Below, piece after piece: positions 1-64,000 of a stretch of 64,000 nt of DNA. Source of the stretch: Macrostomum lignano (taxonomy: Eukaryota); the NCBI GenBank assembly GCA_002269645.1, contig NIVC01003225.1, positions 1 to 64,000 of the forward strand. Reading direction: 5' to 3'. The notes beneath the pieces are model-generated. The model saw only the letters and a list, made by a program, of their open reading frames with translations. It had not been told where the DNA came from and searched no databases. A program made the translations under genes and the position numbers. Numbering within the stretch: the stretch's first letter is position 1; each line of letters opens with the position of its first letter.

Positions 1-690
1 GATAGAGGCACTTCATCAAAGCACCTGGGATACAGGAGCTTCATCAAAGCACCTTGGATACAGGAGCTTCATCAAAGCACCTGGGGATACAGGAGCTTCA
101 TCAAAGCACCTGGGGATAGAGGCACTTCATCAAAGCACCTGGGGATACAGAAGCTTCATCAAAGCACCTTGGGATACAGGAGCTTCATCAAAGCACCTGG
201 GGATAGAGCTTCATCAAAGCACCTGGGGATACAGGAGCTTCATCAAAGCACCTGGGGATACAGAAGCTTCATCAAAGCACCTGGGGATACAGGAGCTTCA
301 TCAAAGCACCTGGGATACAGGAGCTTCATCAAAGCACCTGGGATACAGAAGCTTCATCAAAGCACCTGGGGATAGAGGGATTCATCAAAGCCTGGGATAC
401 AGGAGCTTCATCACAGCACCTGGGATAGAGGTGATTCATCACAGCAGCTGGGATAGAGGTGATTCATCAAAGCAGCTGGGGATAGAGGTGATTCATCACA
501 GCAGCTGGGGATAGAGGTGATTCATCAAAGCAGCTGGGGATGGAGGTGATTCATCAAAGCAGCTGGGGATAGAGGTGATTCATCAAAGCAGCTGGGGATA
601 GAGGTGATTCATCACAGCAGCTAGGGATATAGGTGATTCATCAAAGCAGCTGGGGATAGCGGCGCTGCATCAAAAAGCACCTGGGATGGA
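1..690. repeat. 28-29 bp minisatellite in a RUNDC1 intron
   Basis: Tandem GGGGATACAGGAGCTTCATCAAAGCACCT units, shifting to GGGGATAGAGGTGATTCATCAAAGCAGCT after about 400. Confidence 0.95.
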
Positions 691-738
691 CTCTTATACG
701 GATTCTGTTCTGCATCACATTTACAGTGAATCACTCAC

Positions 739-1330
739 CAGTCTTAGCCGTATAAGACCAAGCAGTCCACCAGTTATCTAAGAAGAACGTATTGAGCACA
801 ATTAGCCTCAACCAGGGCACCAATTTGCCCCGATTCAAAGCCAAACTAACAAGGCTTTGAACCTGGGATCCCCGCCTCGGCGCCCACTCTTCGTGCAGGC
901 TGTTCACGTGATGAATAGCTGACAGCAGTTCCTCCTTAACTGTCACAGCCCGACTGCCAACCATGCTGAGAGAGAACGACTCGGATAGTTTCCTAGCCGG
1001 CGAGTCTGTGTACTCCTGACCGCCCTTCATCCGGAACCATTCGGCGAATAGAGACCAGACTTGGTCGGCGATATCTGAGCCGCCGGCGGAGGCTGCAGCG
1101 GATGAAGAAGCGGCGGCGACTCCAGAGCCGGCAGCTGGCCGGGGCACCAGCGGGCGCCTGCGGACGGAGAAGCAGCCGAGCAGGGACACCAGGCCGGACT
1201 GGCCGGAACCGCCGACGCCGCCGCCGATGCCGCTGCCAGACGGCAAAGCCAGGCCGTGCAGCAGAAGGTCCCGCAGCGCGGGCAGAGTTCTTTGCGCACC
1301 GCTAGGAGCACCTCTTCACTTGTTATGTAC
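739..1330 (-). CDS. RUNDC1: RUN domain-containing protein 1, coding exon 3 (RUN domain); apparent 1-nt frameshift near 1281
   Basis: Acceptor TTTGCCAG at 1331-1332 and donor GTGAGT at 738. Reads YITSEEVLLAVRKELCP(A)LRDLLLHGL...LALNRGKLVPWLRLIV, matching the RUNDC1 VRKEL..A.RDLL.HGL motif once one C is restored in the CCC run at 1280-1282. Confidence 0.9.
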
Positions 1331-1410
1331 CTGGCAAAGTGGCAAAATCAAGCTATCAAATTACCTGAACATCTTAGCGTCTATCAGTGCGTTCGTTTAG
1401 GGGCCAGAAA

Positions 1411-2283
1411 AATATTGAGCTTCAGGTGAGATTCTAGTGTCATATTGAGCCTTCAGGTGAGATTCTAGTGCCATATTGAGCCCTTCAGGTGAGATTCTAG
1501 TGCCATATTGAGCCCTTCAGGTGAGATTCTAGTGCCATATTGAGCCCTTCAGGTGAGATTCTAGTGCCATATTGAGCCCTTCAGGTGAGATTCTAGTGCC
1601 ATATTGAGCCCTTCAGGTGAGATTCTAGTGCCATATTGAGCCTTCAGGTGAGATTCTAGTGCCATATTGAGCTTCGGGTGAAATTCTAGTGCATATTGAG
1701 CCCTTCAGGTGAGATTCTAGTGCCATATTGAGCATTCGGGTGAATCTAGCCATATTGAGCCCTTCAGGTGAGATTCTAGTGCATTCGGGTGAAATCTAGT
1801 GCCATATTGAGCCCTTCAGGTGAGATTCTAGTGCCATATTGAGCAATTCGGGTGAAATCTAGTGCCATATTGAGCCCTTCAGGTGAGATTCTAGTGCCAT
1901 TCGGGTGAAATCTAGTGCCATATTGAGCCCTTCAGGTGAGATTCTAGTGCCATATTGAGCAATTCGGGTGAAATCTAGTGCCATATTGAGCCCTTCAGGT
2001 GAGATTCTAGTGCCATTCGGGTGAAATCTAGTGCCATATTGAGCCCTTCAGGTGAGATTCTAGTGCCATATTGAGCAATTCGGGTGAAATCTAGTGCCAT
2101 ATTGAGCCCTTCAGGTGAGATTCTAGTGCCATATTCGGGTGAAATCTAGTGCCATATTGAGCCCTTCAGGTGAGATTCTAGTGCCATATTGAGCAATTCG
2201 GGTGAAATCTAGTGCCATATTGAGCCATTCGGCGAGATTCTAGTGCCATATTGAGCAATTCGGGTGAAATCTAGTGCCATATT
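1411..2283. repeat. 32 bp minisatellite with higher-order variants (intronic)
   Basis: GAGCCCTTCAGGTGAGATTCTAGTGCCATATT repeats, alternating with GAGCAATTCGGGTGAAATCTAGTGCCATATT in the right half. Confidence 0.95.
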
Positions 2284-2394
2284 CTAGGCATCTGCCAGAA
2301 AAACTTGATGGCATTAAGCATCGCAGTTGCAACGCCAAGATTCTATACAAATTAAAATTCCCCAAAGCCAGTCAGACTCGTCATAAAAACTTAC

Positions 2395-2752
2395 AGGTCC
2401 TCGTGCTCGGCTGATCGCGACTCCTCAGCCACTTCAACCACTTTAGTGACGGCCACTTCCAACCGGGCTCGCAGGTCGCCAAAATGCCTGGCAGCTGCAC
2501 CGTCGCCGCTCTTCATCTGGTTGCTGCCGGATGGGCCGAAGTCGCGGCCCTGCTGCAGCTGGCCGCCGCAGCCCAGCTGAGAGACCGCCACCATCTGCAG
2601 CAGGGCGATGGCCCGGCGCATCATCTGGACAGTGACAGCGTGGAGTCGCGCTCGGGACTGACGCCGCTCAGAGTCGGAAGGTCCGGTGAGCCGTCCGGAC
2701 TGCCACCATTGGCCGAGTGGTCTTTTTGCTGGCCAAGATTCGCTTTCTTTAG
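2395..2752 (-). CDS. RUNDC1: RUNDC1 coding exon 2
   Basis: Acceptor CCGCAG at 2753-2754, donor GTAAGT at 2394. Phases fit both neighbouring exons (G+CT=Ala, CT+G=Leu). RRAIALLQMVAVSQLGC...LRARLEVAV matches the RUNDC1 ALAVLQIFAVSQFGC...RLEVSV segment. Confidence 0.92.
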
Positions 2753-3070
2753 CTGCGGCGGTTAAAATCAATTTAAAAGTACAAAGCATGAAAACGATGT
2801 CATATCGGATGTCACGTAATGCGTTAACATTAACTTTTTAAGATTTTTAGCACTAAATTTTCTTCCATACTTTAGTCTCAAAAGTTTATCAAGTTATGAA
2901 ACTTCAGCTGTTCCTATCGCTTTGGTGCATTTTTTGTCAAGACGGATTTTTATCCACCGATTTTGTCTATGGTGAAACCCCCATATAACTATGTAAAAGT
3001 ATCAAACGTTTGGAAAACAGAACTGTATCATGAGCGTTGCCGCCTTCCAAGTAGAGTTTGTCTTTCTATT

Positions 3071-3305
3071 TGATCTAGTGATCTAGACAACATGATCTAG
3101 TGATCTAGACATGATCTAATGATCTAGACAACATGATCTAGTGATCTAGACATGATCTAATGATCTAGACAACATGATCTAGTGATCTAGACATGATCTA
3201 ATGATCTAGACAACATGATCTAGTGATCTAGACATGATCTAATGATCTAGACAACATGATCTAGTGATCTAGACATGATCTAATGATCTAGACAACATGA
3301 TCTAG
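3071..3305. repeat. 41 bp tandem repeat built from GATCTA(G) subunits
   Basis: ACAACATGATCTAGTGATCTAGACATGATCTAATGATCTAG, about 5.5 copies, period 41 (3087, 3128...). Confidence 0.9.
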
Positions 3306-3675
3306 GGGGTGGTAGCCTAGTTGTCTAGCGCAGCGCTCTGATGTGCCAGCGACCCAGGCTCGATTCCAAGTGCAGTCAAATTAATTTGGGGCTAAATTGG
3401 AATCTCGGCTTGGCTCTGCTCGTGCAATTAACGCTCAGCTTGAGGGCCAACCCCCAAGGCACAGTGAAGTGTACATGCTTAGCGATAAATAAAATTAGGG
3501 CTGCTGTATCTCCTGTGTGAGTGCGTGCCTATGCGTATGACTGCGTACGTATCCGCGCACACTTGTGTGCCTGCTCAGGGGAGTCGGCGGAATGGGCAGC
3601 AATGCCTCTCGCCCGTGGCAGTAATTTCGCTTAAAATGCGCCAGGGTGCACAGAGCCCCCTGACTCTAACAAAAA
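3305..3675 (+). mobile_element. tRNA-derived SINE
   Basis: A-box-like TAGCCTAGTTG and B-box-like GGCTCGATTCC at Pol III spacing, followed by a non-tRNA body. Confidence 0.6.
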
Positions 3676-5531
3676 GGATATAGACACCCATTTTGTGGAT
3701 TTTTAACCTTGTGGATAGACTAAATGCCTCAAAAAAGCCTGGCTGCCTCAAAACAGCATTTTATGACTAATTATTTAACTAAGCATATTAGAAAGTCTGT
3801 TTAAGCTGCTATGGTTGTAAGCAAAAAGTACAATAGGAAGGGCAAAATTTTGGAATATATATTATGAAGTACTTTGCATCGAGAGAAATTAACCTTGGCG
3901 AACAAAGAAAGTGAACTGACTCTGACTGGCTCAGAGTAATTTTTTTACTTTTCCTTTCTAGCTTTACAAAAAAATCAACCGGACATGCAGCCGCTGCTGC
4001 TACTCTCTAACAGACAACTCGCCAAATTGTGAAGTGGACATTCAATCGGGAATCTGGCTAAGCATATAGCAATCAGAGGATAAGAAGAGAAGAGTGAGTG
4101 GGCGGATTTTTTGGGGGTTGGGGGGGGGTGGAGTGAAGACTAAAATGGGGAAATCTGCCTTCCCTGAAAAAGCACACGCAATGCACACACACAAGAATCA
4201 CTGTAGCAGTTGCTGTGCTAAATTATTTTCGATTGAAGCATTTTCTCAGAAAATTTGTTCCCCTGTGCCTCTGGAAATTCTTATAAAGTTCATATATACG
4301 GTTTCTAATGCACGTATGGAAGCAAGCAAGAAAAGTACATAAATAACAGTATTAATAGCGAATTTAAATTAACTGTTATTAAAACATGGTTAAAAATGCA
4401 ACTATAACAATTAATAACACAAGTTAATTAATTAAATAATTAATTATGGTGTAATTCAGTTTACTTCAGTATCTGTCTGTGGAATATCCATTGACGAGCG
4501 GTCGCACCAGAAGAACTGGGTGACATTATTTTGTCAAATTAATTTTGTATTAGAACTACTGCAATTCAGATTAATTAGCTAACTCTAAAAAACAAATTCT
4601 ACTAGCAGCTCATTTGACAACAATTCAGGCGAGGAATTTAAAATAAAGTGCAATAAACAATAATACAGACAATGTAATCAATTTAAATCTGGTTTTCAGA
4701 TTCAATACACGTTGGATTATAAAGTTTTTTTTAGTATTACTATTAATAAGACAACATCGTTAACAGCATATTCAGGTGTTACCTTGGCTGGCCTGTGCTC
4801 GGGGCACAGGCACACAGAGTTCGGATTCTGTGCTCGAGTGCACGGAAATACCGTATTTTCGCCTGGCAACAAAGCAATACACAGAATTATTTCGGGTTAT
4901 TCGAGAGTCGATACCTCAAATAAAAAGTTATAAATTATTAATAAATTACTTAGAACTCTTGTGCACCACTAACTTCGATAAAAATCAATCGAGAACAAAA
5001 GTACAATTACCCGAAGAAGCACACCAGCATAGAAAATTCTTGAACACCATCATCAACTCCGTTTTCAAATGCATAGTTATACTTTACCTTATCGTGACAC
5101 TTGCAGGAGCAGGATTCGCCAATATCGTACACACACGTGATTTCCTCTAACAAGTTTTAAGAAGTCAATTAGCTTTGTTTAAATCGAATGAAAAGTCGCG
5201 CCGATTTAAATGCTTATTATTCTAAGAATATGATAATATGTATATAATCACTACCCATAACTTCTTGACTTGTACTGATCGTCTAATGGGGTATTGTTCG
5301 TATCCCAATGATCAGGAGGAATTACTCAGATGCCAAGGCTCATGGGGTATTGCAAAGACATACGAATACGAGTAATGGTGATGCAGACATAATCAAATTT
5401 AATCGAATGACACTTTTTGTCTTGGAAACAACAATTACTGGCAAGAAAAAATCATTTTAAGTTTTGTTAGAAAAACTAAGAAACGCAAGCATTGTTTTTC
5501 AAGACACAAAGGGTCGCATGCGTGTACCCTT

Positions 5532-5675
5532 AATGGCACCAATTTTACAGCTTGTGTGAACTGAAGCAATTCAGAGTTAAGTGTCTTGCTCAAAGACCCA
5601 ATTGTTCCAGTGGAATCGGGAATCGAACCCCCGACCTTCAAGTCGTGAGTCCGACGCTCTAACCACTAGGCTACA
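5532..5675 (-). mobile_element. tRNA-derived SINE with CORE-like domain (same family as 35610)
   Basis: Reverse complement reads TGTAGCCTAGTGGTTAGAGCGTCGGACTCACGACTTGAAGGTCGGGGGTTCGATTCC...GACACTTAACTCTG...CTTCAGTTCACACAAGCTGTAAAAT. Confidence 0.8.
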
Positions 5676-5957
5676 ACCCCTCCACTAGGTTACAACCCCT
5701 CCACTACACTAGACTACAACCCCTACACTAGGCTACAACCCCTCCACTACACTAGACTAAAACCCCTACACTAGGCTACAACCCCTCCACTACACTAGAC
5801 TACAACCCCTACACTAGGCTACAACCCTTCCACTACACTAGACTACAACCCCTACACTAGGCTACAACCCCTCCATTACACTAGACTACAACCCCTCCAC
5901 TACACTAGGATACAACCCCCCACTAGGCTACAACCCCCTCCACTAGGCTACAACCAC
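5662..5957. repeat. Minisatellite derived from the SINE 5' end (A box)
   Basis: Repeated CCACTAGGCTACAACCCCT / CACTAGACTACAACCCCT, contiguous with the SINE head. Confidence 0.85.
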
Positions 5958-6048
5958 TTGTGAGTTATACATAAGCAATAACTGCAATTACTGAAACACA
6001 AAATCAATAAACAAGCCAATATATAAAACAAATAGAAAGCTCACTCAC

Positions 6049-6880
6049 CTTGCAAAAAATCAATAAACCTCTCCAGATCAGTGATTTGAGTCTTCAATTG
6101 CTCAACTAGCTGCTCTTTGACCTTAGCCGGGTGTACAATCTGCGTTACTGCGCTATCCAACGCTTGCTTCACCTCATCCGCTGACAACTGCTTGTCAGTC
6201 GGCACTTCAACGTGCAGCTGGGAGCGCAGCGTCTCCATGACAACCCGATGCTGCTCGAGCTGCTGCAAAGTCGGCGGTCCATCGTATTGGCCCGTGTCGC
6301 AGGCGAATTTCTCCAGCTCATCCAGCTGAGAGCGCAGCTGACTGATGAGCTGCTGGCTGGGATCGCGCTGCGCCCCACTAGGCAGCGAGCGAAGGTCCGG
6401 TACACCGCGTGAGCTGAACTCCTCCAACTGACGGAGCATCGCTTCGCGCTCCTCAGGCGGCGCGTCCAGCACCTGGGTGAGACGGAACTGCACCTGGGCA
6501 AAGTGAGAAGTCAGCGACATCAACGAGTTGGTGAGCTGCTCCTGCTCTTCGCGCAGGTTGCGCAGCTGGTCGCCGCTGTCCGAGGAGCAGGCGGCGGCGG
6601 TCACAACAGCGTCGGGGTTCGATGCGCCCAGCGGGGCCCAGCGCTCCAGCGGAGGCTCATCATCATCATCATCATCCTCATCATCATCGCCATCGTCTAC
6701 GTCAGCAGCCGGCTGGTGAAAATACTTAACGCCGTTATTTCCAATCTTGTACTCATCTTCATTGCCTGGCTTTGCTGGCGAACCCTTTTTAGCAGTGAAA
6801 CTTGCTTCACCGCTGTCAAGGTCTGCAGCTGTTGCTGCGGCCGCTGCAGGCTGGACACCAGAATTTAAGAGTTCCGTCAT
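6049..6880 (-). CDS. RUNDC1: RUNDC1 coding exon 1
   Basis: ATG at 6880 and donor GTGAGT at 6048. ERWAPLGA, LMSLTSHFAQVQFRLTQV and EQLVEQLKTQITDLERFIDFLQ are characteristic RUNDC1 N-terminal motifs. Confidence 0.95.
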
Positions 6881-8195
6881 GCTTTGCTAATTTAAAGACC
6901 ACTTTGTTTATCTTTTGCTTCTGCCTGACTTCTGACAGGTGGTCAGAGATAGATACAGATCATAATAGTGCATTAAACAGGTAGGGTATTGCATACTGTG
7001 ACTAAACAGCGATTGTAGATAAATTTTTTAAAGCTTAATAAATTTTACATACTATACTTATTTATAATTCAGAAGTTCAGAATATACTTATATATTAAGC
7101 TTAAGGTAATGCCTGTCTCTTAGATACAATGGAACTTGGAAGCTTGTTCTCATTTATTCAAAAAAGTAGAAAGCCAGATTATTTACTCAATATCATTAAT
7201 AGGCAGGCCAAACATAAATTCAGTCAATTTTTATTATTTGCTATTAATATACATTTTTCTAATATTGTCTTCTCAACTACTATAGCTATAGATATGTCTA
7301 TAGGAAATTATGGATATGGAGGTTTTTAGATAGAGCATATAGATATAGATATGGTCCCAGGAGCACATAGTTCCCATATCTAGGCCACATGATAACTTAG
7401 AAGACTTGAAACTTTGAAATACTATTAGAGAAATTAATTTGATTGGTGGGGTAGAGTAGTAGAAAATGTTTAGAACTAAATGAATATTGCCAGTTTCAAA
7501 GCTTTTGTGAGGTGACTTTCTGAGTCTCTGGTTGTTGAGATCTCAAGCAAGAAAAAGGAGGAGAAAGAGAAGAGGGGAGAGGGGAAAAAGGAGAGGAGAG
7601 GAAAGAGGGGAGAAGGAAAAGAAGAAAGAAAGGACAAGAGAAGAGGAAAAAGGGGAGAGAAAAGACAGAGAAAAGATCGAAAAGAGAAAACAGATAATAA
7701 ATCATAAATCTATATTATCATAATCTAATAGTTATATACCATAAACCTACTATGCATGCATTAAAAAGGTTATGTTTAGTATATGCACTTATATACTTAT
7801 ATGTATTGATATTAAGTGGCATAAACTAGGCCTATTATTAAAAAGAAAAGATTGCCAACTGGGTATTACTAGTTGCTTTATAAAGCAACAAGCACAAGCA
7901 TAGTCAATAATAAGATACTCTAAAAACCATTCCATTATATAATATATACCAAAAATATAAATGCATAAGGCAAAATTTTAAATTTATAAGTGTACAAGTC
8001 TTAAATCATAATTATTTTATATTTGGGCTTATATAAAAAGAAATTTGATAAATTTTTATCATTTCTCTTATATATGACTTATGTATTTTTTCTATGACTA
8101 TAATAAAGTTTTTTTTTAAATAAAAAAGGTTTTTATAAAAAAAATTGGCAAGATTAAAAATTCTTAATAATATACATTTTGTTTCAATTTATATA

Positions 8196-9540
8196 CTTTG
8201 GGTATGTCATAAGTAATGTCACTGTGGTTGTTGTGCAGAAACCCAAAGCCATAAGTATCCAAATATATTATATTCTGAAAGTAAATTTATTGAGAAGTTG
8301 CCACCACACCGGAGCAGCAATTTTGATGTCTATGGCCAAAACTGTTGCAAGAATTTGTTAATCAGATTTAGCTAGCACAATGCAATGAAAACTTCTTTTT
8401 GCAGCAAGCAAACCTCAACATGAATCACAACAAGATGCATATCCAGTTCTACACTTTTGCTTGCTTTAAGCTTGGAAAATCTGCAGCAGAAATAGAGGAG
8501 GATCTCTGGACCACAATGCCAGACAACTACCCAACTTGCAGGACAATTTACAGGTGGTTTCAGAACTTTACTGATCCTGGGTTTGAATTGGGAGATGCTG
8601 CCAGATCTGGCCAACCATGTTCAACCAGGACAATAGAGAACATCAAAGTCATTAGTGACCTGGTCAAGGAAGACCCGCAACAGTCTATTAGGGAGCTAGC
8701 GGACTGCTTGGAGATTGATTTCAAGATAGTCCATTGTATCTTGACAGAGGATCTCCATCTCCAAAACATCTGCTTGGTCTGGGTGCCCTATGACCTCACT
8801 GTGGACCAACATCAGGCCCATGTGAACTGCACCAAGCAGATCTGCAAGGTGTTTAGCAGCCAGGACTTGGATGACATCCTAAACTGCCTAGTTGTTGAGG
8901 ATAAGACCTGGCTTAATCTAGATGGCAAAAGCAGCAAGGCAGACAATTGCTACTGGCTAGGAGCTGATAAGTTCAGGCTGACAGTGACCAGGAGGTCTAT
9001 CTCAGACAAGAAGACAATACTGCTGGTGCCAAACAAACGAGTCTCCATCTGTACAACTCCGCCCAACACCAAGGTTGATGGCTAGTACTTCATCGACTTT
9101 GTCTGACACACTAGGGACCTCTGGTGCATGCTCCAGTCAAACCCAATTCATTTGAACAAAGTGCTGTGGCAGATGGACAATGCATGGCTGTACACCTATC
9201 AGGCTGTTTCAGAATTTCTAGCTAGATGGTGAGTGAATCTATCTGGCAGAGTACCTACAGCCGAGACTTCAACTTGTGCGACAGGTTCTTATTCAAGTGG
9301 CTGAAGGCTGACTTTTCCCAAAGAAGTTTTGCAAACCATAAGGAGGTCAAAAAAGCCACATTGCACTGGTTCCAACAGCTGGAGGAAAAACACCTATAGG
9401 CTAAGGTGGAGAAGCATTGCCAGAGGGTGATTGATATTGGGGGACACTATGTTGTTGATTGATACAGTTTTGTTTATCTGCAATTGTTATTGTTAGTTGG
9501 TCTGTTCCCCTTAGTGACATTACTTATGACATACCCAAAG
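8196..9540 (+). mobile_element. Tc1/mariner transposon, full length (1345 bp), defective
   Basis: Perfect 28 bp TIRs CTTTGGGTATGTCATAAGTAATGTCACT (8196-8223 and 9513-9540), flanked by TA on both sides. Confidence 0.95.
8420..9462 (+). pseudogene. Mariner transposase pseudogene
   Basis: HTH region (TIYRWFQNF, RSGQP), WVPYDL, degenerate VVEDKTW, MDNA and YSRDF motifs; stops and frameshifts after 9085. Confidence 0.9.
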
Positions 9541-11360
9541 TAAATGGTAATGTATATAATGTGATTTAAAGATTTTCATTTGCTAAATTTAACATTTAAT
9601 ATATTTTTATGAATCATGCATGATGGAACTAATATTAATAATAGAAATGGTAAAATACACTATCACAAAACTAATGTTTTAGCAAATTCAAAAAAGTATA
9701 CAAAAGCAACAAAGTTAAAAGCAAAAAAGAGATAAAATTAACAAACAGATAGAATAGAGACAAGGGTGGCTAGACAGTTTCATTGTATATAGCATAATAT
9801 CAAAGCCCAGAGGCTAGAGGCAGTCTTCCCAATATACTGAATACCATATATGGTCATTTTTTGAGGAGCCGCTACATTGTCACACTTTGCTATTTCTGAA
9901 TTAAAATTGCACAGCTGCTTTACGCATGTCTTTACTTTAAAAAGACACATTAGACACACACAAAGATGCTTCAAAAGCTGAGATATTCCCAAGCAATGGT
10001 TGTTACAACATTTTCTAAATATACTGAATGCTATTTGATGTTGCTGTTTGAATCATATAACCATTTTTTCAGAAACTGTGCTCTTTCTGTGTGAAAATTG
10101 CACTGCTGCTTTATGCATGCCTTGTTGTAAAAAGACACATTAAAGACCAAAAAGACACTTCACAAGCTGAGGTATTCTTTAGCAACTAATACCTCTGTGG
10201 AAGGGGCCTATACACTCGTAATTTATAAAGCTTAGAGAGTTCCAAAATTTTGATTTTATTTTCCAAAATTGAATTTTTAGAGAGCAAATTTCAATTTAAA
10301 AAAAATAGAAGTCAAAATTTTGAAGTGTCTAAAAAAGTCACTAAAAATAAACTAATTTCTGCTACATATATATGTAGCTCGTATTTCGTTTTGCATAAGC
10401 AGTAAATTGAAAGTAAAAAAGTGAGTGTTGGTCATACTAAACTTTGTTTTTCTGAATTTTGATTTCGACAAAACAGAACATCTCTAATAATCCTAAAGAG
10501 TGGTAAAATATTTTGACTCTTTTCTAAAATGCACATCCACAGGTTTTCAACATTTATTCCAATAGGGGTAACAACTGTTGCTAGGGAATATCTCAGCTTG
10601 TGGAGCATCTTTGTGTGTGTCTGATGTGTCTTTCTAAAGCAGAGACATGCATAAAAAAGTCTAAAAATTACATTGTCTTGCATATTAAATAGACAATTTT
10701 GTTAAACATTTACTGAACAATTTCTGAATGTCTATCTGAATGTCTGTCGGGAAACCAATACATAAAGGTCATTTATTGTTGCAATACCATCCTAAATTTA
10801 GGATTGTGGGTATATACTTGAAATTCTTTGGCATGAATTTATAACTATTCCATTTTTGTTCAGGCATATACCCAGCATGATCTGGACTATGGCATTACAA
10901 GTATAGGCCAAGTTAGATACAACTTTAAAAACTTGCAATAGGCCTATTCTTATCAATCTTGTCAATTAAAACATACCATTCAATCATTAATTATATGCAT
11001 ATAATGAAAAAAATTATCTTTCATATCTTCTCTGCCACTGCTATTTTTTATTTTAGGAAATTGGTTGTCAAAAAATTACACAATCTCAAGATACTGATAG
11101 TTTAGATAGTCAAATATATAGAGAGCATTCGCCACCCACAGGCCTTGGTCTATGATGTTTCACACCTGCTTCCTTTCTCCTAAGCAGGCATGGCTGGAGA
11201 TCTCCATGCTGCACTACTAGCCAACCCAGGGATACACACCCTGTGGGTGTTCAAGGTGAACCCTAGGGCCACTGGACAAATTGGGCAATAGTGCCAGTCA
11301 TTCTTCTGGGGCTTTGGCCTTGGCCAAGCCACTTAGGGTATGGGTTTTCCTAGTGCGCTT

Positions 11361-11630
11361 ACCTGTGCACTATCAGGTGCCTCTGGCTACGGCTTTGAGG
11401 TAGAGGTGTTACTCTTTGACCTTACAGGGTATGCACCCAGTCTGCAGGTTTGTATACCTATGCGCTATCAGGTGCCTCTGGCTACAGCTTTGTGGTAGAG
11501 GTGTTACCCTTTGACCTTATAGGGTATGTGGCCAGTTCGCAGTTTTGGGTACCTGTGTGCTATCAGGTGCCTTTGGCTATGGCTTTGAGGTAGAGGTGTT
11601 GACCATAAAGGGTATGCGGCCAGTCCACAG
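11361..11630 (+). repeat. Three 95 bp tandem monomers in the LINE 5' region
   Basis: ACCTGTGCACTATCAGGTGCCTCTGGCTACGGCTTTGAGGTAGAGGTGTT... units start at 11361, 11456 and 11551. Confidence 0.85.
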
Positions 11631-14600
11631 GCTTTTGCACAGCCAAAAGTGCACTCCAAGCCTTTGGTGTCTGCCACACCCATGGGCTCTTAGCTAGGAA
11701 GTAGTCCAGTCGTGAGCTTCTCTCTTTTCTTCATTAACCTCTCTTCTTTTCTTGCTTCCAGCTATGGCCTTTTCTGCCATTTCACATGAAGCTGGGCTGA
11801 CCCCAGCTGCTTGGCATGTTGCCCAAGGCAGCTCCAACTCTGTCCTGCCTAGCCCAACTAGTGGGGACAAGACCAATACCACTGCTGGTGCCGCCGATAG
11901 TAAGTCAAATGCAAGGCACAAGCAAAACTGCCATTGCGGCCATTCTGCTGAAGCCAAACGCAACCACAATGCAGGTAAAATTGAGCAGCGGCGACAAAAA
12001 GCTGCTGTAGACATGGTGGCACAGTTGGCTGGTGGTGCTGCGTCGGAGGATCCCTATGGTGAGGATGGGGCCGCGGTGCAGCCAAAAGACTGCCGCTGGC
12101 TCTGCCTCTTTCAAGGACATCTCAGCCCCCTAGCATGCCACCAATTAGGCTATACTAGCCAAGCCCTTGGGAACCGCCACATCTACCACCACCAAGACCA
12201 ATACCAAGGAGAGCTATGCCTCCAAGGCTCAATGGGTTGCACTCCCACTAGCCACCATCATTCTCAGTGAGGAGTGAAACCTTATGGCCACCAAGCTTGA
12301 CATTGCCTGGCGTACCATTGATGCTGAGCTCATTGACCTCACCATGGAGGGCATCTCAGTGGAGGTGGTCAAATCAGCCAAGACTGGCAGCTACATTTTG
12401 CTCTGGTGCTCATTGGAAGAAAGCAGCCACTGGCTCCGCAAGCTACTTCCCTGCCACAAGTGGAAGAAGGAGCTCCCTAAACTCTTTTTTGCCTTTGAAG
12501 GAGAAAGCAAGAGGACCCAACGCTTTTCTGTATTTGGATCCCAGCCATGAGCGCCATTAAGTCCAGGGAGCAGCTGAGGCTTTTCATGCTCAAGTGCTTC
12601 ACTGACCTTAATGCCAGTGAGCTTTACTGCCATGGCTCTGCCTAGAAAGGTGCAGAGGTCTTTACAGTGATCATGGGGCTCTCTGACAAATGGTCTATGC
12701 GGGTTCCGCATAAGACCACCATCTACATTGGCCTGCATCAGCTGACTTTCCTCTGATGCAAGGAAGGTAAGGCTGAAGCTAAGCTGACTAATCACATCCA
12801 CCTCCTAAAGGAAAGGATGCGGCTATCCAAGACCTGCGGTCAGTGGATTCCACCCTAATAAGGCAGTTTGCACTGCCAAATCCACCCGCGCTATTGCAAA
12901 CCTGCCCGCAGCACTTGCAAGTCATGCCTGGTTTAGTGTGAGCTGGCGCAGGCCTGCAACCTCAGTGAACACCTGGAGTGTCAATGCGCCAAAAAGACCC
13001 TCCTTAAACAAGATTGTATGGGTCCAGAAGTAATGGTATAGCACGTACTGACTAGGCTGAGGAATCTGACCATTAGGCAGAAACTGCCGCCTACCATAAC
13101 CTGCCCATTGGCTCAGTTTAGGACTCCCCCTAAACTCTAATCCCCCTAATCCCCCTAAAGTCCATGCTGCAACATAGGATGAGGAAGGTGAAGCCAAGCA
13201 GTCCAGGCTTTCACCAGCCACAGGCACCACCAACTTCTCCGCGCTGCACGCTGTGGATGATGAGGAGCCTATGGAGGTCAGCAGACACTATTTCAGAAGA
13301 GATGTTAGAGGAGCTGCTATGTGAATCCCCAAGCAACTAGCCATGCCTAGTAATGCTACAGGGGTCGAATGTCTGCAGATAATTCTGCAACACAGCATTG
13401 CATCTTTGGTGAACCTCATGAGGCAGCCGAGCGTAACAAGCCAGGTCTCATCCTAGTCCAAAAACCTTGGACTGTTAAAGGAAGGCCCCAACATGTATCT
13501 GGTAGGTATCAGTGTTTTAGCACATGCCCAAGAGAAGAACACCGCCACCTAGAGCTTGCATCTACATGGTGAAGTCATTCAATGCTTGGCTCAGAGGAGA
13601 CCTTTCAAATGGGGACCTTTGCGTCATTCAAATAGAAAACCTCCTACCAGGAAAGACGGCCCTGATTGCCTCAGTTTATTTACTGGGCAACAAGGCTGTT
13701 GTCTCGGAAGAGCTTATCTTACTAGTAGAATTCTATTCTACCAGAGACTACGAGCTAATGGTTGCTGGCGCTCAACCTCTGTCTTTGATTCAAGGTCATT
13801 CTTCCTTCCCAAGAGGAGGCAAACAACCACTACAATCCACAGGAGGTCCATTGCTACATAGACGGATCCCTAAAAAATGGTCTCTTTAGCTTTGGGGTCT
13901 AAATTCTCATCAATGGCCACATTCTTGCCATGCATGCCCAGCACACTAGAAGACTCTTTACTGTCTTCCAGAACGAGGTCCTTGCTATTAGCTCTTACAC
14001 TGTGAGCTTTGCAGCAAAAACAAAACACCTCTGGTAAAACTATCGTTTTTCACTTTGATAGCCAGGCGGCTCTGCTAGCTCTCTGTCATACCACTATGGC
14101 CTCTTGGACAGTCTCTAAAGTTCTGCATCCGGATGCTCAATACACTGGGACGCAAAAATGCTATCTAGCTCAAATGGATCCAAGGCCATGCAGGTTTCCT
14201 TGGAAATGAGCTGGCCAACTTGCTTGCAAAGCAAGGGAGCGGCAGCTCCCTTTAGGGACCTCTGCCCTTGGCTCTAATCCCTGGGGCCACTATCAATCAT
14301 AGCATTGATGCCTAGGCCTTGCCCTACATAGGGACAAATAGATGAACCTGACCACCTGCCGCCAATAGCATGTGGCAATCCCTCATCTATCCCGAAAGTT
14401 CCGAACTGTCCTGAACCAAAGCAGGAAGGACATCGAGCTCTTGCTATGACCCTCATGGTTCATGGTTGCTTTGCTAGGAACTGCTTTCTTGAGGGCGAAA
14501 TCCAGAATGAGCTGTGCCCATTTTGTGAGTACGACAACTAAGATGCTCAGCATTTTGTTTGTCAATGCCCATTCTTCACCAGGGAGTGGCTTAACCACCT

Positions 14601-14642
14601 CGGTCCAAACCCATCTATCAATGATATTTGCAGACCTGAGAA

Positions 14643-15292
14643 TAGTGTTCTACCATAAGGAGGTACCATGTACCATAGCCATAGCCATAAGCAATACTAT
14701 GGCTTATTCCAATTCTCTGTATTCTATAGCCGTAGGGACCCCAATATTACCATATTCCCATAGTTCCCATAGCCATAGCTGTAGTCTTAACAAAAAGTCT
14801 AGAAAACAAAATATTTTGAATCAAGAAGATAACCTAGTGCTTAAAAAACTGCAAATTAAGTTAGAAAATAAAAGAAACACTCAATTGCCTTTAAGATTAC
14901 ATTTCGTCTTTTTTCAGAGCAACAATACTTAATTGTTACTGAAAGTACTAATGCTGAGCTTTTTCACATTGATAAAAATTAGTTTGCTAGTGTTTTACTG
15001 TACTTTTTAGGTATTTTTAAAAGTTTCTAAGTTGATAATATAGTTTACTAAAAGTATATTTGTTTTTACTCTACCTATTTCTAATATTTTTTTCATTTTT
15101 TTAACATTAATAACTATGGCTATGGCTACAGGAATCTACGGAATGTGACAACAACTACCATATTTCTATAGTTAGTTGTAGCCATAAGAGTAGCTAGCTA
15201 CTGTAGGCATATCCGTAGCTGTCGTAGGCACCTATTTTATCATATTTGCCATAGAATCCCGTAGCCATAGCTATGGCTATGGCGGAACACTA
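14643..15292. mobile_element. hAT-type MITE, copy A
   Basis: TIR TAGTGTTC(C/T)(G/A)CCATA; 8 bp TSD CCTGAGAA at 14635-14642 and 15293-15300. Confidence 0.9.
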
Positions 15293-15440
15293 CCTGAGAA
15301 TATCTCATAGCTCCTCTGGTTCTTTTGGGCAACTAGACGAGCCTCTTTCTTTCCAAACAAAGAGAATGCTGCAGGACATACTGGTGGACTACCCTGACTG
15401 GCCCTGCGCATTTGCCAAAGTGGGTCACTATGGTTTAGCA

Positions 15441-16088
15441 TAGTGTTCCGCCATAGCCATAGCCTATGGGATCCTACAGCAAATATGGTAAAATAGGTGC
15501 CTATGGCAGCTATGGATATGCCTACAGTAGCTAGCTACTCTTATGGCTAGAACTATGGAAATATGGTAGTTGCTGTCACATTCCGTAGATTGCCATAGGC
15601 GTAGCCGTAGTTATTAATGTTAAAAATTGAAAAAATATTAGAAACAGGTAGAGTAAAACAAAGATACTTTTATTAAACTATATTATCAACCTAGAAACTT
15701 ATAAAATATACCTAAAAAATTACAATAAAACACTAGCGAACTCTAATTTTTATTAATGTGAAAAAGTTTAGTATTAGTACTTTCAATAACAATTAAGTAT
15801 TGTTGCTCTGAAAAAAAGATGAAATATGCTTGTATAATCTTACAAAGACAATTTAAGTGTTTCTTTTATTTTCTAATTTAATTTGCAGTTGTTTAAGCAC
15901 TAGGTTATCTTCTTGATTCAAAATATTTTGTTTTTTAGACTTTTTGTTAAAACTATGGCTATGGGAACTATAGGATGGGAATATGATAATTTCGGGGGTC
16001 CGTATGGCTACAGAATACGGAGAATTGGAGTAAGCCATAGTTTTGCTTACGGCTACGGTACATGGACCCTCCTTATGGCGGAACACTA
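15441..16088. mobile_element. hAT-type MITE, copy B (inverted relative to A)
   Basis: Same TIR; TSD GTTTAGCA / GTTTAGCG; body is the reverse complement of copy A. Confidence 0.9.
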
Positions 16089-17250
16089 GTTTAGCGGAAT
16101 AGGTAACTCTCACTTCCCCATTGTGTGTTCGGACTGCCCTGTAGCTAAGTCAAGTCAAGAAAGCATTCGCCATTGGTTCTTTAAAATCAAAAAATCCTCA
16201 AAATGAATTCACCAAAACATTACAATACTTTGTCAAAACATTAGGCCTACTTTACCAAAACATTGTATTATATAGCTATTTAATTCTATAAATAGGCCCT
16301 AGCAAAACTGTTATTTTTATGGTTAACACAAAAAAACAAATACTAGGCCCTATCCTTTCTAAATTAAGTACAAACATATGGCATATGCAATAACAAATAA
16401 TTAAAGGCTGTAAAGTGCAAATTAAAATATAGTAGCCTATTAGGCAATAGCATTTAGCATTAGTATTAACTATGTTAGTATTAGTAATTAAAAAATGTAA
16501 TTTAAATATACTGTCACAATGGTACCTTATACTATTCTAGCAGTTCTTGTCATTGACCCTAGCAGGCTTAGCTGGCCAAGAAACTTCATGTTAATGAATG
16601 AAATTTCTTCACATTATGCCATAACAATAAAAATAGCCACTTTGCTTTTTAACATTAAACATTATATATGTAAAGGGCCCCTCCCGATTTCTTTCTAAAA
16701 ATAGCTATCGGTTATTACATTTTAAATTCACGCCAAATAACTACGACGCATTTTGTTTTACTACTCGTATTTTTGATAATATTTTACGCGAATTAATTTT
16801 TGTTAAAAATCTAATAGAATTTTACTATAAATACAGGCAAATTTGGCGGAGGGAGAAGCAACCTCGCGCATCGCGGTTCGCAATAAGCAATTGATAGCAA
16901 ATAGAAGAGTTCCGAGAAAATAAGAATTGAAGAAGTGTTTTCCGTGTTAATTCTTTTTTTAAGAAAGAGTGAAGTAGACGGAAGTGTGTACCGTATATAC
17001 TACTGAGAAGGAAAGTGTTGAGTAGTAAGAAGTTGCGAAGTAGATCTGAAGTAATACGTGTAAGAATAACCGGAGGCTGTGACCCTCTGATCTCGGTAAC
17101 GCCCAAGGACTTGCAAAGTACATGAAATACATATACCAGTAAGCCAAAATACCGCTCAGGCCATTATTAAGTAGAACGCTACCAGAATAATAGAACGCTA
17201 CCAGAATAATTAGAAGAGTTAAATCTCAGGGCTAACAGTTTTTCTAAGAC

Positions 17251-17330
17251 TAATACTCAGACTAAATACTCAGACTAACTACTCAGACTAAATACTCAGA
17301 CTAAATACTCAGACTAAATACCCAGACCTA
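17251..17330. repeat. 13 bp tandem repeat in the putative LTR
   Basis: (TAAATACTCAGAC)n, about 6 copies. Confidence 0.9.
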
Positions 17331-17396
17331 TTCTAAGAAACATTTCTCGGATTATTCTAAGATTGATAAACTCACAATTTATTAATAGGATAATCC

Positions 17397-17740
17397 TGGT
17401 GGCAGCTACCAACTTAAGAGATTAGTAAATTAGCCCTGTGATAGCTTTTGGTGACAGTGTGAAATTATTATTAAGAAGAAAGAATCACCCCTGTTACAGC
17501 TTTGGTGGCATCTAGTAGGATTCTCAGTGCACAGGAAACACACCTAGTACAACTTTGGTATCAGCGGTGAGATTAAAATTGATAAAGTAGGAGGTGAAAC
17601 ATCTACGACAACTTGGTGGCATAACGGTGAAATTCTTATAGAGAGCCAAAAGGCCTACGACAACTTAGTGACAGCGGTGAAATCATTTGTAGGGACAGAA
17701 GTTACCCCTACGACAACTTGGTGGCAGCGTAAAGGATCAG
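17397..17740 (+). repeat. Array of seven PBS-like repeats separated by unique spacers (about 53 bp period)
   Basis: TGG/TAG starts at 17397, 17449, 17503, 17556, 17614, 17666 and 17719; consensus CTACGACAACT-TGGTG(G/A)CAGCGGTGAAAT. Confidence 0.85.
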
Positions 17741-17805
17741 AGAAACGGCGAAGAACTCCGGCAGTTGAAGATCATCAGTAAGAAATTTTAAGATTAAGAA
17801 GAGAG

Positions 17806-18399
17806 ATGGCTAATGCCAATGATGCAATCGCTAGGCTAGCTGAAGAGCTGTCAAAGAAGCTAGGATTAGGAACGGAGAAGCAATTAGAGATTGAGAAGTA
17901 CACACCTGACAAAAACATCAGGCAGTGGATCAATGCATTCGAGCAACAATGCAGGATGCAAGGACTGAATGGAGAAAAACGAAAAGTAGCTCTTTTCGCC
18001 AATCTGGATATCCCAGAAGAATTGAAGCGGAGGATGAGCCATAGACAAGACCAGCAGCACTATCAAGACATTAGGCGACAAGTTATTGAGCAGTTCGAAA
18101 GGAAGCAGCAGAAGCAGGAGGAGAATGGAGTCCAAGCCCTAGTCGAGTGCTTCATGACCCTAACGGTCATTCTGACAAATGTAAATTTAGGATTAAACCC
18201 AGAACAGCAGCAGCAGCAGTACCAGTACCAGACAGCGCCAAAACCGCGCCCGCCGCACAGATTTAGTGGCGCCAGACCAGAGCCAAGCCCTGGTCATTGC
18301 TTCTTCTGCGGGAAGCCAGGACCAATCAGGCCACAAGCAGGTCACAGATGCAGAGTGAATCTAGGAGAAGCCAGACAGCGAGCTCAGGAGAAAGGGTGA
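17806..18399 (+). CDS. Gag-like protein, internally deleted, with a degenerate CCHC knuckle
   Basis: Located just after the PBS. IRQWINAFEQQC capsid-like segment and CFFCGKPG knuckle lacking the His/Cys half. Confidence 0.7.
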   Translation: MANANDAIARLAEELSKKLGLGTEKQLEIEKYTPDKNIRQWINAFEQQCRMQGLNGEKRKVALFANLDIPEELKRRMSHRQDQQHYQDIRRQVIEQFERKQQKQEENGVQALVECFMTLTVILTNVNLGLNPEQQQQQYQYQTAPKPRPPHRFSGARPEPSPGHCFFCGKPGPIRPQAGHRCRVNLGEARQRAQEKG

Positions 18400-20226
18400 G
18401 ATTAGAGCCTGTAAGCACGAAGCGATTATGCGAAGAAGATTATACATGTATATAGTATCAATAAAAACATAAAAATCTATAAAATCATCTAAAAAGAAAA
18501 TAAAAATGTTAATCATTAGCATTGCATAATGTAGGAAACGCACGCAATTGCTTACTGGAACCCTTAAAAGGGCCGTTTTAGCGATAACATGTCATGTAAA
18601 TCTATAGTTGTAGAATATTAGCAATATATCATGCTCATTATGTACATATATGCGAAATCATTATCCAGTAGAACTGTGTAAAGGAATTAAGAAGAATTGC
18701 CGAAAGAATAATGTGATTAGGAGACCCTAAAAGGGGCCGTTTTAATGAAATTCGTCTTACATTTATTTTACATGTCTTTGCATCACAATGTTTAATCTAG
18801 CACTATATTCTATATCACTGTGTATAAAATGCACCAAAATTGCTTAAAAATAAAGCCCATGAGAGTCAATACCGTAAGGTGACCCCGAAAAGGGCCGTTT
18901 TAACTAACAGAAAAATCCAGAAAATCACCAAAAACAAGCACAAATTATTCAGTTAAGCTGTTCAGAAAGCAAGTTAGGATAGAGCTCGTCCATATTAGAT
19001 GGGTAGAAACATCAGAAAAGAAGAGAAACAATTAAAGAATTAATGTAATAAACTCTGACAACAGGCAGTAGAGAGAAGCGAATACAGGACACTGAGAAGT
19101 TGAAATGAAGAAGAAGACGAGGAATTTGAAAAGAGAAGCACGAGAATTTGAGAGGAATCGAGAATTTAAAAGAAAAGGTGTGCTAGAAGCAAGAGGTAGA
19201 CTAAAGACTTTTTGTTACCATCGAGTGACGTAGTCTAGCCGCACCCTCAAGCGCTAATAGACACCAAGTTGAAGAAGAGAATCAAGAGTAGTCGAGAAGC
19301 GAATTCAAGAGAAGAATTCGAAGAAAAATCGAGAAGAAGTACAGAAGCAAAGTCAAAGAAGTGAACCAGAAGAATTGAGAGTTTGATAAAGTGAGGAGAA
19401 AATTGTGAGAAAAAGCCAAGAAAAATCCGATCAGCTATCTCATGGTGTCCCTCTTTAGATCAGATATCATTGCTGTCTAAATGGATGCGATAGTCTGTGA
19501 AGAACAAAAATAAGAGAGATGAGAAAAGAAAAGAATTTGTCAGAGAAAATCTAAAAATAGAAAGAACGGAAATTTCTTGATCCCGCTTAGGAAGGCACGG
19601 CACAGCCATTTTAAAGTCCTTTCTCAAGGATCCTGAAAAATTGGAAAAGAGAAATATGAGAGATGGAATACTGGAAGGAGTGCTCACTGTTCTTTTGGAG
19701 AAAGCAAGGTAGTCCAATGACAGCCAATTTTAGCCCATTCCTGAGAACATAGCATTTTTCGGAAAGTAAAGGCTTGAAACCAAACTAATCCAATAATTAC
19801 ATAACTAACTATCGAATAGAGAAGGAGAATTTGAGCATGAAGATGAGTCAACAGATAGTGAGAAGACTGAGCCAGCCGAAACAGATGACGCATTAGAATT
19901 AGATAGGAGAGAAAGAAATGAAGATGGAAGGATTGAGCATAGGCCGCATTATAATTTGAGACCAAGAAGTGAGAGAGTTGTCACCTCAGGATTCGCCCCC
20001 CGCAGGCGATACGGCCATTATCTGAAATGATCGAATCAAGTATCAAATTGTAAATAGAATTTGCTTAAAATCAGAAAATTTGCTCTGTAAATAGAAATCT
20101 GTTGTAAATAATAAAAATTGACAAAAATATAAAAAGTTTAAAATTATAAAAACACAAAAACATTGCGCATTACTAGTAGTAGAAATAAGAGAATTGTGTG
20201 AAGGAATCCGAAGTCAATAAATAATC

Positions 20227-20393
20227 CTAGCAACGCTTAGCAACGGTGCGCCGCTCTGAACCAATGAGAGCCCGCGAAGCGAACGCTAGAAAGCCACTAT
20301 GGTTGACGAACACGTGACCCCACTAAACCCCTCGAAAGCGAAAGCGCGAACACAACGATGCGGTCCAGTTTTTCGGCTGGCCGCATATAAATA
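20227..20393 (+). promoter_or_regulatory. Putative Pol II promoter of the orphan ORF
   Basis: Two TAGCAAC half-sites (about 20228-20244), CCAAT at 20261, CACGTG at 20311 and TATAAATA at 20386, about 85 bp upstream of the ATG. Confidence 0.55.
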
Positions 20394-20477
20394 CGAAACC
20401 CCATAGAGCTCACAAAACCTCATATTTCACAGCAATTAGTTCGTTCTTAGGAGACTAGAAATTCTGTTATAGCGAAT

Positions 20478-21521
20478 ATGAGCCACGTTGACGATATTTT
20501 GGAAGAATTGCTGGGCGGAGCCCTGTCAGATAGCGACCTGTCAGAAGACGAAGCACCGAGACAGCCCGCTCCAGCTCCAAGACCGCCGACTCCGCCGCCC
20601 GCTCCAGCTCCAAGACCGCCGACTCCGCCAGCCCCGAGCGCGTCAAGCCCGCGAGAGAGACCGTCAGCATCAGCGGAGATCGAGGCACCATTACGTTGCT
20701 CAACACGACCAAAGCTTCCAGGAGACTCCAGCAAGCGGCCGAGGCCGCCATCGCCAACGTCGAGCCAACGACTGCAGGTGGACGGGCCGACACCACCGAA
20801 GCGGGCAGCCATCCTGCAGGCCGCCGCCGCTGCTCCTGTGCGAGTTTATGCGGCACCTTCGAGTCAAGGATCGGCAGCCAGCAGCGCAGCATTCGAGCGA
20901 CGGACAGTTCAGCTCCAGCCCCCAGCAAGTGCTCCACCATCGGGGCGACGCCAGCATGCCGCAGCCGCCGTCGTTACACCTCGCCAGCAGGCCGCCGCCG
21001 CCGCTGCACCGCGCCAGCAGGCCGCTGCCGTCGTTACACCGCGCCAGCAGGCCGCTGCTACACCTCGCCAGCAGGCCGCCGCCGCCGCTGCACCGCGCCA
21101 GCAGGTCGCCGCCGCCGCGCCCCGTCAGCAGGCCGCCGCTGCCGCTGCACCACGACCGCCACGACCTGAGCTCGCAGGAAGCTACCAGGAGGTGGCACAA
21201 CGCCTCATCGAGACAGGCGAGCCGGTCGAACGAGTTCGTTTCGGCCTGATGCAATATTTGCAGCGCATCGGCCACTTGCGCTTAGATCAAGCGCTGCCGC
21301 AACGTTCGCAGGCTTGGGCCGCCATCAGAGCGCTGCGCGAACTATGCTCATCAACCGAGGCAGTGGCGCTTCTCCAGCACATCGCCGAAGAGCTCCAGCG
21401 CATCATGAGAGCTGATTCTCAGGTAACCCAGCGACGCCTACTAAACATTGAATTGCGGTGGATTTTTGGCCTCCTAGGCTGGCCCTATTTTCGCGAACTC
21501 CCGAACCCTTGCAAATTCTAG
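20478..21521 (+). CDS. Orphan intronless protein (347 aa): acidic N-terminus, Pro/Ala/Gln repeats, helical C-terminal domain
   Basis: Uninterrupted GC-rich ORF in an AT-rich context, with an upstream TATA box. The last ~100 aa are non-repetitive. Confidence 0.65.
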   Translation: MSHVDDILEELLGGALSDSDLSEDEAPRQPAPAPRPPTPPPAPAPRPPTPPAPSASSPRERPSASAEIEAPLRCSTRPKLPGDSSKRPRPPSPTSSQRLQVDGPTPPKRAAILQAAAAAPVRVYAAPSSQGSAASSAAFERRTVQLQPPASAPPSGRRQHAAAAVVTPRQQAAAAAAPRQQAAAVVTPRQQAAATPRQQAAAAAAPRQQVAAAAPRQQAAAAAAPRPPRPELAGSYQEVAQRLIETGEPVERVRFGLMQYLQRIGHLRLDQALPQRSQAWAAIRALRELCSSTEAVALLQHIAEELQRIMRADSQVTQRRLLNIELRWIFGLLGWPYFRELPNPCKF

Positions 21522-22280
21522 GCAGGTTTTCTTATTACCGGTGTGCTTTTCCGATCGTTTCCGTCGTATTTTTCTATGTTGTTTCTAATCTTCCAAATCT
21601 AGTGTACTAGTTTTTCTGTTTTATTCAATGGTAATTGCCACACATGATCTATCACGGCAATTGTCTCAAATGTATAAGCTAAAATGGTCTAGGCTAATCT
21701 GCAAAGCCAGCAACTACAAGACTCAAGGAGTATATATAGGAGCACCAGTCTGACAATAAATGCAGTAAACACTAGTATTCATAAGGAGCCACACTTATAT
21801 ATGCATTGTCTAAAAGCTAGTGTTAGTTGCTCTATTATAAGTTGAAAATACAACCATAATATCATACAACACATGGATAAGTTAGTTATTTTTTAACTGT
21901 TAAGTAGTATTGTAAGAGCAAATTACTTTGCTTATCTTTTTTCTAGCATGGGTATAGGTTTGCTAAATTGGAGATAGAAAGGGTTTATTACTATTTTTAA
22001 ATGTTATTTACTCATAACTTGTCTTAGATTAAAGCAGTCCTTGTCTGTTGCAGCAGCAACAGCAGCAGCAATGGCAGCAATACCCCCTTGGCAGAGCCAG
22101 AGCTGAGGGCCAAGGGGGGCCATGGCCCCCTTGGCCCCCCTCGGTCTATCCTTGGAGAGAAGATACAATGTGTGAAAGTTTGTTTAGAGAGATTAAAGCC
22201 ACCCAATCAGTTTTCTTGCATCTTTTATTTCAGAATAGTCCAAGAGAAATTGTTCATTGGCACATAGAATAGCAACTTTT

Positions 22281-22760
22281 CCAGCATAGAATTCTTGCAT
22301 ATGGCATTTAAAATGGAAAATTGCAACTTTTTTTCGGTGCACAATTCCACATTGAACTAAATGCAATTTTACAATCTTAAACAAAATTTAATGGCGCAAT
22401 TTTTAGCATTACCAATTGTCTAAAAAATGTTTTGCGATAGTCTCATACTTGCATTTTTTGATGACTCGTTACAATAAATATCAAACTAATTATCTTTGTT
22501 TTTTTAAGTAGAGAATTTTAAATTTGAACAGTTTGTAAATAACAAACTATAAATGTTACATTTTTGTAGTAATTCTACATTTAATACAGTAAAGTCAGTA
22601 ATTTAAACTGTGCAAACATTTGCAAAATAATTTGCAATTTTTTCGCATTTTTTGCAGCCTGTACAGGTGCGCAATTTTTTTTTGCATTGTGCAATTTTTC
22701 ACAATTTTATTCCTAAACGCAAAAACGCGTTGCCATTTTTGTGCAAGAATTCCATCCTGG
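22281..22760. mobile_element. MITE (hAT-like)
   Basis: TIR CCAG(C/G)AT(A/G)GAATTCTTGCA; flanking direct repeat CAACTTTT (8 bp, or 10 bp if the element starts at CAG). Confidence 0.8.
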
Positions 22761-23903
22761 CAACTTTTCAATGTTGCTGAGTATATATAAAATTTTAAAC
22801 AGTAAATAATTGTTTTGAAAGTTAGTCAAATGGTGTAGGACCAAGACCGCCACACACCAAGACCGCCACACTTGGGGGAGCTAGGGGGAGGAATTTGGCT
22901 CGCCATGTTATTGGATGGTGCTGGGGGAGGGGTGAGATGGGGACGACAAGGCCGCGAGAGAGGAACCGGTGAGCGGGCCGGGCGGACCTGAGTGAGCCTT
23001 CCTCGTTTTTTCATTCAATTTGAATTGTAAAGGAACTATCAATCCTAAATAAACAGCTACTATTAGTAGAAAGCTGTGAAAAAAGGCTCTTGACTTAACT
23101 GCATTCTTAATTCGCAGTTTCGAATGTGGTCCTTGAGTTGGTTATCATTGGTATAATTTGTTATAATGTGAGTTTTCATGTGTGATTCGAGCATGTCCGA
23201 TTGCCAATGCAAATTTGCCAATTCGATCGCAGGCAGGCAGGCTAACATGCACTTGTATTTAGAGGTTACGGGATGGTGAGTCGTGCAGCCATACCGTTTT
23301 TATTACGTGTACATGTACAGGCTTCCTATAAAAACGACACTAAAGTAGTCCGTGATTTGTACGAGCTGGGCCTCGATCGAGTTGTACGAGGCCTGTTATA
23401 AGCAGCTTTCATGCTCACTTTAAATCACTCAATCACTAACTCACTCACTCTCTCACCCTCTACATGTATCTTACTCGCTCACTCACTCACTTGCACACTG
23501 ATCACTCACTCAAAAGTTACTCTAATCGCTCTTAATACAATCAAAATGTATGGCACGAAAATGCATGCACATCACATGTACAGTAATCGTTTACTTTGAT
23601 TTCGGATGTTCTCCCTGTTTAATAAAAAATACGTTCTAAAACTATTTGAACGAATATTAGCTACAATTGTACATTTGTACTGTACATCACATTGGCTACC
23701 AGTGTATACTCGTGCATGTAACATGCAGTTCTGATCCCTACCATACAACAGACGGACAGTCATATCGCTACACTTGATTTTAATTTACCATGCAATCAAT
23801 TGGCAATGATCGACCTGGTACACAGTATGTGCATTGTGTGATAGATACATGTATATCCATGCTCTGTACAGCTAAATTGGATCAGGAAATCATCTCTCGA
23901 GGT

Positions 23904-24928
23904 CAGGGGTGGTCGGAACCAGGGGTCACGGGGGGCTGGAGCCCCCCCCCACTTTTTAGCATGATCCATCAAGTGCCCTTTTTGAATTTTAAGCAAGTGT
24001 CGGCCGGTTTTCGGCTTTGGCTTTTCTGAGTCTTGGAAGCTAAGGGCTGATATAATAGTTAATGTTGTTCTCAATCCCATTCACTACAGTTTTATCTAAT
24101 GTGCCTAAGCCTAGTGCTTTTAGTGCAGGGGTCAGCAAACTTTTTACCTCAAGGGCCAGATTAAGAACCTAGCGTGGCGCAATGACTGCCCTTCTGGGTC
24201 TGCTTCCGTGGGCCCCCTAAGCGAAACGTGCCCAGGAGTCCCTGATGATTGCAGGCAAGAGAAGGGAGAGGCTAGGGAATAAAGGAGAAGAGAGTAGACG
24301 AGAAAAGAGATAAAATAGGAGAGGGGAGATGAATGAGGAGAGTCGAGATATAAGAGAGAGGAGAGAACGAGGGAAGGGAGAAGAGAATGGAGAGGAAAAG
24401 GGAGATGAGAGCTGATACGAGCTAAGAGAGGAGAGGAGATGATAAGAGAGGAGAGATGAGAGGAGAGAACAGAGAAGAGTGGAGAGGAGAGGAGAGGAGA
24501 GGAGAGGAGAGGAGAGGAGATAGGTGAGGAGAGGAGAGGAGAGGAGAGGAGAGGAGAGGAGAGGAGAGGAGAGGAGAGGAGAGGAGATAGGTGAGGAGAG
24601 GAGAGGAGAGGAGAGGAGAGGAGAGGAGAGGAGAGGAGAGGAGAGGAGATAGGTGAGGAGAGGAGGGGAGAGGAGAGGAGAGGAGAGGAGATAGGTGAGG
24701 AGAGGAGAGGAGAGGAGAGGAGAGGAGAGGAGAGGAGAGGAGAGGAGAGGAGAGGAGAGGAGATAGGTGAGGAGAGGAGAGGAGAGGAGAGGAGAGGAGA
24801 GGACAATTTCACAAACTGATATAGCTAACATCAGGAGTTTGGGTGCCCTTAGATTAAAAGAAATTATGTGCAATGTGCCCTCCCAACAATAGCCCCCCCC
24901 CACTTTGAAATATTTTCCGACACTGCTG
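23904..24928. mobile_element. hAT-type MITE nested in the MULE, containing a second CAGGGGTCAGCAAAC-type end and a (GGAGA)n tract
   Basis: Ends CAGGGGTGGTCGGAA / TTCCGACACTGCTG; 8 bp TSD CTCGAGGT at 23896-23903 and 24929-24936. Confidence 0.8.
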
Positions 24929-24939
24929 CTCGAGGTCTC

Positions 24940-25510
24940 TCTTTAATTCTCTCACACTCTCTCCACTCTCACCCTCTCTCCACTCTCACCCTCTCTCCAC
25001 TCTCACCCTCTCTCCACTCTCACCCTCCCTCCACTCTCACCCTCCCTCCACTCTCACCCTCTCTCCACTCTCACCCTCTCTCCACTCTCACCCTCTGTCC
25101 ACTCTCACCATCCCTCTACTCTCACCCTCTCTCCACTTTCAGCCTCTCTTTACTCTCAGCCTCTACTCTCAGTCTCTTTCAACTCTCACCCTCTCTCCAC
25201 TTTCAGCCTCTCTTTCAACTCTCACCCTCTCTCTACTCTCACTCTCTCTCCACTCTCACCCTCTCTCCACTCTCACCCTCTCTCCACTCTCACCCTCTCT
25301 CCACTCTCACTCTCTCTCCACTCTCACCCTCTCTCCACTCTCACCCTCTCTCCACTCTCACCCTCCCTCTACTCTCACCCTCTCTCCACTTTCAGCCTCT
25401 CTTTACTCTCAGCCTCTACTCTCAGTCTCTTTCAACTCTCACCCTCTCTCCACTTTCAGCCTCTCTTTCAACTCTCACCCTCTCTCCACTCTCACTCTCT
25501 ATCCACTCTC
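24940..25510. repeat. CT-rich minisatellite (CTCTCACCCTCTCTCCA)n
   Basis: Tandem 17 bp units, directly visible. Confidence 0.9.
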
Positions 25511-25772
25511 CGAGAAACAATGGGTGAGAAACAGTGGGTGAAACAGTGGGTGAAACAGTGGGTGAAACAGTGGGTAAGAAACGCTCTTCCAAAAATGCCA
25601 GAACTCTCATTGGCTGGGCGCTCATCAAATAGCAGTTATCCTCCACTGATACGGCCCCGAATTTGAATTTTCTGTTTATCTATAATTGTATTAGAATAGC
25701 ATATCTATACAATAAAAACTGATTATCTGATATCGGAGCTTAAATAGTTTTTGATCAAGAAATATCATTAAA

Positions 25773-27631
25773 ATGGCAGGTGCATACCCATGTGTAGTGT
25801 GTGTACAGCCTGTTGTCAATGGAGAAGAAGCCATTGAGTGCTCGCAGTGTAGCGAATGGCAGCATCGTGCGTGTAACAGTCGCGTTACACCGGAGCAGTA
25901 CGCTGCGATGAAACGTGTACGCGAGTTTTTCTGGCTGTGCAACCGATGCCTTAGGCCAACTACAGGTGTGCCTTCATCTGCACCCTCAGCTGCCCCAGCA
26001 GCTACTGTGCCACCAACCTTTCCAGGATCAGGACCAGGGGTGAGCCTATTGACCTAGAGGAGCCATTGCTTCCAGTCCCTCATGTAGAAGTGGAAGAGAG
26101 GTTTTTATTTCAGTATCCCGATTTCGCTGACGCTGAACCTGTGCTCGAAGAATCAATTCACGAGCCTCCAGCAGAGTTGGCGCCGCCTCGTAGCCCACCT
26201 CCGCAGGCTTTTGAGCATTTTCCAGGTGCTGGATTCAGCCACGGCAAAGACTTGCTGGTGCAGTACGTCAGGCGTGATCTTGGCCGCTTGATGCATGTCA
26301 AGAGCCGGCGAAACGGCAACACTTACTACCGTTGCAACAAAACTGCACCGAAATGCCTGGGCTCAGCCGTCAAGCGACAAGACGGAACCATTGAAGCCTT
26401 GAAAGAGCACACCTGCGATCCAGTCGATCAGCCAGTTAAAAAACGACGTATTGCAGCTCAGGTAAAAGCGGAAGCAAAGCGAGCGCCATTCAAATCTGCT
26501 CGCATCATCGCTGAGGAGAAAGTAAGAGAGCTCCCCCAAGAAGTGCAGGCAGTGATTAATATAGATTCCTTAAGTCGCAATGCTAATTATTCTCGTAAAA
26601 AAAGCCGCCCCGCGGAGCCAGCTAACATCCATTTTCAGGTTGATCCCGAGCACGTGCCCCCAGAGTTCCATTTGCAGGACGTTACTGTGCCAGAGACAAA
26701 TGGACGGCACTTTGTCTTCATGTCTGCGACACAACGGGAGATCCTGTCCACACGACGCATTCTGCACTGCGATGGCACATTCGGCATTGTCAAGGCGCCT
26801 TTCATGCAGCTGTACAGCCTTCATGGAGCCATTCGCTGCAACAATCAAGAGCGTCTGGTACCACTGGCATTCTTTCTGATGTCAGGTAAGGCTCAGGCTG
26901 ACTACCAAGCCTGCTTCCGGCAGGTATGGGAGTTGACTGGTAATGCACCTGTCCAATTTATCTGCGACTTTGAGTCGGCCGCCTGGCAAGCCATTCGGCT
27001 AGTTTATCCAGCAGCCCAAGTTCGTGGCTGCTTTTTTCATTACTGCCAGGCTGTTTTCAGGCGAGTCCAGTCTCTTGGATTGCAGGTGCAGTATGCGACT
27101 TCCCCTGCGGTAAAGTTATTAGTACGCATGCTGCTTTCGATTCCTTGTCTGCCGGCTCCTTGCATGCTAGATGGCCTTGCAGCCTGCACTGCAATGGCAG
27201 GAGAGAATCAGCGCCTTCTAGAGCTAACGGAATACGTGCGTGCAACCTGGCTACAGCACCCTGTGTGGGACCGGGATGCCATTTGCGTCTTTGAGCGGTT
27301 CACAAGGACGAACAATGCCGTGGAGGCTTGGCACGCGCAGCTCAACAAGCGTGGAGAGAAAGCGCTTAATTTCTATCTTCTGCTGACCCTGCTTCAGCGT
27401 GATGCAGAGCGGGTGCAACGTCTGCTGCAGCAAGTTCATCAAGGCCAAGCTGTCACGCACCACCAGCAAGTACATGCTAGGTACGCGCGAGTGAATGTCT
27501 GCTTTGAGACATTCTGCCGACACCTGAGAGAGGGCACTATGTCGATTGCAGCATTTCTCCGGGCCTGCAGCCATATTCATGCGCAACCTGGATGGCAGCA
27601 AGAGGGCGAGAATGATGCGCAGCAGAATTGA
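25773..27631 (+). CDS. PHD finger - FLYWCH-like zinc finger - MULE DDE transposase (about 619 aa; one frameshift near 26040)
   Basis: CVVC...IECSQCSEWQHRAC...WLCNRC PHD; YYRCNK...C...HTC zinc finger; catalytic CDGTF, CDFE and TNNAVEAWH plus CFFH. Adding one G to GGGG at 26037-26040 joins the two ORFs (GGEPIDLEEPLLPV). Confidence 0.9.
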
Positions 27632-27748
27632 TCGCGATCTCTCCGTTTTGCCTGATTCAAGTGGAAACTTTTAATAATTAACCATTTTACTTAAATCGAG
27701 TTATAAATCTCAATTCATTGCTTGCTTAGCAAATAGCTCCCTCATTAT

Positions 27749-28085
27749 CATTTTTCGCACACCATTATATTCTGCACTTTTATTTCAGTCCATATGCGGC
27801 GCACAGGTAAAGCTATTAATTATTACCCTCTAAATGCCATCATTTTTCGCATGCCATTACATTCTGCACTTTTATTTCAGTCCATATGCGGCGCACAGGT
27901 AAAGCTATTAATTATTACCCTCTAAATGCCATCATTTTTCGCATGCCATTACATTCTGCACTTTTATTTCAGTCCATATGCGGCGCACAGGTAAAGCTAT
28001 TAATTATTACCTTCTAAATGCCATCATTTTTCGCATGCCATTACATTCTGCACTTTTATTTCAGTCCATATGCGGCCCACAGGTA
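27749..28085. repeat. 92 bp tandem repeat, about 3.5 copies, 3' of the transposase
   Basis: TTCTGCACTTTTATTTCAG at 27770, 27862, 27954 and 28046. Confidence 0.9.
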
Positions 28086-30764
28086 AAAAAGAAAAAATCT
28101 GCGTATTCGCTAAATTTGCTTGCATCTTATCCACTGCCCCTCCAGTTTTATTTCACTGCACCCTGCACTTCACTGCACTCACTGCAAAAGATTTGGATAG
28201 TAACGGATTTTTTACGAGGGGCCGGCGTTAGAGATATAGCTATCAAATATTTCAAAATAGCTGCGGGTATTCAATATAGTGTGATCAGATTGAATTCAAT
28301 TAAATTCTGAGCAACGTACGAGGGTATGTGGGCGTGGCATCTACATTGCAGTTGGTGTTCCCATGTGTAATAGTGCAACCAAGCGAGGTCCCTGGAGCTG
28401 GTAAGTTTGGTATATTTTGAAGAGATGTCAGAATTGTCAAAATCAGTATTTATCGATCAGTACCCTTTGAAAAATGCATGAACATGTAGCTCACACTGTA
28501 CCTGTGCAAAGTTGCCGCAGTGCGCGAGAGTAAAGGATATTTGCATTTAAAAATCGGAGGCAAAAGATCAAATGTGTGAAAAATTCTGTAATTTATTATA
28601 GTGCCTGAAATTCAGAAATGAATTAAAAGCGAGAGAGTGAGTGAGTGAGTGAGTGAGTAAGAGAGTGAGAGTGAGAGAGTGTGTCAGTGTGGGAGTGGGT
28701 GTGAAATGAGTGAGACAGAGAGAGTGAGAGTGAGAGAGATTGAGATCTCTTAACCCCTCTCCATATATTCTCTCATTACATGTGCATGTAAATTTACTCT
28801 CATCCCCTCCCTTTGCTTTCTCCGAAATTCCCGGCTTTGAGTACACAATGAAATACACACAGTGCTCGTGCTCGTACATTTCCAGACATGTAACATATCA
28901 TAGGCATTGGGCCTAAGATGCGCTTTTTCTGTTATGTGAGTGAACGATAGTTGTTAACTTGCTTTCGTCAAAATACATGTAAACCTTCGTCAAAATGAAT
29001 GACACCTCTAAATCCACATACCATAGCACATATCAAGACGCTTAGATTTGTTTGTCCGTAATGCACTACGCACCCAGACGCCGAATATACGAATGTGCGA
29101 GCTCGTAAAAAACTTTTCAAATTACAGCAACCTGCAATTGCATTTTGAGAGGCGCTTTTTGAAAGTGAAGTTAAATCTAATTACTCAAGCTTTTGCTCTC
29201 AAAAGCATTATTCATGCTCATCTACTGCTAAAAGTAACAATATGTGGTTTTGTTAAAGATATTGGTAAAATTGCCTGGTTGACTTGCAATCGTTTTGGGC
29301 CACTTATTCGTGACCAATCTTGGGACGCTTCCTCCTCATCTAACTCCACAACCCATCACAACCAATAGCAATGCTGGAAGATTAGTAGCTCCCCCTCAAT
29401 TCCAGTAGCCAGTAAGAGCTGTGGCGGTCTTGGTGTGTGGCGGTCTTGGTCATGCGCCAGTCAAATATTCCCAAAAAAGGTTTCTATGTTTTTAATGTGT
29501 TTGAATTTGAATGCCCCTATAACTAAGGGCTTAATGTGCTAGGCCTAGTGAATACTAAAATACACTCATCATATTTATAGTTCAATTGAAACTACTACTT
29601 AATGCAAATGCACATAATGTGGAAATTTTGAACATTTTAACCTTCAACACATTTTAGCCTACTTGCACTGCCCGCCTTGTTATTTTTTTATTAGTTTTTT
29701 TTGAAAAAATTGATTTTTTTCAATTGTTTATTTTACAACAGACTATAATCACAAAACTTTTGGCAAAACAAACAGATTTCTTTCAGCAAATTGACCTTTT
29801 TAGCAAATAACAAATTGATTTGCTATTCTACTCATACACTGACTAAACACTGCCAGCTTGCACGCTGGTCTAGTACTCCACACAAATTTATTGATCTCTG
29901 GGCTTAGGTTCTACTTCTACTTTATGTTATATGAAGTTCCAGAATTTTCAAACAGGCTTCTAAGGCTAGCAATACAACTAAGTTACTACTTACTAACCAT
30001 GTTGTTGCCGAGCTGTTGGCCTTGCTGTTGCTCTTAGTGATGTGATAAAAAACAAATAATTATAGGCCCTACTACTGCTACATATTTAATATTAAAAATA
30101 CTACAAAAATTATCAAATATAACTGTATCAAGGCAAGAGGCAACAGACAGATAGACCTCTTTATGGTAATGAAAGTTTTAACTTTCGAACAAAGAAATGT
30201 AATTTCAATTGTGGAAAATATTTCGTGTAAAAGTAACAATAAAAGCAACAAATCGATATTCACAAAAATTAAACTTTGAGAAGTATCTGTTGTATAGCAG
30301 TTCTACTTATTAACATAGATAATTTCATTTTTCGTTTTGTTATTTTTGTTACGGTAGAGTCTTTACAAAAAAAACCCGTTTAGCAAAAATTTATTCATTT
30401 CAACGACTGCTACTACCTTCTAGGACGTGACTCGTAAGCAAAATGCATAGCGAAGAGCGCAAATACCAAATGAAAACTTCACAACGGGTTAAATTTTAAT
30501 TAAGAGAGTTGATACGTCTGTTCCGTCAATTTGTTGCGGTTAATTTTTCAAATGTAAACTTTCTTAGAACTTCCCGTTAGTCAATTAACAGAAATAAACA
30601 AAAAATCTGATGCGGATATGGTAGGACCCTGTCTGCTGTGGTTCCTGATATCCAGAAGAGAAGTAACTGCAGAGAACTGAAGAGAACTAAAAATGTTTCT
30701 TTAGCAGCAAACAGTTAACAAAACACGCGAAGGCATCATGCTAATTTGAATTGTTGCATGCATG

Positions 30765-31650
30765 CCTTGCCGACGGATATACATGTCACAACAACAACAA
30801 AAACAAATTACGCAGCCCCGCAAGCAAAGTCACAAAGCAAGGTGCGTCAGATGGCGCCCCGCAGAGCCTGAGAGCGGACAAAGTGTCGGTAATGTCGGGC
30901 GCCCCAGCGTCGCAGAGCAGGCAGTCCACGTATCGACGGGTTCGGGCCTGACCCCGCCTGAACGGGCTCTGCAAGGTGAGCTGGACGTCCTGAACAGGTT
31001 GGGGGCAGTAGCCCTCGGCCCGGATCACGTGGCCCGCCAGTTGAAGTCGCCGCCGGCGCAGGATGATGAACGGGCGCTGCAGCTTGGCCCGATCGTAAAG
31101 GGCCTCGGTCCCGACGCTCTCGTCAGCTCGCAAGGCCGCACGGAGCAGCCCTGAGTGCGCTGAGTCCAGCTGCCGCTCTGTAGCGTAGCCGTCAGCGTCC
31201 ACGTCTCGGCGTTGTAGAACTGGACGGTTTCGACCACCGCCAGCTGCCACAGCCGAGCCCTATGGCGGTCAGGCAGCCCCTTCAGAGTCCGGACGGCCGT
31301 CCACACTGCCGGGCTCTTCACGTCAGGGCTGGCTGCAGTGGTAGACCAGACGGCGTCGTCGACAGCGGCCTGCTGCCGCTCATCTAGAAGGCGCTCAAAC
31401 GCGTCTTCAGCGTCGCCCGTGGGCCGCCGGTTTCTGCGGAGTCGCTCGGTGTTGAGCCGCGCCTGCCTGATGGTCGGGTCGATCTGCCAGACGGGCAGCA
31501 ATTTCTGCGCTGGCTGTCTCTGCGCTGGCGAGACGGTCTGCTCCACAGCGGCTCTAACGGCGGTGCTGATGTCGGAATACTCCGCCTCGCACTGGTCTCC
31601 AAGCGCGCCGACGAAGGCGCCGGCGAATTGACGCTTCACGCGGGTGTCCG
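30765..31650 (-). mobile_element. RTE-like LINE 3' fragment, internally deleted
   Basis: YNAETWTL, RRRRLQLAGHVIR C-terminal motifs and a (TTG)n tail. Same family as 40590-41520. Confidence 0.75.
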
Positions 31651-33104
31651 ACAGAGCGCGATAGCTCTAGACATGTAGCTCTAGATCTACATGTACTTCG
31701 TCTGTGAAATGCACATGTATCAGAAACATGTTCTAGAAGTTTTAGAAGTCGAGAATAAGCATATAAAATTACCTTTCCTGCTTTATAATTATTACTTGCA
31801 AACCATGCGAAAGAAAAAACTGCCGCGATTATATACATTTAATTCCCATTTAGTGCATGCCATAGTATAAAAATAACATTGTCCATCACGTTTACTTAAC
31901 TTGTTTCTGGCGTAAAATTGGCTTGCAGAAATTATATAGCAGGAATCCAGGGAACGCGCGGCCGAGGAGCCTTGAGTATTTAATAATATCGCTGGCTCGG
32001 ATCAAAGATGGTCTTGGATACGCAGTACTTTAACTTTGAATTTTTCGTGCATGGCTCTTTCAATATTTACATTGTAAACATGGCTAAGTACAGCGGGATC
32101 GAGGGACCAAGACAGGAATCGACGATCGGGGCCTGGGAGAGGCCAGACTATGGGACCAGCTTTGGGTGCACTAGGAGAGACGTACTGTACATATGTTCTA
32201 CATTTAATCGATCGGCACACCGTGTCAAGGGACTGCAAACACGGTACACACACTCACAATAAAATACAAATTAAGAGAAACGCCAAACAGAAAGCAGCCA
32301 CTTACGCAAAATACATGCGAGCGTACATATAGCACAACAAACCTCGTACGGCGAACAGTAAATCTAGCGCGCGTCGAACCAACACGTCACAAATACATAT
32401 ACACAAAATATAGGGACTGAGGTAAAAAGATCGAATACGAGTATGGCGGGATTACGTAACCTTTTCTAAGAAAAAATCGTTTTTTTAGAAAAAAATTTAT
32501 ATTTCCTTGTTGTCCTATATTGTGAGACGAGGGCGGAGACGTGACCTTTGAGACGAATTCTCAAAATTTACAAAACAAATACCATGCCAGTACGTCGACG
32601 ATATGCAGTTGGCCTATCGACATCGCTGACAAATGGATACACGTACTTTTGCATACACCAGCGTTTGCATAGCGAACGTCGCCATTCGTCGTGGCACGTC
32701 GATAGTACGTCGGCGGACGTCGGATTAGTAAAGGCGGCTTTTTTAATGTTAAAGAATTTATTGTTGGCCCAACATTTAATGCCTGTGTAAAGTCATGTAG
32801 AAAGTTTGATCATTTTAGCGATTTACCAGCTGCATGCCTGCAGCTTCAAAAAGTTACGTCATGTGTGTTATTTATAGCTGCATGGATTTCTCGCAGAGAA
32901 TCCGCAGTTGCTTCCTTTCTACGCCACAGACAAAATTAATTATAAGATAATCCTCACTTGATTTCGTTGTCTATGGCCTAGAACGACTTTGGACTGCGCT
33001 TCTAGGCCGAGGCGAAGCTTCTAGGCCTCGGCTTCGTCCTTAGCCGTTCCTAGGCCAGAATAAGATCAGAAAAGCTTCAGTTGTGTGTAGCTTGGTACCG
33101 AATA

Positions 33105-34466
33105 TGGGTGACATCTCTGCTGCTGTCGTTGTTGAAGCCCCGCATATGGAGATTTCGCCGGACCTAGTGGATTTCATCCTGAAGCCCGGGGATAACGCTG
33201 GACCTATTGAAGCCGCTCTCACTGGCCGGTTTGAGCAACTTTCGGAGAATGAAATTGCCAGACACATTGAAGAGACCGTGCCGAAGACCACCAAGAAAAA
33301 GGCGCAGTGGGCCTTTTCCGTCTTCCGCGAGTGGCATGACGAGAAGAAGCGTGCCTGGGCAAATGGGTGAAGGCCCGTCACTTATGGTTCTCGCTGAGCT
33401 GGAGGATGCTAGCAAATGTGACCTGAATTACCTGCTGAAATTTTTTGTTATGGAGGCCCGGAACAAAGATGGTGAGCGCTACTCTGCGCCGACGCTGAAG
33501 GATCTGTATTCAATGCTACAGTATCACTGGCAAAACACGTTTAAGAAGAATTGGAGCTTCTGGCTTGACAAAGAGTTCGCCGACAGTAAACGTGCTCTAG
33601 ATGCCGCCATGAAAATCTCGACCAAGGCTGGAAAGGGTGCAGGATTGCGGAAGGCAGATGTGATCCCCGAGTCTATTGAAGAGAAGCTTTGGATCGAAGG
33701 TGTGCTTGGAGTGAAGGAACCCAAGATGCTGGTGATCACGCTTGTTTGGCTCGTTGGCAAACATTTTGCATTGCGTGGTGGCCAGGAGTTACGAGATCTG
33801 CTGTTCGATCGCCAAATCAAGCTTGAGACAGTTGACGATGAAGAGTATCTGAAGTATGTGGACAATGCCGTGACCAAAACTCATCAGGGCGGCTTACAAG
33901 GACTACGAAGGGACCCCAAAGTCGTTCGTACTTTCCACACTGAGAATCACCAAAAATGCATTGTGGGTCTACAAGCAGTACGTCTCTGTGCGTCCTAATG
34001 AGTGCAACGAGGCGCTGTTTCTGGGATGGAATCGAAACTGGAATGGCCAGCCTGGATCTGCCTGGTTGACAAGGGCACCGATTGGACGTCATTCATTGGC
34101 AACCGTCGTCAAGGACGCCGTGGCCGTGGTTGCTCCCTCTGACACTGGACGCTACTCGAATCAGAGTCTCCGTAAGAGTTGCACAACCCGCCTCCGCGAG
34201 GCTGGTTGGAACGGGCGGATATCTGCCGTGTGACTGGCCACAGCTCCAGTGCAGTGGAGAAGTACATCGGTACCTCGGTGACCATGGAGAAACGCACGAG
34301 TGCACTGTTGAGTGGTTCCTCAACCGGCCAACCGGTGAGTGAGTCTCGGGTGACTGCGGCGCAGGTGCAAGTGCCCTTGCCTCCTCTGGAGGTGCAGGCT
34401 CCTACGAAGAAAATGCGCATAGAGGCTTTTGGAGACAGGAACAGAGTGGTGTTCCACTTTAATTAG
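33105..34466 (+). CDS. Crypton-type tyrosine recombinase (KCTD1/ZMYM DUF3504-like), three frameshifts
   Basis: TTKKKAQWAFSVFREW; LKFFVMEARNKDGERYSAPTL; FALRGGQELRDL; KTHQGGL; SNQSLRKSCTTRL; TGHSSSAVEKY. Frame switches near 33345, 33968 and 34208. Confidence 0.88.
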
Positions 34467-34872
34467 TTTCATCCTCCCTCCTTCGCTGACTCCCTCTGAC
34501 GCTCTCTGATACAAGACTGCTTATAACTGTTCGTTGTTAGATTTTTCACTTTCGATCCCCATTTGTTGCTATTCAGTTTAGTGAAACCGGTCTTGTTTCA
34601 AAATTATAACAGCATCTTTGTGTTTCTACCATAGACAATTATTTCTTGGCCTCCAAGAAACGCCTGATGGGAGTCTCAACTCATTTGAAAGAGTGTTTTT
34701 AGCCATAGACAATTATTTCTTGGAGTCCAAGAAATGAAAATACACAGAGGAGATAGGCAGCTGGCCGGGCCAAAGCGGGGATTAAATAGCTATCTACATC
34801 CGAGACTGTTAACCAATATTTTCCCAACCCTATATGCTATAAGTTCCGCAAGCAAATATTCAACAACTGACA

Positions 34873-35080
34873 ATGTCGCAGTACATGTATTTGGTGCCTG
34901 ATAGAGGAAAATGCAGTGACTGCAACAATTCAGCAGAATTGCAAGAGATCGAAATTTCCTTGATTAGTGCGCCGGTTCTCGCAGTCGATGCACTCCAGGT
35001 AGCATTCTGTCTCTTGGCTAGCCAATCCGTCGCTAAAAATACTACTAGTTCTTCATCGCCAACTGACCTATCAGACAAGG
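34873..35080 (+). CDS. Candidate upstream exon of the TNF-like gene
   Basis: ATG-initiated ORF ending in AAGG|GTAAGC (phase 1), compatible with the acceptor at 37801-37802. No homology recognised. Confidence 0.3.
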
Positions 35081-35609
35081 GTAAGCTGAACTTCAGTCTA
35101 TATTTAGCTGTCTGTAGTTACAATTATGGAACCAATTCTTCAGCAGTTTCTTCTGGCTTTCTGCTTGGTTCTGCCTGACATATATAGAAAGCCTAAAAAT
35201 AGACTGATTTTAAAACTTTTGTTTAAATATATATTTAGGAACTATACATCGATCTGGGATTAACCAAAAAGTACTGCTGAGTCATCGCAGTTCACTCTTC
35301 TCTATTATCTTTGCTAAAATTCATCAAAATGCTTCATTTGAGGACTATGACCACGAGAACTGTTCTCCGGGGACAACAATACGTTTACAGTGTAGTTCAG
35401 TGTCTTACAGTTTACTGGCTCAAAGTTCTATGTCAAGGCTCTGGGTCTCAAGATTCTAGTTATGAATAAATAATTGGTCTCGGCTTTGGTCTTTAGCCTT
35501 TGCGATTGAACATGAACATTACAGTCTTTATGGGTTTGAGAGTCGGTATGCAACAGCCTTTTTTGTCAGTTCCAACGTTCTAACAAATTATCAATGCTGT
35601 TACCACTGC

Positions 35610-35810
35610 TGTAGCCTAGTGGTTAGAGCGTCGGACTCACGACTTGAAAGTCGGAGGTTCGATTCCTGATCCCAATGGACCAATTTGTGTCCTTGAGGAA
35701 GACACTTAACTCTGCATTGCTTCAGTTCACCCAGCTGTAAAATGGGTGCCAGCATTAGCTGGGGTAATTGAGGGTGTGTGGCGACCCCCCCAGTCCTTGG
35801 ACTGGACAGC
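35610..35810 (+). mobile_element. tRNA-derived SINE with CORE-like domain
   Basis: A box TAGCCTAGTGG, B box GGTTCGATTCC, then GGAAGACACTTAACTCTGCATTGCTTCAGTTCACCCAGCTGTAAAATGGG, resembling the MIR CORE (GGCAAGTCACTTAACCTCT...CCTCAGTTTCCTCATCTGTAAAATGGG). Confidence 0.8.
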
Positions 35811-36274
35811 AGCACGCAGCCTTCAGATGCGCCGCGCAATAGCTGCGGCTGAGCTGTCGGTTGCACGTACCAGCAACAGATCGAAAGAGCTGCAGCCTCG
35901 GCAGTCAACTGCTGCGCCTACAAGACGTGGCGATCTGTTGAGCGCATTCGCCGCGGCAACGGACGCTCTACGCAGGCACAAGTCAGCGTGTCCATCGAAT
36001 GCCTGGAGAGAAACACTCGTTGGCAGGTGGTCAGGCTCAGTGACTGAGAGAGAAAACCGAATTGCGGGTTTGAGAACTTGACGATCGGAGATTACGGCGG
36101 CCTGAAGTCTAATTTTGCTGCAAAATTGCATTTGGGACACTGGAATTTATTCAGATTTAAGTCGACAATTTATCGACAGCCTCTGAATTTCCACGAAAAG
36201 GCTCATGCATTGAAATTGGCATAGATTTGATTTACGAGCTTGTCAATTTAAATGTCGAAAAAACACAGTTCCCT

Positions 36275-36670
36275 TCTATATTCGCTCCTCTCTTCCTTCT
36301 CTACTCTTCCCTCTTCTCTCCCCTCTCCTCTTTCCTCGCCTCTCTCCCCTCTTCTCTCCCCTCTCTTCTCTCCCTTCTCCCCCTTCTCCTCTCACCCTTT
36401 TTCTGTCCCCTCTCCTCTCTCCCCTCTTCTCTCTCCTCTCCTCTCTCCCCTCTTCTCTCCCTTCTTTTCTCTCCCCCTCTCTCCTTTCTCTCTTCTCTCC
36501 TCTCTTCTCTCCCCTCTCTTCTCACCCCTCTTCTCTTCCCTCTCCTCTCTCCCTTCTTCTCTCTTCTACCCCTTCTTTCTTCTCTCTCCTTTTTTCTCTT
36601 TTATCTTCTCTCCCCTTCTCTCTTCTCTTAACTCTTCTCTCTTCTATCTTTCCTCTCCTTTCCTCTCCTA
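36275..36670. repeat. CT-rich low-complexity tract, probably within a MITE
   Basis: (CTCTCCT)-like tract followed by GAGGTAAAAAATTT, similar to the reverse complement of the 24126 element start. Confidence 0.7.
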
Positions 36671-37813
36671 TCCGGGCCTCAGCCTTGACCTGCATTCTTT
36701 ACCCAGTCGAGGTAAAAAATTTCTACCATGCTCTACAAGCAATCAGACTTTTACTAAACTGAAATTTTATAAAGTAACGCCCTGCTAATTGTCTCGGACT
36801 AAGTCAGGACCGCGGAACACATTCGTCAAGAAATTAAGCTTTTTTTCAATTTTTTCATAGATTTCCAGATCCTAGTAGGAATTGGATAAAATGTGCAATC
36901 TTTGAGGCATTGGCAAACATTTTTCTTCTCAACCATTGAGTTCTCTAGCTGAAATTGCATCCCTTACAAGATGTATACTCAGCTCATCAAAGAAGCTTGA
37001 TTTCAAAACTCATGACCGGGAATCGCTAAGACGTCAATGATAATGGGGGAATTGCTGAGATGTCAAGGCTCATGGGGAATTGCTGATATGTCGAAACTCA
37101 TGAGGGAGATGCTGAAATTCTGTGGCTCATGGGGCTGCTCAGATGCTTTGAGTTAAAGCTAATATAGTGGATGCTGATGGCTGAGGCTATATTTAATGAC
37201 TTTCAGTGTGAATATGTTTTTTAGTTTTAAACATCATTAATTTCCGTAAGAATTAATACTAATGACTGTACAAGGTCAAAACCGATGTGAATTTTATGCA
37301 AATTACTCGTCTATTTTTTTTCGTTTCTGTGTTGCCTCCCCGAACGGGGGGGGGTTGCGCAAATTGCTAGTCCAGATACTAAAAATTACCTCTATAATTG
37401 AATACATGTAGTTTTCATGTTTGAAAAATTCGTGAAGTTAAAAATAGGAACGAAGTTACTCCGTAATGAGGTTTTCTATCGCATTTTTACATTGATGCAG
37501 TGGGCGGACAAGGAGGCACTGGCGCACAAATTTCGCTTATTTCGCATGTCTACATGAAAATGTAAACAAAACCTTAGCGTACAAATGTTCCTTGAATTTT
37601 CGAATCTGGCGTATCTTATGGTGCAATTTGATTAATTTTGGTTTTTGCCGGGATAAAAATAGACAAGTTGGTGCCTTTGCTGACAGGCTCAAATTTGTAT
37701 AAAAGTTGATGGAATTGAGAGATGAAGCCGCCAAATTTAACAACTCACAATCAAGCCAACTGTTAGCAATTAGTGTCTAATAGGACAAATTCTTTTAGTT
37801 AGCTAATCCAAAG

Positions 37814-39299
37814 ATGTGTTCGGTGATTGCGTTTTGCATACTGATTGCCAGCATTACCTGCACCTGCGGGGCCTGCGGCAGTCGCTTGAAGAAACCGTGC
37901 GAAATCAAGAAGGCTGTGGAAACTGCGGCGCCCAGAACACGGTTGCTGCCAAGGGTAAGTTGTTGCTAATTGGCTTTGGTTAATTATATCGCTGCTAATT
38001 GTATCAGATTAAGTACACAGGCTGTCTATCGGCCAGCCCTGGCTCTCTTTTTGAGTAGAGCAGGGGTCAGCAAACATATTACCTCAAAAACCAGTAGAAA
38101 ATACAGCTTATGGCTGCAGTCTATGGAAAGGAAACTAGAAAGGAAACTAGAAAGGATAAAAGATCAGAGGTGAGATGAGAGAAAATGGGAGAGTAGGGAA
38201 GGCAGGGAGGGGAGAGAAGAGGAGAGAGAGAGAAGAGGCGGGGAAAGAGGAGAGGGGAGAGAGGAGAGAGATGAGAAGAGATGAAGGGGAGAGACGGGGA
38301 GAGAGGAGAGGGGAGAGAGAAGAGCGAGAAAAAGAGAAAGAACTGCATGAGAAGAGACACAAACCTTGAGTGGGCCGGATTGCTATTGCGAAGTTTCAAA
38401 GGATCCGAAGGCCGGTGGCCCGCGGGCCTCAGTTTTCCGAGCCCTGGAGTAGAGCATTATGTAGGAATCCAACCCAGGAACTTTCTATATGGGTATCGAA
38501 TACCGTAGCCCATACATGTCAATCATACATGTAGGTCTAAGTTATATGTTCTATTTATTTAACGCTTCATCGATTTTCAGTTGTAGCTAAAAATACCTTT
38601 TGTTGAGCACATATACCTCTACGCTATATGTAGTTAAATAATGTATTAACATGACATGTTACGCATGCAAAATGTCTCCATTGATTGCAACCTTAAATAT
38701 TGTAGATAAGCGTCGGAGTAGTGGGTGACGATGAAATCAGACCAGATGGTAAGAGAATTTTACCATTTTAACAAGTGTTTTTTGTCTCTATGCGCCTGAA
38801 TATATGTCACTTTGGTGTGCTGGCACCCCTGGTGCTGGTGCTAGTTTATTTGTACTTCTGGAGTATTAATGGGCCAAGCGTTATTTACTCGATCCCCGCA
38901 GCTTTAAGCGCAATTGGCCCGCTAACTTGCTTCAATCCACTGGCGCTCGTCCGTTTGTCAGAGCAAATACCAGCGCAAAACTGTAGCAACTTGTCTGACA
39001 CTTTCCGAGTCGTGAACGATTCCTTGATCGTCCGAGTTACAGGTGTCTACCTGCTCAAGGCTCGATTGTCCGGTAATGTGTCATTCGAAATTCGCTTGAA
39101 CAGCCGAGACACTGTGCTGAGCTGCGACGCTCAGCGGACAAACAGCTGTCGGATTGTGGACTGGATCGAGTTGCGCGCCGGGGACGCCCTGCGCATTTTT
39201 GCTATGACGGATGCGAGCTCCGTGAGAACATTCTTTGGCGAAACCAATCTCAATCTTATGCTGATGCCCAAGATTGATGCTCGTCTTGATCAACATTAA
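37814..39299 (+). CDS. TNF-superfamily-like ligand; exons 37814-37954, 38706-38748, 38902-39299 (193 aa or longer)
   Basis: Canonical GT/AG sites with matching phases (0, then 1). Hydrophobic VIAFCILIASITC segment. THD-like strands LIVRVTGVYLLKARL, IELRAGDALRIF and RTFFG. Confidence 0.7.
38061..38446. mobile_element. hAT (Charlie-like) MITE in an intron, with a GA-rich core
   Basis: Ends CAGGGGTCAGCAAAC / GTTTTCCGAGCCCTG; 8 bp TSD GAGTAGAG at 38053-38060 and 38447-38454. Confidence 0.9.
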
Positions 39300-40589
39300 C
39301 TAGCCTGCTGTTTATCGCGGGCTGTGTGTTTTCTAGCGCATGTGTTAGCATTGGGAATTGAACCATGATTGAAATTGATCGACTCTCTTAGATATCAGGG
39401 ATGGGATAGCTCACAAAAATTAAATTCAGTTTTCCAGCCTTGTATATGCGCGTCAGTTTATCCAATAGACAATATATGTGGGTCCTGAAGGGGATCAAAA
39501 GCGATAATTTGTTGGGTAGCTGAACAGTCGCTTAAAAATTGACTCATAACTTGTACTTTTGAGGTGCTTCTGTGCTTTATCCTTTAAAAATTTTAAGGGC
39601 TGCGATCGATGGATCGATAAAACAGTCACGGAGGCTGCCCTGGAAAGCAGTAGATGGATACTGTTGCCAGTTAACTTTTATTGTAGTAAATTCCCTCAAG
39701 TTATATTTATTCTGCTTATAATTTACATACGACTGAATACGTACTAGATGTAAATCATGGGCACGCTTCCTTCAAGGATTACTGCAGCAGGACTTTTTTA
39801 CAAATGAATTTCAGAACTGATAAAAAAGTATTTGATTTTTCTATAACTTGCTCAAGTTGTTTTAATCGATCCGGCTGTTTTGTTTGATTTGTTATAAATC
39901 AAATTCCGGATATTTTTTATTTAGCTAATTACTGAAGTATAATGCAATGCTTAGTTAGAATACAATTTAATTACAAACTGTTCTTGTTAATCAACTTTAA
40001 TGTGACATTACGGCCAATAACAGAGCCGATCTCTCGCTCATCTGATTATGTAATCCCTTTGGTATTGTTTTAGCTTATAATGTGAAATGAAAGCGTGTTG
40101 TACATATATTCCAGTCCATCTCTCTCCTGCACTAATCCTTATCAACATGCTTGAAAACATGCTTTAATTACAATTATACAAGCAACTTCAGCTTTCGATT
40201 AGTATATTGCTAATTTTTCCAACCATCGGAAATTGCATGTCTGTGCATCCTGCGTATTCCATGTCGACATGGTACATGTACGTCATGTGTGAATTGAAAC
40301 GGTTCTAATTCATCATCATTATGCCGTAGCTAATTTGTCATCTCATGAAATATCATGCTCAAGTAGCTACTATTCTATAGTTTGTACAGTATGAGTTTCA
40401 AGCAAAAAATCTATAAAAGTCGTTTTAATTGATAAACGATACGGCAATAGTGGCGTAAAAAATAATATCCACGTAGAAGCGACGCATTGCGAATTATCTG
40501 ACAGTCAAACGTAACAACGTACATGTTATTATAGTGTACATGTACATGCATGCATACATGTACATGAACTACTGAATCTGGTTCCGGCG

Positions 40590-41520
40590 CCGGCACTGAA
40601 CCTGGCCGGCGACACCCCGGAGAAGCGCAAGAATAAACTGCGCGACTTCTTCGCCGGCATCGTAAACGCGCCCGCGTCGCCGCTGCCCGCCAGCTTTGCG
40701 CTTCCACTGGACACGCCGCTCCCAGCTGAGGAGGACTTCTGCGCCCATCAGTCACCACGGTGGACGTTGTGCTGTTCGCTCGAAAAACATCAGGTGGCAA
40801 GGCGCTCGGCCCCGGCGAAGTCCCGGTCGCGACGATGCGGCTCCGCTATGTGGCCTCCCAGGTCACAGGCGTCATGAGCCGCCGTGCTCGCCGGCGCCCC
40901 GCGCCCACCGAGTTGACCGTCGCGCATCTCGTGCCGACCCCAAAGAAGGCAGGGACAAAGCGGAAAGAAGACCACTGCGGGATCTCGCTGATGTCCTGCA
41001 CCGCGAATCTCTTCAACAGGCTGCTGCTCGATCGTCTGCAGTCGGTGCTGGACCTGCGGTACGAGCAGAACGGATTTTGGCCCCAGTACAGTGCCTCAGA
41101 TCCTCGCATTCTGCCGTGTCATCGAGGAGGCGCGCATCCGCCATGCAGTCTACGCCGATCATTTTCTTCGTTGACTTTCGAAATGCATTTGACTCGGTGC
41201 TGAGAGCCGCGCTTCCCTTTGTCCTTCGAGCCTACCGGGTACCCCAGCAGCTAATTGATGCTGTCATGGCACTGTATTGCGACACTCTCGAGCTGCTGTG
41301 GTGACGGCGGTCGGCCTGTTTGACCTGTTCGACACTTCATCAGGAGTTCTACAAGTGGGCCTGTTCTAGTGGGGTCAGGCCCAAACTCGTCGATACGTGG
41401 ACTGCCTCTTGTGCGACGCTGGGGCGCCCGACACTGCTAACGGGGTGGACTTTGTTTGGCGCGGAGCTCCCAGGCTCTGCGGCGTGCACCATCTGACGCA
41501 CCCTTGTTGTTGTTGCTGCT
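40590..41520 (+). mobile_element. RTE-like LINE fragment (RT N-terminal part joined to the 3' end)
   Basis: GISLMSCTANLFNRLL, EQNGF and FVDFRNAFDSV RT motifs. The 3' end CCATCTGACGCACC plus TTG tail is shared with the 30765 copy. Confidence 0.8.
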
Positions 41521-41759
41521 ATTGTTGTTCATCAAAATTGGAAGCACAGTACTAGTATCCAGTTAAAGTTACTAGAGCTAATCGAACGAGAACAAGGTCC
41601 CCAGGTTTGCTACACTGCTAAGAGCTAGGGCGGTATTCCATTATACAGAAATGTCTTGTCTTGTTGCCAGAATCAATAAGGCTAATCTGGTAGCGATGCT
41701 CGTTTAATAAATAATAGAGAAATGAAGGCCAACACCAACATATAAGAAATTATTATAAT

Positions 41760-41798
41760 AGCCAACGCGTTTCGACACAAGCGGTCATCTTCAGGGCT
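41760..41798 (-). ncRNA. Minimal hammerhead ribozyme (type I) in the Penelope pLTR
   Basis: Minus strand AGCC-CTGAAGA-T-GAC CGCTTGT GTC-GAAA-CGCG-TT-GGCT: core motifs, stem I AGCC/GGCT, stem II GAC/GTC and palindromic stem III ACGCGT. Confidence 0.7.
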
Positions 41799-41999
41799 TG
41801 CACTCATGATTCACAGTTCAGTATACTTAAATAGAGAAAATCAAAAACTGTACATGGCAATAGACAAATGGGTTCAGTCCGGTCGATAATTGTACATTAA
41901 GAGACGAAACTATAATAAATTATTTGGCCATCACACAGAAAACGCAACCACAGAGCAAACAATATTGGCGGGGAGAGAGCCTCAAACCCACACCAAAGC

Positions 42000-42398
42000 C
42001 TAGAAAACCTTGAGCTGTAAACTGGCTCCTCCACCTGCAAGCTGAGTATTCAAACTAGGTCTATGATGCTTAATGTGCAAGGCTTCCAGCACTCTGAGCT
42101 TGCCATCAAATCTACATCTATCCAAAACAGTGAAAAGCTCAGTCGGCTCATGCTCGGCATTGCAACTAAGCAAGTGATCATGCACAGCAGAGTTATTCAT
42201 TCTATGCTCCCTAGCCCTAGTGTACAGGTGCCTTTTGGTTTTTCCGATGTAGGAAATGCTCTGATCACCAGAGCAACAAAATTGATAGATGACACCAGCA
42301 GACAGAGCTCTAGGGGCCTTCGACTTCAACTTGCTAACAAACTGGCCAATTTTGGCGGTCTGAAACACAACCATGACCCGAGAGTTGAAATACTTCAA
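42000..42398 (-). CDS. Penelope GIY-YIG endonuclease (truncated ORF)
   Basis: YQFCC..SYIGKTKRHLYTRAREH...LEALHIKHHRPSLNTQL. Confidence 0.9.
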   Translation of the reverse strand: MKYFNSRVMVVFQTAKIGQFVSKLKSKAPRALSAGVIYQFCCSGDQSISYIGKTKRHLYTRAREHRMNNSAVHDHLLSCNAEHEPTELFTVLDRCRFDGKLRVLEALHIKHHRPSLNTQLAGGGASLQLKVF

Positions 42399-43161
42399 GA
42401 AAGTTCTTTTAAGCTTCTTTTCCAGACTCAGGGACGGGACTCCAAGGAATGGGAGTTTGCGTTTGTGTCGAAACGCGTTGGCTATTATAATAATTTCTTA
42501 TATGTTGGTGTTGGCCTTCATTTCTCAATAAGGCTAATGTTTTATGCATACTAGTTATAATGTTTATGCTTATGTTTATGCAACATAAGTTATAATGATA
42601 CTGGTTTGGTTTATTGCTTAAACTAAAGTATGGTTTTAGTATGTAAAGACGGACAAAGTATTTGTAAATTGTATTTTTTGTTATATCTATCTTAAACTTA
42701 AAAAGTTCCTGGAAAACAGAAACGGCTATTAGACAGGCCTTTTGTGGTAGGCGCGGCCTCCCACTGCTCCCACCGAACGAAACTTTGTTTCCGCCGAGTG
42801 GATTTGCTCACCCAGTGAATTGCGCATTTTTTTGACGTCATTCCCTGTGAGGAATCCGCTTTTCGCCTAATGTAAATTTCCCTTCCCACCTCCCGTAATG
42901 TTTTGTTTTACAAACATCCCGTGTTTTTCCCTAGGGTCCACCCGGTGTTTATTCGTCACCACCCGGTGTACCCTCCTCTCTCCCCACCTGGTGTCTCTCC
43001 TGTCCCACCCGGGGTAAGCCCTTTTTCCTCCCGGTGGCTCATAAGAGCACGTTTAAGAGTCTGCGCCCCTCCTTTCCAGCCAGACTCTCGACTGGAACCC
43101 CCCTTCTCATTTGAATTTCACCCGTCCCGAACTCCGAGCTCCAGATATTCGAGGGGACCCT

Positions 43162-43536
43162 AGTAGTATATACGATACAAAATTGCCAGCAAACCGTTCT
43201 CATAATTCAATCAATTTAACCCTTTATCAGTGTGAAATGACTCATTTTCCCTTCACATCGCTCGTCTTCACTTCGCTCGTGTTCATTACCGCTCGTCTTC
43301 ACTCCGCTCAACTCGCTCCGCCCATCCTCGCTTCATTTCTGTCAATTTCCCAATTTCACACTTACAACACTTCCCAACACTTCCAACACTTCCAACACTT
43401 CCAACACTTCGAACACTTCGAACACTTCCAACACTTCCAACACTTCCAACACTTCCAACACTTCCAACACTAACAAACACTCTATAACCCCAGGCCGCGC
43501 CGCAGGCGCGAAGGGTCTTTTTCTGTTACTAAAAAT
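43162..43536 (+). repeat. Polinton terminal repeat, copy 1 (contains (CCAACACTT)n)
   Basis: Colinear and highly similar to 55769-56138. Confidence 0.92.
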
Positions 43537-43544
43537 AGACAAAA

Positions 43545-43955
43545 ATGACACACGTTACACATATACAAAATCTGAATGAATTTCAAATAGGAGACCCAGT
43601 TGAATACCGAGGTGAGGGTCTTTTTGATGTGGTTGGAACAGCAGCAAATTTCGTTAAAGATAATATGGGTCTTATAGGCCAAGCAGGCTCTGCAGCAGGA
43701 TCTATAACAAACGCTGTAAAGGGCGGAATCGAAGCAGCTAGGGCAGCAGAAGAACTAAAGAAATTGAGAGAATTTAACGACACCCTCTCACAAATAAAAG
43801 CAATAAAAGATTTGAAACTAGCGCAGGAAGCAACTCAAGCCGCACAACCAACAGAAACCCCCACGAAAAGCACACCAATAAGTAATAAAGATATTCAGGA
43901 TTTTAATAAAATGTTAACCACAATTAAAGGCGGAAAAGGATTAAAGAAATTTTAA
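43545..43955 (+). CDS. Polinton hypothetical virion-core-like protein (136 aa)
   Basis: Intact ORF directly after the terminal repeat; Gly/Ala-rich amphipathic segment; GEGL and KGGKGL motifs. Confidence 0.7.
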   Translation: MTHVTHIQNLNEFQIGDPVEYRGEGLFDVVGTAANFVKDNMGLIGQAGSAAGSITNAVKGGIEAARAAEELKKLREFNDTLSQIKAIKDLKLAQEATQAAQPTETPTKSTPISNKDIQDFNKMLTTIKGGKGLKKF

Positions 43956-43965
43956 CAATATAAAA

Positions 43966-44955
43966 ATGGACTCAGTTAATAACGATCGGCTATATTTTAT
44001 AGGAGAAATTGTGGATACTTTAAATCTAGACGATAACAAACATAGTCACGCAATGTTAAAAAGATTGGATCGCTTAGGCAAAAAACTTGACTATGATATC
44101 GATACATTTAAACTTGCTTCAAAATATGCAAAAGAAGGAAGGCCAATATCCTTTAAGAATCACGGTAGAAACTATAGGCTAACAGACTCCGATGTGAAAT
44201 TTTTATTGGAGACTCACACTAAAAAGGACGGCGGGTTGCTACCCATTTTACCAATACTTTTGGGTCTCGGAGCAGCCGGAGCAACCGGATTAGCAGCCAA
44301 AAGAATTCACGATAACAGAAAACAATTAGCTGAATTAAAAGCAAAAGAAGGGGGTATATTACCCCTCGCAACTTTGCTCCCAATAATTTTTGCAGGAATA
44401 GGAGCAGCCGGTGGAATAGCGGGAGGAGCCGCCGGAATCACAAAGGCAGTAAATGACAAAAAAGCAGCGGATGAAAAAGCTTAAAGAGATGCTGAATTTC
44501 AAAGACAGCAAATAACGCAGGACGCACAATTCAAACAAAAACTTATAGATACAATTAATAGTATCTCAGCAACAGCAGAACAAAAAAGAAATGCAGAAGC
44601 TAAATTAGCAGCCGGAAAAGGTTTAATTTTAAAAGGTACAAATCACGGCGACGGTTTAATTTTAAAAGGAACAACCCAAGGAAGCGGAGTTGTCGCAGAT
44701 AAACTACATGAGTTTGGGCAAACTTTAGAAAAAACGGGTGAGAAAGCTAAAGGATTTTTTGACAATATTGGAGCTAATTTTAGGCCAGCCGTTCAGAAGA
44801 TTTTTAATAAATTGGGAAAAGATTTTAACATAATTGAAAAACACGACGGAAGTGGATTATATCTCGAAATGCGACCAAAAGCAGGTTCAGGAATCTTCTT
44901 AAATGCAAACGTTATGGGCAGCGGACTACTGTTACCGAAAGCGGATCTCGAATAA
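43966..44955 (+). CDS. Polinton pX/core-like protein (329 aa with an in-frame TAA at 44482)
   Basis: DGGLLPILPILLGLG and EGGILPLATLLPIIFAGIGAAGGIAGG resemble adenoviral pX. The frame continues past 44484 with repeated G(K/D/S)G-hydrophobic motifs to TAA at 44953. Confidence 0.7.
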
Positions 44956-44981
44956 ATATTATATAAATTTTATTCTATAAA

Positions 44982-47900
44982 GTGGAACAAAGACTGACCC
45001 CAGATCAGATTCGACAACTTCTTGCAAATGAGCGCGAACAGTTCAATCGATTACAAAGACAGGTTGAACAAATTGAACAGCGCCAAAGACAAAGAGAAAG
45101 ACAGAGAGCAAGAGAAAGACAGAGAGCGAGAGAAAGAGAAAGGCAAAGACAAAGAGAAAAACAAATAGAAGATCAGCAAATAAAAGAATTAGCAAATAAT
45201 ATAAGGGCATGAAATGAAATGAAGCGTTTAATAGAAAACGCTGAATATGAAAAAAGAATAGCAGAATTAGAAAAAAACCAAAAGAAACCCATACGTCGGA
45301 AACCGCGGAATAAATCGGATGAAAAACCACTAGAAGAGTTTATTAGGGTTTATCGATTTGAACCAATGCAGAACGTCCTAGATTGAAACCCAACTTTCAA
45401 ACGGATATAGTGTTGAAATTACAAACGCAAGAGTACAATATTTTTATAACAAAACCGGAGATGATCGCGAAGAGATTAATCAATACCTAGCAACATTTTA
45501 TAATATAAGTCAGTTTCAAGCTTGGTTTAAACATTTGGTAGAAAACTACGACATGAATTTAAGTGTGTTTTACGGAAGACTTAAAATGACACCAAATGAA
45601 ATTACACTTAAACACGAAAGGTCAAAGCAGGGTATGGGCACAAACGTCATGTGTGAAATTAGTGAATATCAAGACGAGTACTGTTACATACCTAGTGATG
45701 GAAATTGTTTCTACAAGTGTGTTCAATTTATTTATGGTGATAAAGCCCCATCCAAAGACGAATATTGTGCTTGGTTGTACGACTCAAGAACCCAAAGAGG
45801 TTTAATGACAAATTCAAGAATTGGAAAATTCAATGAATATTTTAATCTGAACATAGGGTTGTATAATCCTAATAATCGTGGAATTGAACCGAAGTCTCAA
45901 AGAGGGATTCACCACGACTGGCTATTAATAAATTACTATCACACAGCCGATTATCACATTGGTCATTATTGCCTTATATCCAATAAACAAAGAGGAATCG
46001 CCCTCGATCGGATAAAAGACAATTATAAAGTAGTATTTAAAAACCCAACGTCTGAAAATGTTAAAGAGCTAAAAATTTTCAACACATCCACAAATCCCAA
46101 TAAATCAAATGTATACATATTTGATTTTGAAACATATTTAAATTATAATCAACAAGCATGCCCGTATGCAGTTGGTCTTTTAAACTATAACGACTTTTCT
46201 AATAATTGTAACGAAAGCCCAGAGACAATAAAGAAACTAACTAAGATCTTGATATCAGATCGCGGTTGTGATTTTCAAACAGACGGAGCTAAGGTTGACT
46301 GTGTTAGAAAAATGTTTAAATACCTTGGTACAGTTAGGTCAAAAAAGATTGTTTTGATGGCACACAACTCATCCCGCTTCGATTCGTACATACCACTATT
46401 TTGTAATATAAAACCAATTAAAATTCTTAAAACCCCAAGAGGAATATTATCAATCACTTTTGTAAACGATTACGCGTCAAAAGCGGTTAGGGCGTTTATA
46501 AACAAAGATAAGAAGAAGAATCACAAGGATTCGAAACAAACCATTATGATGCTTTGCTCATATCAACACGCCTCAATGAGTTTAAAAAAGTTTTGCTCGT
46601 CAATGACAATTAGAGAGGATTTGCGCAAGACCTCAATGGTTCATGAAATTACCGAACACGACTACCTAGAGCGCATGGATGAATGGTATGAATATTTACA
46701 ATTTGATCTTATTTCTTTATGTGCCTGTATTCATAAGTATAATGAAATAGCATATGAAATTGGAGGAATGACAATGTTTGATACTCTTACATGTTCGAGT
46801 TTAACATTAAAATGTTGGTTTAAAGATTTTGTTAGAGTTGAAGACAAAATGAAACAATACCTAAAGACAAAAGAAAAAAGTAATTACATTAAAAAAGTTG
46901 AAGAAATAATATCTCCGTTGAAAATCGAAGATTATTTTGACTTGAGCAAACTTGAAAAAATGAAATACCAAACACTATTAAGAAAATAATTTTCGGTTCA
47001 CTCTCATACCAATCCTTATATAGGAAGGTTTATGCGGGACGCAGTCAAAAGAGGCAGAGTATTTGCATTAATAAACAAATACGAAAGCGACTGTTTTCAA
47101 ACAATCGTAGACATCGTAAAAGATCATTTAAAAATACCGACAAGCGAGCCATGTGAGGTTATATCAACTTATCTCAAAAGCGACATGGAAGAAAAAAAGA
47201 AAATCGCAATTAAACTAAAAAACCAATTGGGTACTGTATCAGATTGCTTAATGAATTTTGATGGAGTCTCATTGTACCCATCCGCCATGTCTGATAAGGA
47301 TAGTGAATATCCAAGAGCAGAAAAGGCAGAGTTTTTGATATAAGTGAGGAAAATGATTTTTTGACACAATTTAATTCACAAACCTTTCGACCAAAAACAG
47401 CGGTTTTAAAGATTATGTATGAGAATCCCACCAGCGTTTTTCTTCAACATCTCCCATCGAAAGATAAAGAGAAATTTTATAATCCGGAAACAAAAGCAAA
47501 TGAAACAAAAGCATTAAATAGGTTTAGCAACGGAAAGGTAATCGACACCTTATGTTCCGTAGACATACAAGAAATTGTAAGAATGGGTGGAAAAATATTA
47601 AAGATATACAGCGGAATTGTATATGAAAAAAATTACGTTTCAGAATTATATTACAAACCTTTTTGAAATGAGAAAAGTATTTAAAAAAGAAAATAATGAG
47701 GCGGGTTCTGAATTGGTAAAAACATTGTTAAATTCCTTATATGGTAAAACAGTTCAAAGAGACATTACTTTCACAACTCATCTCTGGAATTTGCTAACAT
47801 TAAAAAAAGAATACGACGACATAATCAAGTCTAATGAGAAAATATGTGATGACTTATTTTATGTTGAAAGAAAGAAAGACACACAAGAATATTTAGATGA

Positions 47901-48547
47901 CGACGATATTCCTACAACAGGCCTTTGTCCGGCGCAATTAGGGATATTTATCTTAGCTCATTCAAGAAGGATCATGAATAATTTTATCACGTCTATAGAC
48001 GGCTCAAAGACTCCAGAAATTTATTACGGCGACACCGATTCGTTATATATACATAAAAAACATTGGGACACATTAAATAAAAACGGGCATGTCGGGAATA
48101 ATTTAAGTCAAGGAAAAACGATTATGGCGAGGGTGGAATTCTATTCGGATATTTTATCGCTCCTAAAATTAAATATTGTCTTTTGTTGAAAGACGATTTT
48201 ATTATGGAAGAGAAAAAACATTTAAAGGATGTGCAAATGATAAGGTCAATTTTGCATCGTTTAAAACTTTATATGATGGACAATCAATAAAAGTAAATAA
48301 TAATGCTCCGTGGAAACGATCGTTTGAAGGTGGTATAACAATCCCCCAAAGCGGCTCAACAATATCAAAAACATATACTTCTACGATAAACACATATAAA
48401 AGAGAAAAACCGGATAAAAACGGAGTTATGAAACCATTCTTTAAAAACTATTTTGATGACAAACCACAGCATGAACACTCAATTGAATATTATAACAGTT
48501 TACTATTTGACGTTGACTATAATTGTTTTGAGTTCGATATGAACTAG
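44982..48547 (+). pseudogene. Protein-primed family B DNA polymerase with an N-terminal OTU-like domain, multiply disrupted
   Basis: SDGNCF...GHY; Exo motifs FDFETY, AHNSSRFD and YLQFD; polymerase motifs FDGVSLYPSAM, KTLLNSLYGK and YGDTDS. Split over at least six ORFs. Confidence 0.93.
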
Positions 48548-48851
48548 CACTTATCAAAAACTAAAGCATGTAATTGTTTAAGCATAATATCCTTTTCAAT
48601 TTCAAATTTTATAGAACACCAATTGTCTTCACAGTCGGCAGGATAACTTAAACAATCTTTTATTTTTTTCCTAAGTACTTTTATTCGTCTAACCAACCTA
48701 TCAATTTCAATTTCAATTTCGTTCTCCGAATCACTGGTTTCGTATGAACTATTTGTTGAGTCGGAATCTTCTGAACGAACCTCCCAATCGTCTGAATTTA
48801 AATAATCTCCAAGTTGAAATATTAACTCACCCTCTTGTTCTAGATCATACT
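48544..48851 (-). CDS. Polinton acidic ORFx homolog (5' truncated), convergent with pPolB
   Basis: YDLEQEGELIFQLGDYLNSDDWEVRSEDSDST... is closely similar to 56294-56420; its stop overlaps the pPolB stop. Confidence 0.75.
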
Positions 48852-49310
48852 AGCAATCTAGTGCCCCCCTTCGGGGTGGCCAATAAGCAAGGGACGAATC
48901 CTTTAAAATGAAAAGAATTCTTAGGGAGGGGGCTAGGAATCGAATTCTCATTTTAATTCTGGGGCTTATGTACCAATAAAACATGCTTGTTTAGAATTTT
49001 AAAACTGACAATTCAACCTACTTGCCTTCTTTCAGAGCAATAGCGTACTACTTCTGTTGCGGTGCAAGCAGTACGCTCTGCAACGACTGGAAAAGCAACT
49101 ACAGCTAAAAAAAGTCTATTAAACTGAACAATATCGTCTTTATTAATTTCCAACGAATTATCGAATAAAGACAGAACAGTTCAAAGCTATAGTCAAAAGG
49201 ATAAGAACTAAGATGTTTTTGCAGAAGGCTTCGCCAACAAGATTTGTAAAATTAATAAACAGACAAGAAAATATAGCTTTCACAGAGATCACAGTCATTA
49301 CCCCTAAATA

Positions 49311-49610
49311 GAAAATATTCCCAAGACAGCAAGCATCCCCCCCAGTAGCAAGCATCCCCCCCAGTAGCAAGCATCCCCTAATACTCCTAGCAAGCATCCA
49401 CCCAGATAGCAAGCATCCCCTAATACTCCTAGCAAGCATCCACCCAGATAGCAAGCATCTGCAGATAGCAAGCATACCCCAAAAAATGTAGAAGCATCCT
49501 TCCAGATAGCAAGCATCCCCCAAATAATGTAGAAGCATCCTTCCAGATAGCAAGCATCCTGCACAAAGCAAGAATCCCTAAATAGCAAGCATCCCTGGAT
49601 AGAAATAATC
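49311..49610. repeat. Degenerate minisatellite (AGATAGCAAGCATCC core)
   Basis: Directly visible repeats. Confidence 0.85.
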
Positions 49611-49631
49611 CTATACATGTAGCCAAGCTTA

Positions 49632-52600
49632 TCAAGCGCAGTAATCCTTGGCTATCGAGTGCAGTAATCCTTGGTTTATTAATAGCAGTAATCCTTGGCT
49701 TATCGAGTGCAGTAATCCTTGGCTTATCGAGTGCAGTAATCCTTGGTTTATTAAGTGCAGTAATCCTTGGTTTATTAATAGCAATAATCCTTGGCTTATC
49801 GAGTGCAGTAATCCTTGGTTTATTAATAGCAATAATCCATGGCTTATCGAGTGCAGTAATCCTTGGTTTATTAATAGCAATAATCTTGGTTTATTTGCAA
49901 TAATCCTTGGCTTATCAAGTGCAGTAATCCTTGGTTTATTAATAGCAATAATCCTTGGCTTATCGAGTGCAGTAATCCTTGGTTTATTAATAGCAATAAT
50001 CCATGGCTTATCGAGTGCAGTAATCCTTGGTTTATTAATAGCAATAATCCATCGAGTGCTTAATCCTTGGTTTATTAATAGCAATAATCCTTGGCTTATC
50101 GAGTGCAGTAATCCTTGGTTTATTAATAGCAATAATCCATGGCTTATCGAGTGCAGTAATCCTTGGTTTATTAATAGCAATAATCCTTGGCTTATCGAGT
50201 GCAGTAATCCTTGGTTTGCCAAGTGCAGTAATCCTTGGTTTATTAATAGCAATAATCCTTGGATTATGAGTGCAGTAATCCTTGGTTTATTAATAGCAAT
50301 AATCCTTGATTAATCAAGTGCAGTAATCCTTGGTTTGCCAAGAGCAATAGTCCTTGGTTTATTGAGTGCAGTAATCCTTGGTTTGCCAAGAGCAATAGTC
50401 CTTGGTTTATTGAGTGCAGTAATCCTTGGTTTATTAATAGCAATAATCCTTGGTTTATGAGTGCAGTAATCCTTGGTTTGCCAAGAGCAATAGTCCTTGG
50501 TTTATTGAGTGCAGTAATCCTTGGTTTATTAATAGCAATAATCCTTGGCTTATCGAGTGCAGTAATCCTTGGTTTATTAATAGCAATAATCCTTGGCTTA
50601 TCGAGTGCAGTAATCCTTGGTTTATTAATAGCAATAATCCATGGCTTATCGAGTGCAGTAATCCTTGGTTTATTAATAGCAATAATCCTTGGCTTATCGA
50701 GTGCAGTAATCCTTGGTTTATTAATAGCAATAATCCTTGGCTTATCGAGTGCAGTAATCCTTGGTTTATTAATAGCAATAATCCATGGCTTATCGAGTGC
50801 AGTAATCCTTGGTTTATTAATAGCAATAATCCATGGCTTATCGAGTGCAGTAATCCTTGGTTTATTAATAGCAATAATCCTTGGCTTATCGAGTGCAGTA
50901 ATCCTTGGTTTATTAATAGCAATAATCCATGGCTTATCGAGTGCAGTAATCCTTGGTTTATTAATAGCAATAATCCATGGCTTATCGAGTGCAGTAATCC
51001 TTGGTTTATTAATAGCAATAATCCATGGCTTATCGAGTGCAGTAATCCTTGGTTTATTAATAGCAATAATCCTTGGTTTATCAAGTGCAGTAATCCTTGG
51101 TTTGCCAAGTGCAGTAATCCTTGGTTTATTAATAGCAATAATCCTTGGATTATCAAGTGCAGTAATCCTTGGTTTATTAATAGCAATAATCCTTGGTTTA
51201 TGAGTGCAGTAATCCTTGGTTTGCCAAGAGCAATAGTCCTTGGTTTATTGAGTGCAGTAATCCTTGGTTTATTAATAGCAATAATCCTTGGCTTATCGAG
51301 TGCAGTAATCCTTGGTTTATTAATAGCAATAATCCTTGGCTTATAATGCAGTAATCCTTGGCTTTCGAGTGCAGTAATCCTTGGTTTATTAATAGCAATA
51401 ATCCATGGCTTATCGAGTGCAGTAATCCTTGGTTTATTAATAGCAATAATCCTTGGCTTATCGAGTGCAGTAATCCTTGGTTTATTAATAGCAATAATCC
51501 ATGGCTTATCGAGTGCAGTAATCCTTGGTTATGAGTGCAGTAATCCTTGGTTTATTAATAGCAATAATCCTTGGCTTATCGAGTGCAGTAATCCTTGGTT
51601 TATTAATAGCAATAATCCTTGATTAATCAAGTGCAGTAATCCTTGGTTTGCCAAGAGCAATAGTCCTTGGTTTATTGAGTGCAGTAATCCTTGGTTTGCC
51701 AAGAGCAATAGTCCTTGGTTTATTGAGTGCAGTAATCCTTGGTTTATTAATAGCAATAATCCTTGGCTTATCGAGTGCAGTAATCCTTGGTTTGCCAAGT
51801 TCAGTAATCCTTGGTTTATTAATAGCAATAATCCTTGGCTTATCGAGTGCAGTAATCCTTGGTTTATTAATAGCAATAATCCATGGCTTATCGAGTGCAG
51901 TAATCCTTGGTTTATTATTAGCAATAATCCTTGGCTTATCGAGTGCAGTAATCATTGGTTTATTAATAGCAATAATCCATGGCTTATCGAGTGCAGTAAT
52001 CCTTGGTTTGCCAAGTGCAGTAATCCTTGGTTTATTAATAGCAATAATCCATGGCTTATCGAGTGCCGTAATCCTTGGTTTATTAATAGCAATAATCCTT
52101 GGCGTATCGAGTGCAGTAATCCTTGGTTTATTATTAGCAATAATCCTTGATTAATCAAGTGCAGTAATCCTTGGTTTGCCAAGAGCAATAGTCCTTGATT
52201 ATTGAGTGCAGTAATCCTTGGTTTATTAATAGCAATAATCCTTGGCTTATCGAGTGCCGTAATCGTTTTTGAGTGCAGTAATCCTTGGTTTATTAATAGC
52301 AATAATCCTTGGCTTATCGAGTGCAGTAATCCTTGGTTTATTAATAGCAATAATCCTTGATTAATCAAGTGCAGTAATCCTTGGTTTATTAATAGCAATA
52401 ATCCTTGGCTTATCGAGTGCAGTAATCCTTGGTTTATTAATAGCAATAATCCTTGATTAATCAAGTGCATTAATCCTTGGTTTATTAATAGCAATAATCC
52501 TTGGCTTATCGAGTGCAGTAATCCTTGGTTTGCCAAGTGCAGTAATCCTTGGTTTATTAATAGCAATAATCCATGCTTATCGAGTGCAGTAATCCTTGGT

Positions 52601-53098
52601 TTATTAATAGCAATAATCCTTGGCTTATCGAGTGCAGTAATCATTGGTTTATTAATAGCAATAATCCTTGGCTTATCGAGTGCAGTAATCCTTGGTTTAT
52701 TAATAGCAATAATCCTTGATTAATCAAGTGCAGTAATCCTTGGTTTGCCAAGAGCAATAGTCCTTGGTTTATTGAGTGCAGTAATCCTTGGTTTGCCAAG
52801 AGCAATAGTCCTTGGTTTATTGAGTGCAGTAATCCTTGGTTTATTAATAGCAATAATCCTTGGCTTATCGAGTGCAGTAATCCTTGGTTTGCCAAGTGCA
52901 GTAATCCTTGGTTTATTAATAGCAATAATCCTTGGCTTATCGAGTGCATTAATCCTTGGTTTAATAATAGCAATAATCCATGGCTTATCGAGTGCAGTAA
53001 TCCTTGGTTTATTAATAGCAATAATCCTTGGCTTCTTGAGTGCAGTAATCCTTGGTTTGCCAAGAGCAATAGTCCTTGGTTTATCGAGTGCAGTAATC
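49632..53098. repeat. 3.5 kb satellite: 48 bp dimer of 24 bp monomers
   Basis: GAGTGCAGTAATCCTTGGTTTATT + AATAGCAATAATCCTTGGCTTATC, with TTGCCAAG variants. Confidence 0.97.
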
Positions 53099-53269
53099 TA
53101 AGTGTTTTTATTTAGTTCTTTAATAAAAGCTTTTAATAAAAAATTTTACACTACTACTTTTAAGCTACTTAGATTCGAACCCAGTTCGCTGCATTAGCAG
53201 TCTGGTCTGTTCAGCTCTAGGCTAGCTCTCATCGAAGTTATCAGTGATTCAACACTCACACCAAGTCAG

Positions 53270-55768
53270 TGTTATATATCGCGAAGCCGAGAGGGTTATA
53301 TCTTCTATAGCGCGCGGTCTGATGAAACTAAAGCTCAGAGGGCATGGCCGTCTCTCTAGGCCGTCACGTGTATTTATACCATAGACAGTAATATTCATAC
53401 GAGTATAGCCCAAGCTTCAGTGTCACACACATGCATATGCACACTCATGCACAACACCTCCCCCTTCAGTTACAATGTGACTTCTTGTCAGTCAGTCGTA
53501 CGAACTTTTGCGGGGGTCAATCTGAAGCCTGTTGGGTGGCCGACGGTTTCTCGTATGCCACGGTCTTGATCGTCCTTCCGGCCCTCTGGCTCCATTCGTA
53601 CCTTGCGAGTCCGCAGGGCCAGTATTGGGCTGGTAGCGAGCTTCCGCCGCATGTGCTGGAAACCTTCTCCGTAGGAACTTTCGGTTTCTCCGAAGAACCC
53701 GGCCGCTGGTCAGCTTGACTAGAAAGTCGTTGTTTTTCATTAGCTCGACCACCACGCCGTACTTGTCCCATCGCTTGGTCTGGGCGTCCTGCACTGCAAC
53801 TCTGTCTCGCACTCGCAAGGCTGGGAGTTGGTGAGCTGCTCTATTGTAGTACACCTCCATCCTCTCCCTCTTCTCCGCTGCCCTGTTGTCCACCTCATCT
53901 GCTGCTGCTTGCCATTCCTTGGCGAACGCTCTCCGGTGAATTGGCAGGGTATCGCGAACCTCGTGACCGAACACCATCTGTGCTGGTGATCTGCCGTCGT
54001 ATCGCGGAGTGTTGCAATACATCAGTATCCCCTGGCAGAGATCGTCCCAGTTCGGCTCTCTGGCTCCGTGATTCCAATTTCCACGCACCAGCTTTTTCAT
54101 TGCCTTGACGGCTGCCTCCGCTCGCCCATTGCTCTGCGCGTACGTGGGGGATGATGTCCTCTGCTCCACATTCCAACGACGCAGGAATCCCAGAAATGGC
54201 TTGGCTGTGAATTGCGGTCCATTGTCTGACCATAACACCTCCGGCGCGCCCTTCCCACAGAAACGTCTTCGCAGCACGTTGATCACCTTGTACGTTGAGG
54301 CATCAGTTCCGAAGTAGTCTAGTGTTGGCCAACCAGACTTTCCGTCCACAGTCACCAGGAACATCTCCCAGCGAATTGAAACAAGTCGGCATGGACTTCT
54401 TGAAAGACGCGTTCCGGTTCCTTTCTCACAATCATCGGCTCCTTTACTTGACTAGGCAAAGTCTCTTGGCACGGGATACACTTCCTGGCTGACATTTCTA
54501 TATCGTTGTCGATTCCCGGCCAGTAGAAAGTCATTCTGGCTCTCTCTTTCATCTTAACGACTCCCTGATGCATCTTGAGCATCCTATTCAGGACTTCTGC
54601 TCGCATCTCCTTGGGAATGAGCAATCGCCTTCCTACTACGATCAAGTCATGCTCGACTGCTAGTTTGTCGCGGATGTTCCAAAATTGTCTTAGATGGACC
54701 GGTACGTTTCCCTTCTCGTTAGGGAATCCTTGCTGAACCAATCGCTTCAGCTCCTGGTACTCCTGGTCTCTTCTGGCAATTCGCGTCAACTCTGCTTCAG
54801 AAGCTTGAATCTCATCAATAGCCATGATGATGTTGCTCTCGTGCTCCTCCGCAAGTTCTTCGTCTTTGGTTGCCGGCTCTACCGGGGCTCTTGACAAGGC
54901 ATCGGCGGCCTTGTGGTCACTGCCTTTCACCCATCGAGCCGTGTACTGGAAGCAATCCAGTTTCTGTCGCAACCTCTGTAGCCTCGGATTCTCAATCTGA
55001 TCCAAGGTGTATCTATTTAAAATCGGCTCCAACGGCTTGTGGTCGATGATTATCTCAAAATTCTGCAGTCCTTCGAGGAACAGACGACATTTCTTTGCCG
55101 CCCATACGACTGCCAACAGCTCCAGTTCAATCATGGCGTATCGCCTCTCTGTCTCCGAAATGAACCGCGAGCCTGCTTGAACCACTTTCCAAACGCTATT
55201 GTCTTGCTTTTGCTTGAGCACGAATCCAAGCCCCTTCAGTCGAGACGCATCCGTGTGCAGTGCTGTCTGCCTCGTGTGGTCATAGTAGGCCATTGTAGGA
55301 ACATTGCTTAGTTCTTTCCGCATGCTGTCAAATGCTTTTTCGTGTTCGCAGCTCCACATGAACTCATTCCTCGGTTTCAACAACTCTCTCAACGGCTCAC
55401 CGAGGGAAGCTATCTTGTCACTACAGAGCCCAATCTGATTCACTAGTCCGAAGAACGCTCTGAGGTCGGTCAGATTTTCTGGCTTCGGGAAGTCTCGAAT
55501 CGCCTTCACTATGGCAGGGTCTATAGCGTATCCTTTCGAGTCCAACTGGAATCCGGCAAATGTCACACTGGGCTGAGCAAACACAAACTTCTCTGGATTC
55601 AGGCTGATGCCGCGGTCCCTGCATCGCTGCAGAAACTCACGAACAGCACGGCGATGCTCGTCAAAGTCGTCGTGAGCCAGCAGTACGTCGTCCACAATAT
55701 GATAGGTGCTCTTCAGTCCCTCTAGCACTTCATCCACACGCCTATTGTAATGCTCCGATATGGACGAC
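53270..55768 (-). mobile_element. Ty3/Gypsy LTR retrotransposon 3' part, interrupted in RT by Polinton 2
   Basis: PPT GAAGGGGAGG followed by a 187 bp LTR (53456-53270; TGTTG...TAACA, internal TATAAATA); pol domains listed separately. Confidence 0.9.
53492..55768 (-). pseudogene. Gypsy pol: RT C-terminal half, RNase H, integrase (frameshift near 54365)
   Basis: SSISEHYNRR, HIVDD; HTDAS, YAMIELELLA, DHKPL; HQG...CIPC, HADLF, SDNGPQF, NGRAE. Confidence 0.93.
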
Positions 55769-56138
55769 AGTAGTAATATACGGTACAAAATTGCCAGCAA
55801 ACCGTTCTCATAATTCAAACGATTTAACCCTTTATCAGTGTGAAATGACTCGTTTTCCCTTCATTATCGCTCGTCTTCACTTCGCTCAACTCACTTCGCT
55901 CATCCTCGCTTCATTTCGGTCAATCTCCCCATTTCACACTTACAATGATTAATTCGCATTGAATTCTGAGAATACGCTCTCGTCGTTCGCTTCGGTTTGC
56001 TGGCAATTTTGTACCACACCCAAACACTTCCAACACTTCCAACTCTTCTAACTCTTCTAACACTTCCAACTCTCCCTAACACTCTATAACCCCAGGCCGC
56101 GCCGCAGGCGCGAAGGGTCTTTTTCTGTTATTAAAAAT
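55769..56138 (+). repeat. Polinton terminal repeat, copy 2
   Basis: Same orientation and sequence family as 43162-43536. Confidence 0.92.
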
Positions 56139-56429
56139 GAACCGACCTTTTCAGTTAGTGATACTTTTGAGACTGTTGCTAAAAATTCAGAGATTATAAA
56201 ACAACATATTTTGAATGGAATAATTGATGAAGTTTATTTAAAATATGACGATAAGCACGAACTAAAACTTTATCCATTAGAGTTGGATGGTTTGTATGAT
56301 CTAGAACAAGAGGGCGAGTTAATATTTCAACTTGGAGATTATTTAAATTCGGATGATTGGGAGGTTCGTTCAGACGATTCCAACTCAACAAATAGCTCAT
56401 ATGAAACTAGTGATTCGGAGAGTCTGTGA
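56137..56429 (+). CDS. Polinton acidic ORFx (early frameshift; shorter C-terminus than in element 1)
   Basis: ATG at the terminal repeat end; SDTFETVAKNSEIIKQHILNGIIDEVY...SDSESL. Confidence 0.65.
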
Positions 56430-56447
56430 AAAAAATATAAATAAAAA

Positions 56448-56615
56448 ATGAAGGTAAATTATTCCTACATCGGATATGTGCCAATTAATGAACTTAATGA
56501 AAATTTAAGTCTGATAACGGTTGAACAAATGTCAATAATAATATTAGTAACAATAATAGTAATAATATTGTTTTTGTTTGTTATAAAAAATTTAATACCA
56601 TGTTGCCTTAAGTAA
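56448..56615 (+). CDS. Small single-pass membrane protein (55 aa)
   Basis: MKVNYSY...MSIIILVTIIVIILFLFVIKNLIPCCLK, with an AAAAAATG start context like the other Polinton genes. Below the ORF-track cutoff. Confidence 0.5.
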   Translation: MKVNYSYIGYVPINELNENLSLITVEQMSIIILVTIIVIILFLFVIKNLIPCCLK

Positions 56616-56625
56616 TTGTTCGAAC

Positions 56626-58190
56626 TTAGTTCGCAGATATTATCTGATTCTCATAAAAAGATCCTAATATTTCTTCACCATCCTTATCAGCAATTATATA
56701 GGTTGTAGGATTTGTATTTAAACTTTACTGATAGTAAATTTCTCACTTATTTTCCAATATCCTTTTCTTCCCTTTTCAAACTTATCTTTCCATTTATAGA
56801 TATAAACAGAATCACCAACTTTAAAACCTTTAGTTTTATTTTTTTCAAATTCTCCAAAAGTAACTTTAACGTTTTTAGGATTGTTATAAGCTTGTTGAGG
56901 AGTCATCTTTATAGCTGAATGATATGAATTATTATAATCTTTCACGACGTCTGGTAATATTTTTACCCACTTTTGGTTACCATTCAAACTAAACTGAAAC
57001 CACAATTTCTTACCTAAAGTTCGATTAAATCTTTCTATTAATGCGTTTTTGCTTTCTCCATAAATAGAATAAATTTTATTAATATACTCCCCATTCGCGT
57101 CCTTTTTCCTTTCTTGTCCTTTTTCAAAATGATATAATTTATACATATGAGGATTGTAAAATTCTTTTCCTTCATCAACACATAACCTTTCGCTTTTTTC
57201 TCCAAGGCTTCTAAAAGCAGCAGCAACCTCCTCTCCTTTTTTGGATTTTAAAGGAACAGCCCACGCGTATCGAGTAAAACCATCTAGTATGGTTAATATA
57301 TATTTATATCCACGATCACTCGGGATTGACATTAGATCAGCATACCAAATTTCATTCTTTTTGAAGTTCATGATTTTTCTATAAAATTTAGGTTTTCGGT
57401 ATTCTTTATGAAGAACCTTTGCCTCATCAGAACTTAACCCACTACCACTTAACAACAAACAATCGACACAATTATTTCCATGTTGGTTGTATTTAATTCC
57501 CAAACCAAATTTAACTTTAGACTGCAGAATCTTTTTAACCATCCACCTAGTTAATCTTTGGCTTACCGATAATCCTTGTAAATCATCTAATCCTTTAATC
57601 ATTTTTCTATCGGCTTCATGTTTTAATCTTAATGCTTCCTCGGGTGAGTTCTTGTCAGCATCTCTGTATGCTAAGTCATGATAATATGCTAACCAATCAA
57701 TACCATTAATGGGAATTGAATCAGCTTTTGGAGTGTCATCAGGATTTAATCTCAAATCTAACCTAGTGCCGGGTAGTTTACCCTCAATCTTTCGAAAAAG
57801 GCTGGAGCACACCTTAAGCGATTAAATTACCGCCCACCTCCGTCTGCTCTCTGAACCTTCTCCTTATCGGTCTTAGACTTAGGAGCTTGGCTGCGCATTG
57901 CCACCAATGTCTTCAAGCTTGTTACCATTGGGAAGAGGAGTTACCTCTGTTCCTTCAAAAGATTTCTCAATTGAAGTGGTACTTGAAGCTGTATGACGGG
58001 TTTCACGCAATTTGAAGGTGTCGCCACAAATAGTGACTAGCAAGGACATTGACTTCCTCACTCAGGCCACGGGTTAATCTGCAAACGAGTACCCAGGAAT
58101 GTGTAATTCATTTGTATATTTCCCACTAGTAAAAATACTCGGTAAGCTTTTTAATTCTTTTTGAATATCCAAAAATCCTCCTTCAAATAC
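56626..58190 (-). CDS. Phospholipase A2-like domain fused to the Polinton retroviral-type integrase (interrupted by a ~305 bp insert; 3' frameshift)
   Basis: ELHIPGYSFA / PGTRLDLRL...INGIDWLAYYHDLAY PLA2 motifs; integrase WYADL, ILDGFTR, VDEGKEF, IERFNRT. The C-terminus NPTTYIIADKDGEEILGSFYE follows a frame shift at about 56720. The 5' start is approximate. Confidence 0.88.
57775..58080. other. Foreign, more GC-rich insert splitting the PLA2 GPGT motif
   Basis: Separates YSFA from PGT; ends read TTTA-CCC...GGG-TTAA. Confidence 0.7.
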
Positions 58191-58804
58191 TAATTGATTG
58201 CTCTTTTTTAATAGCCTTAAAAATACATGAAAGCACCAATTGTTTTGCAAACTCTTCGATGGTTGGTTGTTTATCATTTTTTGAAATATTATCTACAGCA
58301 ACTAAGTATCTTTTATTTCTCCAATTTTCAGACTTTTTAATTTGTTCTTCATCGCGATAATCATATGAAGAAGCGGGAATGAAATGATCAATATGTAACA
58401 TTCCAGTATAATCTTTTGGGACATAATAATGTTTTGTGAAATTTAACCTATCAGTAAAGAACTCAATTGAGCAACCAAGGTAATCAATAGTATGATTATT
58501 TTTTTGAGCATTATTTGATTTTAATAGTTTATATATTCTATTTCTAATTAAAACAATATGTTTGTAATTCTCATCTTCACTATATCTTGTTTTATTATAT
58601 TCTTTATTATATTCTTTTATTTTATCCTTATTATTTTTTCTATATTCTTTATTATATTCTTTATTGTTTTTCATCCACATACTATATGTAACTCTCTCAC
58701 AAGATCGACAATGATTTTTAAATCTTTTTGTGTCATTTCTCCATCTAAAAAATTCTTTAGTCATTGGTTTTTCTTGACTTAGTACAAATCTTTTTAGTTT
58801 CCAT
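58183..58804 (-). CDS. HNH-family endonuclease (endonuclease VII-like, as in large DNA viruses); frameshift near the 5' end
   Basis: METKKICTK then a shift to QEKP...HCRSC; basic repeats; LHIDHFIPASSYD...DNISKNDK. Confidence 0.75.
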
Positions 58805-58827
58805 TTTATAAAAAATAAATTTAACAA

Positions 58828-59487
58828 TTAAATTCCTGTATGTCCAGCAGCTTTCGCAGCAGCTAAAACAAGTTTTCGCGGAGTTTTAAATCCTTCGCCA
58901 ACAGCTGGTTTGTTATTTATAGAATCAACAATCCTTTTATACAAACTGGTTTTTTTAGCAGCTGTTACTCCTAACTCATCATAAAAATTTTTAGCACATA
59001 CTAATTCATCCCTAGAATATAAATCGGGGTTAAATTTTACTCGTGGGTTCATAATAATATTATATGCTCCACCCAATTCTCTATATAGCTCATTCCGATT
59101 TTTATCAACCCTACCAATTTGGTAATTATCATTACCTAAATCCACCACAGCAATACTTTGTGGTGCAGGTCTTTGAAATTGTTTAACTCCACCCCTTTCT
59201 GCAGCCCTAATTTCTGCAACTCTCAATACTGCTTGATCAACATTATAAGTAGGCGACTCATCCAAAATTTCATTCTCTTTTGGCTCTGTATTCTTAGCAA
59301 TTTTTTCCAGAAGGTCTTTATCTGTTTTTTCTAGTTCACTAATTTTCCCGGTATTAGGATTAACAAAAGGAGCAGCAAATTTCTCACCAGCTAATTGTAT
59401 TCCTAATTTTCTTTTTTGTAAGTTTCTAACAAAATCAGAATATCTTTGCTTCTCTTTATAAATCGCTAACTCTCCATCAACATCCAT
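58828..59487 (-). CDS. Polinton hypothetical protein (219 aa)
   Basis: Intact ORF ending in VGEGF..AAKAAG; no family recognised. Confidence 0.65.
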   Translation of the reverse strand: MDVDGELAIYKEKQRYSDFVRNLQKRKLGIQLAGEKFAAPFVNPNTGKISELEKTDKDLLEKIAKNTEPKENEILDESPTYNVDQAVLRVAEIRAAERGGVKQFQRPAPQSIAVVDLGNDNYQIGRVDKNRNELYRELGGAYNIIMNPRVKFNPDLYSRDELVCAKNFYDELGVTAAKKTSLYKRIVDSINNKPAVGEGFKTPRKLVLAAAKAAGHTGI

Positions 59488-59534
59488 AAATTAACTCATT
59501 TTTTAACATAAAAAAACTTTTTTAACTTTAAAAA

Positions 59535-61776
59535 ATGGCTGAAACAAAAACTATATGGAGTGATAAATTTCATTTCAAAAAGCATCGTCAGTATATTAAT
59601 GAGGTTAGGGCAAAAGATTTAAATTTTACTCTACCAACAAGTGATAATTCAAATAACTTTACTACCGGAACGGTAACTTTTGACATTGGCGCAGCCGACA
59701 GCGTTTTGGATATGAAAAATGCGTTTTTCCGCGTTAGATGGTTGTATACCAGAAATGATGGAACTGCTCTTGCAGCCGGTGATATCGCAGATCGTTCTGG
59801 TATTATTATAGAAAATGATTGGTTTTATAAATGTTTTTCCCAAGCCCAACTAACAGTTAATGGAGCCGAGGTTGAGACATCAACAAACCCAGCAGAGATT
59901 AATGGAGTTTTGAAACATTTAAATTATACTTATTTATCAAAACAAGTTGGTGATAGTGTTGGGTGGATGCCGGATAAGGGTGATGGACGAGCACTAGTTT
60001 TCCCTAACGTACAAAACGCAGCTGGCGCAGATACCGCAGCTCTTATAGCTTATCTTAATACCAATATAGTGTGACGTTGTCAGTTTAAGGTGGTCCCGAA
60101 AAGGGCCGCTGGACTATATTTTCCCTTGTAATTTCTCATATTAATTTCTCCAATAGTTTATTTTAACGTTTACTTATAGTAGAGCCCAACGATTTTGTGG
60201 CAATTTCTAATTCACTGTATATTTTGCTATCCTCTCTCGCGGCCGTATAAAATTGGCACGATCGATAATTTTAAGTTCTCTCGCCAGCCAATGAAAACCA
60301 CTCGTGCTTCGCGCTACCCCCCTCTGCGCTCCTTTATTAAACCCCCCGCCTGGCGGCGGCACTCCTCTCTCCCGTCCTTATCTGTGCTTCTCTCTTCCTC
60401 CCGGCCTGTCCTCGGCCTTGTTTTCCTTCTCTCTGTCTGGGCCAGCCTGTTTACACTGCCTGCCACTGTCTGCCACGGCTAACGCCAATCTCACCACTAC
60501 GCATCTGCCACTGTTGTGCTCATCGCCGTTACTCACCACGTTGCATCGTCTTGCATCACTCGCCTACCACTCAACTACAATCTCTAACTCACCTTCAATT
60601 CAAAACCATTGTTGAAGCCGCCAGTGCCCCAAAAGCGCAATAAGTTCTATATTGATATTAACCGCATCGAATATTGATCTCAACAATAATAACCAACTAC
60701 GGCCAGTTTCCGGCCTTGTATGCCAAGTGCTCCGCTACGCAAATCCGCTATCAAGACTTGACTCGATTCATTTGGGACTAAAACGGCCCTTTTAAGGGTC
60801 ACGGACAACATCAAATAACGTGACAATAGTTCCAGTTGTAACCACCATGACTAACACAAAAGATATTAATACTGGTTTTATCGATCGTCAGAATAAATTC
60901 CCAGTCGCGGTTTTAACCACAGCAAGCGCATATGAGCAGGACTTTTCAATCTTCCCACTATTTGGGTTCTTCTCACCAAATCGGGTATGGAAAGGATTAA
61001 AATTTGGGATACAGTTGCAAATATCTGGCGGATATCAGCCTAGGATACTTTATGGAACCTCGATTTCAACCGATATCGCAGTTCGCATAGCATCAATTCA
61101 ATTAGTCGTGCCAAAACTCGAGCTAACGGCACCGCTTTTAAAACATGTCGATAATCAGTTAATGGTTGATCAAGAAATATTTTATTTGAATCGTCGACAC
61201 TTTATGCGAACCATTAATAATAACCAGGATTCATTCCAGTGGCAGATAATTACATCAAAACGTCGGGTTAGATATATTTTTGTTTGGTTTAAGATAACAA
61301 ACAGAAGGAGTAAAAGAACAAATGGAGATTTATATTGGCTTCAATCGGGTGACATACCAGCACAAGCAGCCACCGCAACAGACAATGCGGCTTCGGCTAT
61401 TAACGAGTTTAATGTTCAGAATATCCGCCTGCAGGTTGATGATCAATATTATCCGGTTAAAGACCCCCTTAATCTAAATCTTGCAAATAATAATGTTAAT
61501 GATTTTATAAAATATTATCTGGATTATGTCAAAAATGAAGCGTATGCTGTTCCTCAGTACACACCCACAGAGTTTATAAACATTCACCCAGTGGTTGTTT
61601 TTGATCTAACGGCACAGAAAGAAAACGTATCCAATGTTGGACTTAATTATATGTTAGAGATTAATAAAACCGGTAATCAGGCAATAGAGGCCCACGTATT
61701 GTTTCTAGAGGAATATATGTCAATTGCTAAAGCTGATGGCACGATTGTTCGGGATGTGCCCTTAGATAAAAATTAG
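59535..61776 (+). CDS. Major capsid protein (double jelly-roll), 493 aa after removing the insertion
   Basis: 59535-60069 plus 60830-61776 rejoin in frame (TNIVPVVTT). VTFDI, LTVNGAEVE, LQVDDQYYP and HPVVVFDLT are typical Polinton MCP segments. Confidence 0.85.
60070..60825. mobile_element. 756 bp TG...CA insertion (solo LTR or Ginger-like MITE)
   Basis: TGTGACG...CGTGACA ends, imperfect ~40 bp terminal inverted similarity, 4 bp TSD ATAG. Confidence 0.88.
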
Positions 61777-61795
61777 ATAAATTATTTCATTAAAA

Positions 61796-62563
61796 ATGGT
61801 AAAAGCAAAACACAATATTATATTTCCAACTGATCCTTTTCTTTGTTTAGTAATTGGTGGGTCGGGTAAAGGAAAAACACACTTTGTTTACGATTTATTA
61901 ACAACAGATGGAATGTTAGACTATAATAATTTATTAATCTATACTAACAAACCTAGAATAAAATATTATGAATTTCTTAAACATGGATTAAAAAACAAAT
62001 GAAAAAAATATATCTTGTTTAGAATGTTAAGGGCTTATGAGAAATATGAAGACGACGACGAACCAAAATTTACACTCGACGACATTGAGGATTTATGTAA
62101 AACAACGGCAGAAGATCCAGAAAACACTAACAACCGAGCCCCAACTGTTAGAGTATCAACCCGATTATCCTATGATCAAATTCCAAAACATGATAAAACA
62201 TTAATTATTTTTGATGATTGTATTAACGACGGCGATCAAGAATTGCAAAAAGAAATTTTTGTTAGTGGCAGAGGTGATGGAATTGGAGCTTTTTATCTAA
62301 CACAGTCCTTTAGAGAATTAGAATCGATTATAAAAAAGAATGCAAGTTGTTGTGTAATGATCGATTTAGATAACTATGATCTACAAAATATACATGCGAG
62401 ATTTAATCCTGGGTTGGATGCAAAACCATTCAAAAGTATGTGTAAAAAAATTTGGGATGATAGTCAATACAAACATATTTATATCAATCCGAGGTTAGAA
62501 AGGAAACATAGAATCTTAACAAATTTGATAAAAGAAGATAACGAGGAAGAGGAAGACCAATAG
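61796..62563 (+). CDS. FtsK/A32-like packaging ATPase (frameshift in an A run near 62000)
   Basis: Walker A GGSGKGKT, Walker B LIIFDD, SGRG and YLTQS motifs. Confidence 0.9.
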
Positions 62564-62582
62564 CACGTTTCCCACTATAAAA

Positions 62583-63285
62583 ATGGCTACAAATTTGGAT
62601 TCAATTACGTAATGCACTAAATCTTGATCAATCTCTAAGTTATCAAATAGGTTTGATACTATTTTCAGTTTTTAACATGCCTCAATTAATTAATGCAACA
62701 AACAATCAATTTAGATATTCTAAAGATTCGGGAGCAAATTGGACAACCATTACTATAACGCCGGGTGCATATAACTATACTGATTTGAATGCAGTAATAC
62801 AAGCGGATTTAACAGATAATGGTGATTGGGTAGCAGATGCGATTGTTATAGGAGTTGATTTACCCTCAGGAAGATTCACGCTTACATTAGCATCTGGATA
62901 TCAGGTTGATTTTACAATTGCAAATTCACTTAGAACCATACTAGGATTTAATTCCCGAATCGTTACTGCATCAACAACGGGCGACACCGTGGGAAATATT
63001 GAAGGCGGAGTCAACACAATTAATATTACAACCGACATTTCAAATGGTGGTTATATAACGGACGATAGTGGATTTTTGGTTCAGCGAGGAATTATTTATT
63101 CAATCCCCTTTTTAGCTGTTCCAATCGGAGATAAAATGATAGTTGCTCCGCAAACCCCAATATATTATCCTCTAAAGCAATATAATTTACAATCAATTTA
63201 TATACGAATAGTGGACGATTCAGATCGTATAATAAGTTTTGGTGGACAAGCAATAACAGTAATTTTACGTATAAAACAGGTTTAA
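62583..63285 (+). CDS. Minor capsid (penton) protein, 5' frameshift
   Basis: NNQFRYSKDSG.NW.TITITPGAYN, LRTILGF and IYIRIVDDSDRIISFGG are Polinton penton-like. Confidence 0.85.
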
Positions 63286-63329
63286 TCGCCCTGTAGGGTC
63301 GCGTGCTTTGCACGATTCCCATAGTAAAA

Positions 63330-63503
63330 ATGGGTAATAATAATGCGTTAAAAAAACAATCAGATAAAGTTCAAAACGCAAAGGATAATTATGAAATTGA
63401 ACTAACAAAATTGAAACAACTTCAAGCAGAAAAAATCCGAAAGGAGTTGTTAAAACCCACGGCTACAAAACTAACTAAAACCAAGAGTTTTTCAGGAACA
63501 TAA
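63330..63503 (+). CDS. Small basic protein with an MG start (possible myristoylation)
   Basis: MGNNNALKKQSDK... coiled-coil-like ORF between penton and protease. Confidence 0.45.
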   Translation: MGNNNALKKQSDKVQNAKDNYEIELTKLKQLQAEKIRKELLKPTATKLTKTKSFSGT

Positions 63504-63504
63504 A

Positions 63505-63999
63505 ATGACTATGAGTTGGGGCGAGTTCAAACAAAGATATGGAACAGACACAACAAGCAATATCGAATTAACAAATTGGGCAAGGCAATTAAAAATAAAA
63601 CCATTTAGATGTGTTATGCGGGATGAGATCAAAGATTTACCACAATATGGATCTTACATAGTCAATATTGAAACGACAAAAGAAAACGGCGTTCATTGGT
63701 CAGCAGTTTATTCCAAACCCAAACTTGTTTATTTTTTTGATTCATATGCCCTTCCTCCATTACAGGAAATAAAAGACAAATTTAATCATACTAAAAATCG
63801 TTTATGTGGAGATTATCACGAACAGTTTCAAACCTTTGACAAAAGTTATTGCGGACAGGCGGCGCTTTATTTTTTTTATCGACTTTCGAATGAAGCTCGT
63901 GTAAACCCAGAAGTATTTAAAGCTATTTTAGACTCCATAAAAAAGACAGTAAAAAATGTTATTTTCTGGAACACCCTCATGGAACGGAACAACAAGTAG
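63505..63999 (+). CDS. Adenain-like maturation cysteine protease
   Basis: GVHW (His), FFDSY (Asp) and QFQ...YCG (Gln/Cys) catalytic arrangement. Confidence 0.9.
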   Translation: MTMSWGEFKQRYGTDTTSNIELTNWARQLKIKPFRCVMRDEIKDLPQYGSYIVNIETTKENGVHWSAVYSKPKLVYFFDSYALPPLQEIKDKFNHTKNRLCGDYHEQFQTFDKSYCGQAALYFFYRLSNEARVNPEVFKAILDSIKKTVKNVIFWNTLMERNNK

Positions 64000-64000
64000 T

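Follow-up and report, generated by a model that had tools for sequence, protein, structure and literature searches.

Two decayed Polinton copies, neither of them whole, lie within the 64,000-nucleotide stretch of Macrostomum lignano DNA analysed here (the window), and their visible parts divide a gene set between them: the polymerase stands apart from the integrase and capsid genes, with pX on element 1 and ORFx on both elements. This split arrangement is real and unusual, and several readings, with likelihoods given below, compete to explain its mechanism. The best explanation, held tentatively and at less than an even chance, is that the Polinton family consists of a polymerase class of about 6.2 kb and a capsid class of about 11 kb, which have their arms in common and complement each other. 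The common terminus, the gene sets of the two copies, a depth excess in contigs from public runs, seemingly recurring ORFx junctions and a young pPolB lineage all speak for it. Two other readings, one of a helper with its satellite and one of deletion derivatives, are close rivals. It seems firm that the family does not consist uniformly of one-piece elements carrying the polymerase of element 1.

Both elements begin with AGTAGT and a common terminus in the same orientation, at 43162–43536 in element 1 (+ strand, TIR-type, with a 9-bp tandem array inside) and at 55769–56138 as aligned in element 2 (annotated as 55769–56136, +). Long terminal inverted repeats starting AG or AGT are a signature of Polinton/Maverick elements, as is a 6-bp target site duplication. 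Blastn aligned the two termini, indels included, over 400 columns at 75% (E 2e-80), and their alignment contains long identical blocks, bearing out the earlier note's description of a terminus of about 370 bp at the start of both elements. One such terminus was seen per element; no right terminus of either was found within the 64-kb window, nor any reverse copy of the whole terminus, the sole reverse piece being an inverted copy of about 80 nt of terminal sequence inside the element 2 terminus (55944–56022). Two candidates for a right end were rejected: the element 2 terminus as the end of element 1, as it has the same orientation and the ORFx part is duplicated at 92%, and the window's final AGTAGT, which overlaps the protease stop and is one of 13 such hexamers in the window. 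Terminus patterns gave no matches in the viral, metagenome and prokaryote collections. Between the two elements lie a satellite of 146 copies of a 24-bp unit (49629–53098) and a Gypsy-type pol with RT, RNase H and integrase (53492–55768, −), into which element 2 is inserted.

Element 1 (43162–48849) has the order terminus, 136-aa ORF, pX-like gene, pPolB and convergent ORFx. The 136-aa ORF (43545–43955, +) has weak likeness to a pX-region protein of the relative L013 (E 0.013). It is followed by a pX/core-like gene (43966–44955, +), a continuous frame but for a stop at 44482, for which the Pfam Adeno_PX match (E 1.8e-4) is below the cut-off; what had been taken for two core-like genes is in fact the 136-aa ORF and this single broken frame. 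pX is a virion gene, and in the relatives L013 and L082 it lies among the capsid genes. Since element 1 carries it, this copy cannot be called a segment for replication alone. The earlier proposal of complementary segments fares unevenly: the depth excess and the seemingly recurring junctions indirectly favour two classes, but the clean split into replication and morphogenesis is wrong.

The protein-primed PolB was found in element 1 only (PF03175, E 8.6e-11), as a pseudogene (44982–48547, +) with a coiled-coil N-terminus and an OTU-like motif, decayed into six pieces in different frames with two in-frame stops. The pieces matched M. lignano pPolB proteins at 79–93%. Ten sequences from this species (11 accessions) form a pPolB cluster at 96–100% identity, in which two are whole (1206 aa); judging by these near-identical accessions, this is a young lineage with whole copies among its members. 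The C-terminus is reached by six of the 10 cluster members, all six of which end several residues beyond the stop of element 1, so the coincidence of the pPolB and ORFx stops in element 1 is, by this comparison, partly decay. The sole relative from outside Macrostomum in the search was P0002 (46–51%). A protein-based locus scan of genomes, with pPolB as the query, found no relative, and in viral contigs such scans found none for pPolB, MCP, pX or the integrase on its own.

Element 1 is interrupted by a high-copy repeat (48850–49300, −, the far boundary being approximate) with a hairpin and CTAG, then T, at its end. A terminal hairpin, CTAG and a following T are the signature of Helitrons, and by these features the insertion is Helitron-like. 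Contigs with unrelated flanks at the repeat end at 48849 numbered 39, 25, 41 and 31 in four public runs. A break had been reported at 48851; it is real, its position being 48849/48850 and its cause the end of this unrelated repeat. Past 48850, four contigs of run X1 continue in sequence like the 5' part of the element 2 ORFx, and the remainder of element 1, which is absent from the window, may have been lost, or displaced beyond 64000. The predicted unit of about 6.2 kb was recomputed as 6214 bp, provided that a terminus follows ORFx as it does in element 2.

Element 2 runs from 55769 to beyond 64000. Downstream of its ORFx it contains a 56-aa ORF with a hydrophobic stretch (56445–56615, +), a PLA2-like and rve integrase gene (56718–58180, −), an HNH-like nuclease ORF (58183–58827, −), recognized by a motif seen by eye with no Pfam match and with a homologue that adjoins the integrase in L013, and a 219-aa ORF with no assigned function (58828–59487, −). 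The PLA2 part is split by a group I-like intron (about 57775–58072), which had no Rfam match at E≤0.1. The rve integrase, present in element 2 only, was identified by PF00665 (E 1.7e-7) and had 90 homologues. Also confined to element 2 are a double-jelly-roll (DJR) major capsid gene (MCP; 59535–61776, +), a packaging ATPase (61796–62563, +), a minor capsid-like gene (62677–63285, +) and an adenain-type protease (63505–63999, +) with conserved His/Asp/Gln/Cys. The MCP is split by a high-copy insertion of about 760 bp (60066–60825), and contigs of X6 and X13 have it without the insertion, joining 60065 to 60826. It aligned with the PF21738 protein of L082 (hhalign 94%, E 1.4e-7); its structure model was poor (pLDDT 52), and the best Foldseek rows were iridovirus and mavirus capsids. 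The ATPase, with an internal stop near 62000, was recognized by Pox_A32 (E 0.003 and 0.005) and by tblastn to relatives, and the minor capsid-like gene by likeness to its positional equivalent in relatives (E down to 2e-19). Three unrelated types of pPolB (P0009, L082 and L027), used as tblastn queries, had no match in 55769–64000 (E 0.05). The earlier account of element 2, with integrase and capsid module and no pPolB, thus stands within 55769–64000.

ORFx occurs in two forms, a long one in element 1 (48544–48849, −), with 42 codons common with element 2 followed by about 58 of its own and the 5' part cut off, and a short one in element 2 (56137–56429, +). For the latter, a start exactly at the end of the terminus had been claimed; an ATG is present at 56137 and is out of frame with ORFx in this copy. 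For the former, the convergent orientation and the stops overlapping that of pPolB (48544–48547) hold, but the homology is limited to 136 nt (48723–48858 vs 56286–56421, 92%) and the C-termini are unrelated, that of element 1 extending to the pPolB stop and that of element 2 ending at 56429. Six synonymous and two non-synonymous codon differences separate the 42 shared codons. An ORFx homologue search found none. In X13, a contig with 88% likeness to element 2 spans ORFx positions 56174 to 56421 and departs exactly at the junction of element 1, its 76 letters beyond 56421 not being visible, and the junction of the element 2 ORFx with the 56-aa ORF is spanned by X3 and X6 contigs; judging by these contigs, each of the two ORFx junctions seems to be present in further copies. 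In a diverged copy (X1 record 6, X3 record 14), pPolB is likewise joined to the ORFx tail, but the match to element 1 ends at 48670, short of the ORFx part that the two elements have in common, and 284 letters are left unplaced.

These junctions bear on the possibility that a one-piece Polinton of about 15 kb survives and that both elements are its deletion products. Its map would read terminus-ORFx-integrase-capsid-fibre-gene Y-pPolB-pX-terminus; in element 1 an internal deletion would have brought ORFx and the tail of gene Y together, and polymerase-less derivatives would have multiplied in trans, like non-autonomous transposons. Placed one after the other, the two gene orders make up this single canonical map, the unrelated ORFx tails are what a fusion predicts, related elements are one-piece, and the diverged copy departing at 48670, a point against two classes, may be such a whole element. 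Against this origin, the X13 contig, a third copy, departs from element 2 at the element 1 junction, so that the short form must at minimum have multiplied, and the ORFx frame of element 1 is open over 101 codons despite seven breaks in the pPolB of the same copy. Deletion from a surviving whole is considered rather unlikely.

Contigs from public runs of three DNA studies were aligned on both elements at 85% likeness, and summed contig depth was expressed relative to 15 pPolB bins, a rough measure that is no copy number. Six pX-region, four integrase and 13 capsid-module bins were compared, with three bins over the MCP insertion left out; the terminus, ORFx, HNH-like and 219-aa bins, some of which were lower, were also left out of the means. 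Mean relative depth was 6.2, 3.5, 3.5 and 4.9 in the pX region (X1, X3, X4 and X6), 5.4, 5.7 and 6.1 in the integrase and 5.8, 4.1 and 4.0 in the capsid module (both X1, X3 and X6). Overall, capsid, integrase and pX DNA was about 3.5–6 times deeper than pPolB DNA, ORFx DNA also exceeded it several-fold, and single X6 contigs reached 507 and 714 on the capsid side vs 135–137 on pPolB. Runs found with element 2 as the query cover element 2 by choice; the pX region lay outside the query, yet its excess matches that of the capsid module. Depth falls at the pX/pPolB boundary (about 44950–45020), where contigs of X4 and X6 have loose ends. The excess together with this drop indicates that most capsid-bearing copies probably lack the pPolB type of element 1 and have pX, presumably, at the far end. 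The ORFx tail of element 1 (row 48593) was covered at pPolB-like depth by 8–10 contigs per run; on this evidence, pPolB is usually continued by that tail in other copies. None of eight window ORFs sought for accession-neighbour linkage was present in the protein collection, and the protein search matches included no integrase or MCP named from M. lignano.

The same contigs weigh against a local accident, in which the arrangement of element 1 would be a one-off rearrangement or an assembly error in DNA dense with repeats. Such an accident is conceivable, given the nesting of Helitron-like, satellite and Gypsy insertions and the decay of both copies, but the link between pPolB and the ORFx tail occurs in many contigs of four runs and in a diverged subfamily, and the depth asymmetry is family-wide, leaving this explanation highly improbable.

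Alignment with the integrase gave 83 loci (the best 80 of 228 from metagenomes and three viral), mostly short, with a top identity band of 33–49%. Among these best matches, pPolB was found in 12 of the 83, of L082 type in 11 and of L027 type in one, the type of element 1 in none, and pPolB together with MCP in five. L082 is a whole one-piece element of 15,597 bp with 123-bp inverted ends, and the pPolB of element 1 barely aligns to the L082 and L027 types (E 0.001 and 0.013). Since one-piece relatives carry the L082-type polymerase, the wider integrase clade is, as far as these loci represent it, one-piece, with a usual polymerase unlike that of element 1. Such relatives, L082 included, count against two classes.

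They also lend some credit to a helper and its satellite. The capsid class would then be complete, with an unrelated pPolB beyond 64000, and the element 1 class, without capsid and integrase, would have taken over both arms of its helper and would borrow integrase and capsid in a one-way dependence. The predominance of the L082 type among the pPolB-bearing integrase loci agrees with this, and as that type is barely alignable to the polymerase of element 1, the same depth profile would be expected; depth is blind to a different pPolB, a further point against two classes. In the available text on nematode Polintons, recent pPolB swaps at 16% identity are described in elements otherwise >90% identical (10.1101/2023.08.22.554363). 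On the other side, a second pPolB was not found in 55769–64000, and the integrase relatives with genomic context are distant. A satellite is possible, though on balance rather unlikely.

In the preferred two-class reading, the rarer class of about 6.2 kb is predicted to have the order terminus-pX-pPolB-ORFx-terminus, and the commoner class of about 11 kb the order terminus-ORFx-integrase-capsid genes-pX-terminus, its length being the sum of 7.5, 2.0 and 1.8 kb with 2.0 kb for an assumed fibre-like gene past the protease. A complete copy of either class was not among the sequences seen, which counts against the reading. In the established picture, to which the accessible part of PMC4061559 contributes, the terminal-protein part of pPolB enables priming at terminal repeats and the ends are the substrate of the integrase; both can in principle serve any molecule with the same ends. 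A pPolB with a terminal-protein part would thus prime at any common terminus, so that both classes would be copied; an integrase recognizing the same ends would insert both, and for packaging both could use the capsid, ATPase and protease that the large class encodes. The two classes would probably go back to a one-piece ancestor whose middle was reciprocally lost or exchanged while the arms were kept. That the family is a two-segment integrating dsDNA Polinton virus, with the same gene-bearing arms (terminus-pX and terminus-ORFx), swappable middles (pPolB in one, integrase and capsid module in the other), no one-piece form left, a ratio of about 1:4–6 and both segments packaged, is a doubtful proposition.

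By gene content, both elements belong with the Polintons/Mavericks and adintoviruses (OTU and pfam03175 ‘Alpha’ PolB), with which, as far as described in the available text of PMC8502044, they share a long terminus starting AG, an OTU-motif pPolB, an rve integrase, a DJR MCP, ATPase, an adenain-type protease and PLA2-like and pX-like genes. In the same text, PolB, integrase and ATPase occur together in nearly all adintovirus contigs of >10 kb, whereas in the present family one copy has the polymerase and another the integrase/capsid set, and the two sets differ in abundance. In the literature searched, mostly without subscription papers, Repbase and supplements and in the portions at hand, neither a segmented Polinton nor a description of Polintons from Macrostomum was found; the available parts of PMC11071308 and 10.64898/2026.10.13.758929 contained no relevant segment or helper passages.

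Bombyx mori bidensovirus (BmBDV) and Drosophila Vesanto virus resemble the present elements in having a Polinton-derived pPolB and segments with matching termini, and their second segment is thought to have arisen by replacement of the middle of the first (PMC4061559 and PMC8363768, available portions); Vesanto virus also has unequal segment copy numbers (PMC8363768, same portion). The bidnavirus model of the earlier note holds for the matching terminus and is otherwise loose: these viruses have ssDNA, a parvovirus-type capsid and no integrase, and BmBDV has pPolB and the major capsid on one segment (PMC4061559, as far as available), in contrast to the present elements, which are integrated dsDNA with a DJR capsid, an integrase and gene-bearing arms that would be common to both. 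With a DJR capsid, an integrase and no S3 helicase among 24 ORFs scanned, the elements depart from the features of Bidnaviridae.

Polintons are held to be ancestral to several eukaryotic virus groups, including the segmented bidnaviruses. If the two-class reading is right, the family would work like a segmented pPolB virus, yet would be no bidnavirus, and replication and integration in trans, as well as the way in which segmentation arose, would become testable in a cultured model animal; if a bipartite virus exists, a laboratory flatworm would show the transition from a monopartite Polinton to a segmented virus in progress. Also of interest would be a satellite that replicates itself alongside an animal Polinton, whereas decay by deletion would be ordinary.

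Tlr elements are another comparison among non-autonomous or partial Polintons. In Caenorhabditis elegans, TIR and pPolB without integrase occur as remnants at 10 loci (10.1101/2024.01.15.575659, available text), which counts against two classes; these partial Polintons resemble element 1 in having terminus and pPolB without integrase and in their reliance in trans, but are treated there as remnants, without an abundant reciprocal class sharing both arms. For Anolis, the accessible part of PMC3014272 gives no non-autonomous Polintons. The nematode Polintons with swapped pPolB each keep one polymerase and capsid genes, and a capsid-less polymerase class is not described in the portion available; as in the present family, the polymerase behaves like an exchangeable module in a conserved backbone (10.1101/2023.08.22.554363).

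Internal deletions do occur in the Polinton family to which elements 1 and 2 belong, as seen from a 3172-bp deletion, relative to element 2, running from the integrase gene to the MCP gene (57653–60826), which was recurrent, with one contig form found in three public sequencing runs (X1, X3 and X6). The MCP gene of element 2 also contained a high-copy insertion (60066–60825), which terminated in a hairpin resembling the histone stem-loop (60780–60825; Rfam E 0.011, below the cut-off).

The PLA2-like part of the element 2 integrase gene was split by a group I-like intron (57775–58072, minus strand), with the upstream exon ending in the residues ...ELHIPGYSF. Motifs that we take, as judged by eye, to be P/Q/R/S-like were present in this intron, together with a paired change in P7; comparison with Rfam gave no group I match at E ≤ 0.1, and the fold z was −1.8. 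Contigs from run X13 departed from the intron at two positions, 58034 and 58070, a hint that introns related to this one occur in different contexts.

Within the element 2 terminus, an inverted copy of ~80 nt of terminal sequence (55944–56022) was accompanied by an extra 20-nt piece. A joint in the contig comparison revealed another copy that skips this inverted sequence. The inverted sequence could be the product of a template switch during strand-displacement replication.

Among the relatives found of the element 1 pPolB, the only one from outside Macrostomum was P0002, on an ENA contig of 5870 bp; this is near the length predicted for the proposed polymerase class (terminus-pX-pPolB-ORFx-terminus). 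One metagenome/viral locus with a related integrase (L082:1–15597) was a complete one-piece Polinton-type genome with perfect inverted ends of 123 bp, a pPolB containing an endonuclease VII insert, and separate PLA2-like and integrase ORFs.

ORFx of element 1 was interrupted by a Helitron-like 3′ end (48850–49300), after which came 19–42-bp and 24-bp satellites as far as 53098; other copies of this Helitron-like end had AT-rich flanks. Just left of element 1, a presumably Penelope-like GIY-YIG endonuclease frame (42000–42374, minus strand) was bracketed by a pair of inverted repeats, 70 nt long, located at 41714 and 42460.
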